Source of the DNA: an uncultured Acidobacteriota bacterium
GTDB taxonomy: Bacteria > Acidobacteriota > UBA6911
Direction of reading: 5' to 3'
DNA length: 64,000 bases
Assembly (NCBI GenBank): GCA_963809485.1
Contig: CAWEJX010000020.1
Span: 1,184,001 to 1,248,000, forward strand
Shown here: positions 1 to 64,000 of the stretch, one piece after another
Numbering within the stretch: the stretch's first letter is position 1
Layout: the number at the start of each line of letters is the position of its first letter
Made by a program: the position numbers and the translations under genes
Notes under the pieces: generated by a model
What the model was told of the DNA's origin: nothing
Databases searched by the model: none
The model's input: only the letters and a program-made list of their open reading frames with translations

Positions 1-1288
1 TAACGCTGGAGATGGTCACACAGCTGTCTTGCGCTTTGAATCCCTGACTCACGTGAAAGGGTTCCCAGGGGCTGAGATCGTGGTTTTCGGCGAAGACGTA
101 GAACTGCGAGGACGGGCGTCCCATCAGCGCCATGTCGGTTTCCGCGGGCCACACGCGTCCGGCGTTTATGGTGATCAGCCTCACGGCGCGCCCGATTGTG
201 AGGTTGGCCTGCCAGCCGTAGCCCAGCATGCCGATCCCTGAGTTGACGTTGATTTCTTTAGCAATCGGCCCGCTCACCATGATCGCCAGGTTGAAGGACC
301 CGCTCGAAGTCAGGATGTGCAGGTCGTCGTAAGCCGGGTCCGTGAAACCTTCCATGGCCGCGATAATCACCGGAAGGTACTCCGGCTTTGCCCCGGCCAT
401 CACCGCATTGACCGCGATTTGCCTCACGGTAACGATGCCGTTCTTGGGAGCGACGGTTCCGATCACCTCGTCCGGAGAGCGGCTGGTCCCTTTGAGCATC
501 TCCTCGACGGCTTCTTTCGTCGGCGGCAGGAGCGGCAATCCATCTCCCCAGTGATTCTGCAGAAACACCTCGTTGAATTTCTGCACCGCATGAGCATAGC
601 TGTCCGCGGTGACCGCAACGGGCTCGAGCGCTTCCCTCTTTGCCGTGATATCGGCCTCTTCCGGACTCAGGGGACGCCGAAGTCCGTCGATGAGCTTGTC
701 GACGGCGGCAACAGCCACGGGCCGGACTGCACTCTCGCTCCTCCTGAGACGGTAATAATCGGCAGCGGGCAGGGCCACCATGCGCGCCATCGGCATGCCA
801 AAATCTTCGGCCGCCGATTTGGCGTCGTGCGCAAAGTTGTCGGTGCAGACGAACACGCCGGGTTTGCCCAGCTTTTCGATCCTTGTGTAACCGGACACGC
901 CGGTATAGGTACAGGACCCTCAATCCCCCACGCCATATAGGAAGGCGTCCGACTCCGTCGCAATTCTGGCCGCCAGCGCATCCCCCAGGTCGTAGGCGCC
1001 CTCATAACGCAGGACAGCCGTATTGGGGAGCTTCTCTTTCAGGAGCTGCTCAATCACGTTCCAGAAATGATTTCCCCCCGCTTTGCCGTTCCAGTAAATC
1101 GCGAGCTTCTTCCCGGACAGGTCGGCGATGCGCGGTCGTGGCGCCAGCTGCGGCGGCGGCGCGATTTCTCCGCGGGGATTCATTATGGTCAGCGAGACTT
1201 CGGGCGCTGCGGTTGCGGTTTCAGCTGAGGAGCCGAACGATGCCAAGGCCGCGGCGATCATGGTTGCGATCCACATACGTTTTCTCAT
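1..1288 (-). CDS. UGSC-family selenoprotein (Sec at codon 123, UGA 922-920) with signal peptide, fused to the conserved UGSC-associated domain; runs off the window end
   Basis: ORF 920..1312 ends ...FLYGVGD at TGA. The same frame continues G-S-C-T-Y-T-G... stop-free to base 2 and contains WGDGLPLLPPT and IAVNAVMAGAKPEYLPV. RBS GGAGG precedes ATG 1288; N-terminus MRKRMWIATMIAAALASFG is signal-peptide-like. Confidence 0.85.
886..913 (-). promoter_or_regulatory. Candidate bacterial SECIS element of the UGSC gene
   Basis: mRNA after UGA: UGUA-CCUAU-ACCGG-CGUGU-CCGGU-UACA; 5-bp upper stem with a G-containing loop starting about 20 nt after the UGA. Confidence 0.65.
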
Positions 1289-1462
1289 CGATAAGCCCTC
1301 CCGGATCTGCACGAATTCTAGTCCAGAAATATGCGGATTTCGTGTAAATTTGTGGCTGCATTTTTTATAGCGAGGTCGGCATGAAGAAAAGCATTCGATT
1401 GCTGCGATAGCACCCGGGCTTTGAGGGTGGACCCACTGAGTCTGGCCTTTCCGGTATCAGAG

Positions 1463-1504
1463 AACGCCGACATACGCCGAAAAAAGCGCTGACCCACGCT
1501 GACC
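1463..1504. repeat. ACGCTGA/ACGCCGA short tandem intergenic repeat (REP-like family)
   Basis: aacgccgacatacgccgaaaaaagcgctgacccacgctgacc; the same unit recurs at 4771-4870, 33196-33233, 37633-37674 and 60604-60640. Confidence 0.6.
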
Positions 1505-1604
1505 TTGCTCGAAGATCCCAAATTTTTCTGTTAAATTCAGTGTCACAAAAGGGGGGACTGAAGTCATATCCCGTTGAGTGTCAAAAAACCCAAGGAGATC
1601 GGAT

Positions 1605-3944
1605 ATGACAACCGCAAAAGCTTTACCCCGGACCGGCACATACCGTAACGTCGGCCTCGTGTCCGTCGACGGGCGCACGTATCCTCTCAAATCCGCAATC
1701 ATAGGCGCCCGGGCCGAGGGCGGCATCGCCGCCACGACTCTGAGCCAGGCCTATGAAAACCCTTACGCCGAAGCTTTGGAGGTGCTCTACACCCTGCCCC
1801 TCCCGGCGGACGCGGCAGTCACCGGGTATACCGTGCGTCTTGGAAAACGTGTGATACGGGGTGAGGTGCGCACGCGCGACGAAGCGCGGGAAGAATACCG
1901 CAAAGCCCTTTTCGAAGGACGCACCGCCGCCCTGCTCGAGCAGGAGCGGGCCGATACTTTCTCTCAGCGGCTCGGCAGCCTTCCGCCCGGCGAAACGGCG
2001 ACGATTGAAATCGAGGTGCTGCAGCCGCTGACGTTTCTGCCGGGCACCCGGAGCGGACAGTCCGGCTGGGAGTACCGCTTCCCCACCGTGGTTGGCGTGC
2101 GCTACGAAGGCGGGGAAAACCGCGTCCCGGATGCCGAAAAGCTCGACGTCAGCCGGGCCTCGAACGGAACGCCGCTGAGCCTTACGGCGAGCCTGCGGAT
2201 TGCAGACGGTCCCGCCGAAGCGGTTCAGCCTCGTTCCCCGGAACAGCGCATTCGCGTCCAGGCAGACGGGCAGGGAACCCTCGTGATGCTCGAAGATGGA
2301 ATGCGTCTCGACCGCGATCTTGTAATACGCTGGCTAACCGGGAAACAGGAAACCGGCTTGCGCGTGGCCGAGGGAAAGGGGCTTCCGTGCGACGGCGGCC
2401 GCTATATCCTGATCACCCTGACTCCTCCGTCCACAACCGGCCAGGCGATTCCCCGCGATCTCACGCTGCTGATCGACGCCAGCGGATCGATGTCGGGCCA
2501 ACCGCTCGAACAGGCCAAAACGGTTGCCGTGGAGCTCCTGCGCAGCCTTGACCCGGGCGACCGCTTCGAAATCCTGGCGTTTGCAGACAAGGTCCGCCGG
2601 CTGGCTGCCGGCTCCGAGGACACTAAAAACATCGACCGCGCCTGCCGGGAACTGCGCAAGCTGAAGGCGTCGGGCGCGACTGAAATGACAAAAGCCCTGA
2701 TCGAAGCTCTGAAGCCGCTGCGCAAGGGCTCGCAAAGGCAGGTTATACTGCTGTCGGACGGCTATATCGGCTTTGAGCAGGAAGTCGTCGGCGAAATCGC
2801 GCGCAGGCTCGCCCCGGGCACGAGGGTCCACGCCGTGGGAGTGGGATCCTCGCCGAACCGTACGCTGACGCGGGGCGCCGCACGCGCCGGCCGCGGGACC
2901 GAAATCGTTATCGGCCTGGAAGACGACGCCCGGCAGGCAGCCGAGAGGCTCCTTCAGGCTACCGTTCGCCCCGTGTTGACGGACATACGGATTCAGGGCC
3001 CGGCTCTGATGAGCTGTGCACCGCAGAAACCGCGCGATGTGCTCGCGGGCCTGCCGGCGCTGATCTTCGCGGAGGTTAAGGACCAAGGGGGACGCCTGGA
3101 AATCAGCGGCAGGATGGCAGGCAATGCTCCGGGCTGGACTGAATTTGTGGAGATTCCGCCGGCGAAACGCTTCTCTCCGGAAGCGACGGCAATAGAATCA
3201 ACACCTATACCAATCGGGGCGCTGTTCGGCCGGGAAGCCATAGAGGATGCTGAAATCGATCTTGCTGCCGCAGGCAGCGGGCGACCGGGCGAGATCGACA
3301 AAATCATCGAGCGCCTCGGGCTGAGGCACGGCATATCGAGCCGCATGACGAGCCTGGTCGCCATTTCGGAAGACCCGACGGTCGATCCCAGAAATCCGCG
3401 CCGGCGCGAAAGGCTGCCGGTGGAAGTACCCTGGGGGATTTCGGCCGAAAACGCGGGACTAAGCCCCATCACGACTGCTTTGGAGGATATGGCCGCTCCC
3501 TTAATGCTATCGGAACCCCGGATCCGCCCGGCACGGGGCATGTTCAGAAAGGTAAGAGAATCCGCCATGCAATTCGACAGATCTCGGTTTTCACGCGCCA
3601 TAACCGTCGATAGGGCGCGCGTGTTGCACATTGACGGCCCGACCCTGGTCTTCGAATTTGAAGCGCCGGTGGACGGATTTATTCTGCCGGACGATTACAC
3701 AACGATTATGGTCACCTTTAACGACGGCGCGGAAACGTGCGTCGCCGAGGTGGTTGCGGCTGAAAGCAGCGGGCCGGGGCCGTATGCGGCCGGGCTGACT
3801 ATCCGCCTGGCCCTGCGGCTGGAAGGCCGCGCAAACTGGAACCACGAGGCTGCTTCAATTCACTGGCGCGTTCAGCCTTTGCCGGGAGTGCCAATGGCCG
3901 GCGTCGAAGTGAACGTGCATTTCCTGCTGGGGACCGATGTATGA
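1605..3944 (+). CDS. VIT (vault inter-alpha-trypsin) + vWA domain protein with C-terminal extension
   Basis: VIT signature (YENPYAEALEVLYTLPLP...GEVRTRDEAREEY...GRTAALLEQ); MIDAS DASGSM...GATEM...LSDG; RBS AAGGAG before ATG 1605. Confidence 0.9.
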   Translation: MTTAKALPRTGTYRNVGLVSVDGRTYPLKSAIIGARAEGGIAATTLSQAYENPYAEALEVLYTLPLPADAAVTGYTVRLGKRVIRGEVRTRDEAREEYRKALFEGRTAALLEQERADTFSQRLGSLPPGETATIEIEVLQPLTFLPGTRSGQSGWEYRFPTVVGVRYEGGENRVPDAEKLDVSRASNGTPLSLTASLRIADGPAEAVQPRSPEQRIRVQADGQGTLVMLEDGMRLDRDLVIRWLTGKQETGLRVAEGKGLPCDGGRYILITLTPPSTTGQAIPRDLTLLIDASGSMSGQPLEQAKTVAVELLRSLDPGDRFEILAFADKVRRLAAGSEDTKNIDRACRELRKLKASGATEMTKALIEALKPLRKGSQRQVILLSDGYIGFEQEVVGEIARRLAPGTRVHAVGVGSSPNRTLTRGAARAGRGTEIVIGLEDDARQAAERLLQATVRPVLTDIRIQGPALMSCAPQKPRDVLAGLPALIFAEVKDQGGRLEISGRMAGNAPGWTEFVEIPPAKRFSPEATAIESTPIPIGALFGREAIEDAEIDLAAAGSGRPGEIDKIIERLGLRHGISSRMTSLVAISEDPTVDPRNPRRRERLPVEVPWGISAENAGLSPITTALEDMAAPLMLSEPRIRPARGMFRKVRESAMQFDRSRFSRAITVDRARVLHIDGPTLVFEFEAPVDGFILPDDYTTIMVTFNDGAETCVAEVVAAESSGPGPYAAGLTIRLALRLEGRANWNHEAASIHWRVQPLPGVPMAGVEVNVHFLLGTDV

Positions 3945-4545
3945 AGGGCAGTTGCCTATGACCGGCGGCAATCCTTCAGAAAAGCTCGAGACGGCTTTCC
4001 GGCGCACCGGATACGGCGACGCGGATGCGTTTGCGGAGTGGATGGGGATGGTGGAGCATCCGCTCCGCCGCAGCCTGAGCCGTTTCGCGCGCGCCGTCGA
4101 CGTAGAGGCGGTCGTCCAGGAGACTTGCATGCGCATGTGGCTTTTCGCATCCGATCCGCAAAACAGCCTTCAGGGCCAGAACGCCTCCCTGCGCTTTGCG
4201 CTTGGCGTAGCCCGCAATGTCGCGCTCGAAGAGGTGCGGAATGCGCATCTCGAGCAGCTTGTCGGTCTCGAGAACCTTGAGCAGATGCCGGAAGGCAGCT
4301 TCACCCCGGCGATGCCGGACCCGGCTTTGGCCAAGGCAATTGCCGATTGTGTCGGCCGGCTGCCGAAACAGCCTCATGTGGTTTTGACCGCGCGCATCAA
4401 TGACGGCCACCTGCCGGACAGGGACCTGGCCCGGGGAGTCAGGATGAAGCTGAACACATTTTTGCAAAACATTGTCCGCGCGCGCCGTCTGGTTACGGAC
4501 TGTCTCGAAAAGCGGGGAGTCCGTCTCGGGGAGATGTTGCCATGA
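3937..4545 (+). CDS. ECF-type sigma-70 family RNA polymerase sigma factor (divergent)
   Basis: Region 2-like VDVEAVVQETCMRMW and region 4-like CVGRLP...DRDLARGVRMKLNTFLQNIVRARRLV; overlaps the VIT-vWA stop. Confidence 0.75.
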   Translation: MYEGQLPMTGGNPSEKLETAFRRTGYGDADAFAEWMGMVEHPLRRSLSRFARAVDVEAVVQETCMRMWLFASDPQNSLQGQNASLRFALGVARNVALEEVRNAHLEQLVGLENLEQMPEGSFTPAMPDPALAKAIADCVGRLPKQPHVVLTARINDGHLPDRDLARGVRMKLNTFLQNIVRARRLVTDCLEKRGVRLGEMLP

Positions 4546-4772
4546 GACATAATCCGGAAGAAATCCTGATGGAGGAAGCCGTCTCCGCTTACCGCGGCCG
4601 GACGGCCTCGGGGCGCATCCTACCCTCACCGGCCTGGCAGGACCTCACGCCGGAATCCAGGGAGCGGCTTTTCGAAAGGCAACTTCAGAGCCGCCTTATC
4701 GAGCGCGCTTTGTCTCCCGGCGGCATGAGCGCCACCGTCCGCGCCGTTCTCCACCGCCTGCAAACTTCTTAA
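4542..4772 (+). CDS. Small conserved-looking 76-aa protein coupled to the sigma factor (possible anti-sigma or partner)
   Basis: ATGA overlap with the sigma gene; GGGGAG RBS; motif SAYRGR...GRILPSPAWQDL. Confidence 0.6.
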   Translation: MRHNPEEILMEEAVSAYRGRTASGRILPSPAWQDLTPESRERLFERQLQSRLIERALSPGGMSATVRAVLHRLQTS

Positions 4773-4870
4773 CGCTGACAGACGCCGACAAAACAGGACA
4801 CACGCTGACCTCAAAATAATATATATTTGGTTCAGCGTTCGTCAGCGGGTGTCAGCGTGCGTCAGCGTTA
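4771..4870. repeat. Inverted pair of ACGCTGA tandem clusters (REP-like hairpin)
   Basis: aacgctgacagacgccgac...cacgctgacc faces tcagcgttcgtcagcgggtgtcagcgtgcgtcagcgtt across an AT-rich spacer. Confidence 0.65.
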
Positions 4871-4895
4871 AACCGATCCAATTTCGAAGGGACAC

Positions 4896-6749
4896 ATGGA
4901 TCAATATCGCAATGCTCTGAAGGTTTCCATCGAAGTGGCGCGTGAGGCTGGGGAAATACTGCGCGAGGAATTTCATCGGACCGGCGGCCCCATCGGCAGC
5001 GCGCATCACGCCGAAGCCGACGACAGGGCGGAGGCGCACATCCGCAAACGCCTGCTGGCCGCGGAACCCTGGAGCTACCTCGGCGAGGAAACCGGCGCGG
5101 AACTGCGGGACTCGGAGCATCTGTGGCTGGTGGATCCCAACGACGGGACGGCCGCATACATGAAAGGCCGCCGCGCCAGCGCCGTGTCGATTGCCGCCCT
5201 GCGCGACGGCATGCCGGTCCTGGGTGTGGTGTACGCCTTTGGTTACCCCGACGACGACGGCGACCTCATCGCCTGGGCCGAAGGCTGCGGGCCGGTAACC
5301 CGCAACGGTCTCCCCGTTGAACCTCTTCCGGGCGGTGCAAAGCTCGACAAAAACACTGTAGTGCTGGTATCCCAGGACGCCGCCCGCCATCCGCAGGCTA
5401 ACGCCGTGTGCGTCAAACCATCGCGGTTTTTCTCCATCCCGAGCATCGCTTACCGGCTGGCGCTGGTCGCGGTCGGCGAAGGGGTCGCCGCTGTTTCGCT
5501 GAACTCGCCGCAAAGCTGGGATTACGGCGCCGCGCACGCGTTGATACGGGGCGCTGGCGGAGTGTTTGTCGACGAGAAGGGCAGTCCCATCACCTACAGC
5601 CGTGACGGCCTGAGCCATGCAAGGGACTGCTTTGGAGGAGGGGCTGCCGCGGTAAAGGAATTGTTGAACCGGTCGTGGGGCAAGGTATCCGGCCGATCCC
5701 ATCCTGATGACGGATCGATTTTCGGCCTTATAAAGCCGTCACCCGGCCGTACGGTCCGGGACGCCCGGCTCCTGGCACGGGCGCAGGGCTGCCTTTTGGG
5801 TCAGTTGACCGGCGATGCGCTGGGCTCGCAGGTTGAATTTCAGAGTGCGGAGTGGATCCGGTCGCGCTACCCCGGCGGCGTGCGCGAACTCGAGGACGGC
5901 GGGTATTTCAACACGCTGGGCGGCCAGCCGACAGACGATTCGGAAATGGCGCTGATGCTTGCCCGCTGCCTCGCGCGCGACGGCCGATACCACGCCGGGG
6001 TGGTGCTCGAGGCTTACGTGCACTGGCTGGAGAGTTCCCCGTATGATTTTGGCAGCACCACGGTCAAAGCGCTGGGCGAGGCGCGAAGAGGCAGGAAGCG
6101 GGAAGAACGTCTGATTCTCGCGGAGCGCTCCGCGTCGCAGCAGAGCCAGGCCAACGGTTCCCTGATGCGCGTCAGTCCCCTGGCAATCTTCGGCTGGTCG
6201 AGGCCGGACGAAGCCGTGGAGTGGGCGCGCCTTGACAGCGGGCTGACGCACCCGAATCCTGTCTGCCGCGAATCCTGTGCGGCGTATGTTCGCGCGGTCA
6301 CCGCCGCATTGAATGGAGCGGACGCGCAATCTTGTTACGAGGCAGCGCTGGGAGAAATCCGGAAAGGCGGACCGGAAAGTGTGATCAAGGCTCTCGAGAG
6401 CGCCGCAATTCAGCCGCCGCGGCAGATGGGGGGTTCAGCGGCCGGCTGGGTATTGATCGCGTTGCAGAATGCATTTTATCGCCTGCTCCATGCTGAGTCT
6501 TTTGAGGAAGCGCTGGTGGAAACGGTAGGGCGCGGCGGCGATACGGACACGAATGCCGCGATTTGCGGCGCATTGCTCGGCGCGCTTCACGGCCGAAACT
6601 CAATCCCGTCCCGCTGGCGCCGGCGCGTCCTCACCTGCCGCCCGATGGCGGAGGCCGGCGCCCATCACCCCCGTCCGGTCGACTTCTGGCCCGTCGACGC
6701 ACTCGACCTCGCCGAATCTCTCCTGCTGGCTGCGGACTCATCCGCTTAG
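4896..6749 (+). CDS. Inositol monophosphatase/CysQ-family phosphatase fused to ADP-ribosylglycohydrolase (DraG/ARH family)
   Basis: N-half FIG motifs GEE, DPNDGT, WDYGA; C-half ARH motifs GDALG, TDDSE, ANGSLMR, TH, GGDTDTNAAICG. Confidence 0.92.
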   Translation: MDQYRNALKVSIEVAREAGEILREEFHRTGGPIGSAHHAEADDRAEAHIRKRLLAAEPWSYLGEETGAELRDSEHLWLVDPNDGTAAYMKGRRASAVSIAALRDGMPVLGVVYAFGYPDDDGDLIAWAEGCGPVTRNGLPVEPLPGGAKLDKNTVVLVSQDAARHPQANAVCVKPSRFFSIPSIAYRLALVAVGEGVAAVSLNSPQSWDYGAAHALIRGAGGVFVDEKGSPITYSRDGLSHARDCFGGGAAAVKELLNRSWGKVSGRSHPDDGSIFGLIKPSPGRTVRDARLLARAQGCLLGQLTGDALGSQVEFQSAEWIRSRYPGGVRELEDGGYFNTLGGQPTDDSEMALMLARCLARDGRYHAGVVLEAYVHWLESSPYDFGSTTVKALGEARRGRKREERLILAERSASQQSQANGSLMRVSPLAIFGWSRPDEAVEWARLDSGLTHPNPVCRESCAAYVRAVTAALNGADAQSCYEAALGEIRKGGPESVIKALESAAIQPPRQMGGSAAGWVLIALQNAFYRLLHAESFEEALVETVGRGGDTDTNAAICGALLGALHGRNSIPSRWRRRVLTCRPMAEAGAHHPRPVDFWPVDALDLAESLLLAADSSA

Positions 6750-6750
6750 G

Positions 6751-7146
6751 GTCAGGTACCTCCGGCAAAGCCGGAGGCAAGATTTGAACCGCTCAAAGCG
6801 GTTGGACTAGTTACGCCGGTCTTGAACGCTGACTTACGCGGGCAAAAGCCGATGAGGCGCTTCCCATCCCCGCAGGGGCCAGCGCTCCGCGCTGGACAGT
6901 TTTCTGCGGCGGCACTGTGGCAAGCGCCGTGCGGCAAATAGATGAAGGGTATGAGAAACCGGGCGTTTGCCACAGTGCCGCCGCAGAAAACTCCATCGGA
7001 AGCGCCTCATCGGCTTTTGCTCGCCGACCCTCGCCGAACAAATCGGCGTTTGTCAGCGCTTTAATCGGCGTTTCTCAGCGTTTCAAAATACGGAGCTGTC
7101 AAACTCTTTGAGTTCCCCGGCAGAGCCGGGGGTTTACCAATGTAAT
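6751..7146. mobile_element. Non-autonomous IS200/IS605-type palindromic element (MITE/PATE-like), full copy 1
   Basis: End hairpins CCTCCGGCAAAGCCGGAGG and CCCCGGCAGAGCCGGGG; nested internal inverted repeats; near-identical to 36140-36539; no transposase ORF. Confidence 0.8.
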
Positions 7147-7440
7147 TATGCTTGATTATGGCGGTCAGCCTGCCGACCCTCCCCAACCAGACTGCGCCAA
7201 ATCCCCGTTTCCGGTTTTATCGGGGCCGTCGTAAGGCCGCTTCGAAGGCCGCGCCTCATTAAATCTGACAAAATGCTTCCAAAACTGCGCGGTTGAGTCG
7301 ATGAGAGACATGAGGCAGCACAGGAGACAAAATGCGTTGTCATCCGTGTGGCGCGGAGGTGTTACATTACTTTACCGGGGAAAAGAGAAACTCAAAAGCC
7401 GTGGCAGTATGAGATCGCAAGGCTGTTTCGGATCAAAGAT

Positions 7441-9087
7441 ATGAAAAATAGCCAGGCGCCGAAACCCGGCCTATACCCGCCCAACAAGCCGCGCGTGACC
7501 CCTTCGCGTGCCGAGCATGCGGTCTATGAGGCGCTCTCGAGCCATATGCCGCAGGGCTGGTATGCCTGGCATTCCCTGCGCATACGCGTCCCCGGCCACC
7601 CCGATGCCGAAGCCGATTTCCTCATTGCCGACCCCAAACAGGGGATCCTTATCCTGGAGGTCAAGGGCGGCCGGATCGAGCAGCGCGACGGGATGTGGTT
7701 TTCCAACGGAGAATCCCTCAAGCATGCGCCGCGGGAACAGGCGAACCGGTTTCTTCGCGAGCTGGTGGAGCTGCTCAAATCCCAGAATATCAACCCTCCG
7801 CCCTGCGGGATCGCCACCTGCTTCCCCGACACCGAGTTCAGCGCAGGGCCCAGCGAGGGAGATTTAGCGGACTGTGTCCTCGGATCGCAGGACCTGCGCT
7901 GGGTGGAAGAGGCGCTCCCCACGATCATGGAATGCGCCCTCGCCGAGGGCTACAAGCCCAAAGGAAATTGGATTCAGGCGGTCCACCGGCTTTGGGGAGA
8001 AGTGTGGACACCCCGCCTGGATTTCGGTCTGCAGGCCCGTATCCAAAAGGACGAGAGGATTCGCCTGGACGGGGAGCAGTTCAAAGCCCTGCATGGGCTG
8101 ATCGATAACAAGTCGGTCCTGGTGCTTGGAGGAGCCGGCACCGGCAAGACCGCACTTGCGGCAGCCCTGGCTCAAAAACTGGCCGGAAGCGGGAAAAAAG
8201 TTCTGATGCTCTGCTTCACCGAAGCCCTGGCCCAATGGCTTGCGGGCCAGATGCGTAGCGAAAACCTGGAGGTGTGGGCGCTCAAGCGCTATGCCGTTGA
8301 GCTGCTCCGGCTGTCGGGCAAGGAAGTGATGGCCGAGGAATCGCAGGCGTTCTGGCGCGATGTATCCCTGGAGGCAGCCCTCGACGCTTTGCCCTCGCTG
8401 CCGCTATCCTGGGATGCGCTCATAGTCGACGAAAGCCAGGACCTGGAGGAAAACGACTGGGCCCTTGTCGCGGAGCTCTCCAAAAACAAAACGCTGTGGG
8501 CTTTCTGGGACCCGGAGCAGGCTTTCTGGCAGGACCGGAAGGTTCGCGAGGAGCTCTTCGGAACGCGGTTCAGGCTTCAGACTCGGTACCGCTGCCCCGA
8601 AGGGGTGATGCTCCTGGCGGGATGCTACATCGGGAAAGAGGCAGACGCGGGCGCTCTTCTCCGGACCATCGATCCGGATGTTCTTTCACTGCGGTCCTGT
8701 CCCGGCCCGGGAGCCGTGCTGGATCAGATTTCCTACGAAATCGACAGGCTGGAGGGTTCCGGGCTGGGGGCGTCCGACATCGCGGTTTTATCTTTGAGGG
8801 GCGCAGGGGAGCTCGGCTCGATCGTGCACCACAACCGCATAGGGACGCACAGGCTTGTGCGGGCCGACCATCCCGACGCATCTTCCAATGTGGTTGTGGA
8901 GACGTTCCTGCGCTTCAAGGGCCTCGAGCGGCCGGCCATCATTGTCACGGACGTCAGTCTTGCTCTCGACAAGCCCGACTATGCCCGGCGCATGTATATT
9001 GCCCTCACCCGTTCCCTCTCGACTGTCCGCATCATCGACGCCGCCGCCTATCTCTCGAGAGACCCAATCCTCAAACCGCTGCTGTAA
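7441..9087 (+). CDS. NERD nuclease + superfamily-1 helicase/ATPase
   Basis: NERD E-ADF...LILEVKGG; Walker A GGAGTGKT; Walker B IVDESQD; FKGLE; YIALTR. Confidence 0.9.
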   Translation: MKNSQAPKPGLYPPNKPRVTPSRAEHAVYEALSSHMPQGWYAWHSLRIRVPGHPDAEADFLIADPKQGILILEVKGGRIEQRDGMWFSNGESLKHAPREQANRFLRELVELLKSQNINPPPCGIATCFPDTEFSAGPSEGDLADCVLGSQDLRWVEEALPTIMECALAEGYKPKGNWIQAVHRLWGEVWTPRLDFGLQARIQKDERIRLDGEQFKALHGLIDNKSVLVLGGAGTGKTALAAALAQKLAGSGKKVLMLCFTEALAQWLAGQMRSENLEVWALKRYAVELLRLSGKEVMAEESQAFWRDVSLEAALDALPSLPLSWDALIVDESQDLEENDWALVAELSKNKTLWAFWDPEQAFWQDRKVREELFGTRFRLQTRYRCPEGVMLLAGCYIGKEADAGALLRTIDPDVLSLRSCPGPGAVLDQISYEIDRLEGSGLGASDIAVLSLRGAGELGSIVHHNRIGTHRLVRADHPDASSNVVVETFLRFKGLERPAIIVTDVSLALDKPDYARRMYIALTRSLSTVRIIDAAAYLSRDPILKPLL

Positions 9088-9527
9088 AAAAAACACTCTT
9101 CTCTTCGAAGCTAAGCAGACCCGCCGAATAGTCTGAAAATCCCGTGGCTACGCCACATATCGCTTTACCCTGATTTCCTTCTCCTTATCCCGCACTTCAG
9201 CTATTTCAAAAGCCGTCTGCATGCGCAGAAGGCACGTCTCATGCCAGCATGGGTCAACACCCAGGAATTCGTGGCGGCGAAAAGGAGCCAGGGTATATAG
9301 CTCCGCGAAATATTGTTTCCGCAGGTGTCGATTTATTTCACAAATCCTGGAGATTTTTCGGGCCTCCGCAGGTGGCGAAAATTCATTCCTGCCACTGTCA
9401 ATATCTTGTAAGCCCAGTTTTTTCTTTGGAGGATTCGCCGGATTATGGTGCAATAGGGCAAATCTGATTGAGGTCTCGCGCAAAAGGCATCTTCATATTC
9501 ACAGCAGGACCAAGGAGGCAGCAAACC

Positions 9528-10754
9528 ATGACCGACGCCGTCAAGCCTCTCCTATCCCCTTACCGTTGGGTCGTCCTCATCGTCGCCATGCTGGCCGGAT
9601 TCATCGGAAGCTACGCGCAGTTCCAGCTCCCGCCCCTGGCCTATAAGCTTATGCCGGCACTGCACATCTCGACGTCGCGGTTTGCAGCTCTCATGGGGGG
9701 TCCGATGACCGGAGCCATCTTCGTCTGCATTCTGGGCGGCACTCTGGCCGACCGCTACGGCGTGAAGAAGATTGTCACGGTCGGCCTGATCCTGGCCGTG
9801 ATCGGATGCACGTTCCGCTACAATGCGACCTCGTTCTGGCCGTTTCTTTTCTTGTCGATTCTGGCCGGCATGGCCTCGGCTCTTCTGACCAGCAACCTGT
9901 CTAAGCTGTTCGGCGCCTGGTTTCCGCCGGAGCAGATGGGCACGATTATCGGCACATACACGATCAGCCCCATGCTCGGCACCTTTTTGGGGACGGCTAC
10001 AACCGCGCTTTTCCCCTCCGAAACCATCGCCTTTATCTTCTCGGGCATCGTCTGCCTGGCTATCCTTATTGTTTGGCTGGTCTTCGCGAAGAACAAACCC
10101 GAGGGCGCACCCGACCTGCCGACCCTGCCTGCGGCCAGGTATCTTGGCAAGGCCGCACGGAGCCGGAGCGTCTGGCTGGCCGGCATCGGCTGCTTTCTCG
10201 TCATGGGCGGCCCAATGGTCTTTTCCGACTTTCTGCCCAACGTGTTGCGTGATCTGCGAGGCATCAGCCCGGTGCAGGCAGGCTTCTACGGTTCTCTGGG
10301 CACCTTTGGGGGAATCTTCGGCTGCTTTCTGGGCCCGTTGATATGCAGCCGGATAGGAATCATGCGACCATTCATAATCATCATGGGGTTGCTGGGTGCT
10401 GCAGCCAGCTATTGGTCCTGGCAACTGCCGATCGGTCCGGCGATCGTAATAGGTATGACCCTGTCCGGTTTCCTGCAGAGCACGATTGCACCGTTGCTTA
10501 CGGCCGTCCCCATGCTGCTGCCTGAAATCGGCCCTGTTTATGCGGGCAGCGCCGGAGGCATCATATCGACCTTGATGGTGATGGGCGGTGTCCTGGTCCC
10601 GATCCTTATCGCCCCGCTTGCGGACTCGAGCGCCAAGATCCTTTTCGGCCTGGCCGCGGCCAGCTTCGCCTTTGTCATCCTGCCGGCCATATTCCTTCCT
10701 GAGCTGGGCACGAGGGCTCTGACAGCCAGGAAGGGCAAATCTTCCGCAAGGTGA
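9528..10754 (+). CDS. MFS transporter (CynX/NimT-like)
   Basis: About 12 hydrophobic segments; GTLADRYGVK motif A; RBS AAGGAGG. Confidence 0.9.
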   Translation: MTDAVKPLLSPYRWVVLIVAMLAGFIGSYAQFQLPPLAYKLMPALHISTSRFAALMGGPMTGAIFVCILGGTLADRYGVKKIVTVGLILAVIGCTFRYNATSFWPFLFLSILAGMASALLTSNLSKLFGAWFPPEQMGTIIGTYTISPMLGTFLGTATTALFPSETIAFIFSGIVCLAILIVWLVFAKNKPEGAPDLPTLPAARYLGKAARSRSVWLAGIGCFLVMGGPMVFSDFLPNVLRDLRGISPVQAGFYGSLGTFGGIFGCFLGPLICSRIGIMRPFIIIMGLLGAAASYWSWQLPIGPAIVIGMTLSGFLQSTIAPLLTAVPMLLPEIGPVYAGSAGGIISTLMVMGGVLVPILIAPLADSSAKILFGLAAASFAFVILPAIFLPELGTRALTARKGKSSAR

Positions 10755-10795
10755 TGCACGCTGATTTGCGAAGTCGGAGATTTCTGTACTGACTA

Positions 10796-11188
10796 TCAGG
10801 ACTCTGGATTTTGCCAATAAGGAGCCCGGGCGCGGATGACCCACCGTATGCCGCCGCGCGCGTCCTCGACATCGCCGGAGTATCTCGGGATAACGTGCAG
10901 ATGAGCGTGCGGGATCGTCTGCCCGCCCGCCTCGCCGATATTGACGCCGATGTTGTACCCGTCGGGCGTATGATCCTTTTCGATATTCTTCCGCACCGGA
11001 TCTACCAAAGCCCAAACGGCCGCCTGCTCCTCCTGAGTCAGGGCCAGGTAATCGGCAATATGCCTGCGCGGCACAATCAGTGTATGGCCAGGGTTTACAG
11101 GATAGTTATCGAATAGCGCAACAGCAAGGTCATTGCTGATAATGATCTCGGATCTGGCAATTCTGCTGCAAAAGGGGCAATCAGTCAT
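10796..11188 (-). CDS. HIT-family nucleotide hydrolase
   Basis: CPFC Zn motif, PGHTLIVPRRH, histidine triad HAHLHVIP. Confidence 0.92.
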   Translation of the reverse strand: MTDCPFCSRIARSEIIISNDLAVALFDNYPVNPGHTLIVPRRHIADYLALTQEEQAAVWALVDPVRKNIEKDHTPDGYNIGVNIGEAGGQTIPHAHLHVIPRYSGDVEDARGGIRWVIRARAPYWQNPES

Positions 11189-11249
11189 TTCAGCTTGCAT
11201 TCCGGGATTTACACCAATCATTTCATTGCGCCCGAGTCTGAGATTTAGG

Positions 11250-11543
11250 TTAATCCTGACTGGCAATTTCCATCGCTGCTGATTTTAGCCGCACGAAAAG
11301 CGACGCTGGCTTTATCACTCGAACTCCGGGACCGAAGCCCAATGGCATCTGGCACGGGAGATTCGTAACCGTCAGCGCAAGGATCCGGTCCACCGCAAAC
11401 ATGCGGACCTCGCGCCGCATGTGGCAATAGCCGATCAGGTACAGCGCACCGGCGGCATACCAGATGCGGTACGGGTCCACTTTTCGCCTCGAGGTCTTAT
11501 CCCGCGCCGCCGCATAATAGCGCATCTCCACCGTGCGCTTCTT
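11250..11543 (-). pseudogene. WYL-domain regulator remnant (WYL core joined to WCX C-terminus, HTH missing)
   Basis: KKRTVEMRYYAA...RKVDPYRIW...LYLIGYCHMRREVRMFAVDRI, then jumps to GFGPGVRVIKPASL..stop. Confidence 0.75.
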
Positions 11544-11640
11544 CGATGCTATTGCCTTGGCTGGCTGTTCCCACCTCCGGACATTCCGCTACGTACCAAA
11601 CTCCCTCTTTGTGAACAATTGCCGTAAATATTCTTTGCAT
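11536..11640 (-). pseudogene. HicB-family antitoxin N-terminal fragment
   Basis: Manual translation from ATG 11640 gives MQRIFTAIVHKEGVWYVAECPEVGTASQGNSIEEA, which then breaks into WYL sequence. Confidence 0.7.
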
Positions 11641-11840
11641 GTTCTAAACTATACACCGTATGTCAGAAAATCATCAATTCCCTCATCGAAACATAATTCC
11701 ATTTTCTTTCGAAAGATTGATGCCGGATGGCATATTGCCGCTGTAATGGCGTTGTGGGATTCTTACAATGCGTTGCTTCATGAGGGCCAAGAGGGCATTC
11801 TCAAAAGCGCAAAGACTCAAGGCTTTCGGGAGGAGTGGAT

Positions 11841-13310
11841 ATGCCGAAACATCTGCTGACCAAGACTGCGTTTGTTAGCGGGCTCAACTGCGAAAGGTAT
11901 CTCTGGGTCTACGTAAACGACCGGGAACGGCTGCCTGAACCTGATGAATCCACTCAGGCGTTGTTCGACCAGGGGCACGAGATCGGAGACCTGGCCAAAT
12001 CACTCTACCCCGATGGTATCGAGATCGACTGGGATTCCGGCCACGACGCCGGCATCGCCCAGACCAGGGAAGCAGTCCGCCGGCGAAAACCGATCTTCGA
12101 GGCGGGATTTCAGGACGGAATGACACACGCGCGCGCCGACATCCTCAACCCGGCCGCAGCCGGGAAATGGGACCTGATCGAGGTCAAGAGCTCCACCCAG
12201 GTCAAGGAAGAGCACCTCGACGACGTCGCATTCCAGAAGCACCTGTACGAAGCCGCGGGAATCCCCATCAGCCGCTGCTTCGTCATGCACGTGGACCGGA
12301 GCTACGTGCGAAGAGGAGAACCGGATGCGCGCAGACTCCTCGTGACCGAGGACGTAACCGCCAATATCGAGCCGCTGGCCGCCGGATTGCAGGACAAAAT
12401 AAGGAGACAGCTCGCGGTCATATCCCTGCCGGCTCCCCCCGACGCGGAGATCGGCAAGAAATGCGACGGCTGCGAGCTTCACGACGAATGCTGGTCGTTT
12501 CTGCCCGGGCGTCACGTCTTCCACCTGTATTATCCCGGCGGGAAACCTCGGGAACTGCTGGATCGGAATATCCTGGCTCTTAAGGACATCCCCGATGGCT
12601 ATCCCCTGTCGGTCAAACAGTCCATCCAGGTCGCATGCGAGAAGACCGGGGAGCCGTATGTCGAGCCTCTGGGAATCCGGGCGTTTCTCGCGCAGCTGAG
12701 ATACCCGCTATGTTTCCTCGACTTCGAAACCTTCATGACCGCCGTCCCGGCATACGACGAATTGAGTCCGTACGAACCGGTGCCGTTTCAATATTCGCTG
12801 CACGTGGTTACCTTCCCTGGACGTAAAGCGCAACACTACGCCTATCTTTCAGACGGGAAAACCGATCCCAGGCCCGAAGTCCTGGAAGGGCTGAAAAAGA
12901 ATCTCGGGCGCCTGGGATCGATTGTCGCGTACAACGCGTCGTTCGAAATCAACGTGTTAAGGTCCTGTGCGCGGCGCTTCCCTGCGTATCAAGCCTGGTA
13001 TGATTCCATCCAGCTGCGCTTCGTGGACCTGATCCGGCCATTCCGCGATTTTCACTACTACCACCCCGACCAGCTCGGCAGCGCTTCGCTGAAGGCCGTC
13101 CTGCCTGCCTTGACGGGAGTGGGTTACACGGGACTCGAAATCGCCGAGGGCGGCGAGGCAAGCCTCAGGTTCCGCGAAATGGCTTTCGGGAATGCGACGG
13201 AAGCAAGGAAGAAGGAAATCCGGGAAGCGCTGGAGACCTACTGCTGCCAGGACACCGAGGGGATGGTGCGCATCCTTGATGCACTGCGGCGGCTGAAAAA
13301 AAGGCGATGA
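11841..13310 (+). CDS. DUF2779-domain protein: PD-(D/E)xK/Cas4-like nuclease + DEDD-like exonuclease domain
   Basis: ARADIL...LIEVKSS...DVAFQ; N-terminal Cys plus CDGCELHDEC; CFLDFET, PFQYSLH, YNASFE, SLKAVLP, YCCQD. Confidence 0.85.
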   Translation: MPKHLLTKTAFVSGLNCERYLWVYVNDRERLPEPDESTQALFDQGHEIGDLAKSLYPDGIEIDWDSGHDAGIAQTREAVRRRKPIFEAGFQDGMTHARADILNPAAAGKWDLIEVKSSTQVKEEHLDDVAFQKHLYEAAGIPISRCFVMHVDRSYVRRGEPDARRLLVTEDVTANIEPLAAGLQDKIRRQLAVISLPAPPDAEIGKKCDGCELHDECWSFLPGRHVFHLYYPGGKPRELLDRNILALKDIPDGYPLSVKQSIQVACEKTGEPYVEPLGIRAFLAQLRYPLCFLDFETFMTAVPAYDELSPYEPVPFQYSLHVVTFPGRKAQHYAYLSDGKTDPRPEVLEGLKKNLGRLGSIVAYNASFEINVLRSCARRFPAYQAWYDSIQLRFVDLIRPFRDFHYYHPDQLGSASLKAVLPALTGVGYTGLEIAEGGEASLRFREMAFGNATEARKKEIREALETYCCQDTEGMVRILDALRRLKKRR

Positions 13311-13339
13311 ATTTTGCAGAGGAGACAAATACCAATAAG

Positions 13340-13362
13340 GGGACGGGTCTGCAGATCCGTCC
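13340..13362. repeat. REP-like palindrome GGACGGGTCT..AGA(C/T)CCGTCC family
   Basis: gggacgggtctgcagatccgtcc; related copies at 16406-16458, 18848-18925 and 19055-19106. Confidence 0.6.
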
Positions 13363-13463
13363 GCCGGCGGCCGCATTATCCAACGGACCGCCTTCGCAAC
13401 CGGAGATTATGCTAAGGAGGTTGCCGGGAAGCGCCGTAAAGAATACTAAGCACTGGAGAGGTC

Positions 13464-14150
13464 ATGGCGAAACAGGATGAAGAGTTCGACGGATTCATGA
13501 CCCGTGACGGGGAGCTGATTTCCATAAGAGACGCCAACAGGCTATCCGCGATCTTTCTCCGGACGACCGATGTCGACACCGCAGTTGCGACCCTTTGGCA
13601 ACTCGCGACCGAATGCCTCGGCTCCGGTTATTATGAGGCCGCCTGCAAATACATCGAGAAAATCCTGCCCCTGGTGGACACCCCGATCGAAAAAGCGGAG
13701 TGCTTCCTCAGGATGGGGACGGCACTGGAAAGCATGCGCGAATTTGCGGCGGCGGAGGAGATGTACTCGCAGGCTTTCGACCTGCCCCAGGAACCATCCT
13801 CGACGTGGTATTTCCTCAACAACAACCGCGCCTTCTGCCTGAACCAGGTCGGACTCCACGAGAAAGCCGAGACGTATTGCCGGGCAGCTATTGAGATCGA
13901 GCCCGAATGGCACAATGCGCACAAAAACCTGGGGGTCGCCCTCGCCCAGCTCGGCCGGCTGGAGGAAGCCGCGCAAACGCTGATCCGCGCGACCAAGCTG
14001 TGCCCCGAAGATCCGCGGGCGCTGTCCCACCTTGATGAACTGTTCGCAACCCACAGGGAAATCGCCGAACAGGTCCCGGATTTCCCCGCGCATCTGCACG
14101 CATGTCACGAACTGGTGCAGAATGCGCATGGCAACTCCTCCGTGCAGTAG
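13464..14150 (+). CDS. Tetratricopeptide repeat protein
   Basis: TPR patterns such as AHKNLGVALAQLGRLEEAAQTLIRA; RBS GGAGAGG. Confidence 0.85.
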   Translation: MAKQDEEFDGFMTRDGELISIRDANRLSAIFLRTTDVDTAVATLWQLATECLGSGYYEAACKYIEKILPLVDTPIEKAECFLRMGTALESMREFAAAEEMYSQAFDLPQEPSSTWYFLNNNRAFCLNQVGLHEKAETYCRAAIEIEPEWHNAHKNLGVALAQLGRLEEAAQTLIRATKLCPEDPRALSHLDELFATHREIAEQVPDFPAHLHACHELVQNAHGNSSVQ

Positions 14151-14217
14151 GCCCACCCCCACACCTCGAGCCACCGAGTCTCATGGACAGACCGCAGGGC
14201 CGCCCAAATAGGGTGCA

Positions 14218-14337
14218 GTCAGGTACCTCCGGCTTTGCCGGAGGCTTGAAAGATTTGAACCGCTCAAAGCGGTTGGACTAGTTACGCCGGTCTTGAACGC
14301 TGACTGACGCGGGCAAAAGCCGATGAGGCGCTTCCCA
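14218..14337. mobile_element. Truncated copy of the IS200/IS605-type palindromic element
   Basis: Matches the first ~120 bp of 6751-7146 and 36140-36539. Confidence 0.8.
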
Positions 14338-14422
14338 GACTGAAGCGTTCGAAACGAATCTCCGCATAGCATCGATCCAAGTCTGCGCAGACCGGCGCGG
14401 CGGCGGGCGGGGAAAGACCCTA

Positions 14423-14615
14423 ATGAGATCAGATGCCACGATGCAGGCTATCCTGGAAAACGCCCTGGAGGGGAAAGCGCCGGACAAGCGGCAATGCGCG
14501 CGCCTGCTGGAATGTGCACCGGAATCGCTTGAAGGCGCGATGATACGGGCGGCGGGCGATTACATCACCCGCAAGCGGTTCGGCAACCAGGCGATTTTGC
14601 TGGGGCAGATTGGCG
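14423..14615 (+). pseudogene. N-terminal fragment of a BioB/HydE-like radical SAM gene, truncated before CxxxCxxC
   Basis: MQAILENALEGKAPDKRQCARLL...AAGDYITRKRFGNQAILLGQIG resembles the pre-cluster helix region; the rest of the ORF is antisense to the next gene. Confidence 0.5.
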
Positions 14616-14632
14616 GTTGTCCCCTTCAAGCA

Positions 14633-15586
14633 TCACAAACGGTCTTTGATGTCCGGGCGCACGAAGCCTTCAGGGAAAGGCTCGACCTTGTGCCCGACAA
14701 TCGTGTATTCCTTGTCTTTCCTGGTGAAGGACTTTTCCAGTTCCATGTAGCCCTGCGGATCGAACAGCGGAGTTGCGCTGTACCCCATGATGCCGGTGGC
14801 CGAAGCGTGCGTGAACGTGTATGCGACGCTCTGATCCCGGAAATTCGCCCGCCCGTGCTCCAGCATTCCCTCCATCGCGGCCTTCAGCGTGTAATGCGTC
14901 GACGCGCATTTGAACCCGAGCTTCGTCAGCTGGTCCATGGTCACCGAAGGGATGCCGTAATCCGCGCGCACATCGGCGAATATCTTCCACCCCGGGACCT
15001 GTTCCGCCATGAATTTTGCCTGTTCAAAAGTGCCGGCTTTGACAACCATCGCCATGTCCGCCCCCATTTCCATCGACTCGCGCATGCGGGTGCAGCCCTC
15101 CTCAAACTCCTCCAGGTTGTCCGGATCCGCGTTGGTCCTGGCTATCAGCAGGCAGTCCGAGCCTTTCAGCGCCTCCACCGCAGCGAGGACCTTCGAATAA
15201 TACTGCTCCCGCGGCAGGATGCTCGTCGTGTTCTCCATGTCGCCGGCATCCTCCAGCTGAACGGCCGCCGCGCCCGCCGACGACAGCCTTTTGGCGGAGC
15301 GGTAAACCGCCAGTGGTCCTCCGAATCCGTCCTCAATGTCCGCAATCAGCGGGATGGAGGATGTCTGCGATATGCGGCTCACCATCCACTCCAGATCCGT
15401 CAAACCCGTAAACCCATAGTCGATGACACCGTTCATCGCGATGGACAATTCGCCGCCGCTCAACAGCATTACGGGAAATCCGCACATTTCAACCGCCCGC
15501 GCCGACGCGCAGTCGTACACGCACGGCACCAGGAAACACTTTTCGCTTTGCTCCAATATTTTGCGCAGCGTCGTTTTGCTGGACAT
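14633..15586 (-). CDS. Isocitrate lyase/PEP mutase family enzyme
   Basis: PCVYDCASAR, LLSGG, D-GF, IADIEDGFG, QLED, IARTNA. Confidence 0.88.
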   Translation of the reverse strand: MSSKTTLRKILEQSEKCFLVPCVYDCASARAVEMCGFPVMLLSGGELSIAMNGVIDYGFTGLTDLEWMVSRISQTSSIPLIADIEDGFGGPLAVYRSAKRLSSAGAAAVQLEDAGDMENTTSILPREQYYSKVLAAVEALKGSDCLLIARTNADPDNLEEFEEGCTRMRESMEMGADMAMVVKAGTFEQAKFMAEQVPGWKIFADVRADYGIPSVTMDQLTKLGFKCASTHYTLKAAMEGMLEHGRANFRDQSVAYTFTHASATGIMGYSATPLFDPQGYMELEKSFTRKDKEYTIVGHKVEPFPEGFVRPDIKDRL

Positions 15587-15611
15587 AACGGCGTCCCCTC
15601 CATGCTCCATA

Positions 15612-16298
15612 CTATTTTGAGAACTCTTCGATACCCTCAATGGCGTATGCCCGCACCGGGGAGGAATCCAGTCCCTTGATGGGGAGCGGCGAATAGGACA
15701 TAAAAAATATGTCCGCCCTCAGCCGGTCGAGATTTTTCAGCACTTCCAGGAACACGATGTTTCTGGCCATCAGCACGTCGTGGAACGCGCACACATCCGC
15801 GTTGCTGTTTTCAATCGACACGCCGTCCCCGAAGCCGACGCACTTCACTTCTTTTCCGGCAAACCATTCCGCGACTTCCCTGCCCACGAACAGCCTCTTG
15901 TCCTCAGCGGTGTTCGTTTTGGCTGTGAACGGAGTCAACGGATAGGGGGAATCGATGATGACGATGTCGTCCTTCCTGATTATTTCGCCGCATGTCCTCT
16001 CCATGTCTGCCGGCCGTATATGGCTGTTGGGCTCGAGGTGGTTTATTTTGGCGTAGATTGCCCTTCCCATGAAGCAGGTCAGGGGCATCGCCAACACATC
16101 GGGCCAGTCGTCGTTGTGATGATACGGGCATTCCACATGCGTTCCCAGATGACTCATCAAATCCATGTGCGTGTGGAAATCGGGAATCGGCCCTCCCGTA
16201 TTGAAGCGCATCAAACGGCACCGCCTGGTTTCCGTTTGCGGGTCCAGCGGTTTTGAGAGATCGATTATCCTCAGCTTCCCCATTGGATAAACGCTCAT
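15612..16298 (-). CDS. Cyclase/kynurenine formamidase family metallohydrolase
   Basis: IIDLS, HLGTHVECP, HDVL...FLEVL, PLPIKGLDSSPVRAYA. Confidence 0.88.
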   Translation of the reverse strand: MSVYPMGKLRIIDLSKPLDPQTETRRCRLMRFNTGGPIPDFHTHMDLMSHLGTHVECPYHHNDDWPDVLAMPLTCFMGRAIYAKINHLEPNSHIRPADMERTCGEIIRKDDIVIIDSPYPLTPFTAKTNTAEDKRLFVGREVAEWFAGKEVKCVGFGDGVSIENSNADVCAFHDVLMARNIVFLEVLKNLDRLRADIFFMSYSPLPIKGLDSSPVRAYAIEGIEEFSK

Positions 16299-16405
16299 GG
16301 CCGCCTCCCCCGATAGAACTTAATGCCGTATATTATCCGATATTGCCCTTCGAAACCCACAGCCGTGAAACAATTCCTATTTTCAGTGAACACCGCGGAT
16401 TTTTT

Positions 16406-16458
16406 AGGACGGGTCTCCCCTTGGTTTTCGTGAGGACGGGTCTCTCCAGACCCGTCCG
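16406..16458. repeat. REP-like palindromic doublet
   Basis: aggacgggtctcccc...aggacgggtctctccagacccgtcc. Confidence 0.6.
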
Positions 16459-16626
16459 ATCAAGCCATAACCAGTCATCCACCATCCGGACAGGTTTGGT
16501 GACTCGTTCTCACGAAAATCCGGGGGAAATAATCCTGGAAAGGCGGAAGACCTGCGCTTCGCTTTTGAATATATGGAATTTACGCGGGCGCCCCTCCGGC
16601 AGCTCCTGCGAAAGACGAACGACGCC

Positions 16627-17050
16627 TTACTCGCCGATGATCTTGATGAGGATGCGCTTTTTGCGCCGGCCGTCGAACTCGCCGTAGAAAATCTGCTCCC
16701 ACGGACCGAAGTCCAGCGCCCCGTTGGTGACGGCGACCACGACCTCGCGGCCCATCACCTGCCGCTTGTGATGTGCGTCGCCGTTCACCTCGCCCGTCCG
16801 GTTATGGTGATAGCGTTCGGGACTTGGGTCGAACGGGGCAAGCTGCTCCAGCCAGCGCGCATAATCTTCGTGCAATCCCGGCTCATCGTCGTTGATGAAG
16901 ACGCTGGCCGTGATGTGCATAGCATTTATCGAGGGCCAGACCTTCGCGGATCCCGCTCTCCCTGAGCGCCGCCTTGACCTGTGGCGTTATGTTAAGAAAG
17001 GCCATGCGGCTCGGGACGTTGACCTCGACCACCTTGCGATACGATTTCAT
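16627..17050 (-). CDS. yjbQ: YjbQ family protein (secondary thiamine-phosphate synthase-like); +1 frameshift near 16931
   Basis: [25 protein letters not shown]... joins [13 protein letters not shown]...GDAHHKR...[15 protein letters not shown] if one base is removed. Confidence 0.85.
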
Positions 17051-17100
17051 TGCTCGACCTGAAACGGAGAGGGGACAGTCACCAGCGTCCCCCCATTATT

Positions 17101-17313
17101 TTATGCCGCCGCAATGGCTTTTGCGGGGCACCACCATTCGTGGGAAACGCAGACTGCGCAATCGGTGCATTTTTCCGGATCGATTTTCACCGTATAGAGG
17201 TTCAGGCCATCATAGTCGGTAACCTTTTCGACAACAACGATGGCCCGCTCCGGGCACTCCTCGATGCAAACGCCGCATTTTAGACATGTCTTAGGATCTA
17301 TTTTATAGGCCAC
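17101..17313 (-). CDS. 2[4Fe-4S] ferredoxin
   Basis: CLKCGVCIEECP and CTDCAVC...CP; RBS AAGGAG before the GTG start. Confidence 0.9.
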   Translation of the reverse strand: MAYKIDPKTCLKCGVCIEECPERAIVVVEKVTDYDGLNLYTVKIDPEKCTDCAVCVSHEWWCPAKAIAAA

Positions 17314-17366
17314 AATGAACTCCTTTTGCGATATGAAATTTGTCGATTCCGATTTCCACAGCCCCG

Positions 17367-17948
17367 TTATAGCGTGTAGCCTTCATCCGGCCACATCCTG
17401 TCCCAGGGAGTCGCTTCGCGAAGCTCTTTGGGCAATAACTGGCGGAAGGATTTTTCCGTGTGCACGGGGCCCTGATTCACCTCGATGAAAATCCAGGGCC
17501 GCGTGGTTGACAGCGGTTTCCAGGGTGAGTGGATGAAATTCGGCGGAATCCATATGCAGGTGGACTTGCTGAAAACGTGCTTCTCCATCTCCGGGCCCAT
17601 GTACATCTGGACCTCCGCGCCCAGGTCCATCGGATCCTCCGGGTTGGTCCCGATATGGAACAGGAGTTCGGCATACTTGTGGATATGCGGGGGGTGTCCC
17701 GCCATCTCATGGTTCCATATTACTTCCGGGAGTCCGCCGAACTGCTCCTTCCATTGATCGCTTCCGCGCGTCACTCCGTGAAGAAAAAAGTTTGTGCCTG
17801 GCTCGAAAGGATATATCCAGTGGACCAGATAGAAATAGCTTCCTTTGGCCACCGCATCATCCATGCGCGAAATTACGGGCCTGCGCTCGGTCGGAATTTT
17901 GGGCGTGTTGACGCCATATTGTATAAAGTAGCTGTCATATTTACCCAT
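17367..17948 (-). CDS. Cupin-fold hypothetical protein
   Basis: PHIH...E and WIPPNFIHSP cupin metal motifs; RBS AAGGAG. Confidence 0.7.
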   Translation of the reverse strand: MGKYDSYFIQYGVNTPKIPTERRPVISRMDDAVAKGSYFYLVHWIYPFEPGTNFFLHGVTRGSDQWKEQFGGLPEVIWNHEMAGHPPHIHKYAELLFHIGTNPEDPMDLGAEVQMYMGPEMEKHVFSKSTCIWIPPNFIHSPWKPLSTTRPWIFIEVNQGPVHTEKSFRQLLPKELREATPWDRMWPDEGYTL

Positions 17949-18395
17949 TCTCTTTCTCCTTTATGACCTGAAAATCCCGTTTCAAACCGCGATTTCAACC
18001 TTTGTATCGCTTCCCTTCTTTACGGCCTCCTTTACAATGATTGCGACAGAAGAACAGGGCCTGCGTTTGTCGCCGGCGGCTGCAGTGCCGGCTCTTGAGC
18101 GGACGGCAAGAACGGACTGCGGGATATAAACTCTCATCCGATTCCCCTCAAGCTTCGGGCAATCCTGAAGCAAAGGAAACACAATCAGCCTGATGGGCCC
18201 CATTGTAAGCCGAAAATGCGGGATAGACATGGAATAAATTTCGATTCGCATCACAGGGCGAAGGTTCTTGACACCGTTCGCGTTCCTGTGATTAATAGGA
18301 ACCATAGATTTTCGCCTGAAGTTGATATAAGCCTTCGCACGAGCATTTTAGCTGTATTTTGACCGAGTGCTGCATTCCCGAAAGGAGTCCATGCA

Positions 18396-18821
18396 ATGGC
18401 AACAAGACTGACAAAACAGATGAAAGCGCCCTATGACGCCTTTAATGCGCACGATCTGGAGAAATTCCTGGCCCTTCACACGGACGATGTGGAGATCGAA
18501 GATGTACCCGGAGGCAGCAGCGCAAAAGGCATCGATAAAGGGCGGACCTACATTAACAGTTATTTCGAAGGCTTCAAAGACGTCAAGATGAAGCTTATTT
18601 CCTGCATTGCAAGCGGCAACCGGCAATGTGAAGAATTTATTGTCAGCGGCACGCATACGGGGACCTATTATGGTATTCCCGCCACTGGAAAGAAAATGAA
18701 TATTCGCGGGGTCCTAATTCGCCAGCTGAGGAGAGGCAAGACCTGCAGGGTTACCAACTATTACGACTTGGCCGCATTCATGCGCCAACTGGGTATTTCA
18801 GCTCCGCCTGCCCAAAAGTAG
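18396..18821 (+). CDS. SnoaL-like ester cyclase (NTF2 fold)
   Basis: AFNAHDLE, GTHTG...IPATGK, YYD motifs. Confidence 0.88.
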   Translation: MATRLTKQMKAPYDAFNAHDLEKFLALHTDDVEIEDVPGGSSAKGIDKGRTYINSYFEGFKDVKMKLISCIASGNRQCEEFIVSGTHTGTYYGIPATGKKMNIRGVLIRQLRRGKTCRVTNYYDLAAFMRQLGISAPPAQK

Positions 18822-18847
18822 CCGGGCGCTGGCCTCGGTCTTCAGTG

Positions 18848-19106
18848 AGGACGGGTCTCCCTTGATTTTCAGTGCAGACGGGTCTCCAGAGACTGTCTCA
18901 AAACTGCCATCGAGCATCTCACGACAGTCGTTTTGGGACCGACTCTGGGGGCCCGTCCATAAATTTTATCGCGGACGAACGCCAATAAACGCTGACTCAC
19001 GCTGTAAAATTTTAAATAAATACTATTTTCCCAGCAGTTAATGTTAATTGGGTAAGGACGGATCTCCAAAGACTTTCTCAAAACTGCCGACGAGGATCTC
19101 ATGACA
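18848..19106. repeat. REP-like remnants including a degenerate ~50-bp direct repeat (18876-18925 / 19056-19106)
   Basis: gacgggtctccagagactgtctcaaaactgccatcgagcatctcacgaca vs gacggatctccaaagactttctcaaaactgccgacgaggatctcatgaca. Confidence 0.6.
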
Positions 19107-19418
19107 CTCCTTCCAGCGTGCCGGCAGGTGATCCGTTGAAATGGGACGCTCACGAGAGACCTCTGGTGCGGGCATTCCCTGTCGTTTGCGGCTCAGACCT
19201 GTGCTACCGTAGTCTCATCCGGTGAAGCCGTCACTATCATTTTCTTACAGTTGCTATGAGTGTGAAAACCGGCATAATCATCGGCGATTATGTAAAAGCC
19301 GGGAGGTGTTGTTCAGGGTTTGCCGCAGCCCTGTTCCCCTGGACCGGCCATTGAACGGATTTGAGCGCCGGAAATATCCGGCGTTTTCAAAAGCATTGCT
19401 GCACGTGGAGGTGCAAGC

Positions 19419-20732
19419 ATGAGCGAGCGAAAAAAATTCTTCGACATAAGAAAAGAAGAGCTTCCGTTCTCTTTGTTGATGGCCGGGTATTTCTTCCTGG
19501 TCATTACAAGCTTCTGGGTTTTGAAGCCGATCAAAAAATCAATATTCATTGCCTACTACAAGGAAGCCGGGACCTTCAACCTTTTCGGCTGGCACATGCT
19601 CGGGTCGCAGGCGGAGCTTCTCGCCAAGGTGCTGAACATGGTCGTCGCCGCCGTGGCCGTCGCCGTGTTTACGATCCTCTGCCGCAAATTTTTCCGCCAG
19701 CAGCTCACCTGCATTTTCTCCATTTTCTCCATTGCGTTGCTCGTCGTCTATTTCTTTTTGCTGGCAAAGCCCAACGGGGCGACCGTCTGGACGTTTTACC
19801 TGTTCGGCGACCTCTTCAACACCTTGATGGTCCCAACCTTTTTTGCATTCCTGAACGACAGCGTCACCGGTGATCAGGCCAAGAGGCTATATGGGCTGGT
19901 AGGATTCGGAGGGGTAGCCGGCGGAGCTTTCGGCTCCATTACGCTCGCGGCGCTGATCTCCCAGGTATCGACCAATGTGTGGATGCTGATATTGATCGCG
20001 GTCGTTCTTATCATCATGGTCATGGCCTATGCCGCCTCCCGAAGGATACCGGCAGGCGGCGCCCCGGCGGCGCATTCCCCCAAGGCCAAGATGGACGGCA
20101 AAGAGAGCAACGCCGCGTTAGAGGGGGCGAGGCTGGTGTTCCGTTCTCGTTACCTTCTGGCGATTGTGGCGATTGTCGGTTTTTACGAAATGGTATCGAC
20201 GATCATGGACTTCCAGTTCTCCGCGAGCGTGGAGCACTTTGTGGCCGCCGCCGGCATCGGCGAGCATTTTTCGCGGGTGTTTGCCATAACGAATCTGAGC
20301 GCGATGGTTGTTCAGCTGCTTTTCACAAGCTTCGTCATGACCCGGTTCGGGATCGGGATTGCCTTGCTGGTCCTGCCCATCGCCGCGCTCGGGGGTTCCG
20401 CGGGCTTCTTCCTGTTCCCTGCCCTGTGGACCGGCAGCTTCCTGAACACGGCGGACAATGCCTTCAGCTACTCGATCAACCAGTCGGCAAAGGAAGCGCT
20501 GTACGTTCCCACGACCCGGGAGGAAAAGTACAAGGCCAAAGCCTTCATCGACATGTTCGTCCAGCGTTTCGCAAAATCGATCGCCGTCGGCATCAGCCTT
20601 GTGCTGACGACGTTCTTCGCAAGCTTCTCGGCCATCCGCTGGCTGTCGCTGGTTGTGGCCGCCATCCTGGTTGCCTGGATTTTTGCCGCGCGCTATGCGG
20701 GCAAAAAGTTCGACGAATACAACAAGGCTTAG
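19419..20732 (+). CDS. NTT/TLC (ATP/ADP translocase-like) nucleotide transporter family
   Basis: VLKPIKKS, QAKRLYGLVG, EALYVP...KYKAKAFIDMFVQRFAK signature; about 12 TM segments. Confidence 0.85.
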   Translation: MSERKKFFDIRKEELPFSLLMAGYFFLVITSFWVLKPIKKSIFIAYYKEAGTFNLFGWHMLGSQAELLAKVLNMVVAAVAVAVFTILCRKFFRQQLTCIFSIFSIALLVVYFFLLAKPNGATVWTFYLFGDLFNTLMVPTFFAFLNDSVTGDQAKRLYGLVGFGGVAGGAFGSITLAALISQVSTNVWMLILIAVVLIIMVMAYAASRRIPAGGAPAAHSPKAKMDGKESNAALEGARLVFRSRYLLAIVAIVGFYEMVSTIMDFQFSASVEHFVAAAGIGEHFSRVFAITNLSAMVVQLLFTSFVMTRFGIGIALLVLPIAALGGSAGFFLFPALWTGSFLNTADNAFSYSINQSAKEALYVPTTREEKYKAKAFIDMFVQRFAKSIAVGISLVLTTFFASFSAIRWLSLVVAAILVAWIFAARYAGKKFDEYNKA

Positions 20733-20769
20733 AGGCAGGCGAGAACCTCCAAGTCTCGAAGAATCTCCA

Positions 20770-21528
20770 TTAGTGCAAAGACATGCCGCCGTCGTGGACG
20801 ATCAGCTGCCCCGTGATCATCTGGCTGTCCTCGCTGGCCAGGTAGATGGCTGTTCCCACGAGGTCCTGCGGGTAAGCCGGCCTTTTGATGCATCGCATGG
20901 GTATCTGAACCTCATCGAGGGGGACAGAGGGGAATTTTTTATTCCTGTCGAACTCGTCGCCGCCCTCGGAATGTGTGAAGCCGGGCGCAATCGCATTCAC
21001 GTTGATTTTGTAATCGCCCAGTTCGCGGGCCATTCCGCGGGTGAAAGCCATCACGGCCCCCTTTGATGAAATGTAATGGGGCAATCCCGGAACGCCTTCG
21101 AATACGGTTCCGGAAGAGACGTTGATGATTTTGCCCCCTTTATCTTTCATGAATGGGAAAACGGCCTTGACGCAGTGAAACGGGCCCAGCGTGTTGGTTG
21201 CCATCACCTGCATCCACTCTTCCGTCGTCACTTCCATGAAGGGCTTGATCGTGACCAGGGTTCCCGCATTGTTGACCAGGATGTCGATCGAGCCGAACCG
21301 TTCCACGGCGGCCTTGGCCAGCGCGTCGCACTGATCCTGCTTCGTGACATCTGTCTTCACATAGAGAGCCTGGCCTCCCGCCTTTTCAATGGCAGCGCCG
21401 GTATGGCTCCCGTCGCGGATATCTCCGATGACGACTTTCGCGCCTTCCTTGCCAAAACCTATGGCGAAGGCAGCTCCGATGCCGCGGGCGGCCCCGGTTA
21501 CGATTGCGACCTTGTCTTTCAGCCTCAT
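20770..21528 (-). CDS. Classical SDR oxidoreductase
   Basis: TGAARGIG, NNAG, YISSK, NAIAPG. Confidence 0.93.
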   Translation of the reverse strand: MRLKDKVAIVTGAARGIGAAFAIGFGKEGAKVVIGDIRDGSHTGAAIEKAGGQALYVKTDVTKQDQCDALAKAAVERFGSIDILVNNAGTLVTIKPFMEVTTEEWMQVMATNTLGPFHCVKAVFPFMKDKGGKIINVSSGTVFEGVPGLPHYISSKGAVMAFTRGMARELGDYKINVNAIAPGFTHSEGGDEFDRNKKFPSVPLDEVQIPMRCIKRPAYPQDLVGTAIYLASEDSQMITGQLIVHDGGMSLH

Positions 21529-21756
21529 TTCAGTCCTCCTTTTCGTTTGAAAGTCCGTTATGTCTGCGGATGAAGATCCTATCTTTGCCGAATTATGGCT
21601 AATTTTCCAACCCGAAAGCCAAATTTATGCAAAGATACGGCAACAATCCCTGTCCGGGAACCAGGATAAAGCCCTAAAGGTGTTTCCGGGAAATGGTCAT
21701 TCTCAATTCCTATCGATCGTGATTCGCATAAGTCAGAACATAAGGAGATGCCGCCT

Positions 21757-23094
21757 ATGGATAAACAAAAGCCGGAATTGACCCGCGAGGAAAAGCGCGA
21801 GCGAAGGCTCAAGGACTATCTTTATCCGCCGCCCCTGATCAAGTTTCGCGACGCGAAAGCAGAGACTCTCTACAAGGAGAGAGCGGCCCGCGTGATGGCC
21901 GCCCACATGTGCCAAAAACCCGATCGAGTGCCCGTATCCCTTCCCACGGGTGCATACCCGGCCTATTACGCCGGCTATGACTATAAAAGGATGATGTACG
22001 ACTACAAGGCGTGCAGGGAAGCCATGACCAAATTCATGTGGGACTTCTACAAGGACATGGACACTTTCATGGGCGGAGGTTCGATCCCCGGTCGGGCGCT
22101 GGACATAATGGACAATATCAACTACGCCTGGCCCGGCCACGGCGTGGGCGACGACGCCACGACTCATCAGTATATCGAAGCCTCGTACATGCAGCCCGAC
22201 GAATACGACGCCTATATCAGGGATCCTTCCGACTTCGGGTTCAGGTTACTCACGCCGCGCACCGTCAGGGCGCTTGAACCTTTGAAATACTTCCCTGCCT
22301 TGAACGGACTTCTGGCCATACCATTGGAGCTGGCGAATCCGTTTGCCAGGCCGGATGTGCGGGAGGCCTTCAAAAAGCTGATCGCGGCCGGAGAGGAGAT
22401 CGAGAGGCAGCAGAAGGAAAACATGATCTTTTTTATGGAATGCCTTTCGGCCGGATTCCCGATGAGCCGCGGAGCCATGGGCACGGCCCCGTTTGACCTG
22501 ATCGCGGACGTTCTGCGCGGGACCCGGGGGATTGCCGTGGATATGTACCGGCGGCCCGAGAAGATTCTCGAGGCGGTCGAGGTCATCACGAAACTGGCCA
22601 TCCCCAGGATGATCCACAGCGTGAATGCCATGGGCGGCACCTCGGTCATGTTTCCGCTGCACAAAGGCGACGACACCTTTATGTCGCGCAAACAATTCGA
22701 AAAATTTTACTGGCCCACTCTAAAGAGAGTCATTGACGCCCTGATCGACGAGGGCATCATGGCGTTCCTGTTCGCGGAGGGATCGTACAACGAAAGGCTG
22801 GATTATCTCGGCGACTTCCCGAAAGGATGGGTGACCTGGATGTTCGACCGGACCGACATGGCTCAGGCGAAAAAAAAGGTCGGCGACACATGCTGCATTT
22901 CCGGGAACGTTCCCGCATCGCTGATGGTCGCGGGCACTCCCAAAGAGGTTAAGGAATGCTGCCGCCGTCTTATCGAGACCTGCGCTCCCGGAGGCGGCTA
23001 CATACTGACCGGAGGCGCGCATGCCACGGAGACGAAGAATCCGGATAATTTCAGGGTCTTCATGGAAGCGGCCGTTGAATACGGCACCTATTAA
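21757..23094 (+). CDS. Uroporphyrinogen decarboxylase superfamily protein (MtaA/CmuA-like corrinoid methyltransferase type)
   Basis: PDRVPV, APFD...LRG...DMYRRPE, PLHKGDDTFMS..FEKFYWP, FAEG, GNVP, GGGYIL. Confidence 0.85.
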   Translation: MDKQKPELTREEKRERRLKDYLYPPPLIKFRDAKAETLYKERAARVMAAHMCQKPDRVPVSLPTGAYPAYYAGYDYKRMMYDYKACREAMTKFMWDFYKDMDTFMGGGSIPGRALDIMDNINYAWPGHGVGDDATTHQYIEASYMQPDEYDAYIRDPSDFGFRLLTPRTVRALEPLKYFPALNGLLAIPLELANPFARPDVREAFKKLIAAGEEIERQQKENMIFFMECLSAGFPMSRGAMGTAPFDLIADVLRGTRGIAVDMYRRPEKILEAVEVITKLAIPRMIHSVNAMGGTSVMFPLHKGDDTFMSRKQFEKFYWPTLKRVIDALIDEGIMAFLFAEGSYNERLDYLGDFPKGWVTWMFDRTDMAQAKKKVGDTCCISGNVPASLMVAGTPKEVKECCRRLIETCAPGGGYILTGGAHATETKNPDNFRVFMEAAVEYGTY

Positions 23095-23199
23095 TTTGCT
23101 GGAGACCAGGAGGCATAGAGGTTCACAATATTAACCTCCAAGCCTCTAAGTCTCAAAATCGGCCGCACGCGCAAAGGCGGAAGTGGAGGTTTTTCATCG

Positions 23200-25885
23200 A
23201 TGGGCGCCAAAAAAATTGACATTGGAGCGGACAGGCAGGTTATCCGGGGGTCGGGCCTTATAGGATCGGGAGATTCCGGGGTCCCTACGCTGGTCGACGT
23301 GAAGGACGGCAGGATCACGAGGATCAGGCCCCTGGACTACGAAATGAATTACGACCGGAAGGATTTCAACGCCTGGAAGATCGAGGCAAAAGGAAAAATT
23401 CTCGAGCCTCCCATGCGAGGCGTCGTCGGCCCCATCGGGCTGGCATACAAGAAGCGGGTGTATTCCAGGAATCGGGTTCGCTACCCGCTTAAACGCATCG
23501 ACTGGGATCCCAACGGCGAGCGCAATACGCAGAACCGGGGCAAAAGCGGCTACGTTCGCATTTCCTGGGACGAGGCTGCGGAGCTGGTGGCCTCGGAGCT
23601 GAAGCGCATCGGCAAGACCTACGGCCCGGAAGCGGTGCTGTCGCAGGCCGACATGCACGGCGAGAGCAAGCACCTCAGCCCCAGCCACGGCTGCGCCAAC
23701 AGGCTCCTCTCCCTGCTGGGCGGCTACACCGTCCAGATGCGCAACATGGACAGCTGGGAAGGCCAGAACTGGGGCGCCAAGCATGTCTGGGGCTGCGAGC
23801 CCGTCGGCGAGATGATGCCGGCTGCCAACCTGTATCCCGATATCGCCAAACACGGGGAGATGCTTCTCTTCTGGGGCTGCGACCCGGAAACGACGCCTCA
23901 CGCCATCCAGGGCATGATGGCCAGCCGCCTGTGCTACTGGCTGACCGAGATCGGCCTGAAGTCCGTCTACATCTGTCCGGATCTGAACTACGGCGCGGCC
24001 GTGCACGCCGACAAGTGGATACCCATCCTGCCCAATACGGACGCGGCGCTGCAGCTGGCCATCGCTTATGTCTGGATCACGGAAGGAACTTACGACAAGG
24101 ACTACATCGCGGCGCACGCCTACGGCTTTGAAAAGTTCGAGGACTATGTACTCGGCAAAGAGGATGGCGTGCCCAAGACGCCCGCGTGGGCGTCGGAAAA
24201 GTGCGGCGTCCCGGAGTGGACCATCAAAGCCCTCGCGAGGGACTGGGCGAACAAAACGGCAAGCATTATCCACGGCAATGCCGGGCCCGGAATACGCGGG
24301 CCGTTCTCGACCGAGCCGGCGCGCCTGGAAACCATGCTTCTGGGTATGCGAGGACTGGGCAAGCCCGGCGTTCACCAGGCAAAGATGCTCGAATGGTGGA
24401 TATGGCGCGAGTTTTACCCCCTTCCCTACCAGGGGAAAATACGGCCGCAGCTCGCGCATTTCGCGGAGGGAGTCCGTCCCGCAGGCAGCATGGATTCCTC
24501 GGAAATGACGCCGCCTGCCTACATGGGCAGGCATCCGGAAATGCTGGAGCTGATGAAAATGACGAAGAATCCTCCGCTCCAGTCCATCCCCAAGTGCCTG
24601 ATTCACGACGCCATCCTGAATCCTCCCGTCAGCTGGTGGGGATTGCACGCTTTTCTGCGAGCCGGCCGCGGCGCAGTTCACCCGGCATACATATCCGGCT
24701 CCGGGATGCTCCGAAATCCACATGATCTGGACTGACTCTCCTTGCTGGATCACCTGCTGGAACGACTCCAATTCCTTCATCAAGGCTTTGCAGAAACCTA
24801 CCATCGAGTGCGTCGTGGCGCAGCATCCCTGGATGGAAAACGACTGCCTGATGGCGGACATCGTTCTCCCGGTCGCCACCCGGTTTGAAATGATCGATAT
24901 CGGCAACGATATGGGCAGCGGCGCGTTTGTCTCCGTTTTCCTGGAAGATCCCTGCATCGATCCGGTGGGCGAGTCGCTCAACGACTTCGACATCGTGGCA
25001 AAAATCGCCGACAAGCTGGGGCTGCGGGAGGAGTACACGCTGGGGAAGACGCACGAGGAAAAGCAAAAGCTCGCCTTCGAAGCCTCCGGCGTGCCGCCGC
25101 TGATATCCTTCGAGGAGTTGCGGAAGAAGCAGTATTTTGTGATGCCCTGCAATCCCGAGGTTCAGAACGTGCCGCCCGGGCTGAGCGAGTTCTGCAGAGA
25201 CCCTAAAAGCAGCCCGCTGACCACCCCCACCGGCCTGCTGGAGTACTCCTCGTCAGCCCTGGAAAAGCATTTCCCGGACGATCCCGAAAGGCCGCCGGTA
25301 CCCCACTGGATCGAAAAAGGCGAAAGCCACGACGAACGCCTCAGCAGCAAACGGGCTCAAAAGTATCCGCTCCTGTGCATGTCGAACCACCCGCGGTGGC
25401 GCATGCACGCCCAGGGGGACGACATTACCTGGACGCGGGAGGTGCCCACCATGAAGATCAAGGGCCCCGACGGCTACCTGTATGAACCCGTGTGGATCCA
25501 TACCACCGAAGCCGCGGCGCGCGGAATCCGGCAGGGCGACATCGTGAAGGTCTACAACGAACGGGGCATTGTGCTGGGCGGCGCTTACGTGACGGAGCGG
25601 GTCATGCCTCGCGTAGCCTACATGGACCACGGATCGAGATGGGACCCGATCATCCCCGGCAAGCTGGACAGGGGCGGCGCCATCAACACCATCACGCCGC
25701 ACAAAGTCACGTCCGAGAAAGCAACGGGCATGGTTGTCAGCGGCTTTCTTGTCGAGGTGGCCAAGGTGACCGATGAAGAGATGGCAGCGTGGCGCAGGGG
25801 CTATCCGGAAGCTTTCAACCGGGACTACGATCCGGCCACGGGGGTATCGCTTTCCGGCTGGCTCATCAGAGAACAGGAGGCATAA
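23200..25885 (+). CDS. Molybdopterin oxidoreductase, pyrogallol transhydroxylase large subunit (AthL)-like; +1 frameshift in T-run 24651-24654
   Basis: VKDGRITRI, WKIEAKGK, DPNGERN, RISWDEA, DSWEG (Ser ligand). ORFs 23200..24735 and 24722..25885 join as WGLHAFCEPAAAQFTRHTYP...EIHMIWTD with one T removed. Confidence 0.85.
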
Positions 25886-26709
25886 TGGCTAAGGCATTCG
25901 TGATTGATGTTGCGAGATGCTGCGGTTGCTACAACTGCCAGCTGGCGTGCAAGGATGAGCACGTGGAGAACGACTGGACGCCTTACGCCAGACCGCAGCC
26001 GGAAACGGGCCAGTTCTGGCTCAAACTGCAGGAAAATGTCTGCGGAACCGTCCCGAAAGTGAGGATGCATTACATACCGTTGTTGTGCAATCACTGCAGG
26101 AACGCTCCGTGCATCGAGGCGTGCCCGTACGGCGCGATTTCGAAGAGAGACGACGGGCTGGTGATCATCGGTCCCGAGAAGTGTAAAGGGAGCGAAGGCT
26201 GCAAAGCTTGCGTGGCCGCCTGCCCCTATGGCGCGATTTATTTCAACGACAGGCTGGGACTGGCGCAGAAATGTACCGGCTGCGCCCATCTGCTGGACAA
26301 CGGGTACAAGCTGCCGCGCTGCGTGGAATCCTGTCCGACCGATGCTATGAAATTCGGCGAGGAAGCGGACCTGAGGAGCTTTATCGAGGGCGCAACCGTA
26401 TTCAAGCCCGAGACCGGGTGCGGGCCAAAGGTGTTTTACCGGAACATTCCGGGCAAATTCATCGCCGGGACGGTATACGACCCTGTCGAGAAGGAAGTTG
26501 TGATCGGGGCGCGCTGCCTGCTGACATCCGGAGGCAAGCTGGTCGAGACCTTCACCGACGCTTACGGCGATTTCTGGTTCCAGGACCTTGCCGTCGGCAG
26601 GTACGGCGTAAGCATCGAGGCTAAGGGATTCCAGGGAAAGTATTTTGCCGATCTTGACACCACCGGGGACGTCAACCTGGGCGACATCCCTCTTGCCAGG
26701 CAGGAATAA
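25885..26709 (+). CDS. Fe-S small subunit, transhydroxylase beta (BthL)-like, with C-terminal beta-sandwich domain
   Basis: IDVARCCGCYNCQLACKDEH, CNHCRNAPC, KCTGCAHLLD, PRCVESCP, TDAYGDFWF; TAATG overlap with the large subunit. Confidence 0.88.
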   Translation: MAKAFVIDVARCCGCYNCQLACKDEHVENDWTPYARPQPETGQFWLKLQENVCGTVPKVRMHYIPLLCNHCRNAPCIEACPYGAISKRDDGLVIIGPEKCKGSEGCKACVAACPYGAIYFNDRLGLAQKCTGCAHLLDNGYKLPRCVESCPTDAMKFGEEADLRSFIEGATVFKPETGCGPKVFYRNIPGKFIAGTVYDPVEKEVVIGARCLLTSGGKLVETFTDAYGDFWFQDLAVGRYGVSIEAKGFQGKYFADLDTTGDVNLGDIPLARQE

Positions 26710-26976
26710 TGGCATTGAGGGGTCTGCCTTCCGCTTGCGGATGGATGACGCGGACATATGCCGGGAAAAGCGCCGACGCACGCTGACAATATATGGATTT
26801 ATTCCATCGGTGCGGGTCCAGCGTCTGCGGATCGCGCAACCGGAGCGTTCGGCAAAATAGCGCTTAATGGAATGGAATTGTTTTTGCAGTTCGGATATAG
26901 TGCATTCCCATCAGTCAATCGATTCATTCAGGCGGGCTTGGAAAAAAAGAGGAACGTAACACTCTGAGGAGGCATT

Positions 26977-27861
26977 ATGATTCGGGCAATTGTTTTGTTT
27001 GCGATGCTCTGCAGCACTTTGTCTGTTTATGCGGAAACCGTCCTATTGGCTCCTGCGGCGCCGGGTTGCACGCGGGCGAGCCTTCAGGCCATAGCCGACA
27101 AATACGTGGAGGCATTGAAGAAGGGCGATCCGTCCGTGATGCCGCTGGCCGCGGGGGCGAAATATATCGAAAGAAGGAAGACAATTCCCTTCGGGCAGGG
27201 CATCTGGAAAAAGCCCATGGTCGTTGATTTCAGCCGCAGCCTGCTCGACGTCGACATATGCGAGACCTTCACGGAAGTCATCAGCGCGAAAAACAACCCC
27301 CAGTATGTCACTGGAACGCGTCTGAAAATTGTGGACGGAAAAGTTGTGGAAGTTGAAAGTCTGGTCAGCGACAAAAACGACTGGCTTTTCGACGCGGACG
27401 CCTATCTGAAGTATTCGTCAACGGAAAAATGGGACATCCTGCCTCCCGAAAAGCGGACGGACCGCCAGACGCTGATCAAAGTCGCCAGCGACTATTTCGA
27501 CATTTTCCAGGACTATTCCGCATTCGACAAGGTGCCCTGGGGAATCCCGTGTGTGCGCATTGAGGGTGGAGCCTACACGAATGCCAAAAACGATCCCAAT
27601 CCTTCCTGTACGCTCGGAGTTCCAAAAGGCGGTGGCGTGCCGATGACGAACCGGAGCTATATCGTGGACGTCGAAATGGGATCGGTTGTGGGCCAGTGCG
27701 ACTTCGGGGGAGCAAAGGGATTGTGGGACGCCCACACATTCAGGCTGGAAAACGGCAAGCTCCGTTATGTGCATGTAATAACACTGTGTCCCAATGGCTG
27801 TCCCAAAATGCCTCCGCCCAAAGACGCGCCCAAAGGCACGCCCAGAGAAGTGCCCCAATAA
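26977..27861 (+). CDS. Secreted hypothetical protein (tandem NTF2-like domains)
   Basis: Signal peptide; RBS GAGGAGG; C-R..L...ADKY, CVRIEGG, HTFRLENGKLRYVH. Confidence 0.7.
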   Translation: MIRAIVLFAMLCSTLSVYAETVLLAPAAPGCTRASLQAIADKYVEALKKGDPSVMPLAAGAKYIERRKTIPFGQGIWKKPMVVDFSRSLLDVDICETFTEVISAKNNPQYVTGTRLKIVDGKVVEVESLVSDKNDWLFDADAYLKYSSTEKWDILPPEKRTDRQTLIKVASDYFDIFQDYSAFDKVPWGIPCVRIEGGAYTNAKNDPNPSCTLGVPKGGGVPMTNRSYIVDVEMGSVVGQCDFGGAKGLWDAHTFRLENGKLRYVHVITLCPNGCPKMPPPKDAPKGTPREVPQ

Positions 27862-27878
27862 ATGGCGGTCATTGAATA

Positions 27879-27934
27879 TTGCAGGTTACAGGATACGGGT
27901 CACGGTGCGTGAGCCTGATACCTGTAACCTGCAA
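27879..27934. terminator. 14-bp inverted repeat between convergent genes
   Basis: ttgcaggttacagg ... cctgtaacctgcaa, embedded in heptamer-like repeats. Confidence 0.5.
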
Positions 27935-27998
27935 CCCGTAATCCTGAAGGACCGGCCCGGATACGCGCTTCAACAGGAAGTCCCGCGAGAGATTCCGA

Positions 27999-29270
27999 CT
28001 ACTCCCCATATCTGAACAGCAGCAGCCCATTCAGGAAGGCCACGACGCTTCCGATTGCCACGAGAACAATCTTGAACAAAAGTCCATTGGCATGGCCTTT
28101 CATCACTTTTTTGGAGGAAGTCAGGTAAATCTGCAGAAATACGGTGATGGGGAGCTGGATGCTGAGCATCATCTGGGAGTAGATGAGTCCCTGGAACGGA
28201 TCGCTGATCGCGAAAATGATCGCAAGGGCGAAAACCAACGAAATGGCCACTCCCAGGGCCGAGTGATTGTCCTTGATCTGAAAGGGTTCCCCATAGAATC
28301 CGGCGAATATTGATCCGGCTGCCATCCCCGAGGTTATAGACGAGGCGATTCCCGAAAAAAGCAGGGCGATGGCAAATACAACAGCGGCATAGCGGCCCAG
28401 CAGCGGCTGGAGCATCTCTTGCGCCTGCCGGAGTTCCGACACCGGCGTTCCCAGCGCAAAAAAGGTGGACGCCGCCAGCAGGATCATTGCGCTGTTAATA
28501 GCCCACCCGACGATCATCGAAAAGAGAGTGTCCAAAAACTCATAGTCCAGCTGTCGCTGGATTACCTTCTCGTCTTTCAGGTTCCACTGCCGGCTTTGGA
28601 TGATTTCCGAATGCAGAAATAAATTATGGGGCATCACCACGGCCCCCAGGACACTCATGACAATCACCATGGAGCCGTGAGGGATTGAAGGGACTGTCCA
28701 TCGATAAGCGGCGGCGCCCCAGTCGATGTTCACAAGCGTCAATTCGTAAATAAATGAGAGACCGATGATCGAGACGAACCCGATGATCCACTTCTCGATT
28801 GCGGCGTAAGAATTGGTGACCAGCATGATCCATACAAAAACAGCGGTTAAGACCGCGCCGACGGGGATCGGGACGTTAAAGAGCATATTCAGAGCAATGG
28901 CGGCTCCCAGGATTTCGGCCAGCGAAGTCGAAATGGAGGCGAGCATGGCGCTTCCCAATACACTCCGTGAGATCCATTTTGGCAGGTAAAGCGTCGCCGC
29001 TTCGGAAAGACACAGCCCGGTGGTGATGCCGAGGTGGGCGACATTGTGCTGAAGGATGATAAGCATTATCGTCGAGAGGGTGATCACCCACAGCAACGAA
29101 TATCCGAATTGAGCGCCCGCCGCAAGATTCGAGGCCCAGTTGCCCGGATCGATGAATCCCACGGTCACAAGCAGCCCGGGGCCGATGTATTTCAGGAGAT
29201 GTGAAATGCCGAACTCGGGATGGTGATCCCTGCGCCGCAGGTCCTTGAGAATATATTGGAGTCTATTCAT
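27999..29270 (-). CDS. mntH: NRAMP family divalent metal (Mn2+/Fe2+) transporter
   Basis: GPGLLVTVGFIDPGNWASN and GAVVMPHNLFLHS. Confidence 0.93.
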   Translation of the reverse strand: MNRLQYILKDLRRRDHHPEFGISHLLKYIGPGLLVTVGFIDPGNWASNLAAGAQFGYSLLWVITLSTIMLIILQHNVAHLGITTGLCLSEAATLYLPKWISRSVLGSAMLASISTSLAEILGAAIALNMLFNVPIPVGAVLTAVFVWIMLVTNSYAAIEKWIIGFVSIIGLSFIYELTLVNIDWGAAAYRWTVPSIPHGSMVIVMSVLGAVVMPHNLFLHSEIIQSRQWNLKDEKVIQRQLDYEFLDTLFSMIVGWAINSAMILLAASTFFALGTPVSELRQAQEMLQPLLGRYAAVVFAIALLFSGIASSITSGMAAGSIFAGFYGEPFQIKDNHSALGVAISLVFALAIIFAISDPFQGLIYSQMMLSIQLPITVFLQIYLTSSKKVMKGHANGLLFKIVLVAIGSVVAFLNGLLLFRYGE

Positions 29271-29381
29271 AGCAATTCCAGCTTTGGACCATAGTAAATC
29301 ATCGGAAACAATAACGGTCCGGATTTTTCAAAGGATTTTCCAGGGGTGGGTCCGTTCTGTTCGCCGAGGGCACAGGTTTCA

Positions 29382-29598
29382 GTCAGGCACCTCCGGCAAA
29401 GCCGGAGGCTTGAAAGATTGGGACCGCTCAAAGCGGTTGGAGGAGTTACGCTGGTCTTGAACGCTGACTTACGCGGGCGAAAACCGACCCTCGCCGAACA
29501 GGTCGGCGTTTGTCAGCGCTTTTGTCAGCGTATCTCAGCGTTTCAAAATACGGAGCTGTCAAACTCTATGAGTCCCCCGGCAGGGCCGGGTTTACCAA
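29382..29598. mobile_element. Short copy of the IS200/IS605-type element lacking the internal palindrome cassette
   Basis: Both ends present; sequence jumps from gcgggcgaaaaccga to ccctcgccgaac. Confidence 0.8.
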
Positions 29599-29802
29599 TA
29601 GGATTAATGGGCCGCTCGGGGCGCGCACTCATTGATTCCTGGGCCGGATCCAAGTTCTTGCAGCCAATAAAGGGGCCCAAAATTTCAATGTAAGAGCATT
29701 TGTTGTGCTGTATATTGTGTCTATCAGTATTGTTTTCAGTGATTTATTGTGGTCCGACCCCGGACCTGCGACACCCCGGACCTGCGACCTGCTGGAGAAA
29801 TC

Positions 29803-31338
29803 ATGGTGAAGGAACAGCGATACCGTTGGGCTCAGTGGGGCGATCTGAACGCTTTCTTCGGGCTCATGCTCGACAACGTCACCAACCTTGTGGTCCTCAC
29901 CGGGATCCTGGTGGGCGTATTCGGATACCCGGGCGACAAAATCTACAGCCTCATGATTCCGGGCACGGCATTTGGCGTGCTCTTCGGCGACGCCGTTTAC
30001 ACGTGGCTCGCTTTCCGGTTGGCGAAGCGCACGGGCAAAGCGGACGTCACTGCCATGCCCCTGGGGCTCGACACTCCTTCCACCATAGGAATCGCGACAG
30101 CCGTCCTTGGTCCCGTCTACCTCGAGACCCGGGACGCAGTGCTCACATGGCAGGTGGGCATGGCTACGCTCATGATCATCGGCGTCTTCAAAATACTATT
30201 GTCTTTCTTCGGCGACTGGGTGCGACGCCACATTCCGCAGGCGGGGCTCCTCGGATCCCTGGCCGGGCTCGGAATCACGCTGCTCGCCTTCTTCCCCGTG
30301 ATGAAGATTTTTTCAGCCCCTGTCCCCGGGCTCGTAGCCCTGGGAATCATCCTTTATGCCCTCACCGCCAAAAGGCGGCTGCCGTTCGGCATGCCCGGGG
30401 CGTTCCTGGCGGTGGCGGCCGGCTGCCTTCTGTACTACCTCACCGGTGGGCTCGGTCTATTCGGCGCCCGCGCGGCTGCGCCGTCCCTGGAATTGCATGC
30501 TGCATGGCCGATCCCGACCTTCGGCTTCGTCTTCGGGCTGGGCAAAGCTATTTCCTACTGCCGATTGCATTCCCGTTCGCCCTGATCACAATCATCGGCG
30601 GGATCAACAATACCGAAAGCGCGCGCGTGGCCGGCGACGAGTACCGGACGCGCGACATCCTGCTCACCGAAGCAGTAGCGACGGTTGTTGCCGCATTGTT
30701 CGGCGGCGTCGCGCAGTCCACACCGTACATCGGCCACCCTGCCTATAAGGCGATGGGCGGGCGGGCGGCTTATGCATTGGCGACGGGCCTTTTCATCGGG
30801 ATCGGCGGCGCGCTCGGACTGATGTCCTTCGTGGTGGAGGCCATTCCCGAAGCGGTCATCACCCCCATCCTTCTGTTCGTCGGTATCGAGATCGTCTCGC
30901 AGGCATTTATGGAAACGCCGCGCAAGCATGTTCCGGCGGTTGCTTTAGCGATGATCCCGGTAGTTGCCTATCTCGTTCTCACCTACGCCGACAGCCTTAT
31001 CAGGAAAGCTCGATCCGTCGGTCATGCTCCCGAAATCTTTGACCGACGAAGAAAACATTCTGCGCGCAGCGGGACACGGTTTCATTCTGACCGCCATTCT
31101 CTGGGGCAGCTTTCTCGCCGATCTCATCGACGGCAGGCTTCGCCGCGCGGGGGTTTTCATTATTCTGTGCGCGGCACTCACACTCTTCGGATTTATCCAT
31201 TCGGTCACGCCAGCCGGGGAAATTTACCTGCCGTGGCGGCTTGCCAACAATTTGGTCTGGCAGATTGCTCTGGGATACGGTCTGGTTGGAGCAATGTTCC
31301 TCGTCCGCTCGAGTGCGGATCGGCACCAGACTCAGTAA
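29803..31338 (+). CDS. NCS2-like (xanthine/uracil/vitamin C) permease; frameshifts near 30558 and 31002
   Basis: GDLNAFFGLMLDN, VTAMPLGLDTPS, NNTESARVAGDEY, TPYIGHPAYKAMGGRAAY, LFGFIHS, spread over three frames. Confidence 0.85.
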
Positions 31339-31395
31339 GTACCCTCCGGCGGAGCCGGAATCTTTATGGTTGCCGGCCCCTCAAAGAGGCCTGAT
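31335..31395. mobile_element. Isolated degenerate IS200/IS605-type end
   Basis: gtaagtaccctccggcggagccgga...ggcccctcaaagaggcc; two hairpins with the same architecture as the element ends. Confidence 0.5.
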
Positions 31396-31453
31396 AGCAA
31401 CCGATAAAATATTAAACCGGTTTCACGCTCAATAAACAGGTGTAAAGCTTTGT

Positions 31454-31543
31454 GAACCGCAGAATGTCGAATACAGAATGATGAATTTCGAAGTCGGGCC
31501 TAACCTCTGCGGTTCGACATTCGATATTCGACATTCAATATTC
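31454..31543. repeat. Heptamer-based inverted repeat cluster (GAATRTC/GAYATTC)
   Basis: gaaccgcagaatgtcgaatacagaatgatgaatttcgaagt...ctgcggttcgacattcgatattcgacattcaatattc. Confidence 0.6.
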
Positions 31544-31731
31544 ATACTGAGGCTGGCACATCGGCAGAGCCGGGGGAGCTCCTGTTGGATTGGCATGGAT
31601 TGCATGAAAAGGTTGCGGCATGAATCCGATACGGGATTATGTCCAGGCCGCAATGCCCGGCCGTAGATGTCCGGGAGGCTCACTATTTCTTCCGCTATAT
31701 CTTGCCCATCGTGAATGGATCCGCGAAAGGA

Positions 31732-32961
31732 TCACAAGGACCCTTTCCGGCGGGCAACCTCCCCGGGAACAAGAAAATGGCTGCCAAACAGGCTCACCGT
31801 CTTATCGGGGCTCGCCTGCAAAGCCTTCTTGAGCTCAAGAACCACTCTGCCGGCGGCGGTCTGATCCCAGAACCAGTCCTGGAGAAGCTGGCTGGAGGCT
31901 CTTGCCTGGCCGGGATGGATCGTAATCGCTTCCCTGTAATAGGCCTTCAGATCCTCAACGGCAAATTTCAGCGAATATATTATTGGCAGGTCTTTTCGAG
32001 GATTTTGGGGTTGCTCCTCTTTAATAAATGAATAGATGAAATCAGCCAAAGCTTCAGGTCCAAGACAGCTGAGGCCTAAGGTTGTTCGCTTTCGTCTGTC
32101 CACCGCCATGTCATACCATGGGCGCATGGCAGCCATTTCCCTGCGAAGAGCCTCTCCGGGATCCGGCGATTCCCTTGTTTCTGCGGCAAGCCGGAGAAAA
32201 TCGTCCGGGAAAACGAGTTTCACTTCTTCTGCCGAAGATTCCGGGTCCCCATCGGGAAAGTCCTCCAACAAAGGTCCGCCGGGCGCCTCGAGCAAATTTA
32301 GAGCGGCCAACAGCACTTTCCTCTGCAGAGACGCATTATCCGGCGGTCCCATGGGGCGCCCGAACTCAAAGGACACCCACAGCGCTCGGGGCGGTTTCAT
32401 TTTTTCGGTGTGCGGGCGCAGGAGGCTGACACCGGTTGTCGGCACTCCGGCTTCTTCAATGAACTGGGATATCGCGCCCACGGCGCGCGTGCATCCCGGT
32501 CAGGCAGGCAAAAGCAAGACAGCGTCCACGCTGTCATTCCTGAGCCGATGAGCGACCTCGTAAGCGGCCTCTTTGAAATCCGCCGGCTCGTGCGCACTGT
32601 TGAACGAGTAGTGTGTTGCGGCCAGGCTGCCGATAATTTTTTCCGCCAGCAACTCTCTCAGGCGGTCGAGAGGGAAAACCACATTCCAGTCGCGCTGGAA
32701 TCCCGTCCGGTCAAAACTGGCTGCCATATGAGACATGACCAGGTCGTTGGGCTGAACATTTCCAGGTATCGTTCGAAAAAAGTCCTGCGGATCCATCCGG
32801 AAAGGTTGATCCTCACGCCCGTGCAGTCCGGCTGTTGTAATGATGGCTATGCGCCTTGTATTCAGCGGGGGGCCGGTTACCCAGGGGTGGGTTTCAAACT
32901 CGGAGCACTTGAAGCTCATCAGAAGCCTTCTCTCCGCTTCGCTTACCTTCTCCAGGCGCAT
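31732..32961 (-). CDS. Selenoprotein B-like (PrdB/GrdB family) protein, Sec154 in a UxxC motif, with C-terminal extension (~409 aa)
   Basis: IAIITTAGLH...DWNVVFPLDRLREL...VDAVLLLPA-TGA(32502-32500)-PGCTRAVGAISQFIEEAGVPT...PPRALWV..GRPMG; ORFs 32500..33018 and 31732..32481 share a frame; RBS GGAGGT. Confidence 0.9.
32466..32497 (-). promoter_or_regulatory. Candidate bacterial SECIS element of the PrdB-like gene
   Basis: After UGA: CC-GGGAU-GCACG-CGCGCC-GUG-GGCGCG-AU-AUCCC; loop begins with G 18 nt downstream. Confidence 0.7.
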
Positions 32962-33195
32962 GGCATACCTCCAACGGCTGTTGGTGTGTTTAATTTTCCC
33001 GGGATCGGGCCGCAACAAATCACTGATTTGGATAAAATATCCTATAAATATGCTCTATCCACATCCCGCGTACATTGAAACATATGAAACGCTATATTGG
33101 CTATAGGTATTCGGCTCCGGCCCGGGATTCTGCCTCGGTCGCCCCTTGATCATGGTGATGCTTGACCACTCGATCCGTGTCGCGTGGATCGTTCA

Positions 33196-33233
33196 TCAGC
33201 GCTTTTGTCAGCATCTGTCAGCGTGTCAGCGTT
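33196..33233. repeat. TCAGCG tandem cluster (ACGCTGA family)
   Basis: tcagcgcttttgtcagcatctgtcagcgtgtcagcgtt. Confidence 0.55.
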
Positions 33234-33312
33234 ACCATTCTGTATTTCTCGCATCATCTCGTGTTATATTGCAGACCTGATTATCACATCTAACAACCTG
33301 GGGCCATTGCAT

Positions 33313-34918
33313 ATGAAGATCATTGTAACCGAGAGAATAGCCGACGACGGCGTGAATTACCTGCGCCAGAACGGATTTGAAGTCGACACAAAATACGGCA
33401 TTTCGCACGAAGACCTGCTCGCAATTATCCAGAACTACGATGCGATCATCGTCAGGAGCGTAACCAAGGTAAACCGCGAGCTGATTGACAAGGGCGTCAA
33501 CCTGAAGGTTGCGGGACGGGCCGGCAACGGGATCGACAATATCGACGTGCCGCACTGCACGAACAAAGGCATTATTGTCGTCAACACTCCCGAAAGCAAC
33601 ACCATGGCGGCGGCGGAGCTCGCTATCGGGCTGGCATACTGCCTTTTCCGCAACATCCCCCAGGCAAACTCGGCGGCCAAAGGAAAGGATTTCAGGAGGA
33701 ACAACTTCCTCGGGACGGAACTCGACGGCAAGGTGGTGGGCATCATCGGCCTGGGCCGGATCGGCTCTATTGTTGCCCGCAAACTGATCGGCGCAAACAT
33801 GAAGGCAGTGGCCTACGATCCGTACATTACCGACGAAAAGTTCAAGAGGAACGGCGTCGAGAAGTGCCAGACGCTCGACGAGCTGTTGCGGCAGTCGGAT
33901 CTCATCACGATCCACACGCCGAAAACCGAAGAAACTTACGGAATGGTGGGAGAAGAGCAGCTGAAGATATGCAAGAAGGGCGTAAAGATCGTCAACGCCG
34001 CAAGAGGCGGTCTGATCAACGAAAAAGCCCTGTATGCCGCAATCAAAAGCGGGCAGGTGTCCGGAGCCGGAATTGACGTCCTGGATCCGGAGCCGGGCTA
34101 CGACAAGGCTCCCGAAGATCAGACGTATCAGAATCCCCTGCTGGAACTGAGCCAGGTTGTCATCACGCCCCATCTGGGCGCCTCCACCAAGGAGGCAAAT
34201 TATAATGTCGGCACGGCCATCACAAAGCTGGTCTCGGATGCCCTAAAAGGCGAAATCGTGGCCGCGGTGAACATGCCCCCCTTGAAACCGGGCGACCTGA
34301 CGGAGTCTGAAGCCTTACATCGACCTGGCTGAAATGCTGGGTAAGATGTACTACCAGGCCGAGAAGGAGACGGTTCAGAAACTGGAGGTCATGTATTACG
34401 GCGATCTGGCGGACAAAGAGACAAAGGTCATTTCTCTTTCCGCCCTGAAAGGATTCCTGAATCCCATAGTCCAGGAGAAAGTGAATTACGTAAATGCGGA
34501 GCTGATCGCGGAGAACATGGGGATCGAGTTGATCGAGAGCCGGAGTTCGCATCTGGACAAATACACGAACATGATCACGGTGAAGTTCATCACCAAAACC
34601 AGGGAAATGTCGATTTCCGGAACGGTTTTCGCCAAAGATCAGCTGCGCATTGTCGATTTCTTCGGCTATAAGCTCGATTTCGAACCTGCCCCCTACGTGA
34701 TAGCCATTCAGGGGATCGACAAGCCCGGCATCATCGGGAGGGTCGGCACATTGCTCGGGTCCAACGGCCTGAACATCGCCGCGATGCAGTGGAGCCGGAA
34801 CAAGAGAGGCGAGAAGGCCGTGTCGTTTGTCAGCGTGGATGGAGAAGTGAGCGACACCGTTATGAGCCAGCTGCGCCAAGTGGAGGGCGTGCTGAGAGCA
34901 TCCATGCTGAGACTCTAG
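33313..34918 (+). CDS. serA: D-3-phosphoglycerate dehydrogenase (with ASB/ACT domains); +1 frameshift at about 34306
   Basis: GRAGNGIDNID, GLGRIG, NAARGG, TPHLGAST; removing T34306 gives LTELKPYIDLAEMLGK... and ACT DKPGIIG; adjacent to serC. Confidence 0.92.
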
Positions 34919-34954
34919 GCAAAGCAGGATACGCCAATTTTCCCCACGCCCTCG

Positions 34955-34982
34955 GCGGATGCGGGGTGAAACCCGCATCCGC
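34955..34982 (+). terminator. GC-rich hairpin between serA and serC
   Basis: gcggatgcggg-gtgaaa-cccgcatccgc, 11-bp stem, weak U tail. Confidence 0.45.
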
Positions 34983-35010
34983 TTCAATCACACGCATCAG
35001 GAGAACGTTT

Positions 35011-36111
35011 ATGACGAATCGGGTTATCAATTTCTATGCCGGGCCGGCGGGACTGCCGCTGCCGGCCTTGCAGCGCGCCCAGGAAGAGCTCTTGGATTTT
35101 GCCGGAACCGGCATGTCGGTGATGGAAATCAGCCACCGGTCCAAAGAATATGACGCCGTTCACAACGAAGCCATCGCCCTGGTCCGCGAACTGCTGGACA
35201 TTCCTTCCAACTACCAGATCCTGCTGCTTCAGGGCGGCGCCCACCTGACGTTCGGAATGATCCCGCTCAACCTGCTGCGCGGAGGGAAGAAGGCCGATTA
35301 CATTCTTGCCGGAAGCTGGGCCGAAAAAGCCTACAAGGAAGCCAAACTCGTGGCCGGCGACAATGCGAGGATCGCGGCCAGCACCAAAGAGGAGAAATAC
35401 TCCCGGCTGCCGAAAAATGCCGAAATCAGGATCGGTCCGGACAGTTCGTTCCTGCACTTTACGTCGAACAACACGGTGGAAGGGAGCCAGTTCAAGGAAT
35501 TCCCGCAAGCCGGCGAAGTCCCGTATATCTCGGACATGTCGTCCGACATTATGTGGCGTCCTTTTGATGTGAAACCTTTCGGGCTAATTTATGCCGGCGC
35601 CCAGAAGAATCTCGGCCCCAGCGGCGTTACGCTGGTGATCATCCGCGACGATTTTTTGGAAAAATGCGAAGCTCAGGATCTGCCCAGCTATCTCCGCTTC
35701 AAGATACACGCCGAAAAGAACAGCCTGTACAACACCCCTCCCACGCTGGGCATCTACATTCTGCGCAACGTGCTGGCCTACAACAAGAGCCTGGGCGGAC
35801 TGAAGGTGCTGGAGCAGGCCAACCTGAAAAAGGCGGATATGCTTTACGGCTGCATTGACAGGCATGCGGGCTTCTATCGCGGCTTCATCACGGATAAGAG
35901 CGACCGTTCCGTCATGAACGTGGATTTCTTCCTTCCCACCGAGGAATTGACCAACGCTTTTGTCAGCGAATCCAAAAAGCACGGCATGGTGGGTCTCAAG
36001 GGCTACCGCGATATCGGCGGCATCCGCGTTTCCACTTACAACGCTGTCACGGTGGCGAATGTGGAGACCCTGGTCTCCTTCATGGAGGATTTCGTAAAAA
36101 GGAACGGCTAA
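35011..36111 (+). CDS. serC: Phosphoserine aminotransferase
   Basis: NFYAGPA, SVMEISHRS, DMSS, YAGAQKNLGPSG, NTPP, GGIRVSTYNA. Confidence 0.96.
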   Translation: MTNRVINFYAGPAGLPLPALQRAQEELLDFAGTGMSVMEISHRSKEYDAVHNEAIALVRELLDIPSNYQILLLQGGAHLTFGMIPLNLLRGGKKADYILAGSWAEKAYKEAKLVAGDNARIAASTKEEKYSRLPKNAEIRIGPDSSFLHFTSNNTVEGSQFKEFPQAGEVPYISDMSSDIMWRPFDVKPFGLIYAGAQKNLGPSGVTLVIIRDDFLEKCEAQDLPSYLRFKIHAEKNSLYNTPPTLGIYILRNVLAYNKSLGGLKVLEQANLKKADMLYGCIDRHAGFYRGFITDKSDRSVMNVDFFLPTEELTNAFVSESKKHGMVGLKGYRDIGGIRVSTYNAVTVANVETLVSFMEDFVKRNG

Positions 36112-36139
36112 GCGGATGTAAACGACCCGGATTTAACGA

Positions 36140-36539
36140 GTCAGGTACCTCCGGCAAAGCCGGAGGCTTGAAAGATTTGAACCGCCCAAGGCGGTTGGAG
36201 GAGTTACGCCGGTCTTGAACGCTGACTTACGCGGGCAAAAGCCGATGAGGCGCTTCCGATCCCCGCAGGGGCCAGCGCTCCGCGCTGGACAGTTTTCTGC
36301 GGCGGCACTGTGGCAAGCGCCGTGCGGCAAGAAGATGAAGGGTATGAGAAACCGGGCGTTTGCCACAGTGCCGCCGCAGAAAACTCCATCGGAAGCGCCT
36401 CATCGGCTTTTGCTCGCCGACCCTCGCCGAACAAATCGGCGTTTGTCAGCGCTTTTATCAGCGTTTCTCAGCGTTTCAAAACACGGAGCTGTCAAACTCT
36501 TTGAGTCCCCCGGCAGAGCCGGGGGTTTACCAAGGTAAT
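36140..36539. mobile_element. Non-autonomous IS200/IS605-type palindromic element, full copy 2
   Basis: Near-identical to 6751-7146, same orientation, again just downstream of a stop codon. Confidence 0.8.
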
Positions 36540-36612
36540 GACGCGATTAGCGTCCGGGAAATCGCAAGTCTTCCTTCTTTTGCGCGGCAGTCAGGCAAAA
36601 AGCTGGTGGTTC

Positions 36613-37623
36613 ATGGCGCTCAGTGAGTTTAGCTTTTACGGCGTCGGCGTTCGGGTGGAAAGCCCGGAGGAAGAGTTTCAGCGCGCCGTCGAGCATGATT
36701 TTTCCTACTTCCTGGCGCCGGCGGCCGGCTCGCCGTTCCGCCTGAGCTTTGCCAAATCGCGTCCGGATTACGATTCTCTGCCGGAGTTGACCTGCTCTTT
36801 TGCCACACCCCGCAATATCTGCTTCAGCAACGGCCATTTGACCTACATCGATTATTTCGGCCAGGCACTCAATATCTATGACCGGAAGGCCAACCACAGC
36901 CGGATCATTTCCGACGATGTGGAACTGGCCCACGAGATTGCTTATCTGACCATTCTTTCGCGGGTATCGGAGGCTTTGGAGCGCAATCGGCTGCATCGAA
37001 TACACGGTCTCGGGATTGAATCCGGAGGCAAAGGGACTGTCATTCTTCTTCCCAGCGGCGGAGGCAAGTCCACCATGGCCATTTCCCTCCTCCGCAACAA
37101 CAACCAGTTCCGCCTGATTTCTGAAGATTCCCCCTTGCTGCGGCCTGACGGATGCCTGCTTCCTTTCCCTTTGCGCATTGGCGTCCATCCGCAGAGCCTT
37201 CCTCCCGATATTGATCCTCGGTTTACGCGCCTGGACAGGCGGATCGAGTTCAGCCCCAAGATCAATATCGACGTTCTCTTCTTCGGCGACCAGATCTCGC
37301 GGCAGCCTGTTCCCGCGGCCTCCCTGCTGCTGGGGGCGCGGTCCACCGGCCGCCGCGCTTATATCGAGCCCGTTTCCAAAAGGGCCGCCTTGCGTCACGC
37401 ATTTGCCAACTCCATCGTCGGCATCGGGCTTTACCAGGGGCTGGAATTTATCTTCCAGAAAAGTTTGGGGGAATCGATGCAACACCTCGGGCTTCTATTC
37501 TCCCGCGCATACAACAACCTGATCCTGCTCAAACATACCCGTGTCTATCGTTTTGTAATCGGCCGTGACATCGACAAAAACTACAAGTGCCTGAGCGAAT
37601 TCCTGCTGCGGCAGCAGTCATAG
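36613..37623 (+). CDS. HprK-related P-loop kinase
   Basis: IHGLG...GTVILLPSGGGKST...LISED...LLPFP. Confidence 0.75.
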   Translation: MALSEFSFYGVGVRVESPEEEFQRAVEHDFSYFLAPAAGSPFRLSFAKSRPDYDSLPELTCSFATPRNICFSNGHLTYIDYFGQALNIYDRKANHSRIISDDVELAHEIAYLTILSRVSEALERNRLHRIHGLGIESGGKGTVILLPSGGGKSTMAISLLRNNNQFRLISEDSPLLRPDGCLLPFPLRIGVHPQSLPPDIDPRFTRLDRRIEFSPKINIDVLFFGDQISRQPVPAASLLLGARSTGRRAYIEPVSKRAALRHAFANSIVGIGLYQGLEFIFQKSLGESMQHLGLLFSRAYNNLILLKHTRVYRFVIGRDIDKNYKCLSEFLLRQQS

Positions 37624-37632
37624 CCCTCATTG

Positions 37633-37674
37633 AACGCCGACATACGCTGAAAAAGCCGCTGAAAAACGCTGATC
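37633..37674. repeat. ACGCTGA tandem cluster between convergent genes
   Basis: aacgccgacatacgctgaaaaagccgctgaaaaacgctgatc. Confidence 0.55.
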
Positions 37675-37706
37675 ACTCATTTGCATTTCTCGCAGCTTCC
37701 CTGATT

Positions 37707-38393
37707 TCAGATTCCCGGATAGAGGAAGAGCTTGCCGCGGCGCAGAGTGCTTGCCAGGCAGCCGAGGGTGCAGGCTGAGTTCACCAGCAGGATCAAAGCG
37801 GCATGACCCAACCGGGCGCGCGCCTTCTGCCCCGGCGTGCGACGAATGACTATCAGGCCAAAGCCGAGACCGCAGGCGCATGCAAGCGCCACGGCCAGAG
37901 TCTTCGAGCCGGCCAACGCTGCAACGCCGGCTCCCAGCAGGATCGCAAATAGCAGCGGGAAATAGGTCACAAACACAATGCCGGCGACCGGGGATCGCCG
38001 CCATGCCAGGAGCCTGTGGTGGCCATGGATGCGCGGCCAGGCCGCGAGCGTCCAGTAGACTTCAAGGCGGCTCCTGCGCGCTTTCTGGAAGTGGGCGGCG
38101 CCGGCATAACCATAGCGCCACCACTGGCACGCCAATTCCCACAGGGTCCGGCGCGGCTCATGCCGGACCACGGCGTCCGGCTGGTAAACCAGTTCCCACC
38201 CTGCGCCGGCGACCCGGCGGCACAGGTCCGCGTCCTCGCCGGCGGTCAAGGCGGCATCGTAGCCGCCGGCCGCATCAAGAGCGCTGCGCCTCACAGCAAG
38301 GTTGCAGTTTGGAAAGAAGGGCGTCAGAGCGGGCAGATCCGGACGGAGTAAGTATCCCTTTTCGTAGTAGTCGTCGAGAATGGGAATCAGCAT
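37707..38393 (-). CDS. GT2 glycosyltransferase C-terminal half with TM helices
   Basis: NLAVRR...GGYD...GEDADL...AVVRH...QWWRYG; ATG 2 nt after the upstream TAG, preceded by GGAGAAG. Confidence 0.75.
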   Translation of the reverse strand: MLIPILDDYYEKGYLLRPDLPALTPFFPNCNLAVRRSALDAAGGYDAALTAGEDADLCRRVAGAGWELVYQPDAVVRHEPRRTLWELACQWWRYGYAGAAHFQKARRSRLEVYWTLAAWPRIHGHHRLLAWRRSPVAGIVFVTYFPLLFAILLGAGVAALAGSKTLAVALACACGLGFGLIVIRRTPGQKARARLGHAALILLVNSACTLGCLASTLRRGKLFLYPGI

Positions 38394-38395
38394 GC

Positions 38396-40438
38396 CTATG
38401 CTTCTCCAAACCGGCCGAAGGCCCGTGATACCCAGTCGGCTCGACCGCCGGCCAGGGCGTCGATGCGCCCGCCCACAATCCCGACGCGGGGATCGAGAAA
38501 AAAGGTTTCTTCCAGGGCAGCCAGCCAGTCCGGTTCGGCGATGGCATCGTCGTCGACGAAGGCCAGGATGTCGCCGGCGGCAACGGCACAGCCGGCCGCC
38601 CGCGCGCACCCCACGCCCGTTCTCGGCTCTTCAATATAGCGAACGGGATAGGAAGGCCGGAAACGGCGCACAACCTCGGCCGTGTGGTCGGTGGAGCCGT
38701 TGTCCACGACCACCAGTTCATCCGGCGGACGCGACTGGGCCCGCACGGAGTTCAGGCACCGTTCGAGCAGTTGGGCCCGGTTTCGCGTGACCAGAATCAG
38801 CGAGATTTCGAGCTGCTTTTGCGGAAGCAGGGCAATATCCTGCCAGCTGCGGCGGTGTGCCGCCACTTCCAGGCTCTCAGCAAGCAAATGTCTGAGCGAC
38901 GGCCAGGCTACGGGAACTGCCGCGCCGCGCAGTGCTTGGGCCTGGCGGCGCAGGAAGGAGGCAACCGGATCTCCCAATCCGCGCTCAACGAGCAGATTAA
39001 TGAGCGATTCCGGCCCCCCGGGAAGATGCAGGATGCAGAGCGGTTCTGCCTTTCGCGAAATCTCAACTGTAAGATAAACCGTGCGCAGATTGGCAAAGAA
39101 GAAACGCAGTAGCCGCTCGCGGCCCAGGCGAGGAATTCGAGGGCTGTCGATAACGGAAGGTAATTGAGCCATTGACAGGCTGAGACGCTCCCGCAGGCGT
39201 GCCAGGAAGGCGCCTCCTGCCGGGTATCCCGGATCGCCCTGGTCCGCTGCGCACACGAATGGCAGTAGTCCATCGGCGCTGGTCGTCGTGACGAGGTAGG
39301 GATCCAGCGCCGGACTCCACACGCAATGGCCCAACCAGCCGCTCTCAATCACAAAAACGGGCTCACTGCCAAGTACGCCTCCCCGAAAGGCGCGCTTGAG
39401 CGCGCCATACTCTTCAGCCAGCAAAGCCCGCGGAACCCGGATGATGCGCGCGAAAGAGCCGTAGCCGTCCACGTCCAGCGGATTGGATGGCACGAAGAAT
39501 AAATCGGCAAGCGTGCAGCGGGCATCGGCCGGCGCAATATCCCGCAACGCTTGCAGTCGAGCATCGCAATCCTTCACACGGGGCTCCCCATGAGCAACCA
39601 CCGTCAGGGGCGAGGCCGCCGCTTCCTCATCGAGTTGACCGGCGACGGACCGTAAGACCCCGCGCCAAAGATCAAAGCGCTGAGCGCCGCTCATTTTGTC
39701 GGCGAGGAAGTGAGAGGCATGCTCCCCCTGCAGGGCGACGATCGATGGGCGCAAGGTTTCCGGCAGCATCTTCGTCAGGAACCACACCGCCTCCGCACGA
39801 TTGAGCGGCTCGATTGAAGATGGATCCTGTATGAGCGAGAGCAGGCGCCCCACGTCGGCCAGCGCTTTCCAAATCAGATACCGGCGCTGAGGCGGCGCGA
39901 AGGATTCGGCATCGAGCAGCATGAGGATCTTTTCATTCCATTCTTTGAGCCGCCAGGGCAATGCCTGTTTCAGATCATTCCTGCCCAGCAGCGGGAACTG
40001 CCGCTGCCGCAGCCAATCCTCTCCCCACAGCAGGCGATGCCCGTAGAAACGGGGATCGAACAGCAGGCGGACAAGCGGATAGGTCCGGTATTCGTCCGCA
40101 AGGTCTTTAAGAAAATAGATGCCCTTTTCGTCGGGCGGTCCAAGCATGGGAAAGCAGCGGCGCAGCCATAGAAAACGCCTGCGAATGACCTGAATTTCCC
40201 GGGCGTCGCGCGCCCCGGCAAGGAGGATCTTGAAATCGATGTCGCTGAGCCCGAAATTTGCCTTCCCTGCTGCGGAAGAACCGGACAAATAAATGGCCAC
40301 AAGACCCGGGCGGCGGCGAAGACACAGCACCACAAGAAGGCGGGCCAGACGATAAACCGCTGAATACACCCATGCGAAGGGCGGGATCCGCAGCCGCAAT
40401 ACCCACTCGAGAAGCCGATGACGGAGCCACAAGTTCAT
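38396..40438 (-). CDS. Pol-beta-type nucleotidyltransferase fused to a GT2 N-terminal (nucleotide-sugar-binding) half
   Basis: IYLSGS..AG...FGLSDIDF at the N-terminus; VTRNR...VVDNGSTD...AFVDDD at the C-terminus; ATGA overlap with the radical SAM gene. Confidence 0.8.
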   Translation of the reverse strand: MNLWLRHRLLEWVLRLRIPPFAWVYSAVYRLARLLVVLCLRRRPGLVAIYLSGSSAAGKANFGLSDIDFKILLAGARDAREIQVIRRRFLWLRRCFPMLGPPDEKGIYFLKDLADEYRTYPLVRLLFDPRFYGHRLLWGEDWLRQRQFPLLGRNDLKQALPWRLKEWNEKILMLLDAESFAPPQRRYLIWKALADVGRLLSLIQDPSSIEPLNRAEAVWFLTKMLPETLRPSIVALQGEHASHFLADKMSGAQRFDLWRGVLRSVAGQLDEEAAASPLTVVAHGEPRVKDCDARLQALRDIAPADARCTLADLFFVPSNPLDVDGYGSFARIIRVPRALLAEEYGALKRAFRGGVLGSEPVFVIESGWLGHCVWSPALDPYLVTTTSADGLLPFVCAADQGDPGYPAGGAFLARLRERLSLSMAQLPSVIDSPRIPRLGRERLLRFFFANLRTVYLTVEISRKAEPLCILHLPGGPESLINLLVERGLGDPVASFLRRQAQALRGAAVPVAWPSLRHLLAESLEVAAHRRSWQDIALLPQKQLEISLILVTRNRAQLLERCLNSVRAQSRPPDELVVVDNGSTDHTAEVVRRFRPSYPVRYIEEPRTGVGCARAAGCAVAAGDILAFVDDDAIAEPDWLAALEETFFLDPRVGIVGGRIDALAGGRADWVSRAFGRFGEA

Positions 40439-41577
40439 AATTTCAGCTGCCCGGACAGCCATGTTCGCGGAGAGAGCCGGTTCAGTTTGCGGTTGATGCC
40501 CAGGTGCTGGCACCAGGACAGGCAATCGGTTTTGGCCCGCAACAGGCGCCTGGCCTGGCGTTGCCGGTCGCGAAAACGCTGGTAGGACGGGCTCCACCAG
40601 ATGTCGCGCAATAGCTGCGTATTCACGCTGCCGAGCGGTTCGTCGAAGGATTCCTCGAGGCAGGGCAGGACGGTGCCATCGGTGAGCACGACCATCAAAA
40701 CATACCCGATGTAGCAGGACCGGCTACGGTAAAAGTCCCACGTCGACGGCCGCCCCAATTCCCGGTCGAACAGGCTGTGCTCGAAACCCGCCGCGTTGAT
40801 CGACAGCGGGCCGCGGTAACCGGCCAAAAACTCCTTGAGCTCACCATCGAGTGCGGCAAATTCCTGCTCGTCGAGCTGCAGATGCCCGTTCATGGGCAGT
40901 CCGTCGGTGCTCGGGTAAAGCCGCATCGGGCGCAGCAACACCGAAAGCGGCGCGTATTCCTGCGCGAAGTCAATCATCGCGCGCCAGCTTCGCCAATTGG
41001 TTTTAAACAGCACGAACAATATTTCGGTGAGATCGGGCCGGCCCGGGGCAAGAGCTGCCAGGTTCCGGCGCAAGCGCGGGAAGAGCTCCTTTCCCAGAGT
41101 CGGGTGCACCGCGCGCCAGGTTTCGTCTGAACCCGCGTGCACGCTGAAGCGCACCTTGACGCGGCATTCGCGCAGCAAGGCGGCCGCCGCACTGTCGATG
41201 GCGGTCCCATTGGTAACCACAGCCTTGCGCAGGTGAGGATGCCGGGAATGGGCGTACGAGACCATGTCCGGCAGCATCGGATTGAGGAAAGGCTCGCCCC
41301 CGCCGTGGAAAAATACCTCCTGCAATCCAAGAGGAACGAGTTGATCCAGTACCGATGCGGCAGTCTCGAAACTCATGCAGCCTGTTTTGCCGAAGCATGC
41401 CCGGTTGCACATGATGCACTCGAGGTTGCAGTCTTCGCACACATTCAGCTGCAGAATGCGCGGGCCGCACAGGGGCGGGCGTCCGCTCAGGGCAGCCGCT
41501 GCAGTCTGAGCATCGAGGTAAACACCGCGCAAATCCATAATAAGGTACCCGCCGAATGAAGTGGTGAGCGCTGACAT
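40435..41577 (-). CDS. Radical SAM protein with SPASM/Twitch domain (start uncertain)
   Basis: CNLECIMC, GGGEPF, TNG, CYIGY...DGTVLPC...LGSV...IW. Confidence 0.9.
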   Translation of the reverse strand: MSALTTSFGGYLIMDLRGVYLDAQTAAAALSGRPPLCGPRILQLNVCEDCNLECIMCNRACFGKTGCMSFETAASVLDQLVPLGLQEVFFHGGGEPFLNPMLPDMVSYAHSRHPHLRKAVVTNGTAIDSAAAALLRECRVKVRFSVHAGSDETWRAVHPTLGKELFPRLRRNLAALAPGRPDLTEILFVLFKTNWRSWRAMIDFAQEYAPLSVLLRPMRLYPSTDGLPMNGHLQLDEQEFAALDGELKEFLAGYRGPLSINAAGFEHSLFDRELGRPSTWDFYRSRSCYIGYVLMVVLTDGTVLPCLEESFDEPLGSVNTQLLRDIWWSPSYQRFRDRQRQARRLLRAKTDCLSWCQHLGINRKLNRLSPRTWLSGQLKL

Positions 41578-41937
41578 TCGCTGAAGGAATCTCTCATAAA
41601 GGTTGGCCGCCAACGGGAGAGCCGGCGGTCATCCAGGTTTTTGTCAGCATTACCCGACAGTTCAGTTTGTGCTTGATGCACCGTAACGGCCTGTGTCCCA
41701 ATTACCCATAACCGCATCCTGTACCGCACATGGCGATCTTATCTGTTGATGCGGAATGTGTCACCTGACAATTTTGCCCGATAGGCTTTGTTTTCGGGCG
41801 CCCAAAGTAAAAAGCATAGGACCCCCGCAAACACACCCTAATTCGATGAAGTCAGCGAATCACTGGATCAATGGATTAGGTTCTGTTCGACCGCCCCCAA
41901 GCCCGCCCTCGGAGGCGAAATTATACGGGAGCCGGGA

Positions 41938-42636
41938 TTGATCGTCGCCTGCTGCCGAACCTTGTGGCCTATGGGCAATATAGCGGTATTTACCGGTCCG
42001 GTTGAGTCCGTTCCGGATTTGGCGAACAGGACAGAGACGGCACACAAATTCCTGGTTGCCCGGGGATGCAGCGGAGTCTTTTTTATGGCCGACAATCTGG
42101 TTGAACCGTTACGGGCAAAAGTGGCAGAAGTATTTGCGTGCTTCGGCTATGCAGCGGGCCTCACAGTGATGGGCATAGCTGCCCATGCTTTGAAACCGCC
42201 GCTGCGTCCGTTGCCGCCAATGCGCTACCGTGCGGTTACCGATTCTGAATCCCGCCGCATTGTCTTCGTGTTGAACGCTATTGCCCACGAAGTCCCTCCG
42301 GAATGGGGTCTCGACTACAACGAACGCGTCGGCATCTGGGACCGCGAAGCGTTTGGCGTTATCGGGCACCTGGATGAGCGCCCTACAGCCTGCGCCGTGA
42401 CAGTGCCTTTGAACGGCCGTTTATATGTGGCACTGGTCGCCACCGCCCACGAGTTTCGCCGTCTCGGGTGTGCGGAGGCGGTGATTCGCCGCTCGCTGGA
42501 TGACGCGGCCAGGGCGACCGGGCTTAGCCGCACGATCCTACATGCCAGTCCCATGGGACATCCGCTCTATTCGCAAATGGGCCACCACGACACTGTGCCC
42601 TTTACGGTGTATGCCCGGGCGGAGGGCATGGGATAA
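41938..42636 (+). CDS. GNAT family acetyltransferase (5' end uncertain)
   Basis: VATAHEFRRLGCA...LHASPMGHPLYSQMG. Confidence 0.8.
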   Translation: MIVACCRTLWPMGNIAVFTGPVESVPDLANRTETAHKFLVARGCSGVFFMADNLVEPLRAKVAEVFACFGYAAGLTVMGIAAHALKPPLRPLPPMRYRAVTDSESRRIVFVLNAIAHEVPPEWGLDYNERVGIWDREAFGVIGHLDERPTACAVTVPLNGRLYVALVATAHEFRRLGCAEAVIRRSLDDAARATGLSRTILHASPMGHPLYSQMGHHDTVPFTVYARAEGMG

Positions 42637-42802
42637 AGCGCGGGTTTCCCTCGCTGGCGGGAATCAACATCGTCCGGTAAGGATCAGCCGGACCGAATCC
42701 ATCGGTTATTTGGAATTTCTCATACTTCGCATCAATCGCCATATTGCGCCTGATGCCCGATTCTGCTCTGGGTTTTGGCCTATACTCCTGAGAAGATTTT
42801 TG

Positions 42803-43333
42803 CTAAATCAGTGCTCTATTCGAAGTTTTGTTCAGGCGGGGGAAGCAGCCTCCCCCGAAGCGTCGGATTTCCGCCAGCGCTGCTTCCACCATGGGCTCAA
42901 GTCCGGCCTTGACTGAGTTGCTGAGAAAAGTGCTCCAGTCGGTCAGGTTTTCCGGCTCAATTCCAATGATAACAGAATCGGGCATCCGTCCAAGCAACCC
43001 CGCGCAAGTGAGCGCTTCAAGGATTCCCATGTCGTGCAACGAGCCTTTGCCCACAAGGGTATTTTGCAGGTCATCGGGCGTCAGCCGGTGCACGGTTCCA
43101 GGCCGGCTGCCGGCCTGAACGGCGTCGAAGACGACGAGCCGGTCGGCAGCCATGATCGCGTCCAGCAAGTGGATTCCGCTGGTCCCTCCGTCCATCAGCG
43201 TGACGTTGTCTGAAAACTCATAGTATTCCGCCAGCTGCTTAAGCGCATGGACACCGGCTCCGTCGTCCGTAAGTAGCAGGTTCCCGATACCAAGGATCAG
43301 GATTTTCTCGGTCGAACAACCGGCGTTTTCCAT
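42803..43333 (-). CDS. Hydrogenase maturation protease (HyaD/HybD family)
   Basis: GIGNLLLTDDGAG, DGGT, DA, SLHD, IGIEP. Confidence 0.93.
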   Translation of the reverse strand: MENAGCSTEKILILGIGNLLLTDDGAGVHALKQLAEYYEFSDNVTLMDGGTSGIHLLDAIMAADRLVVFDAVQAGSRPGTVHRLTPDDLQNTLVGKGSLHDMGILEALTCAGLLGRMPDSVIIGIEPENLTDWSTFLSNSVKAGLEPMVEAALAEIRRFGGGCFPRLNKTSNRALI

Positions 43334-43347
43334 CTGCTGTAAACTCC

Positions 43348-44994
43348 CTAGCGAGCCCAGACTTTCACGGTCCTGCCGCAACGAGTGTCAATCGCGTGCA
43401 CCGCGCATGCGATGCAGGGATCAAACGAATGAACCGTGCGCAGGACCTCCAAAGGTCGCGCGGGATCGGCGACCGGAGTGCCGACCAGGGCGCTTTCCAC
43501 AGGTCCCGGCAGCTGATTGGCGCAGCGCGGGCCGAAATTCCAGGTTGAAGGCACAACCATCTGGTAGTTGGCAATCTGCCCGTTCTGAATATCAATCCAG
43601 TGGCCCAGCGCTCCACGGGGCGCCTCATTCAGCCCAACCCCAGCCGCCTGCGCCGGCATGGCCCACCTCACGCGCGTGCTTCCCGCTGTGTTCAGCTGCT
43701 CGGTCCACTGATACATGCGATCGGCGATAATCTGCGTTTCCAATGCGCGCGCGGCGGTTCGTCCGAGAACTGAATTGAGGTTGCTTACACCGGACTGGTC
43801 CGCAAATTTTTGGACTGCATTCCTGGCTTCGGTTTGACCGCTCCGCACCGCCATAAGCATGCGCGCCAACGGCCCAACCTCCATGGGTTGATCGTGGTAG
43901 CGCGGCGCCTTCAACCAGCTGTACCGATCGCTCGTGCTCAGGCTGGTATAGCGGGGTTCGGTTATACCTTCCGAGGGATTGAGCGCTGTGGTCCCAGCAT
44001 ACCAGCTGTGACTCACATGCTCGCTAATTTCGGAAATGTCGATGCCTTCGATGCCTCCCCCGCCGATGATCGCGCCTGCTGGAAAAAAGGCCGAGTCTGG
44101 CTCCGATCGTCCCTCGGGAAACTCTCCAAAAGTCAGGAAATTGGAGCTTCCGCCAATCTCCGCCCATTTAAACCCATATCTTTTCGCCAGCAACGCCACA
44201 TCGGGAAGATAGATTGTATCCACAAAGTTTTTTGTTTCGTCCAGGATGGCCCTGAACTCGGCAATGCGGGCCGAAGTAATGTCATCGCGGCAGGTGACCC
44301 CGCCTACAATGAGGCTCTGCGGATGCGGGTTCTTGCCGCCGAAAATGGCATGCATCCTGGCCGTCCGCACCTGCTGGTGCAGGGCCTGGAGGTAATGTGC
44401 CACCATCAGGAGGTTTTCTTCAGGCGACAGGGCATACGCGGGATGACCCCAGTAGCCTCCGGCAAACGGCCCCAGTTGCCCGCTATTGACCAGCGTTTCG
44501 AGCTGAGCTTTGACGCCGGAAAAGTAGTCTATATCCAATTTTGTGGCTGTGCCTGTAAGCGCAGCCGTTTGAGCAGGATCGGCTCCCAATGCGCTTACCA
44601 CATCGACCCAATCAAGCGCGTGAAGGTGATAAAAGTGCACAATGTGATCATGCAGGAACTGGGTGCCCATCATCAGGTTGCGAACAATTCGGGCATTGTC
44701 GGGGATATCCAGGTTCAGGGCATCCTCCACGCAGCGCACGGAGGTTGATCCGTGGACGTAGGTGCAGACTCCGCAGAGCCTCTGCGTAAAAAGCCAGGCA
44801 TCTTCGGGTCTTCGTCCCTTAAGGATGATTTCCATTCCGCGGAAAAGCGTGCCGCTGCTCCAGGCGTTGGTTACCAATCCGTTGGAGACTTCCACCTCGA
44901 TACGAAGGTGGCCCTCGATCCGTGTGATGGGATCGATGACGATCCGGTTTGCGGATGGCTGCGGGGGCGGCGGTGGTCCGGGTTTTTTGGCCAT
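43348..44994 (-). CDS. Group 1 [NiFe] hydrogenase large subunit
   Basis: DPITRIEGH, L1 QRLCGVC, L2 FDPCIACAVH followed by a cleavable tail. Confidence 0.96.
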   Translation of the reverse strand: MAKKPGPPPPPQPSANRIVIDPITRIEGHLRIEVEVSNGLVTNAWSSGTLFRGMEIILKGRRPEDAWLFTQRLCGVCTYVHGSTSVRCVEDALNLDIPDNARIVRNLMMGTQFLHDHIVHFYHLHALDWVDVVSALGADPAQTAALTGTATKLDIDYFSGVKAQLETLVNSGQLGPFAGGYWGHPAYALSPEENLLMVAHYLQALHQQVRTARMHAIFGGKNPHPQSLIVGGVTCRDDITSARIAEFRAILDETKNFVDTIYLPDVALLAKRYGFKWAEIGGSSNFLTFGEFPEGRSEPDSAFFPAGAIIGGGGIEGIDISEISEHVSHSWYAGTTALNPSEGITEPRYTSLSTSDRYSWLKAPRYHDQPMEVGPLARMLMAVRSGQTEARNAVQKFADQSGVSNLNSVLGRTAARALETQIIADRMYQWTEQLNTAGSTRVRWAMPAQAAGVGLNEAPRGALGHWIDIQNGQIANYQMVVPSTWNFGPRCANQLPGPVESALVGTPVADPARPLEVLRTVHSFDPCIACAVHAIDTRCGRTVKVWAR

Positions 44995-45124
44995 TGTTTA
45001 TGCTCCTTTATTCAAACGCACTAAGCTGGTTCCAAGGTTCTCCGGCTCAAGGCTATGATCCGGCTGGTTTGCATCTCCCGGCAGTCGGGCTGCCGCTGTC
45101 GAAGCGTGAACATCCATGGTCCTG

Positions 45125-46057
45125 TCAGTCATCATCTCCTCCAGGTCCGTCTCCGTCCCGCTCGACATAGAAAGGCGACATGCGGTCCCAGAAGTTGGGT
45201 TCGCTGCACCCGATGCAGGGATGCCCGGCTTGGACACACCAGCTCGCGCCCTCGTTGAATTTGACGTTCGGGCAATTGTTGTAGGTCTGCTTGCCTCTGC
45301 AACCCATATCCTCAAGGCAGCGGTCGTCCTCGTCGCGGTATGGGCACTGCTCATGCACCCGCTTGCCGTAGGCGAACAGCGGCCGTCCGAAAGAATCGAG
45401 CGGTGGCATCTTGCCCAGCAGAAGGTAGTTGGCGATCGTGCCCACAAGGCTGACGGGGTTCGGTGGGCATCCAGGAATATTGATGACCGGTACTGTCAAA
45501 CGGCCCCCGAGGGCGTCTTTCACTCCCTTGGCCCCCGTCGGGTTGGGAGCGGCAGCTGCCACTCCTCCATAGCAGCTGCATGTGCCGGCGGCGATGATGC
45601 CCGCCGCCTGGGGGCAGATCCTTTGGGCGATACTGAGCATTGTCTCGCCTGCCACAAAACCATAGGTGCCCCTATTGAGTGTTGGTATCGAGCCTTCCAC
45701 CACACAGAAAAACTGGCCCGAATACCGGGCCACGGCATCCGCAAGCACTGTTTTAGCTTGTGTTCCCGCGGCAGCCATAATGGTCTCGTGGTATTCCAAT
45801 GAGATGCTGTTAAAAATGAGGTTGTCAAGCGGCGGTTCCGTGGATCGCAGAAGCGCTTCCGAGCAACCGGTACACTCGCCGAAATGAAGCCAGATCACAG
45901 GCGGACGGGTTCCGTCGGCGAGCGCCGCGTACACCCTGCCGCCGAAGGCAGGACCGAGACCTATGGCCGTTGCCACGCTTGTGCACAACTGAAGAAATTC
46001 GCGACGTGAAGGCTTTTCCAGTCGCTGCTTCGCTGGTGCGTGAATTTCGCGCGCCAT
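45125..46057 (-). CDS. [NiFe] hydrogenase small subunit, Tat-exported, no membrane anchor
   Basis: SRREFL Tat motif; ECTGCSE, GTC, PGCPP, HEQC...CL..MGC, NCP...C...GHPCIGC; acidic soluble C-terminus. Confidence 0.95.
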   Translation of the reverse strand: MAREIHAPAKQRLEKPSRREFLQLCTSVATAIGLGPAFGGRVYAALADGTRPPVIWLHFGECTGCSEALLRSTEPPLDNLIFNSISLEYHETIMAAAGTQAKTVLADAVARYSGQFFCVVEGSIPTLNRGTYGFVAGETMLSIAQRICPQAAGIIAAGTCSCYGGVAAAAPNPTGAKGVKDALGGRLTVPVINIPGCPPNPVSLVGTIANYLLLGKMPPLDSFGRPLFAYGKRVHEQCPYRDEDDRCLEDMGCRGKQTYNNCPNVKFNEGASWCVQAGHPCIGCSEPNFWDRMSPFYVERDGDGPGGDDD

Positions 46058-46630
46058 AATGATTCCTCCTGAAGTTGTTCATTTGATTCCCGCCCGATTT
46101 CCCAAAAAGGGCGGGGCGTCCAGTGCCGCAGGGAATCTTCAAGCCGCACACAAAAATGTGGTGCCTGTCACACCAAGAGAAAAATTCGAGAACAGGGGAG
46201 AGTAAAAATCACGGCAGGAGCAGCAAAAATGAACAGCATCAAATTTTTCCCGAATTGTTCACGACTCACCTCGTCACAATTCAATATGATGCAAGACGCG
46301 TGCCAGTTGATGAGATCAGAATTGGTCGATGCCTTCGCTTATGCGTTGGCTGTCGGATCCTGATTTCATGACACACTCTAACCACCGCCGCGCACGGTGA
46401 CAGGCAAGAGACGCAGAACGGCAGGCATAAATCAGATGCAGAATTTGCACCTGATGCCCACAGAACCTGCAATATTTGCGCTTGACCCGCCTTACGGACT
46501 GCTGCCGGCGGGCTCCCGTTCCTATATCAGAGTGTATTTCCCGTGATTTGCATCACGGATTCTGCTTAGGGCCTGCTTAAACCTTAGCCAAATGTCAGTT
46601 TGGGCGATGAGTTAATGCCAGATTTCCCGC

Positions 46631-46646
46631 TGGCATGTTTCTTGCA
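46631..46646 (+). promoter_or_regulatory. Sigma-54 (-24/-12) promoter
   Basis: TGGCATGTTTCTTGCA matches TGGCAC-N5-TTGCA; about 135 nt upstream of ATG 46781. Confidence 0.65.
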
Positions 46647-46780
46647 TCTTTCGTAGCGAAAACAAAATTTTGAGGAGTGCAAGTACCGGACATAAGGTCG
46701 TAAAAAGCATATATGCATGTTATTTGGCGGCTACATGAGTTGCACAACAGAGGAAAAACCTACAATTCAGGAGGAATGAT

Positions 46781-47248
46781 ATGAAAAGATCCATGAAGAC
46801 CATCATTGCGCTTGCGGCAGTCGTTCTCACCTTCGCCGCCGTCCAGGCTGCGTGGGCAGCCGAAATTGCAGTAACCGGGACTATCGAAAGGATTGGCACG
46901 GCTTCAATCGATGTCGCCGATGAAGAGATAATCTTTATTTTCTATCATATACCATTCACTGATTTGACAGCGGCTGGCATCGATCTCTACCTGGGTGATA
47001 CGGTGACGGTCAAAGCCTATCTGGTTGCGTTCCCTAATGGGACTTCGAAGAATATTGCATTTAGCATAACAAAAGACAATACCACCTATACTTGGCATCC
47101 CAATATGCCAAAGACCGGGACTAAGGCCGGGAACAAGACTGTGACTCTTTCCGCCACTGATGAGAACGGACAGGCTTGCCTTTGTAACTGCATCGAAACT
47201 ACGGAATGCGATGTATGCAATTGCTACTGCGGAAGCAAGGCCAGGTAG
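46781..47248 (+). CDS. Secreted OB-fold-like protein with a 7-Cys C-terminal tail
   Basis: Signal peptide (AWA); VTGTIE...LGDTVTVKAY; tail CLCNCIETTECDVCNCYC; RBS AGGAGG. Confidence 0.75.
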   Translation: MKRSMKTIIALAAVVLTFAAVQAAWAAEIAVTGTIERIGTASIDVADEEIIFIFYHIPFTDLTAAGIDLYLGDTVTVKAYLVAFPNGTSKNIAFSITKDNTTYTWHPNMPKTGTKAGNKTVTLSATDENGQACLCNCIETTECDVCNCYCGSKAR

Positions 47249-47626
47249 GTCCATAAAGAGGCCCACTGGAGGAGACCGGCGATTCTGATTCAATGGTCTC
47301 CTCTGATTTATTGCCGAAGCTGCATAAGTCGAACCGCGTTTCGGCGAATACAGCCCTTTTTGCATGAACCGTAGAGGACAGGCAAAGCCGATTCGCAATC
47401 AGCACAGAAGCCGCAGATGCATTTTCAAGCGACTTTGCAATCCGCCCGAATGCTCAGCCATATCAGAAGATCCTTTGTAAGAGGGCACTCAGAACCAGCA
47501 CATGGGAATCCGGCCGCGATTAATCAGGGCAATAAAGGTGAAACAAAAAGGGTCTACGGTACATCGAAAGATTATGTAGACATTCGCTTATCCAAAGAGC
47601 ACATGAAACCATCAGGAGGGGATATC

Positions 47627-48251
47627 ATGATGAAAAAGGCATTGGTTCTCATTTCAATTGCGATATTTGCGGCAGCCACGGCATTTGCGCAAGGACGCGG
47701 CGGGGGCGGCGGACAGGGCCAAGGCCAGGGATCCGGTCAAGGCCAGGGGTCCGGGCAGGTACAAAGCCAGGGGCAAGGTCAGCAACAGGGCGGCCAGGGG
47801 AATACGCAATCCGGGCACGGAGACATGGACCAAAAACGTATCCATGCCACCAAGCAACAGCGCGATCAGATAACGTACGTGCAGCAAGCAGGCCGACGAG
47901 GTCCGCAAACAGGTTCGCAAGATGGCACAAACATCCGACAAAAAGTTCAACGCGGATGAGGCACGGCGCCAGCGCGACCAGATACGCACTCAACTCCAGG
48001 CGATGGAACAGGAGCACGAACGCCTGATGAATGGATTGGACCCGAACCAGCAGCAGGCTATCAGGGAACAAATTCAAAACATGAACCGTTTGCAGCAAGC
48101 GACCCGTTCCGAGTTTCAGCGAATGAATTCCGAAATGGAGCAGGCCAATCCCGATGCTGCGCGGGTCAAGGAGCGTGCCCGCGAAATGGAGCAGGCTATG
48201 AAGGATTGGAGCAAGGAATACCAGGCGCTCCATTCTCAAACTCAGGATTAA
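47627..48251 (+). CDS. Secreted Gly/Gln-rich helical protein (Spy/CpxP/ZraP-like); +1 frameshift near 47872
   Basis: Signal MMKKALVL...AFA; GQGQGS repeats; joins ORF 47922..48251 (Met/Gln-rich coiled coil) if one A is removed; RBS AGGAGG. Confidence 0.65.
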
Positions 48252-48464
48252 ATATTTGAATTGGCCAGGTGATGAGCAAGTTTCGGGGCGGCCACAGATT
48301 TGGCTCCAGATCTGACGAATTCACGAGCCGGCGGCTGAAAATTTGCGCAATTCGCAGATGGTTTATATGCCCCAAAAGCTGGCGACCGACACGCAACTGA
48401 AACACGACCCAATGTTAGGATCCAGCCGGCAAAATGTAATTCCCATCCTCAATGACAGGCGCCA

Positions 48465-49379
48465 TCATGTCGGATCCGGCTCGAGGTGAGTCGAAACCGA
48501 GACCTTCGGCAGCCGGCTTTCAATTGCGGCCTCGATACGATTGCATCGATCATGGCCTTCCGTGATGGAGATATCCCCAGGAGCGGTCACATGAAGCTCC
48601 ACAAACCGCCGCGAACCTGATTTTCGAGTTCTGAGACTATGATACGCAGTGCCGGGATCCAGGGATGCGCGGACCGCTTCCTCGATCTGCTGAATTTCAT
48701 CCGCGGGGAGGCTGATATCCATGAGGCCAGCCATGGAACGCCGAATCAGACTCACGCCGGTCCGGATGATATTCAGGCCCACAACCACTGCCATAATCGG
48801 GTCCAGGATGGTCCATTGGGGAGGGGTGAACGCAACAACTGCGAGTGCTGCCACAACACCGACCGATGTCCAGACATCGGTCATCAGATGGTGTGCGTCC
48901 GCTTCGAGCGCAATGCTGTCGTGGCGTTTGGCCATTCGCAGCATGAACCGTGACACGCCGAAGTTGATGCCGGATGCCGCCAGCGCGATGGCCAGTCCCA
49001 AACCCAGATCCGTGAGCGGCGCGGGATGCAGGAACCGTTCCACGGCCGTATAAATAATCAGAACCGCTGCAACGAGGATCAATGCGCCCTCGACACCGCT
49101 GGAAAAATATTCAGCCTTGTCGTGGCCAAAGGCGTGAGACCGGTCCGCAGGCCGGTCGGCAATCGTCAGTGCAAGGAAAGCAACCAGCGCCGCTACCAGG
49201 TTGACGGATGATTCCAGCGCATCGGATAAAAGACTCACGGAACCCGTAAAGGCATAGGCCCCGATTTTCATCGCCATCGTCACGATCGACGCGACGATAG
49301 ACAACAGGATGACGCGACGGGTTGGCGATTTTGTTTCCAGGCCGTGCAAGGGCGCTTTCGGGGCAGGTGCAGTCGACAT
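48465..49379 (-). CDS. Cation diffusion facilitator (FieF-like)
   Basis: SDALES, HAFGHDKAEY, ADAHHLMTDVWTS, RTRKSG, HLEP. Confidence 0.92.
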   Translation of the reverse strand: MSTAPAPKAPLHGLETKSPTRRVILLSIVASIVTMAMKIGAYAFTGSVSLLSDALESSVNLVAALVAFLALTIADRPADRSHAFGHDKAEYFSSGVEGALILVAAVLIIYTAVERFLHPAPLTDLGLGLAIALAASGINFGVSRFMLRMAKRHDSIALEADAHHLMTDVWTSVGVVAALAVVAFTPPQWTILDPIMAVVVGLNIIRTGVSLIRRSMAGLMDISLPADEIQQIEEAVRASLDPGTAYHSLRTRKSGSRRFVELHVTAPGDISITEGHDRCNRIEAAIESRLPKVSVSTHLEPDPT

Positions 49380-49546
49380 ATGCAGCTCCACGACTTCCGG
49401 GGGAAAAATTAAAAGCTGGTTTCCGGAATACCCCAAATTGGGGTTCTCCTACGGAATCCTGAGGGTTAGCAGTATGCTGGTTCTCAGGGCTGTCTTCAAG
49501 AAGCAGTCGGAGAGAAAAGGTATAAAGCTGGACACCAGCCTGGCAC

Positions 49547-50116
49547 TCAGCGAATCAGTGAATGACCGATCATCAGGATTGATATGGCAGCCACCAGTGA
49601 AACAGGGCTTGTGTGCACTTTGAAAAAAGCTCTTCTAACGGGCGCAGGCGACATCCTGAAGGTCATCATGAGTCCAATCACGATAATCAGAAGCATCATG
49701 CCTAATCCCAATTCCGGAATGAAAGTTGACCTGCATTCGGCCGATGCGAAATGCAAAATTGCCACCGCAGCGGCAATAGGATTCAGCCAATAATGCAGCC
49801 TCATGAGATACCGCTTTTGCCGACTGTTCGCCTGGGCAATGCCCTTTTTGAGTGTTGAGGTCCGCGGGATTGCTTTTCCACCAGCTTTCAAAAGAATGCT
49901 TAGCGCAACCGGAAAATTGGCAATGCCAAAAAGCCAGGCCGCAATCACGCCGGTAGCTTCGCCTCCATGGTCTTCCCGCCCGGCCTGTGCATAGCCCTTC
50001 TCGGAATAGCGCTCGAATTCCCCATGTTTATGGGCATAAACCTGTATACCTGCCATCAATATCATGCTAACAACTACGAGCACCACCAAACCTGATTTTC
50101 TCAGCCTAAATTTCAT
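49547..50116 (-). CDS. Membrane protein with conserved His (ferric-reductase/cytochrome b-like)
   Basis: About 4-5 TM segments; LHYWLN...AILHF, KVH, IGH. Confidence 0.6.
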   Translation of the reverse strand: MKFRLRKSGLVVLVVVSMILMAGIQVYAHKHGEFERYSEKGYAQAGREDHGGEATGVIAAWLFGIANFPVALSILLKAGGKAIPRTSTLKKGIAQANSRQKRYLMRLHYWLNPIAAAVAILHFASAECRSTFIPELGLGMMLLIIVIGLMMTFRMSPAPVRRAFFKVHTSPVSLVAAISILMIGHSLIR

Positions 50117-50595
50117 AACTCCCTCAGCCCTGCTGCTAAATAATTGCCGTTGATCGCTTAGATAATCCTCGCCTGCAATTCCTGGGTTCACAATACGCAA
50201 TCGAGCCCGGATGTTACATTTCCCCGATCAGCCGGGCATCGGCCCGAAAGTCTGAGTCTTTTTGGCATATCCAGGATCTGCTGTTGTTTTTGGGCAACAT
50301 TTTTAAAATCCTTCGTATTTGCCAGGGAACCGCAAAATCGGGTAAGGGCAGAGCACTGCACGGCCCGACAGTGCGCAAGGAGGGAAACGATCCGGAGGCG
50401 GATGTCGGCTTCGATATTTCCGAGAACCCGCGTCGCATCTATAATAGTTTTTCTGGCCGTCAACACCATTTTGTGGAGACTGAGGCCGATGCTCGGCCTG
50501 ATACCATTTTGGGCTGCGAGCCTTTCTCAATCGTATTCATGGGGTCTTACAGATACCGGCGCGAGGGTCCATGGTGGCCGCTTCCAGGCGAAAGG

Positions 50596-51735
50596 ATGGG
50601 AATGTTCCTGATAACCGAGTTGATTCTGTTTTCTCCACTGATCATTTATTCCTGCTTTCGCGTCCGCAACCTTATCCCAAGGCCCGGCCTCAAAACCATT
50701 TTTGTATTCTTCTGTATTCTGCTGTGTCTCGGTTATCCAATTGCCGAAGTGCTCTCTCATAGAGACATAAGCCGTTGGGCGCGCTATCCCGTCCTCCTGG
50801 GATATCTCTGTCTCCCCTACCTGCTGTATCTAACCTTGTCGGTGGCGGCATTCGAAACCGTGATTGCGCTGGCTCGCAGCGTTAGGCTGCTAAGCAAAGC
50901 GACGACATCCAATGTGGGGTTTCGATCCGTGTGCCTTGCCTGTTATCTCCTCCTCCCTGCCTTGATAGTGTTTGCGGGAGTACTGAACAATACTCGGCTT
51001 CAAGTAAGGGAATATTTCGTTGATCTCCCTCAAAAATCGTCAGGCCTGAGCGAACTGAAGATAGTTTTTGCATCGGATTTCCATCTGGGCCAACTCACGA
51101 ATGATCGCCTCCTGGAAAGATTTGTCGCGAAGGTCAATGCACTGCAACCGGACATCATTCTCATAGGAGGCGACATCCTGGAGGGTCACGGCAATGAAAA
51201 TCCGGGCAAGTTTGAGGTTCAGTTCTTTAAACTCAAAGCGAAGTATGGCGTTTACGCCGTTCCGGGTAATCATGAAAGCCATGGCAGCAGCCCCCATGAT
51301 TTCTTTGCAAAGTCCGGGATGAAGCTTCTGGAAGATCGCGTCGAGATGATCGACAAGGCATTTTACCTGGCCGGCCGAAAAAATGGGCGATTGTCAAAAA
51401 GGAAACCGATCGGAGACCTTCTGAAAAACGCTCCCGCTGATCTGCCCATCATCCTGTTTGACCATAGTCCGACAGACCTTGAGAACGTCAGCCGCAGCCG
51501 CGTCGACCTTCAATTCTCCGGCCACACTCACAATGGCCAGCTGTTTCCTGTGAACCTCATAGTTATGCCGTTTCAATATGAGCTGGCCTGGGGTACCCGG
51601 ATAAAGCGCAATGTTCAATTTTTTGTAAGCAGTGGTGTCCAAGCGTGGGGGCCGCCTGTCAAGACGGCGGGCAATTCGGAAATCCTTTATGTCAAAGCAA
51701 GGTTCCGAACGGGGCTCCATCGGTCGCAACTCTAA
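50596..51735 (+). CDS. Membrane-anchored metallophosphoesterase (YkuE/YaeI-like)
   Basis: SDFH, GGD, GNHE, DH, GHTHNGQ; N-terminal TM helices. Confidence 0.9.
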   Translation: MGMFLITELILFSPLIIYSCFRVRNLIPRPGLKTIFVFFCILLCLGYPIAEVLSHRDISRWARYPVLLGYLCLPYLLYLTLSVAAFETVIALARSVRLLSKATTSNVGFRSVCLACYLLLPALIVFAGVLNNTRLQVREYFVDLPQKSSGLSELKIVFASDFHLGQLTNDRLLERFVAKVNALQPDIILIGGDILEGHGNENPGKFEVQFFKLKAKYGVYAVPGNHESHGSSPHDFFAKSGMKLLEDRVEMIDKAFYLAGRKNGRLSKRKPIGDLLKNAPADLPIILFDHSPTDLENVSRSRVDLQFSGHTHNGQLFPVNLIVMPFQYELAWGTRIKRNVQFFVSSGVQAWGPPVKTAGNSEILYVKARFRTGLHRSQL

Positions 51736-52033
51736 TTGCAGCCTTCATTTTTTAAAAAATGCCGATTCGAGCGAATCTGAAGCTGATATCCCCTTCGCAA
51801 AGCGCACAAAGGCACTTTCGCCGCAATAGGAAACCTTCATTCTTCTGAATAGCATTCGTCACAGATCCACCACCCCCACCCAAACAGATTTGAAACATTA
51901 ACGTCCTTGATCGTATTAAGTGAATATTGTTTTGGAATATGGACCGGCAGGAATTGGCAATGCCGTTCCGGCGTTTTATTAATGGCAATCTGATCCGGAG
52001 CGACAGGCTCAGGCACAGAAAGGAGACAATCCG

Positions 52034-53137
52034 TTGGTTCCCAATGATTTCAAACCGAATGATTTGCAGTCAGCCATCAAAGGGTCGCGGCTGAGCCGCC
52101 GGGAATGGTTGCAGCGGGCCATGGCCGCTGCGGTAATTGTGCCGCAGGATTTTCCAGGAGGCGGGGGGGATTGGGGAGGGCGGGGACGCCGTTCCAGGCG
52201 TCCGCGTCGAACGATCGATCCCTCTCAAATACCCTCCTATAAATACCGGATCCTGCCTGCAGGCCGCTTCCCGGCGCTCCAGAAAGAATTCGAAGCCGCC
52301 CGGAATAACAGACAGCTTGGCAGCAACAAAATGTATCTCGATCAGATTGCTCCTTTGAATTTCAGGGTGCCCGGCGATTTTCCAAATGCCAAATCCGTTG
52401 TTGTCGTTGCAGCCTATTCAAAAAACATGTATGCGAATTTCCGCCTGAACGGGAATTCCTACCGGATTATGGTCCCGTTCCAATACTACAACGACGATTT
52501 GAATTCCGACAAACTGGCGGGCATCATCCAGAAAGACATCATCAAGACTCCCGGCCGGCGCATTATGGATGTTTCCTCCAAAATGCCGCTCAAGCTGCTG
52601 GCTGCGCGCAGCGGACTTGGACGCTACGCCCGCAATGGCCTGGTTTTTGTGGATGGCATGGGAAGCTACAATGTGCTCTATGCTTTTCTGACCGATCATC
52701 CATTCACGGAAGATCACTGGACAAACATGGAAATACTGGATGAGTGCAACCACTGCCATGCCTGTGAGCGGACGTGCCCGACAAGGTGCATCAGCCGTTG
52801 GAATTATAGCGTCAATATCGACAAATGCCTGACGCTTTACAACGAGAACCCGGGGGAATTTCCCAATTACATTCTCGGGAGCATGCATCACGCGTTGATG
52901 GGCTGCATGCAATGCAAAGCTCCCTGCCCCGCCAATGAGGGTATTGCCGAGCTTTCCGGCAACCTGGAAGATGTTTCTGAAGAGGAGACGCGGAAGATTT
53001 TAAAGGGCGCGCCGGACGATGCGCTGCTTAAATCCCTTCAGCGGAAACTGCGGCAATTCCGGGCCGTCGCATCAAAAGACCAGTTCCCGATTATGAAGAG
53101 GAATCTGAGCGTATTGATCAGGGGTGAAATGGTCTAG
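52034..53137 (+). CDS. QueG/reductive-dehalogenase-like double [4Fe-4S] protein with a twin-arginine leader
   Basis: SRREWL; AKSVVV; PLKLLAARSGLGRYARNGL...GS; CNHCHACERTCP; KCL...GCMQCKAPCP. Confidence 0.75.
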   Translation: MVPNDFKPNDLQSAIKGSRLSRREWLQRAMAAAVIVPQDFPGGGGDWGGRGRRSRRPRRTIDPSQIPSYKYRILPAGRFPALQKEFEAARNNRQLGSNKMYLDQIAPLNFRVPGDFPNAKSVVVVAAYSKNMYANFRLNGNSYRIMVPFQYYNDDLNSDKLAGIIQKDIIKTPGRRIMDVSSKMPLKLLAARSGLGRYARNGLVFVDGMGSYNVLYAFLTDHPFTEDHWTNMEILDECNHCHACERTCPTRCISRWNYSVNIDKCLTLYNENPGEFPNYILGSMHHALMGCMQCKAPCPANEGIAELSGNLEDVSEEETRKILKGAPDDALLKSLQRKLRQFRAVASKDQFPIMKRNLSVLIRGEMV

Positions 53138-53228
53138 ACGCGGATTTTCGCAGACGAAACAAATCATCTGAAGCGCTATAGTCCGAAAAGCGGCCCGCTT
53201 CAATTTCCGATTCCGGGAGAGATCCTGT

Positions 53229-54806
53229 TTGACCAAGAAACGCTCGACTGTTCACAGGTTGCTCCAACTGTTTCGGATTTTCAGCCAGTTCCTTTTCTTC
53301 TGCCTGTTTGTGTACCTGCTGCTGGAAACGCATTTTTCGGGGAAGGATTACATCGGGCCGGTCGAGCGCTTTTTTCACTTCGATCCGTTATTGGCCCTCA
53401 CCACTCTCATTGCATCAAGAGAGTTTTTGAAGGTATTCCTTTGGGCGCTGGTTCCCGTCGCTTTGACGTTGCTCTTTGGCCGCTATGTCTGTGGCTGGGC
53501 CTGTCCCTTGGGCGCTGTGCTGCAGTTCTTTTCTTTCCTCTCCAAAAAGATGAAGTGGCACACGCCAAAGCTTCCGGGGAGCCGGCTTCTGCCGTTGAAA
53601 TATGCCATTCTGGTTGTGGTGCTTGTGGCATCCATTTTCGCGTTGGACCTTGCCGGCTACCTGGATCCACTCTCCTTCCTATACCGTTCATTTATCACGG
53701 TTGTGCTGCCTGCATTCGCGGTTACGGGCGATGCGGCCGCATCTGTTCTCCCGAGCATCGGGATGGATACAAGCAGTGAAGGCCTGAGCCGGATTCTGCA
53801 AAATCTTACAATCAACAAGACCTTCCACCAGGGCCTGGTCCTCGGACTGATTTTTCTGACCGTCCTCCTTCTGAATCTGCACCGGGAGCGTTTCTGGTGC
53901 CGTTATCTGTGCCCCGCCGGCGCCCTGCTCGCTCTTCTTGCGCGATGGAACCTGGTAAAGGTCAGGGTCCATGAGGGAAAGTGCACCCAATGCAAGGTCT
54001 GTTCGCTTCACTGCCAGACTCAGGCCACACCCTTTCCCAATCAAGAATGGCAGCCGGGCGAGTGCGTTTATTGCTATTCCTGCGCCTCTCAATGTCCCAC
54101 CCAGGCCATCACATTCCCGATACTGGGGACCCGGGCCGACACAAAACCCGTCGACTTCCCCCGCCGCAAATGGATTTTTTCTGCGGTGTTCGGTTTGGCG
54201 ATTATCCCGCTCTTTCGAATTTCGGCAGCTTCAAAAAGGCCCTCGGAAAAGCTGATCCGGCCTCCCGGGGCGCTGCCCGAACCGCAATTTCTTGCCGCAT
54301 GCGTAAAGTGCGGCGAATGCATGAAGGTCTGCCCGACCAATGCCCTCCAGCCCGCATCCAACCAGGCCGGTCCGGAAGGTTTGTGGACGCCGGTGCTTGT
54401 TCCCAAAATCGGCTACTGTGAATATTACTGCTCGCTTTGCACTCAGGTATGCCCGACCGGAGCCATCAAGGAACTCAAAATCAAGGAAAAGATCAAAGTC
54501 AGAATCGGGTCGGCCTGGATTAACAAAAACCGCTGTCTCCCCTATGCCCTGGGCGAATCCTGCACCGTGTGCGAGGAGAAATGCCCGACTTCCCCCAAGG
54601 CAATCAGGCTGGCGGAGACGGAAATGCTCATGCCGGACGGCACATGGGATTACCAGGATGTTCCCGTTGTGGATCTCGATCTATGCATCGGGTGCGGGAT
54701 CTGCGAAACCCAGTGCCCCATATCCGACGATCCGGCGATTTACTGCACCAGCCTCGGGGAATCCCGTGCGGTCAAACCTCTTCCTACTCAAGACGGCAAC
54801 CCGTAA
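53229..54806 (+). CDS. Membrane polyferredoxin (NapH/MauN + NapG/MauM fusion type)
   Basis: GRYVCGWACP, FWCRYLCP, IRPPGA, CVKCGECMKVCP and further CxxCxxCxxxCP motifs. Confidence 0.88.
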   Translation: MTKKRSTVHRLLQLFRIFSQFLFFCLFVYLLLETHFSGKDYIGPVERFFHFDPLLALTTLIASREFLKVFLWALVPVALTLLFGRYVCGWACPLGAVLQFFSFLSKKMKWHTPKLPGSRLLPLKYAILVVVLVASIFALDLAGYLDPLSFLYRSFITVVLPAFAVTGDAAASVLPSIGMDTSSEGLSRILQNLTINKTFHQGLVLGLIFLTVLLLNLHRERFWCRYLCPAGALLALLARWNLVKVRVHEGKCTQCKVCSLHCQTQATPFPNQEWQPGECVYCYSCASQCPTQAITFPILGTRADTKPVDFPRRKWIFSAVFGLAIIPLFRISAASKRPSEKLIRPPGALPEPQFLAACVKCGECMKVCPTNALQPASNQAGPEGLWTPVLVPKIGYCEYYCSLCTQVCPTGAIKELKIKEKIKVRIGSAWINKNRCLPYALGESCTVCEEKCPTSPKAIRLAETEMLMPDGTWDYQDVPVVDLDLCIGCGICETQCPISDDPAIYCTSLGESRAVKPLPTQDGNP

Positions 54807-54987
54807 CCGCAACAGACAGCCGCCTGGCGATTGAATCCAGGCCACCCAGCACCAAGGTGGCAATCCATACCAGAACGGATTACAGCGCCCTTTGCGCCCG
54901 GGAAGCGTAGCAGCCAGAATTTGGTTGTTGGCTCGATCATTGGAATTTTGATAGGTTAGAGCTGAACCCGCAGGAGGAATTTCTATC

Positions 54988-56097
54988 GTGAAACGCTGGG
55001 TATTCCTTGTTTTGTATATTCCCATTACCGCCGGAGTTTTTCCGGCGCTGAGCAGAGCCGACGAACCTGCCGGGGGCAGGGAGATTTACCGTTCCGCCTG
55101 CGCGGCCTGCCATGGAGCCGACGGCAGGGGCGCTCCGGACAGCATGCGCGGCTTTGAACCGCCGAGCACCTTCCCCGACTTCACCACGTGCCGTGCCACG
55201 GTGCGTGAATCCGATGTATTTTGGGGCGCTATCCTGAACAACGGCGGGCCTGGCAGGGGCTTCTCCGAAATCATGCCCTCATTTCGGGAGGCTCTCACCG
55301 ACACTCAGATCGCCAAGGTAATGGAATACCTTCGATCGTTTTGCCGCGAACCTGCATGGCCGCGGGGCGAATTGAATTTCCCGCGCGCCCTGGTTACGGA
55401 AAAAGCCTTCCCGGAAGATGAAATGGTGCTGGACATGGCGATCAACACGGAAGGAGACGCCGCCATCACCAGTAGAGTCGTCTACGAAAAGCGTTTGGGT
55501 CCGAGGGGGCAGCTCGACGTTGTCATGCCGTTCAAGTTTCAGAACGCCGGCGGAAACGACTGGCAAGCCGGCGTGGGAGATCTTGTTGCCGGCTACAAAC
55601 ATGTGCTATTGAGCAATCTCCACACCGGATCGATCCTCAGCCTTGCCGGGGAAACCGTGTTTGCTACCGGGAACGCGGAACGCGACATGGGCAAAGGTGT
55701 TACGGTGTTCGAGGGCTTCGCCAGCTACGGTCAGATCCTGCCAAAACAAATGTTTCTCCAATTCCAGCCGGGAATCGAGCTGCCGGTCGACACGGACAAG
55801 GCCAACCGGGCGGTATTCTGGCGAACCGTCGTAGGCAGGAGTTTTGCCCCCGACAAGGGACTTGGTCAGCTGTGGTCTCCCATGGTCGAACTGCTGGCCG
55901 ACCGCGAACTGGCCTCCGGAGAGCGGATCAATTGGGATATCGTGCCCCAGTTCCAGGTAAGTTTAAGTCGGCGTCAGCACATCCGGGCAAGCGTCGGTTT
56001 GCGGCTTCCCGTAAACGACTACGGACCCAGACCTGCCCAGCTCCTCTTCTATCTGATGTGGGACTGGTTTGATGGAGGCCTGCGCGATGGGTGGTGA
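54988..56097 (+). CDS. Monoheme cytochrome c fused to a putative outer-membrane beta-barrel domain
   Basis: Signal peptide; CAACH and MPSF; then about 230 aa of amphipathic strands (GVGDLVAGYK, PQFQVSL, SVGLRLPV). Confidence 0.75.
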   Translation: MKRWVFLVLYIPITAGVFPALSRADEPAGGREIYRSACAACHGADGRGAPDSMRGFEPPSTFPDFTTCRATVRESDVFWGAILNNGGPGRGFSEIMPSFREALTDTQIAKVMEYLRSFCREPAWPRGELNFPRALVTEKAFPEDEMVLDMAINTEGDAAITSRVVYEKRLGPRGQLDVVMPFKFQNAGGNDWQAGVGDLVAGYKHVLLSNLHTGSILSLAGETVFATGNAERDMGKGVTVFEGFASYGQILPKQMFLQFQPGIELPVDTDKANRAVFWRTVVGRSFAPDKGLGQLWSPMVELLADRELASGERINWDIVPQFQVSLSRRQHIRASVGLRLPVNDYGPRPAQLLFYLMWDWFDGGLRDGW

Positions 56098-56101
56098 TAC
56101 T

Positions 56102-57727
56102 ATGCAAAAAAAATTGTTTTTTTGCCTGCTCGCAATAATCGCCGCTGGGGCGCTGACAGTGTCTGGCTGGAGCGCTCAGTCGGCTGTCAAGTCCCGCGTC
56201 CCGGCTTTCCAGACCTCCGACCGGTGCGTAGCCTGCCACAACGGGCTGGCTACACGTGCGGGCGAGGACATTTCCATCGGTCTGGCCTGGAAACCGACCA
56301 TGATGGCAAACTCGGCAACGGATCCTTACTGGCACGCCGGGGTGCGGCGCGAGAGCATCGATCATCCCGAATCGCGGGCGGCTATCGAGGATGAGTGCTC
56401 GATATGCCACATGCCGATGGCACGGTTCGAATCAACGCAATCGGGCCACGAAGGCACTATTTTCTCCCACCTTGGATTCCTGCCCGACGATCCCGGCGAC
56501 CAGCTGGCGGTCGACGGCGTTTCCTGCTCCCTGTGCCACCAGATCGGAAAAGAGAAGCTTGGGACGCGCGAGAGCTTTGTCGGCAATTTTGTGATCGGCG
56601 GCCCCAATGTTCAGGGGGAGCGGATGGAATTTGGCCCCTATGCTCCGGATGCCGGGCACGCCAGAATTATGCGGAGCTCGACCGGCGGCTTCCTTCCCGT
56701 CGAGTCCGCGCATATCCGCCAGAGCGAGGTCTGCGCGACATGTCACACGCTCATCACAAAATCACTCGGCCCCGGCGGAAAAACGATCGGCGAGTTCCCG
56801 GAGCAGGTCCCTTACCAGGAATGGCTGCATAGCGAATACAGGGAGAAGCGCAGCTGCCAGTCCTGCCATATGCCTGTGGTCGAGGAGGAGGTTGCCATCA
56901 GCAGTGTTCTGGGCGTGCCGCGAAAGGAAGTATCCCGGCATGTGTTCCTGGGCGGCAACTTTTTTATAAATGGGATTCTCAACCGCTACCGCAATGAGTT
57001 GAGCGTTCATGCGCTCCCGGATGAACTGACGGGTAACGCCAGGAGAACAAAAGAGCACCTGCAGTCGGAAGCGGCGCGGATCTCCATCGAGAAAGTGGAG
57101 GAGCGCGGCGGGCGTCTGGAAGTCGATGTTGCCATAGAGAATTATGGAGGCCATAAACTGCCCACAGCATATCCGTCGCGAAGAGTGTGGCTGCACCTGG
57201 CAGTGTGGGACTCGGAAAACCACAATCTTTTTGAGTCGGGCGCGATGAATTCAAACGGCGCCATCATAGACAACGATAATGACGCTGATGCCACGCGATT
57301 CGAGCCGCATTACACCGAGATCCGAAACACGGGGCAAGTGCAGATTTACGAGGCCATCATGGCCGACAGCAGCGGTGCCGTGACCACCGGGCTGCTGAAT
57401 TCGGTCCGGTATTTGAAAGACAATCGCCTGCTACCGCGCGGATTCGACAAAAAGACCGCCGAAGCCGATATTGCGGTGGCCGGCAATGCACTGGAGGACT
57501 TGGATTTCCGCGGCGGTGCCGACCGGGTGCGATACTCGATGGATCTGGGACCGACGCAGGGCCCCTTCCGGATTGAAGCCGAGCTGTGCTATCAGCCGAT
57601 CGGCTATCGCTGGGCCATGAACCTGAAGAATTACAGCGCCGAAGAACCCCGGCGGTTCATCGGCTACTACGAGGCTGCGGCCGGCTCCTCAATGGTAGTG
57701 CTGGCTCATGCGAGCAGAAATCAGTGA
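56102..57727 (+). CDS. Pentaheme c-type cytochrome (c554-like heme pattern) with C-terminal beta domain
   Basis: CVACH, CSICH, CSLCH, CATCH, CQSCH; signal peptide; GHKLPT. Confidence 0.88.
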   Translation: MQKKLFFCLLAIIAAGALTVSGWSAQSAVKSRVPAFQTSDRCVACHNGLATRAGEDISIGLAWKPTMMANSATDPYWHAGVRRESIDHPESRAAIEDECSICHMPMARFESTQSGHEGTIFSHLGFLPDDPGDQLAVDGVSCSLCHQIGKEKLGTRESFVGNFVIGGPNVQGERMEFGPYAPDAGHARIMRSSTGGFLPVESAHIRQSEVCATCHTLITKSLGPGGKTIGEFPEQVPYQEWLHSEYREKRSCQSCHMPVVEEEVAISSVLGVPRKEVSRHVFLGGNFFINGILNRYRNELSVHALPDELTGNARRTKEHLQSEAARISIEKVEERGGRLEVDVAIENYGGHKLPTAYPSRRVWLHLAVWDSENHNLFESGAMNSNGAIIDNDNDADATRFEPHYTEIRNTGQVQIYEAIMADSSGAVTTGLLNSVRYLKDNRLLPRGFDKKTAEADIAVAGNALEDLDFRGGADRVRYSMDLGPTQGPFRIEAELCYQPIGYRWAMNLKNYSAEEPRRFIGYYEAAAGSSMVVLAHASRNQ

Positions 57728-57844
57728 GGCATCGGCTGATTGCCGCTCTCCGTATTCATCAGCGTCTTTGTCTGCGTCAGACAAAGGCCGGAGCATTATG
57801 CCGGCAATTCTTCAGTGCTACCGATTTACGAGGATGGGGATGCT

Positions 57845-58078
57845 ATGGCATATTGCGGAATTTGCGGGCGATACCATGATCCTGGGGAAAGCTGCATAGA
57901 TGCTACAAACCAGGTACTGAAAGACATCGGATTATCCGACGCGCCAAAATCGCCTGGCGCAGATTTCGGGCGCATAGCGAAGAGATCGGATCGATGGTTC
58001 CTGAAGGTTCTTATATTGATTTTCGCAGCGTTGGCATTGGCCATGTACCTTACCAGGCTTGCGAATAAATTGGGCTGA
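57845..58078 (+). CDS. Small Zn-ribbon membrane protein
   Basis: MAYCGICGRYHDPGESC plus a C-terminal TM helix. Confidence 0.55.
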   Translation: MAYCGICGRYHDPGESCIDATNQVLKDIGLSDAPKSPGADFGRIAKRSDRWFLKVLILIFAALALAMYLTRLANKLG

Positions 58079-58108
58079 CCAGTGCCTGCCGGAAATCCGT
58101 GAGATGGG

Positions 58109-58148
58109 GAAGCTGCTCTGCTGTCATGGGATAAGGCAGAGCAGCTTC
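58109..58148. terminator. 13-bp inverted repeat between convergent genes
   Basis: gaagctgctctgc ... gcagagcagcttc. Confidence 0.5.
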
Positions 58149-58191
58149 AAACGGAAGTCTGGGAAGCGGCATTAATGTGGCCTGTCGGTCC

Positions 58192-59391
58192 TCAACGAAT
58201 CAGCAGAACATCCCAGGTCCACTTTGCAGCATTGCTCCCCTTAGCCTCAATCTTTGCACGGTATCTGAACTGATTGCCATATTCGTCCACTTTTTGTGAC
58301 AACTTGTAGTCGAGACCTATTTCGGCAATGGCCAGCGATTCAAGAGCGTGCAGCTCATCCGGCTCCGATACCCCGTTGTGATTGACATCCTGCCAAAGTC
58401 GCAGGTCGCGGTAGATTCGGTCGCCGGCGTCTATCACGCCGTCTTCATTCCCTCCATTCTCTGCACGATCAAAAACTGCCAACGCCAGGAAGCCATTCTG
58501 CACTTCGCCATGGGGAGGGTCCGGTTGGGCCGTTGTGCTTCCAAACAATTCTGTTCCATCGTCAACAACCCCGTTCCCATTCCTGTCCAGCGTTAGCCAT
58601 GCATCATCCACACCCGCAGCCGTCCATGACAACTGCTCTCGGGCGCCGTCCAGATCCAGGTCAAACAGTATTCCGTCCGATTTATCCGTAAGCCGGATCC
58701 CGTCGCCCTGGAGGTCGATCAGAACAGGCGAGGAGCAGTACGACTCGGCCACATCGGGGGTGCCGTTGCAGTTGAAATCCACATTCGAGTAACAGTATGG
58801 CGTCGCGCCGGGGTGAATGAATGCCGCGTAGTCGTTGCAGTCATTGCCCCCAAAAGCCGTTCCGATATATCCGTCCTTATCCACGTCGGTGGAGAAATTG
58901 CAGGCATGCGTCTTCTCGACCCTTATGGCCGAACCTTGCGGTCCGGTGCACCCGATATCCACGACATAAGGTATGGATATGCCTTTTGAAGCGCATGTAA
59001 ACGGATCCAGGATCGGATATGTGGTCACATTTGCGGCCGTTGCGGAAAAATATCCCGGAGATCTCACCGGAGTATAAAAAATGGGCCAGCATTCCTTGTG
59101 CTTATACGGAGCGCCTACGACATTTCCCGGGTTGCAGGTATATGCGCAGTCGGATCTCCCCGAGGCTTGAAGATACACCGAGTCGGATATGCCATCCGCC
59201 CAGGTCATGCCGTAGGTGATTCCTTTGTAGATCGATGCCGCACAGTATGTATTTACGCCGGCACCGCTGCACCTGTTGTCGATCATTTGCGCCTGAATTC
59301 CATATACCATCATGCATGTATTGGCTTGACCTGCGGCAATTCTGACAAATGACGCCACAATCAGGAAAATCAAAGCAACATGTTTATCCAT
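58192..59391 (-). CDS. Sec-secreted Cys-rich protein with a Ca-binding DxDxDG/DCND motif and a C-terminal FrpC-type self-processing-module homologue
   Basis: Signal peptide; 13 Cys; DVDKDGY...DCND..IHPGA..C...DFNCNG; S-P222-VLIDLQGDG...DRNGNGVVDDGTELFG...LRLWQDVNHNGVSEPDEL. Confidence 0.8.
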   Translation of the reverse strand: MDKHVALIFLIVASFVRIAAGQANTCMMVYGIQAQMIDNRCSGAGVNTYCAASIYKGITYGMTWADGISDSVYLQASGRSDCAYTCNPGNVVGAPYKHKECWPIFYTPVRSPGYFSATAANVTTYPILDPFTCASKGISIPYVVDIGCTGPQGSAIRVEKTHACNFSTDVDKDGYIGTAFGGNDCNDYAAFIHPGATPYCYSNVDFNCNGTPDVAESYCSSPVLIDLQGDGIRLTDKSDGILFDLDLDGAREQLSWTAAGVDDAWLTLDRNGNGVVDDGTELFGSTTAQPDPPHGEVQNGFLALAVFDRAENGGNEDGVIDAGDRIYRDLRLWQDVNHNGVSEPDELHALESLAIAEIGLDYKLSQKVDEYGNQFRYRAKIEAKGSNAAKWTWDVLLIR

Positions 59392-59396
59392 AGCAG

Positions 59397-60239
59397 TTAT
59401 TTACCTCCCCGCATTTTTTTAAGATATGCACGATGCGCCCCACTTTTGTTTTCGTAATATTGTCGGAGCTGTTCCAGCATTTTCCCGCGCGTAAGCTCAG
59501 ATTGGTCTTGCGAATGCGCAGGCAAACGCATCATCTGCTCAACCTGCGCTGTGGCGTTCTCCCTGACGCTGCGCACTCCGGCAAGCATTGCGTTGAGAGC
59601 ACGCGGGCTTCCTCTCAAGATCTCGTCCTTGGACACCTCGGGCGAAACCATATCCGGAAATCCGTCCATCTCCTCCAAGATCGATTCCGGCAATTTGCGT
59701 ATTTTCTTTCTCAGCTCCTTCTCCTCCGTATCGCCGACCTGTTTCACAGGCATTTCGCGGAATATGCGTTTGAGCCGCGCAGTTTCCGCAATTTGCCCCA
59801 GGCGGTTGAATTCAATCGATTCTATGAACCCAGGCACACCCTCGCTTGACCCGTCCGAAAATACGACGGCGAGGATGTCCAGTGCTTTCCCGGCTCTTAT
59901 GGCTTCCTGAACCGAAATCGTGCTGATGGACGTCTCTCCGTTCGGTAATCCATCCGATTCAGAGTCGAACCAGTCTTCATACCGGGTCGTTTCGGTCGTC
60001 CCATCCTGGTAAGAAAATGCATAGGCAGTAATGGTCTTGTCCGAGATATTCTGAAAGGAGAGCGTCAGAAGATCCGGATTATCTTTCAACGTGGATGTTT
60101 CTACCAAACGTATGGCCCCCGTGTGCTGGTCCACCCTCCAGTCGACATGGACCTTTTGCGAGGCGAGCAGAGACATCGCCGTCATTAACCAAAAAGTTAG
60201 TGTGCTGGTAATGCAACAGACGCATCTGTGATTGGACAT
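59397..60239 (-). CDS. Secreted hypothetical protein, co-transcribed partner of the SPM protein
   Basis: Signal-like N-terminus; beta domain (FQNISDKTITAY...AVVFSDGSSEG) plus helical C-terminus; 5-nt gap to the next gene with GGAGG inside its 3' end. Confidence 0.7.
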   Translation of the reverse strand: MSNHRCVCCITSTLTFWLMTAMSLLASQKVHVDWRVDQHTGAIRLVETSTLKDNPDLLTLSFQNISDKTITAYAFSYQDGTTETTRYEDWFDSESDGLPNGETSISTISVQEAIRAGKALDILAVVFSDGSSEGVPGFIESIEFNRLGQIAETARLKRIFREMPVKQVGDTEEKELRKKIRKLPESILEEMDGFPDMVSPEVSKDEILRGSPRALNAMLAGVRSVRENATAQVEQMMRLPAHSQDQSELTRGKMLEQLRQYYENKSGAHRAYLKKMRGGK

Positions 60240-60603
60240 CTTTTCATTTACCTCCCCTGGCAATTTTGTTGTTTCCGCAATACTCGCGGCTCCCGCATCC
60301 ATATCTCTACGGGCTGCGTTTGCCGCGCCTGCCGGCAGGATGAGAAGCGCATCCGGCGGACTCTTTTCGCTATATCCAATTGTCATTGGCCGAATTGAGC
60401 CAAAATATTTTGCTCGCGCTCATTCGTGAAGGAATTGATGGATTAGGCAGGAGTGCCCGCCGGGAAAAGCAAGTTGAAGAGATTTTCATTCTGACGATAA
60501 TGGGGAGGAAAGAGCATGTTTAGCTCGATCCGGATACGCGGCCTTTTGATTCCGGTACCGTGTAACCACGGCTGACATGCGCCGATTTGCTCCCTAAATG
60601 TCC

Positions 60604-60640
60604 GCGTCCGTCAGCGTTTTTATCAGCGTAGGTCAGCGTT
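60604..60640. repeat. TCAGCG tandem cluster (ACGCTGA family)
   Basis: gcgtccgtcagcgtttttatcagcgtaggtcagcgtt. Confidence 0.55.
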
Positions 60641-60797
60641 GCAGACTCTTAAGCCAGCAAACTCCAAAATCTACCTTAGAATAGCTGGAGCTTGCCGATG
60701 AACCACCAGCTTGTCTCAAGTCTGATTCTTTCCGGAATCTTTTCGAACTTATTGGCCGCAATGGCGTCTAAATATAAAAACCTGCCAGGAGAGGACC

Positions 60798-62414
60798 ATG
60801 AAACGGCTCAATGGATTGATTTCCGTCGTCAGCATTTTGTGTATTGCGCTTTCAGCTTTCGCGCAGGAATCCAAAGTTGTTGTAGTCCGTGCCGGATCCA
60901 AAGAATTGAAGCGTTCCGCGCATCGGTTGCGCATCCCGGTCGAACAGCTGAAAAACGCCCGCCAGACTCTGCAGGAGGCCACCGATCTGGCCGGAAAAAT
61001 CAAGCCGTACCCGATGATGCAGGTTTACAGCCTCGCAAACAGCTGGCAGCAGTTGAACCGCTCCAAGGTGAAAACGGTTGTCGACTCCTTTATACAGGAT
61101 TTGAGATCTGAGGCTGCGCAGGCGGAAGACCCTCAGATATATATGCAGGCAACCACGACGGCGATGTCCCTTATGCAATCGTGCGCCGAATTTGACTATG
61201 AAAAGCTTCAGCAGACGCTGCGAGGGTGGCCGGATCCTCCCGACGCGATTGCCGAATCAATGCGCAAGTTTCGGGAAAGCCTGGAAGGAAATGCCAGGCA
61301 AAGCTCGCTGTGGCGGATGGCAAATACCGATCCGGAAAAGGCCCTGGAGCTCATATCTCAGGCGGGCGATTCCGGAGAATATAACTATGCCATCTCCGCG
61401 CAAATCGCCCAGGGATTTATGAATGAGGGGAAAAAGGACGAAGCGTTCGGTGTTATCGACAAGACAATTGCCGATTTCAGCCGTCACGCTGCGGACCCGC
61501 GCGCCCTGCAATCCTATGAAAGCTTCGTTCAAATGTCGGCGTGGCAGCTCGATTCTTCCCGCGCTGCAGCCGCCATGGCTCCGTGGATTGCGCAGCTGAC
61601 CAGCGCCGACTCCCCGGCTGAATGCGGCGGAACGCTGAGTGCCGACAATACCTCCGTGGATTTGACCTGCGCCGAGTCTAAAATCTTAAACCTTGTTCGC
61701 AGCTTCCCCACCAAGCCCAGCCTGGTACAAAGGACCCTGGATTCGATTCCCGGCCTGAGCTCCAAGGTGGACAGCATCGGTGGAATCGACAATCTTTACT
61801 CGAACTCAGGGATGAGTTTCACTATGGGCCCAAAAGCCGGCAGGCATCCCATGACTTCGCCCCCCGTGATGCCCGGCAACCCGTCGAGGCTGTTCCAGGA
61901 GCTTAGAGGAAAAGCCCGGTCGAATCCCGGATATGTAAGGGAGAAGCTGCAGGAGCTTGCGGGCAGCCGGCAAGGCGTCGAAACGCTGATAAATCTGGCT
62001 GTGATGGCATCCTACCAGGAGGACGAGCTCTCAAGCCTGGCGCTGGAAGCCGCACAGGAGTGTATTCCCCGGATCGAGCCGCTTCAAACGCGTTCCACTA
62101 TCCTGCAACAGTTGATTGGAGCCTACCGGCAGGTTGAGGGAGAGGTCGATCAGGGGCTGCTGCAAAACGGATTCGTCCTGGCGGATCAATTGAGACAGGA
62201 GCAATCAGAAAAGAATGGAGCTACGGATGAGATTAGTTCCCCGACGCCCCAAGGATATGCTCCGGCCGATCAGTTTGAAGCCTTTCTGGTATCGGAGCTT
62301 TCGAGGGATTCCTTCGACAGCGCGATCAACTACGTGCGCTCAATGAAGGATGGCGACTTCAAGCTTCAGTGCCTGATCCAGATTGTCCAGGCTCAAGGCC
62401 AGCCAAATTTCTGA
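60798..62414 (+). CDS. Secreted alpha-helical repeat hypothetical protein
   Basis: Signal peptide (AFA-Q); 538-aa helical ORF; RBS GAGGA. Confidence 0.75.
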   Translation: MKRLNGLISVVSILCIALSAFAQESKVVVVRAGSKELKRSAHRLRIPVEQLKNARQTLQEATDLAGKIKPYPMMQVYSLANSWQQLNRSKVKTVVDSFIQDLRSEAAQAEDPQIYMQATTTAMSLMQSCAEFDYEKLQQTLRGWPDPPDAIAESMRKFRESLEGNARQSSLWRMANTDPEKALELISQAGDSGEYNYAISAQIAQGFMNEGKKDEAFGVIDKTIADFSRHAADPRALQSYESFVQMSAWQLDSSRAAAAMAPWIAQLTSADSPAECGGTLSADNTSVDLTCAESKILNLVRSFPTKPSLVQRTLDSIPGLSSKVDSIGGIDNLYSNSGMSFTMGPKAGRHPMTSPPVMPGNPSRLFQELRGKARSNPGYVREKLQELAGSRQGVETLINLAVMASYQEDELSSLALEAAQECIPRIEPLQTRSTILQQLIGAYRQVEGEVDQGLLQNGFVLADQLRQEQSEKNGATDEISSPTPQGYAPADQFEAFLVSELSRDSFDSAINYVRSMKDGDFKLQCLIQIVQAQGQPNF

Positions 62415-62810
62415 GCAGCGCGGGTGGAACGCGAAGAAACCCAAAAACCTAAGTTCTCAGCTCTTGCCTGATAGAATCCTCATCAAGCCTCCGGCTTTGC
62501 GGGAATTTGTCGATCCGGTAGAGATCCATCAGCGCCGGCGTGACGCTTCTTCTGTTTTTGATTTCCCTTTCGACGGCCATATCAGCGGCATATAATCAGC
62601 GCAGCGAATCACCGGACAATCCAAAGCATGCTTGAGCCCGGAAAGAATTATGTCCATGATCCGAAAATGCTCGCGTACATTGAAATTTCCGGCATGCTGC
62701 GGGTGACCCGGTAAGGCGCGGTTCGCAATTCAATATTACACATCGCTTGCAGCCTAAGCCGCCGGAGTGAAGGAATCGCGGTAGGTTTTGGCCTGGAGAT
62801 CTGAAAGCGC

Positions 62811-64000
62811 ATGCACGCCTTGGAGGGTATTCTGATAGCGCTGGAGGCCCTTTGGGCCGAAAAACTCCGCACTTTGCTCACATTGCTAGGAAACATCGTC
62901 GGAGTGATGTCCGTCATCGCCGTCGTAAGCATCATTGACGGTTTAAATTCCTACGTCCGTACCACGATCGCCGACGAAGGTTCCGGCGTCTTCCAAGTGC
63001 AGCGGTTCAACCGGACCGACATACTCTCAAATTTCGACAGATTTCTGGAATCCCGGCACAATCCCAAAATTACGCTCGCGGATCTGAAATTTCTTCAGCA
63101 ACGGGTGACCACGGCAGAATATATGGACGCCAATCTGTCCAATTCGGCCGAAATACGGCACCGGAGGAATTACATCAGGTCCGTGGAGATCCAGGGCCGC
63201 TCCGAGAATTATCCGATGCTTGGAAATTGGAGCTTGAAAGACGGCCGGCATTTTTCGCGTCAGGAGGTCGAGCGCAGAGTCCAGGTCGCGGTCATAGGAT
63301 ACGATATAGCCGAACGCCTGTTTCCCGGGGCCGATCCGGTCGGAATAGATCTGAAAATTGCCGGAGAGAGCCATCGCATTATTGGAGTTTTGGAAAAGAA
63401 AGCCGGCGTGCTGGGGGATGACGCAAACCTCTTTGTTGTGATCCCCATAACATCCTTCCAGAAAATTTTTGGCACACGGAACTCCATCTCCATTTCCATA
63501 AAGGCGACTGACGTTGACAACATAACCGACTGTGTCGATCAGACCCGCCTGGTGATGCGCGCCTTGCGCCATCTGGGACCGAAGAGCGACGATAACTTCG
63601 GCATTCTTACTTCAGATAATCTAATCAGCTTATGGGAACAAATCAGCCAGGGCATTTTCGTGGCTCTGGTAGGAATCGTATCCATCAGCCTGGTTGTGGG
63701 CGGCATCGTGATTATGAACATCATGCTGGTGTCGGTGACGGAAAGAACGCGGGAAATCGGCATACGCAAGGCGACCGGAGCAACGCGGCTGAACATACTT
63801 TGGCAGTTTCTGGTCGAGTCCATCACGCTGTCCACGGCCGGAGGCGTCATTGGAATTATGATCGGTTTTGGCATTGCGGCCGCTATAGCATATTTTTCGC
63901 CCTTGCCCTATGCGATCAAGCTCTGGTCAATCGGCGCGGCGCTGGGTGTCACATTTGCCGTAGGCGTGTTTTTCGGCATTTATCCGGCGATGCAGGCGGC
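62811..64000 (+). CDS. MacB/FtsX-type ABC transporter permease (3' truncated by the window)
   Basis: Manual translation: KLRTLLTLLGNIVGVMSVIAVVSII...LVVGGIVIMNIMLVSVTERTREIGIRKATGA...QFLVES...FFGIYPA. Confidence 0.92.
   Translation, partial: MHALEGILIALEALWAEKLRTLLTLLGNIVGVMSVIAVVSIIDGLNSYVRTTIADEGSGVFQVQRFNRTDILSNFDRFLESRHNPKITLADLKFLQQRVTTAEYMDANLSNSAEIRHRRNYIRSVEIQGRSENYPMLGNWSLKDGRHFSRQEVERRVQVAVIGYDIAERLFPGADPVGIDLKIAGESHRIIGVLEKKAGVLGDDANLFVVIPITSFQKIFGTRNSISISIKATDVDNITDCVDQTRLVMRALRHLGPKSDDNFGILTSDNLISLWEQISQGIFVALVGIVSISLVVGGIVIMNIMLVSVTERTREIGIRKATGATRLNILWQFLVESITLSTAGGVIGIMIGFGIAAAIAYFSPLPYAIKLWSIGAALGVTFAVGVFFGIYPAMQA

Follow-up and report, generated by a model that had tools for sequence, protein, structure and literature searches.

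The self-processing module (SPM), on which the NeissLock ligation technology is based, has been described in only a few RTX proteins, all of pathogens. In the paper on its structure, the module was called exclusive to RTX proteins. A gene of an uncultured soil member of the Acidobacteriota raises the question of whether an SPM can also be part of a secreted protein of a different kind and, if so, what the module might do there. The gene (58192..59391, minus strand) lies in a 64,000-nucleotide stretch of contig CAWEJX010000020.1 (hereafter, the window, to which all coordinates refer) and encodes 399 amino acids. A first-pass annotation made from the nucleotide sequence suggested that the protein combines a Sec signal, a passenger with 13 Cys, a DxDxDG motif, the sequence SSP222 and a 178-residue C-terminal domain, that this domain is a complete FrpC-type SPM in which Ser replaces the scissile Asp, and that the gene upstream encodes a dedicated partner.

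A Cys-rich exoprotein with a C-terminal SPM-fold domain

The proposed layout is present in full, with the signal peptide assigned by eye (Table 1). This peptide, MDKHVALIFLIVASFVRIAAG, consists of the n-region MDKH, a hydrophobic core and AAG-Q; it coincides with a helix (residues 3-19) in the AF2 model, and the N-termini of the orthologues resemble that of the 399-aa protein. All 13 Cys lie within residues 26-219, with none in the final 178 residues, and P222 (junction text SYC-S-S-P222-VLIDLQGDG) is located 178 residues from the C-terminus, so that the module is indeed C-terminal, as the annotation had it. The passenger, with strands spanning residues 29-161 of the model, is 47-95% identical across the orthologues P0003-P0019, Cys included; the best score in a comparison with PDB folds was Z 4.6 (VIA), and neither the passenger nor the partner produced a Pfam, NCBIfam or PADLOC match. 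The segment that follows contains D169-V-D-K-D-G174, of which D169, D171, D173 and G174 are invariant in 19 orthologues along with C185, C200, C208 and C219. Residues 184-213 match PF11617, the MopE metal-binding motif (28.6 bits, cut-off 27, E 1.7e-6), and residues 170-212 align with MopE itself (PDB 2VOV, E 7e-4), but the likeness is limited to a short Cys/Asp repeat in the linker and does not extend to the copper-binding MopE domain. The absence of RTX repeats and T1SS genes noted in the first pass holds as well: RTX/HemolysinCabind did not match the protein at E up to 1, and the 45 ORFs of 150 aa or more in the window yielded no T1SS component.

Table 1 Features of the SPM gene and its upstream partner gene (window coordinates)
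Feature	Coordinates	Strand	Basis
Signal peptide, residues 1-21	59329..59391	-	By-eye reading and AF2 helix
Cys-containing beta-rich passenger, residues 22-165	58897..59328	-	AF2 strands, orthologue conservation
Cys/Asp-rich MopE-type metal-binding motif and linker, residues 166-220	58732..58896	-	Pfam and PDB matches
Ser221-Pro222 junction, position of the FrpC Asp414-Pro415 scissile bond	58726..58731	-	HMMER alignment
SPM-fold Ca2+-binding domain (predicted binding), residues 222-399	58195..58728	-	Sequence and fold
Stop codon of the 399-aa gene	58192-58194	-	
Partner gene P0002, 280 aa	59400..60239	-	AF2 model and linkage
Stop codon of P0002	59397-59399	-	

Residues 222-383 align with the FrpC SPM chains 6SJW (E 4.1e-25) and 6SJX (E 1.2e-24) at 37% identity. 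The AF2 model of the 399-aa protein (pLDDT 86) matches 6SJW in Foldseek (E 1.5e-14, TM 0.77), and a VIA comparison of residues 222-399 of this predicted model, which is not a solved structure, with positions 1-170 of the 6SJW chain yielded Z 19.8 and an rmsd of 3.1 A over 157 residues. The match, both in sequence and in predicted structure, is far beyond chance, and the claim of a complete FrpC-type module, for which the first-pass annotation had suggested just such an AlphaFold and Foldseek comparison, is borne out by the structural match obtained. The predicted fold includes the two perpendicular beta-sheets of the SPM, with the N- and C-terminal strands paired. The Ca2+-loop residues of FrpC and its packing residues W451 and W519 are named in the structural report (PMC7078468), and their counterparts can be traced in the 399-aa protein: W256 and W333 correspond to W451 and W519, respectively, D269/N271/N273/E281 fall on the EF-hand-like loop D462-E474, and D335/N337/N339/E346 fall on the loop D521-E532. 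Most of these positions are invariant in 120 aligned relatives. The first Ca2+ site is partial, with Q228 in place of FrpC D421 at a position that is variable in the clade; the D499 loop carries a 5-residue insert compared to FrpC; and the equivalent of D478, which in FrpC contributes to a fifth Ca2+ site modelled where cleavage occurs (PMC7078468), is S285, a position occupied mostly by Asn in the clade. All 120 listed relatives carry precomputed assignments to PF26745, the family named 'SPM' in Pfam 38.1. Judging by these sequence matches and the predicted fold, the last 178 residues are a genuine SPM-fold domain.

Ser-Pro or Thr-Pro replaces the scissile Asp-Pro

The HMMER alignment to 6SJW begins with P222 on FrpC P415 and therefore places S221 on D414. 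The scissile position in the 399-aa protein is thus Ser221-Pro222 rather than Asp-Pro, in agreement with the Ser-for-Asp replacement initially proposed. Comparison of the sequences across the clade indicates that this replacement is systematic. The Pro is invariant in 120 of the 120 aligned relatives, and the residue in front of it is Ser or Thr in 100 of 103, 76 of 76 and 109 of 109 scored junctions in three samples, that is, in 285 of the 288 junctions pooled, with Asp-Pro found in 0 of the 288; apart from hydroxyl residues, only rare Cys occur at the junction in the scored clade samples. In a phylogenetic tree that left out FrpC-type sequences, the 399-aa protein (P0001) belongs to a 27-row clade (support 96/95) with Ser or Thr throughout; at least 6 changes involving Thr are forced along the starred branches, which amounts to repeated Ser/Thr exchange, and no Ala, Gly or Asn is found at the junction in this tree. 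Among 20 more distant acidobacterial copies, the junction residue is Asp in 6, Glu in 1, Cys in 2, Thr in 4 and Ser in 7, a nucleophilic side chain in every case. The residue that precedes the junction Ser/Thr is Gly in 15, Pro in 11 and Asp in 7 of 103 proteins. Our search of the literature found no test of Ser at position 414 of FrpC.

Distribution and passenger diversity of the clade

By sequence, the 399-aa protein is one of thousands in a mainly acidobacterial clade of PF26745. In contrast to the RTX-exclusive view of the structure paper, soil Acidobacteriota have the SPM fold in thousands of proteins that are Sec-type and lack RTX repeats. The first-pass description of an undescribed two-gene system stands with respect to the two-gene cassette, but the system is not singular given that the clade is already covered by the Pfam family; a literature search turned up no paper on the Ser/Thr-Pro SPM clade, on PF26745 or on a self-processing module in Acidobacteria. 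Genes for SPM proteins are present in 31 of the 301 sampled genomes of the phylum, and in one acidobacterial family a single genome can carry as many as 11 copies. The passengers joined to the constant module include Cys-rich modules, subtilisins and metalloproteases, which is the passenger variability anticipated in the annotation; invariant passengers were not found. In 93 of the 109 long relatives, the distance between the start of the module and the C-terminus is 177-182 residues, and most others are alike in this; at least 8 relatives have an internal SPM, with a thioredoxin-like domain after it. The same predicted architecture exists with the canonical Asp-Pro: two copies in genome G220 (L105 and L110) combine a signal peptide, 12-14 Cys, Asp-Pro and a C-terminal SPM with a P0002-like gene directly upstream. 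Short members of the family (221-250 aa) were considered as fusions of a signal peptide with a small Cys-rich peptide, but this interpretation was dropped because they contain no signal peptides and were probably truncated in gene calling.

The upstream partner gene

The gene directly upstream, P0002, ends 5 nt ahead of the start of the 399-aa gene, and its ATG at 60239 agrees with the start of its homologues. The AF2 model of its product (14-sequence alignment; pLDDT 85.5, pTM 0.78) consists of a hydrophobic helix (residues 4-25), probably a signal peptide or an anchor, a beta-sandwich (35-134) and a helical bundle (136-276); no lipobox is visible. The partner family consists of predicted exported proteins of about 250 aa, with N-x-S-x-K-x-I and F-x-D-G motifs in the sandwich followed by the helical bundle, and comprises 2,908 cluster representatives at E<=1e-3, with no Pfam model. 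It evolves fast (12-30% identity); in the partner alignment, N64, G134 and R146 are invariant and there is no invariant Lys or Cys. Fold searches (Foldseek and VIA wide) yielded at best Z 7.2, to generic sandwich or helical structures.

The source genome contains a single SPM gene and a single partner gene, which are adjacent. A P0002 homologue (32% identity, E 1.4e-30) is located directly upstream of the orthologue in genome G012, where the flanks have nothing in common with those of the source cassette, and another is directly upstream of the orthologue in metagenome locus L090, one of two metagenomic loci recovered by alignment of the passenger only and the informative one. Thus, the partner is directly upstream in all 3 informative orthologue loci, each with different flanking genes. 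In the wider family, it is found upstream in 15 of 80 loci, and rare relatives whose junction is Asp-Pro or Glu-Pro are preceded by it as well. When 151 representatives were used to build an independent profile, 22 of 108 SPM ORFs proved to have a partner immediately upstream. P0002 is a genuine partner that travels with the SPM gene, and the two form a self-contained cassette. The linkage that the annotation expected is present, although its notion of a dedicated partner applies to only about a fifth of the SPM family, the others having an unrelated upstream gene or none. Clustering of the neighbors in the 80 loci brought out two families of small exported proteins and a thioredoxin-like gene as recurrent, and no recurrent protease or transporter. 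Promoter and terminator scans of the locus remained at the level of shuffled sequence. None of the sequencing runs listed as carrying the sequence is an RNA run, and each holds a small share (<=0.17).

A sandwich domain remotely related to that of the partner is located at the N-terminus of 13 SPM proteins (iterated profile and hhalign, 97.5%, 107 columns, with the rows picked by a related profile). We considered this domain as the partner fused to SPM proteins, but it amounts to a remote resemblance rather than a proven fusion: with the independent profile from the 151 representatives, 0 cases of a fused partner-SPM protein were detected at 1e-5.

Relationship to FrpC and FrpD

The homology to the SPM of FrpC and ApxIVA extends over the whole module and includes the same starting Pro, both Trp and two Ca2+ loops. 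The differences are Ser for Asp414, Ser for D478, Gln for D421 and the insert in the D499 loop, as well as the architecture: FrpC and ApxIVA have an internal SPM and RTX repeats, whereas here the module is C-terminal in a protein with a Sec-type signal (read by eye), no RTX and no T1SS nearby. The 399-aa protein thus shows neither the Asp-Pro dipeptide nor, in the searches of the protein and the window, the RTX nonapeptides and type I secretion of the clip-and-link RTX class.

According to the FrpD report (PMC5233953), frpD and frpC belong to one operon, and FrpD (271 aa), the proposed tether, binds the clipped FrpC fragment, with a Kd of about 0.2 nM for FrpC1-414, its passenger part. The cassette resembles frpDC in that an exported 250-280-aa protein of no known family shares an operon with an SPM protein, but FrpD is a lipoprotein, unlike P0002 as far as a visible lipobox is concerned. 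FrpD was absent from the partner matches in the PDB profile search (E up to 10), Foldseek and the VIA wide search; the partner does not appear to be a homologue of FrpD, although the two could still share a fold.

Possible roles of the module

We tentatively favor, at somewhat less than an even chance, a hydroxyl-based, Ca2+-triggered processing module with the partner as escort or tether, and prefer it to a module that does not cleave; the first-pass annotation had named both options, along with chaperone, receptor or immunity factor as putative functions of the partner. Once Sec has exported the protein to a compartment that contains Ca2+, the module would fold around Ca2+ and strain Ser221-Pro222 as FrpC strains Asp414-Pro415. 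The beta-hydroxyl of Ser or Thr would then stand in for the Asp carboxylate: it would either shift the acyl group of the bond before it from N to O or help in attacking the Ser-Pro amide, which the strain activates. Clipping would remove the C-terminal module, or else the passenger would be freed as an activated ester. The SPM would in this way act as a pro-domain that is gated by Ca2+ and removes itself from a variety of extracellular passengers, with the partner as an escort or tether that is FrpD-like in function. Ser, Thr and rare Cys are the classic nucleophiles of N-to-O(S) acyl-shift autoprocessing (inteins, Hedgehog, SEA, GAIN/GPS, Nup98), and side-chain attack that cleaves before Pro is known for Asp (FrpC) and for Asn (YscU; Asn-Pro in FlhB/YscU). 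Acyl-shift systems cut N-terminal to the nucleophile, and such a cut here would fall one residue upstream of the FrpC site. Neither these systems nor FlhB/YscU are related to the SPM in sequence or fold, the likeness being confined to the set of junction residues. If the junction is reactive, the self-processing chemistry of the clade would be new, and new protein-engineering modules could be drawn from it. A more specific variant, a Ca2+-triggered, hydroxyl-based form of clip-and-link, seems unlikely to us, albeit worth considering. Here the C-terminus of the passenger would carry an acyl intermediate, as an ester or in a beta-lactone-like form, which would be hydrolysed or passed to a nucleophile of the partner or the envelope. 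It would mean that thousands of exoproteins of soil bacteria use a new natural protein-ligation chemistry for which the upstream gene supplies the acceptor or tether.

The main alternative, possible but in our view somewhat doubtful, is that the Ser/Thr-Pro clade has lost the clip chemistry and that its SPM is a Ca2+-dependent folding, stabilizing or binding domain of extracellular proteins. Such a domain might be a Ca2+ switch that prevents folding before export, or it might anchor the protein to the partner or the envelope. Under this explanation, Ser/Thr would be kept as an N-cap, with Asp and Asn selected against. To our knowledge, the five-membered anhydride cannot form from a Ser hydroxyl. 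In mutational work on FrpC (PMC7846742), D414A abolished both cleavage and ligation, and Gly, Pro or Asp in front of Asp-Pro nearly blocked cleavage; Asp is missing from all scored junctions here, and the three blocking residues are common before the junction Ser/Thr. These observations speak for a structural module and against processing, as do the loss of the D478 equivalent and the variable position of D421; the internal modules followed by a thioredoxin-like domain fit a structural role equally well, no Lys or Cys is invariant in the partner, and Ser and Thr are good strand and helix N-caps, so that their conservation could be structural. Moreover, with the Ca2+-loop residues and both Trp conserved, Ca2+-dependent folding appears to be the best-preserved property of the domain. 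What nevertheless inclines us to processing is the identity of the domain and, at the junction, the invariant Pro. In FrpC, P415A produced a normal fold without cleavage, according to the structural report (PMC7078468), so that Pro is not needed for the SPM fold. The restriction of the junction to hydroxyl residues and rare Cys in the face of repeated Ser/Thr exchange, with no Ala, Gly or Asn, points the same way, and so do the nucleophilic residues in all the distant copies, the retention of Asp-Pro in sister lineages of the same architecture (L105, L110), the position of the module near the C-terminus, as would be expected of a removable pro-domain, and, for the tether, the partner linkage together with the frpDC precedent as reported. 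If the junction is inert, the clade would be a natural set of non-cleaving SPMs showing a role of the fold beyond cleavage; either way, it offers a testable handle on many 'hypothetical' acidobacterial exoproteins and on two unannotated partner families.

Two further explanations carry less weight. The C-terminal domain stays constant while the secreted passengers joined to it are many and unrelated, subtilisins and metalloproteases among them; this and the high copy number in one acidobacterial family would be compatible with a sorting tag that is recognized by a separate secretion or sorting machine and cut at Ser/Thr-Pro by an external protease, by analogy with C-terminal sorting domains and pre-peptidase C-terminal domains. 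We consider this improbable: a dedicated machine for few cargos would hardly be expected with one copy in the source genome and any copies in only a tenth or so of the sampled genomes, no protease or transporter recurs over the 80 loci, and the domain is homologous to a self-processing module. Still less probable is a toxin-immunity pair, in which the Cys-rich passenger would be toxic to bacteria or fungi and the exported protein encoded upstream would confer immunity. The patchy, mobile-looking cassette, with flanks that differ between two genomes of one genus, the fast evolution of the partner and the predicted N-terminal export signals on both proteins could be so interpreted, but one partner family goes with SPM proteins carrying unrelated passengers, the passenger has no fold match and no PADLOC or toxin-family match was obtained, and a remotely related sandwich domain at the N-terminus of SPM proteins would be unlikely for an immunity protein.

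A minor observation concerns position 285, the counterpart of D478, where the residue is Asp alongside a junction Asp in L093-L096, His in the G220 copies, and mostly Asn or Ser alongside Ser/Thr. The apparent covariation with the junction was discounted because it is confounded by phylogeny, with only two Asp clades represented.

The C-terminal domain of P0001 belongs to the self-processing module family

P0001, the SPM protein of the window, begins with a hydrophobic segment that by eye resembles a Sec signal peptide (helix 3-19 in the AF2 model), followed by a beta-rich, Cys-containing region and a Cys/Asp-rich stretch (residues 184-213) that passes the Pfam cut-off for the MopE metal-binding motif (PF11617; 28.6 bits, cut-off 27). 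All 13 Cys precede residue 220, the junction reads C219-S-S-P222-VLIDLQGDG, and exactly 178 residues extend from P222 to the end of the protein. The first-pass annotation described the protein and its upstream gene accurately. Its description of a non-RTX protein without T1SS genes also holds: a Pfam search of P0001 gave no RTX-repeat match, and T1SS components were absent from the 45 ORFs of 150 aa or longer in the window.

Coordinates of the gene pair, its surroundings and the located genes of related loci
Feature	Source	Position	Strand	Remarks
P0001 ORF	window	58192..59391	-	399 aa; translation
P0002 ORF (partner)	window	59400..60239	-	280 aa; ATG at 60239, in agreement with homologues' starts; ends 5 bases upstream of the P0001 gene
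538-aa protein	window	60798-62414	+	signal-peptide-like N-terminus; divergent from the pair; no Pfam match
MacB/FtsX permease	window	62811		closest transporter to the pair
NiFe hydrogenase and 4Fe-4S/cytochrome cluster	window	43351-46057 and 52034-57727	- and +	upstream of the pair
Second exported family	L014	2344-3165		upstream of SPM gene
Thioredoxin-like CHFC protein	L020	1207-1749		upstream of partner
Thioredoxin-like CHFC protein	L062	2081-2656		upstream of partner
Thioredoxin-like CHFC protein	L072	2478-2990		upstream of partner
Thioredoxin-like CHFC protein	L080	802-1365		upstream of partner
Shortened or interrupted SPM ORF	L038	3944-4555
Shortened or interrupted SPM ORF	L022	4253-4858

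[quoted passage not shown] P222 is aligned with FrpC P415, which places S221 at the position of the catalytic D414. The AF2 model of P0001, built on a 120-sequence alignment (pLDDT 86, above 90 over most of the SPM), matched 6SJW in Foldseek (E 1.5e-14, TM 0.77), and a Foldseek-independent scan of 48,161 chains retrieved the same structure with Z 19.8 (rmsd 3.1 Å over 157 residues, model 222-399), the second-best match reaching only Z 4.6. The residues of FrpC described by Kuban et al. 2020 (PMC7078468) map onto P0001 as follows: W451 and W519 correspond to W256 and W333, D456 to D263, and the loops D462-E474 and D521-E532 to D269..E281 and D335..E346, all of them invariant or near-invariant across 120 relatives. 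In contrast, D414, D421 and D478 are replaced by S221, Q228 and S285, respectively, and the D499 loop contains a 5-residue insert. Sequence, fold and Ca2+-site residues all place the domain in the SPM family, and the proposal of a complete FrpC-type module with Ser in place of Asp stands. P0001 itself falls outside the clip-and-link RTX class, lacking Asp-Pro, RTX repeats and a T1SS.

Ser or Thr precedes the invariant Pro in a large acidobacterial clade

In 5.8 billion proteins, a word-seeded search (E<=1e-3) produced 5,509 matches among the 8,000 candidates scored with lengths of 219-699 aa and 499 among the 1,872 candidates of 700-2000 aa. Every match listed carries a precomputed PF26745 assignment, named "SPM" (ESM Atlas, Pfam 38.1); the domain call is thus not new. 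Where a source is named, it nearly always belongs to Pyrinomonadaceae, Blastocatellia or unclassified Acidobacteriota. An SPM match (E<=1e-10) is present in 31 of the 301 sampled genomes of the phylum, with up to 11 copies per genome in one family and a single copy in the window's own genome.

Residue before Pro in three partly overlapping samples
Sample	Scored	S	T	Other	Not scored
Near-length proteins	103	79	21	C 1, R 1, N 1
Genome loci (81 ORFs)	76	62	14	0	5
Long proteins (120)	109	85	24	0	11

Asp does not precede Pro in any of the 288 junctions scored; Ser or Thr dominates among the homologues, and the Ser reported at this position in P0001 is typical. The lone Asn stems from a dubious pattern match some 290 residues before the C-terminus. 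Among the unscored genome-locus ORFs, two visibly have Ser or Thr and three are truncated; in the unscored long proteins, the pattern was not matched within 165-260 residues of the end, and several have another domain after the SPM. In a maximum likelihood tree of 48 modules, which is midpoint-rooted only, with no FrpC-type outgroup, P0001 belongs to a 27-row clade (support 96/95) with exclusively Ser or Thr, and the starred branches force at least six changes of the Thr label.

The orthologues of P0001 retain its passenger (the part preceding the SPM) at 47-95% identity. Across the clade, passengers vary, as had been anticipated, and include subtilisin S8 with PA14 and fn3, matrixin or reprolysin-like metalloproteases, and unknown Cys-rich modules with PT-rich linkers. 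Many long members (P0315, P0317, P0319, P0320, P0323 and others) are subtilisin S8 + PA14 + fn3 or M10 metalloproteases with a terminal Ser/Thr-Pro SPM; extracellular proteases of Acidobacteriota thus commonly carry the SPM at their C-terminus. Four loci (L011, L026, L037, L069) have modules of the kind seen in the Pyrinomonadaceae clade, where the tree puts two of them. They come from MAGs labelled Heliomicrobium, Heliobacteriaceae or Clostridia, probably owing to mis-binning or mislabelling rather than transfer. The SPM ORFs in L038, L022 and L008 (genome G028; one internal TAA stop) break off immediately ahead of the junction or are interrupted, and are possible pseudogenes or assembly errors.

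Among 20 weaker SPM matches fetched from the phylum survey, the junction is Asp-Pro in six (L093-L096 from G246, G275, G195 and G085; L105 and L110 from G220), Glu-Pro in one (L108, also G220), Cys-Pro in two (L100 and L103 from G078), Thr-Pro in four, Ser-Pro in six and Ser-Val in one (L097). Upstream of the G220 copies, all Sec-type and Cys-rich, lies a P0002-like gene; L105 and L110 combine a signal peptide, 12-14 Cys and a C-terminal SPM with this gene directly upstream, so that the P0001 architecture exists also with the canonical Asp-Pro. L093-L096 are small ORFs with no Cys, RTX motif or visible signal peptide. Taken together, these copies show that Asp-Pro SPMs also occur outside RTX proteins, in contradiction to PMC7078468, where the SPM is called exclusive to them. 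The passenger of the Cys-Pro protein L103 is a HEIGH zincin.

Partner genes

The partner P0002 has no Pfam, NCBIfam or PADLOC match. In its model (pLDDT 85.5, pTM 0.78), a hydrophobic helix at the N-terminus is followed by a beta-sandwich (35-134) and then a helical bundle (136-276); fold searches gave only generic Ig/FN3-like or helical matches (Z <=7.2); a PDB profile search with the partner alignment yielded nothing meaningful, and FrpD was absent from the matches. At E<=1e-3, an exhaustive HMMER search using a profile of 14 sequences recovered 2,908 cluster representatives, falling to 1,181 at 1e-10 and to 149 at 1e-30; the top 150 are all 194-344 aa long.

In the window's genome, the single SPM gene adjoins a single partner gene. 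Among 40 relatives, only G012 has a full-length P0001 orthologue (52% identity), with a partner homologue immediately upstream (32% identity, E 1.4e-30); within 4 kb on each side, nothing beyond the pair matches the 14 kb around the window's pair. On metagenome contig L090 the overlapping pair recurs beside a further, different neighbour, and contig L091 ends at the gene and is uninformative. The cassette is present in all three informative orthologue loci. In the wider family, a profile built solely from the 151 database representatives detects a partner immediately upstream of, and in the same orientation as, 22 of the 108 SPM ORFs (15 of the 80 genome-contig loci), including loci with passengers unrelated to that of P0001. 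A dedicated upstream partner, as first annotated, is therefore upheld. By analogy with FrpD, which is encoded with FrpC in the frpDC operon and binds FrpC1-414 with Kd ~0.2 nM (PMC5233953), the linkage suggests that the partner is, most likely, an escort or tether that binds the SPM protein. Thirteen longer SPM proteins carry an N-terminal sandwich domain remotely similar to the partner's (hhalign 97.5%, E 7e-12, 107 columns); these were chosen with an iterated profile and are missed by the independent 151-representative profile, and the putative relationship is a lead only.

A second exported family (~270 aa; motifs AHLS.DKTGVYSEF and R.GG.VRFPSG), found by neighbour clustering, is encoded immediately upstream of SPM genes at 16 loci (L014, L019, L030, L042, L048, L050, L053, L058, L059, L060, L063, L068 and four more). 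It has no Pfam match and is unrelated to the P0002 family (alignments A3 and A6, hhalign 1.4%); a related family occupies five more loci (L033, L037, L039, L087, L088; A6 and A7, hhalign 91%). Just upstream of the partner in six loci (L020, L062, L072, L080, L049, L066) is a thioredoxin-like CHFC protein, and at least eight proteins (P0021, P0071, P0322, P0354, P0364, P0384, P0389, P0396) carry the same domain as a C-terminal fusion to the SPM. This association fits a disulfide-rich cargo and suggests a dedicated thiol-disulfide oxidoreductase for it; beside the window's own pair, such a gene is absent.

Possible processing at the Ser/Thr-Pro junction

Several observations argue for retained processing: the residue before Pro is limited to beta-hydroxyl residues with repeated Ser/Thr exchange, the wider set is limited to D, E, C, S and T, all nucleophiles, the SPM is nearly always the last domain, and sister proteins of like architecture keep Asp-Pro. 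Furthermore, FrpC P415A folds like the wild type and loses cleavage only (PMC7078468), so the absolute conservation of Pro in the clade is hard to explain by folding alone. Tentatively, and short of considering it probable, we favour a hydroxyl-based module that would process S221-P222 under Ca2+ gating. Against this stand the loss of FrpC cleavage in D414A, reported in PMC7846742, the inability of Ser to form the anhydride, the loss in P0001 of the acidic D478 next to the site, the existence of internal SPMs, and the frequency just before the junction (33 of 103) of G, P and D, which nearly stop FrpC cleavage according to the same paper. A Ca2+-folded module that does not cleave is a possible, if doubtful, alternative. 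That the module serves as a sorting tag appears unlikely, and a toxin-immunity pair very unlikely.

The first-pass annotation had called the system undescribed. Literature searches turned up no publication on the Ser/Thr-Pro rule, on the Sec-type non-RTX architecture, on the expansion of the SPM in Acidobacteriota, or on the partner families and the thioredoxin link, although such sequences might be listed in the supplements of the NeissLock homologue survey (PMC12538545); the epithet does not extend to the domain, which is already in Pfam and belongs to a large clade. Hydroxyl-based processing or not, the clade is of real interest for researchers of autoprocessing, protein ligation and acidobacterial exoproteins.

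Surroundings of the pair in the window

The divergent gene for the 538-aa protein is not kept beside the pair in G012. On the other side, the NiFe hydrogenase is represented by large and small subunits and a HycI protease, and the 4Fe-4S protein cluster includes c-type/multihaem cytochromes and an MtrC-like domain match.
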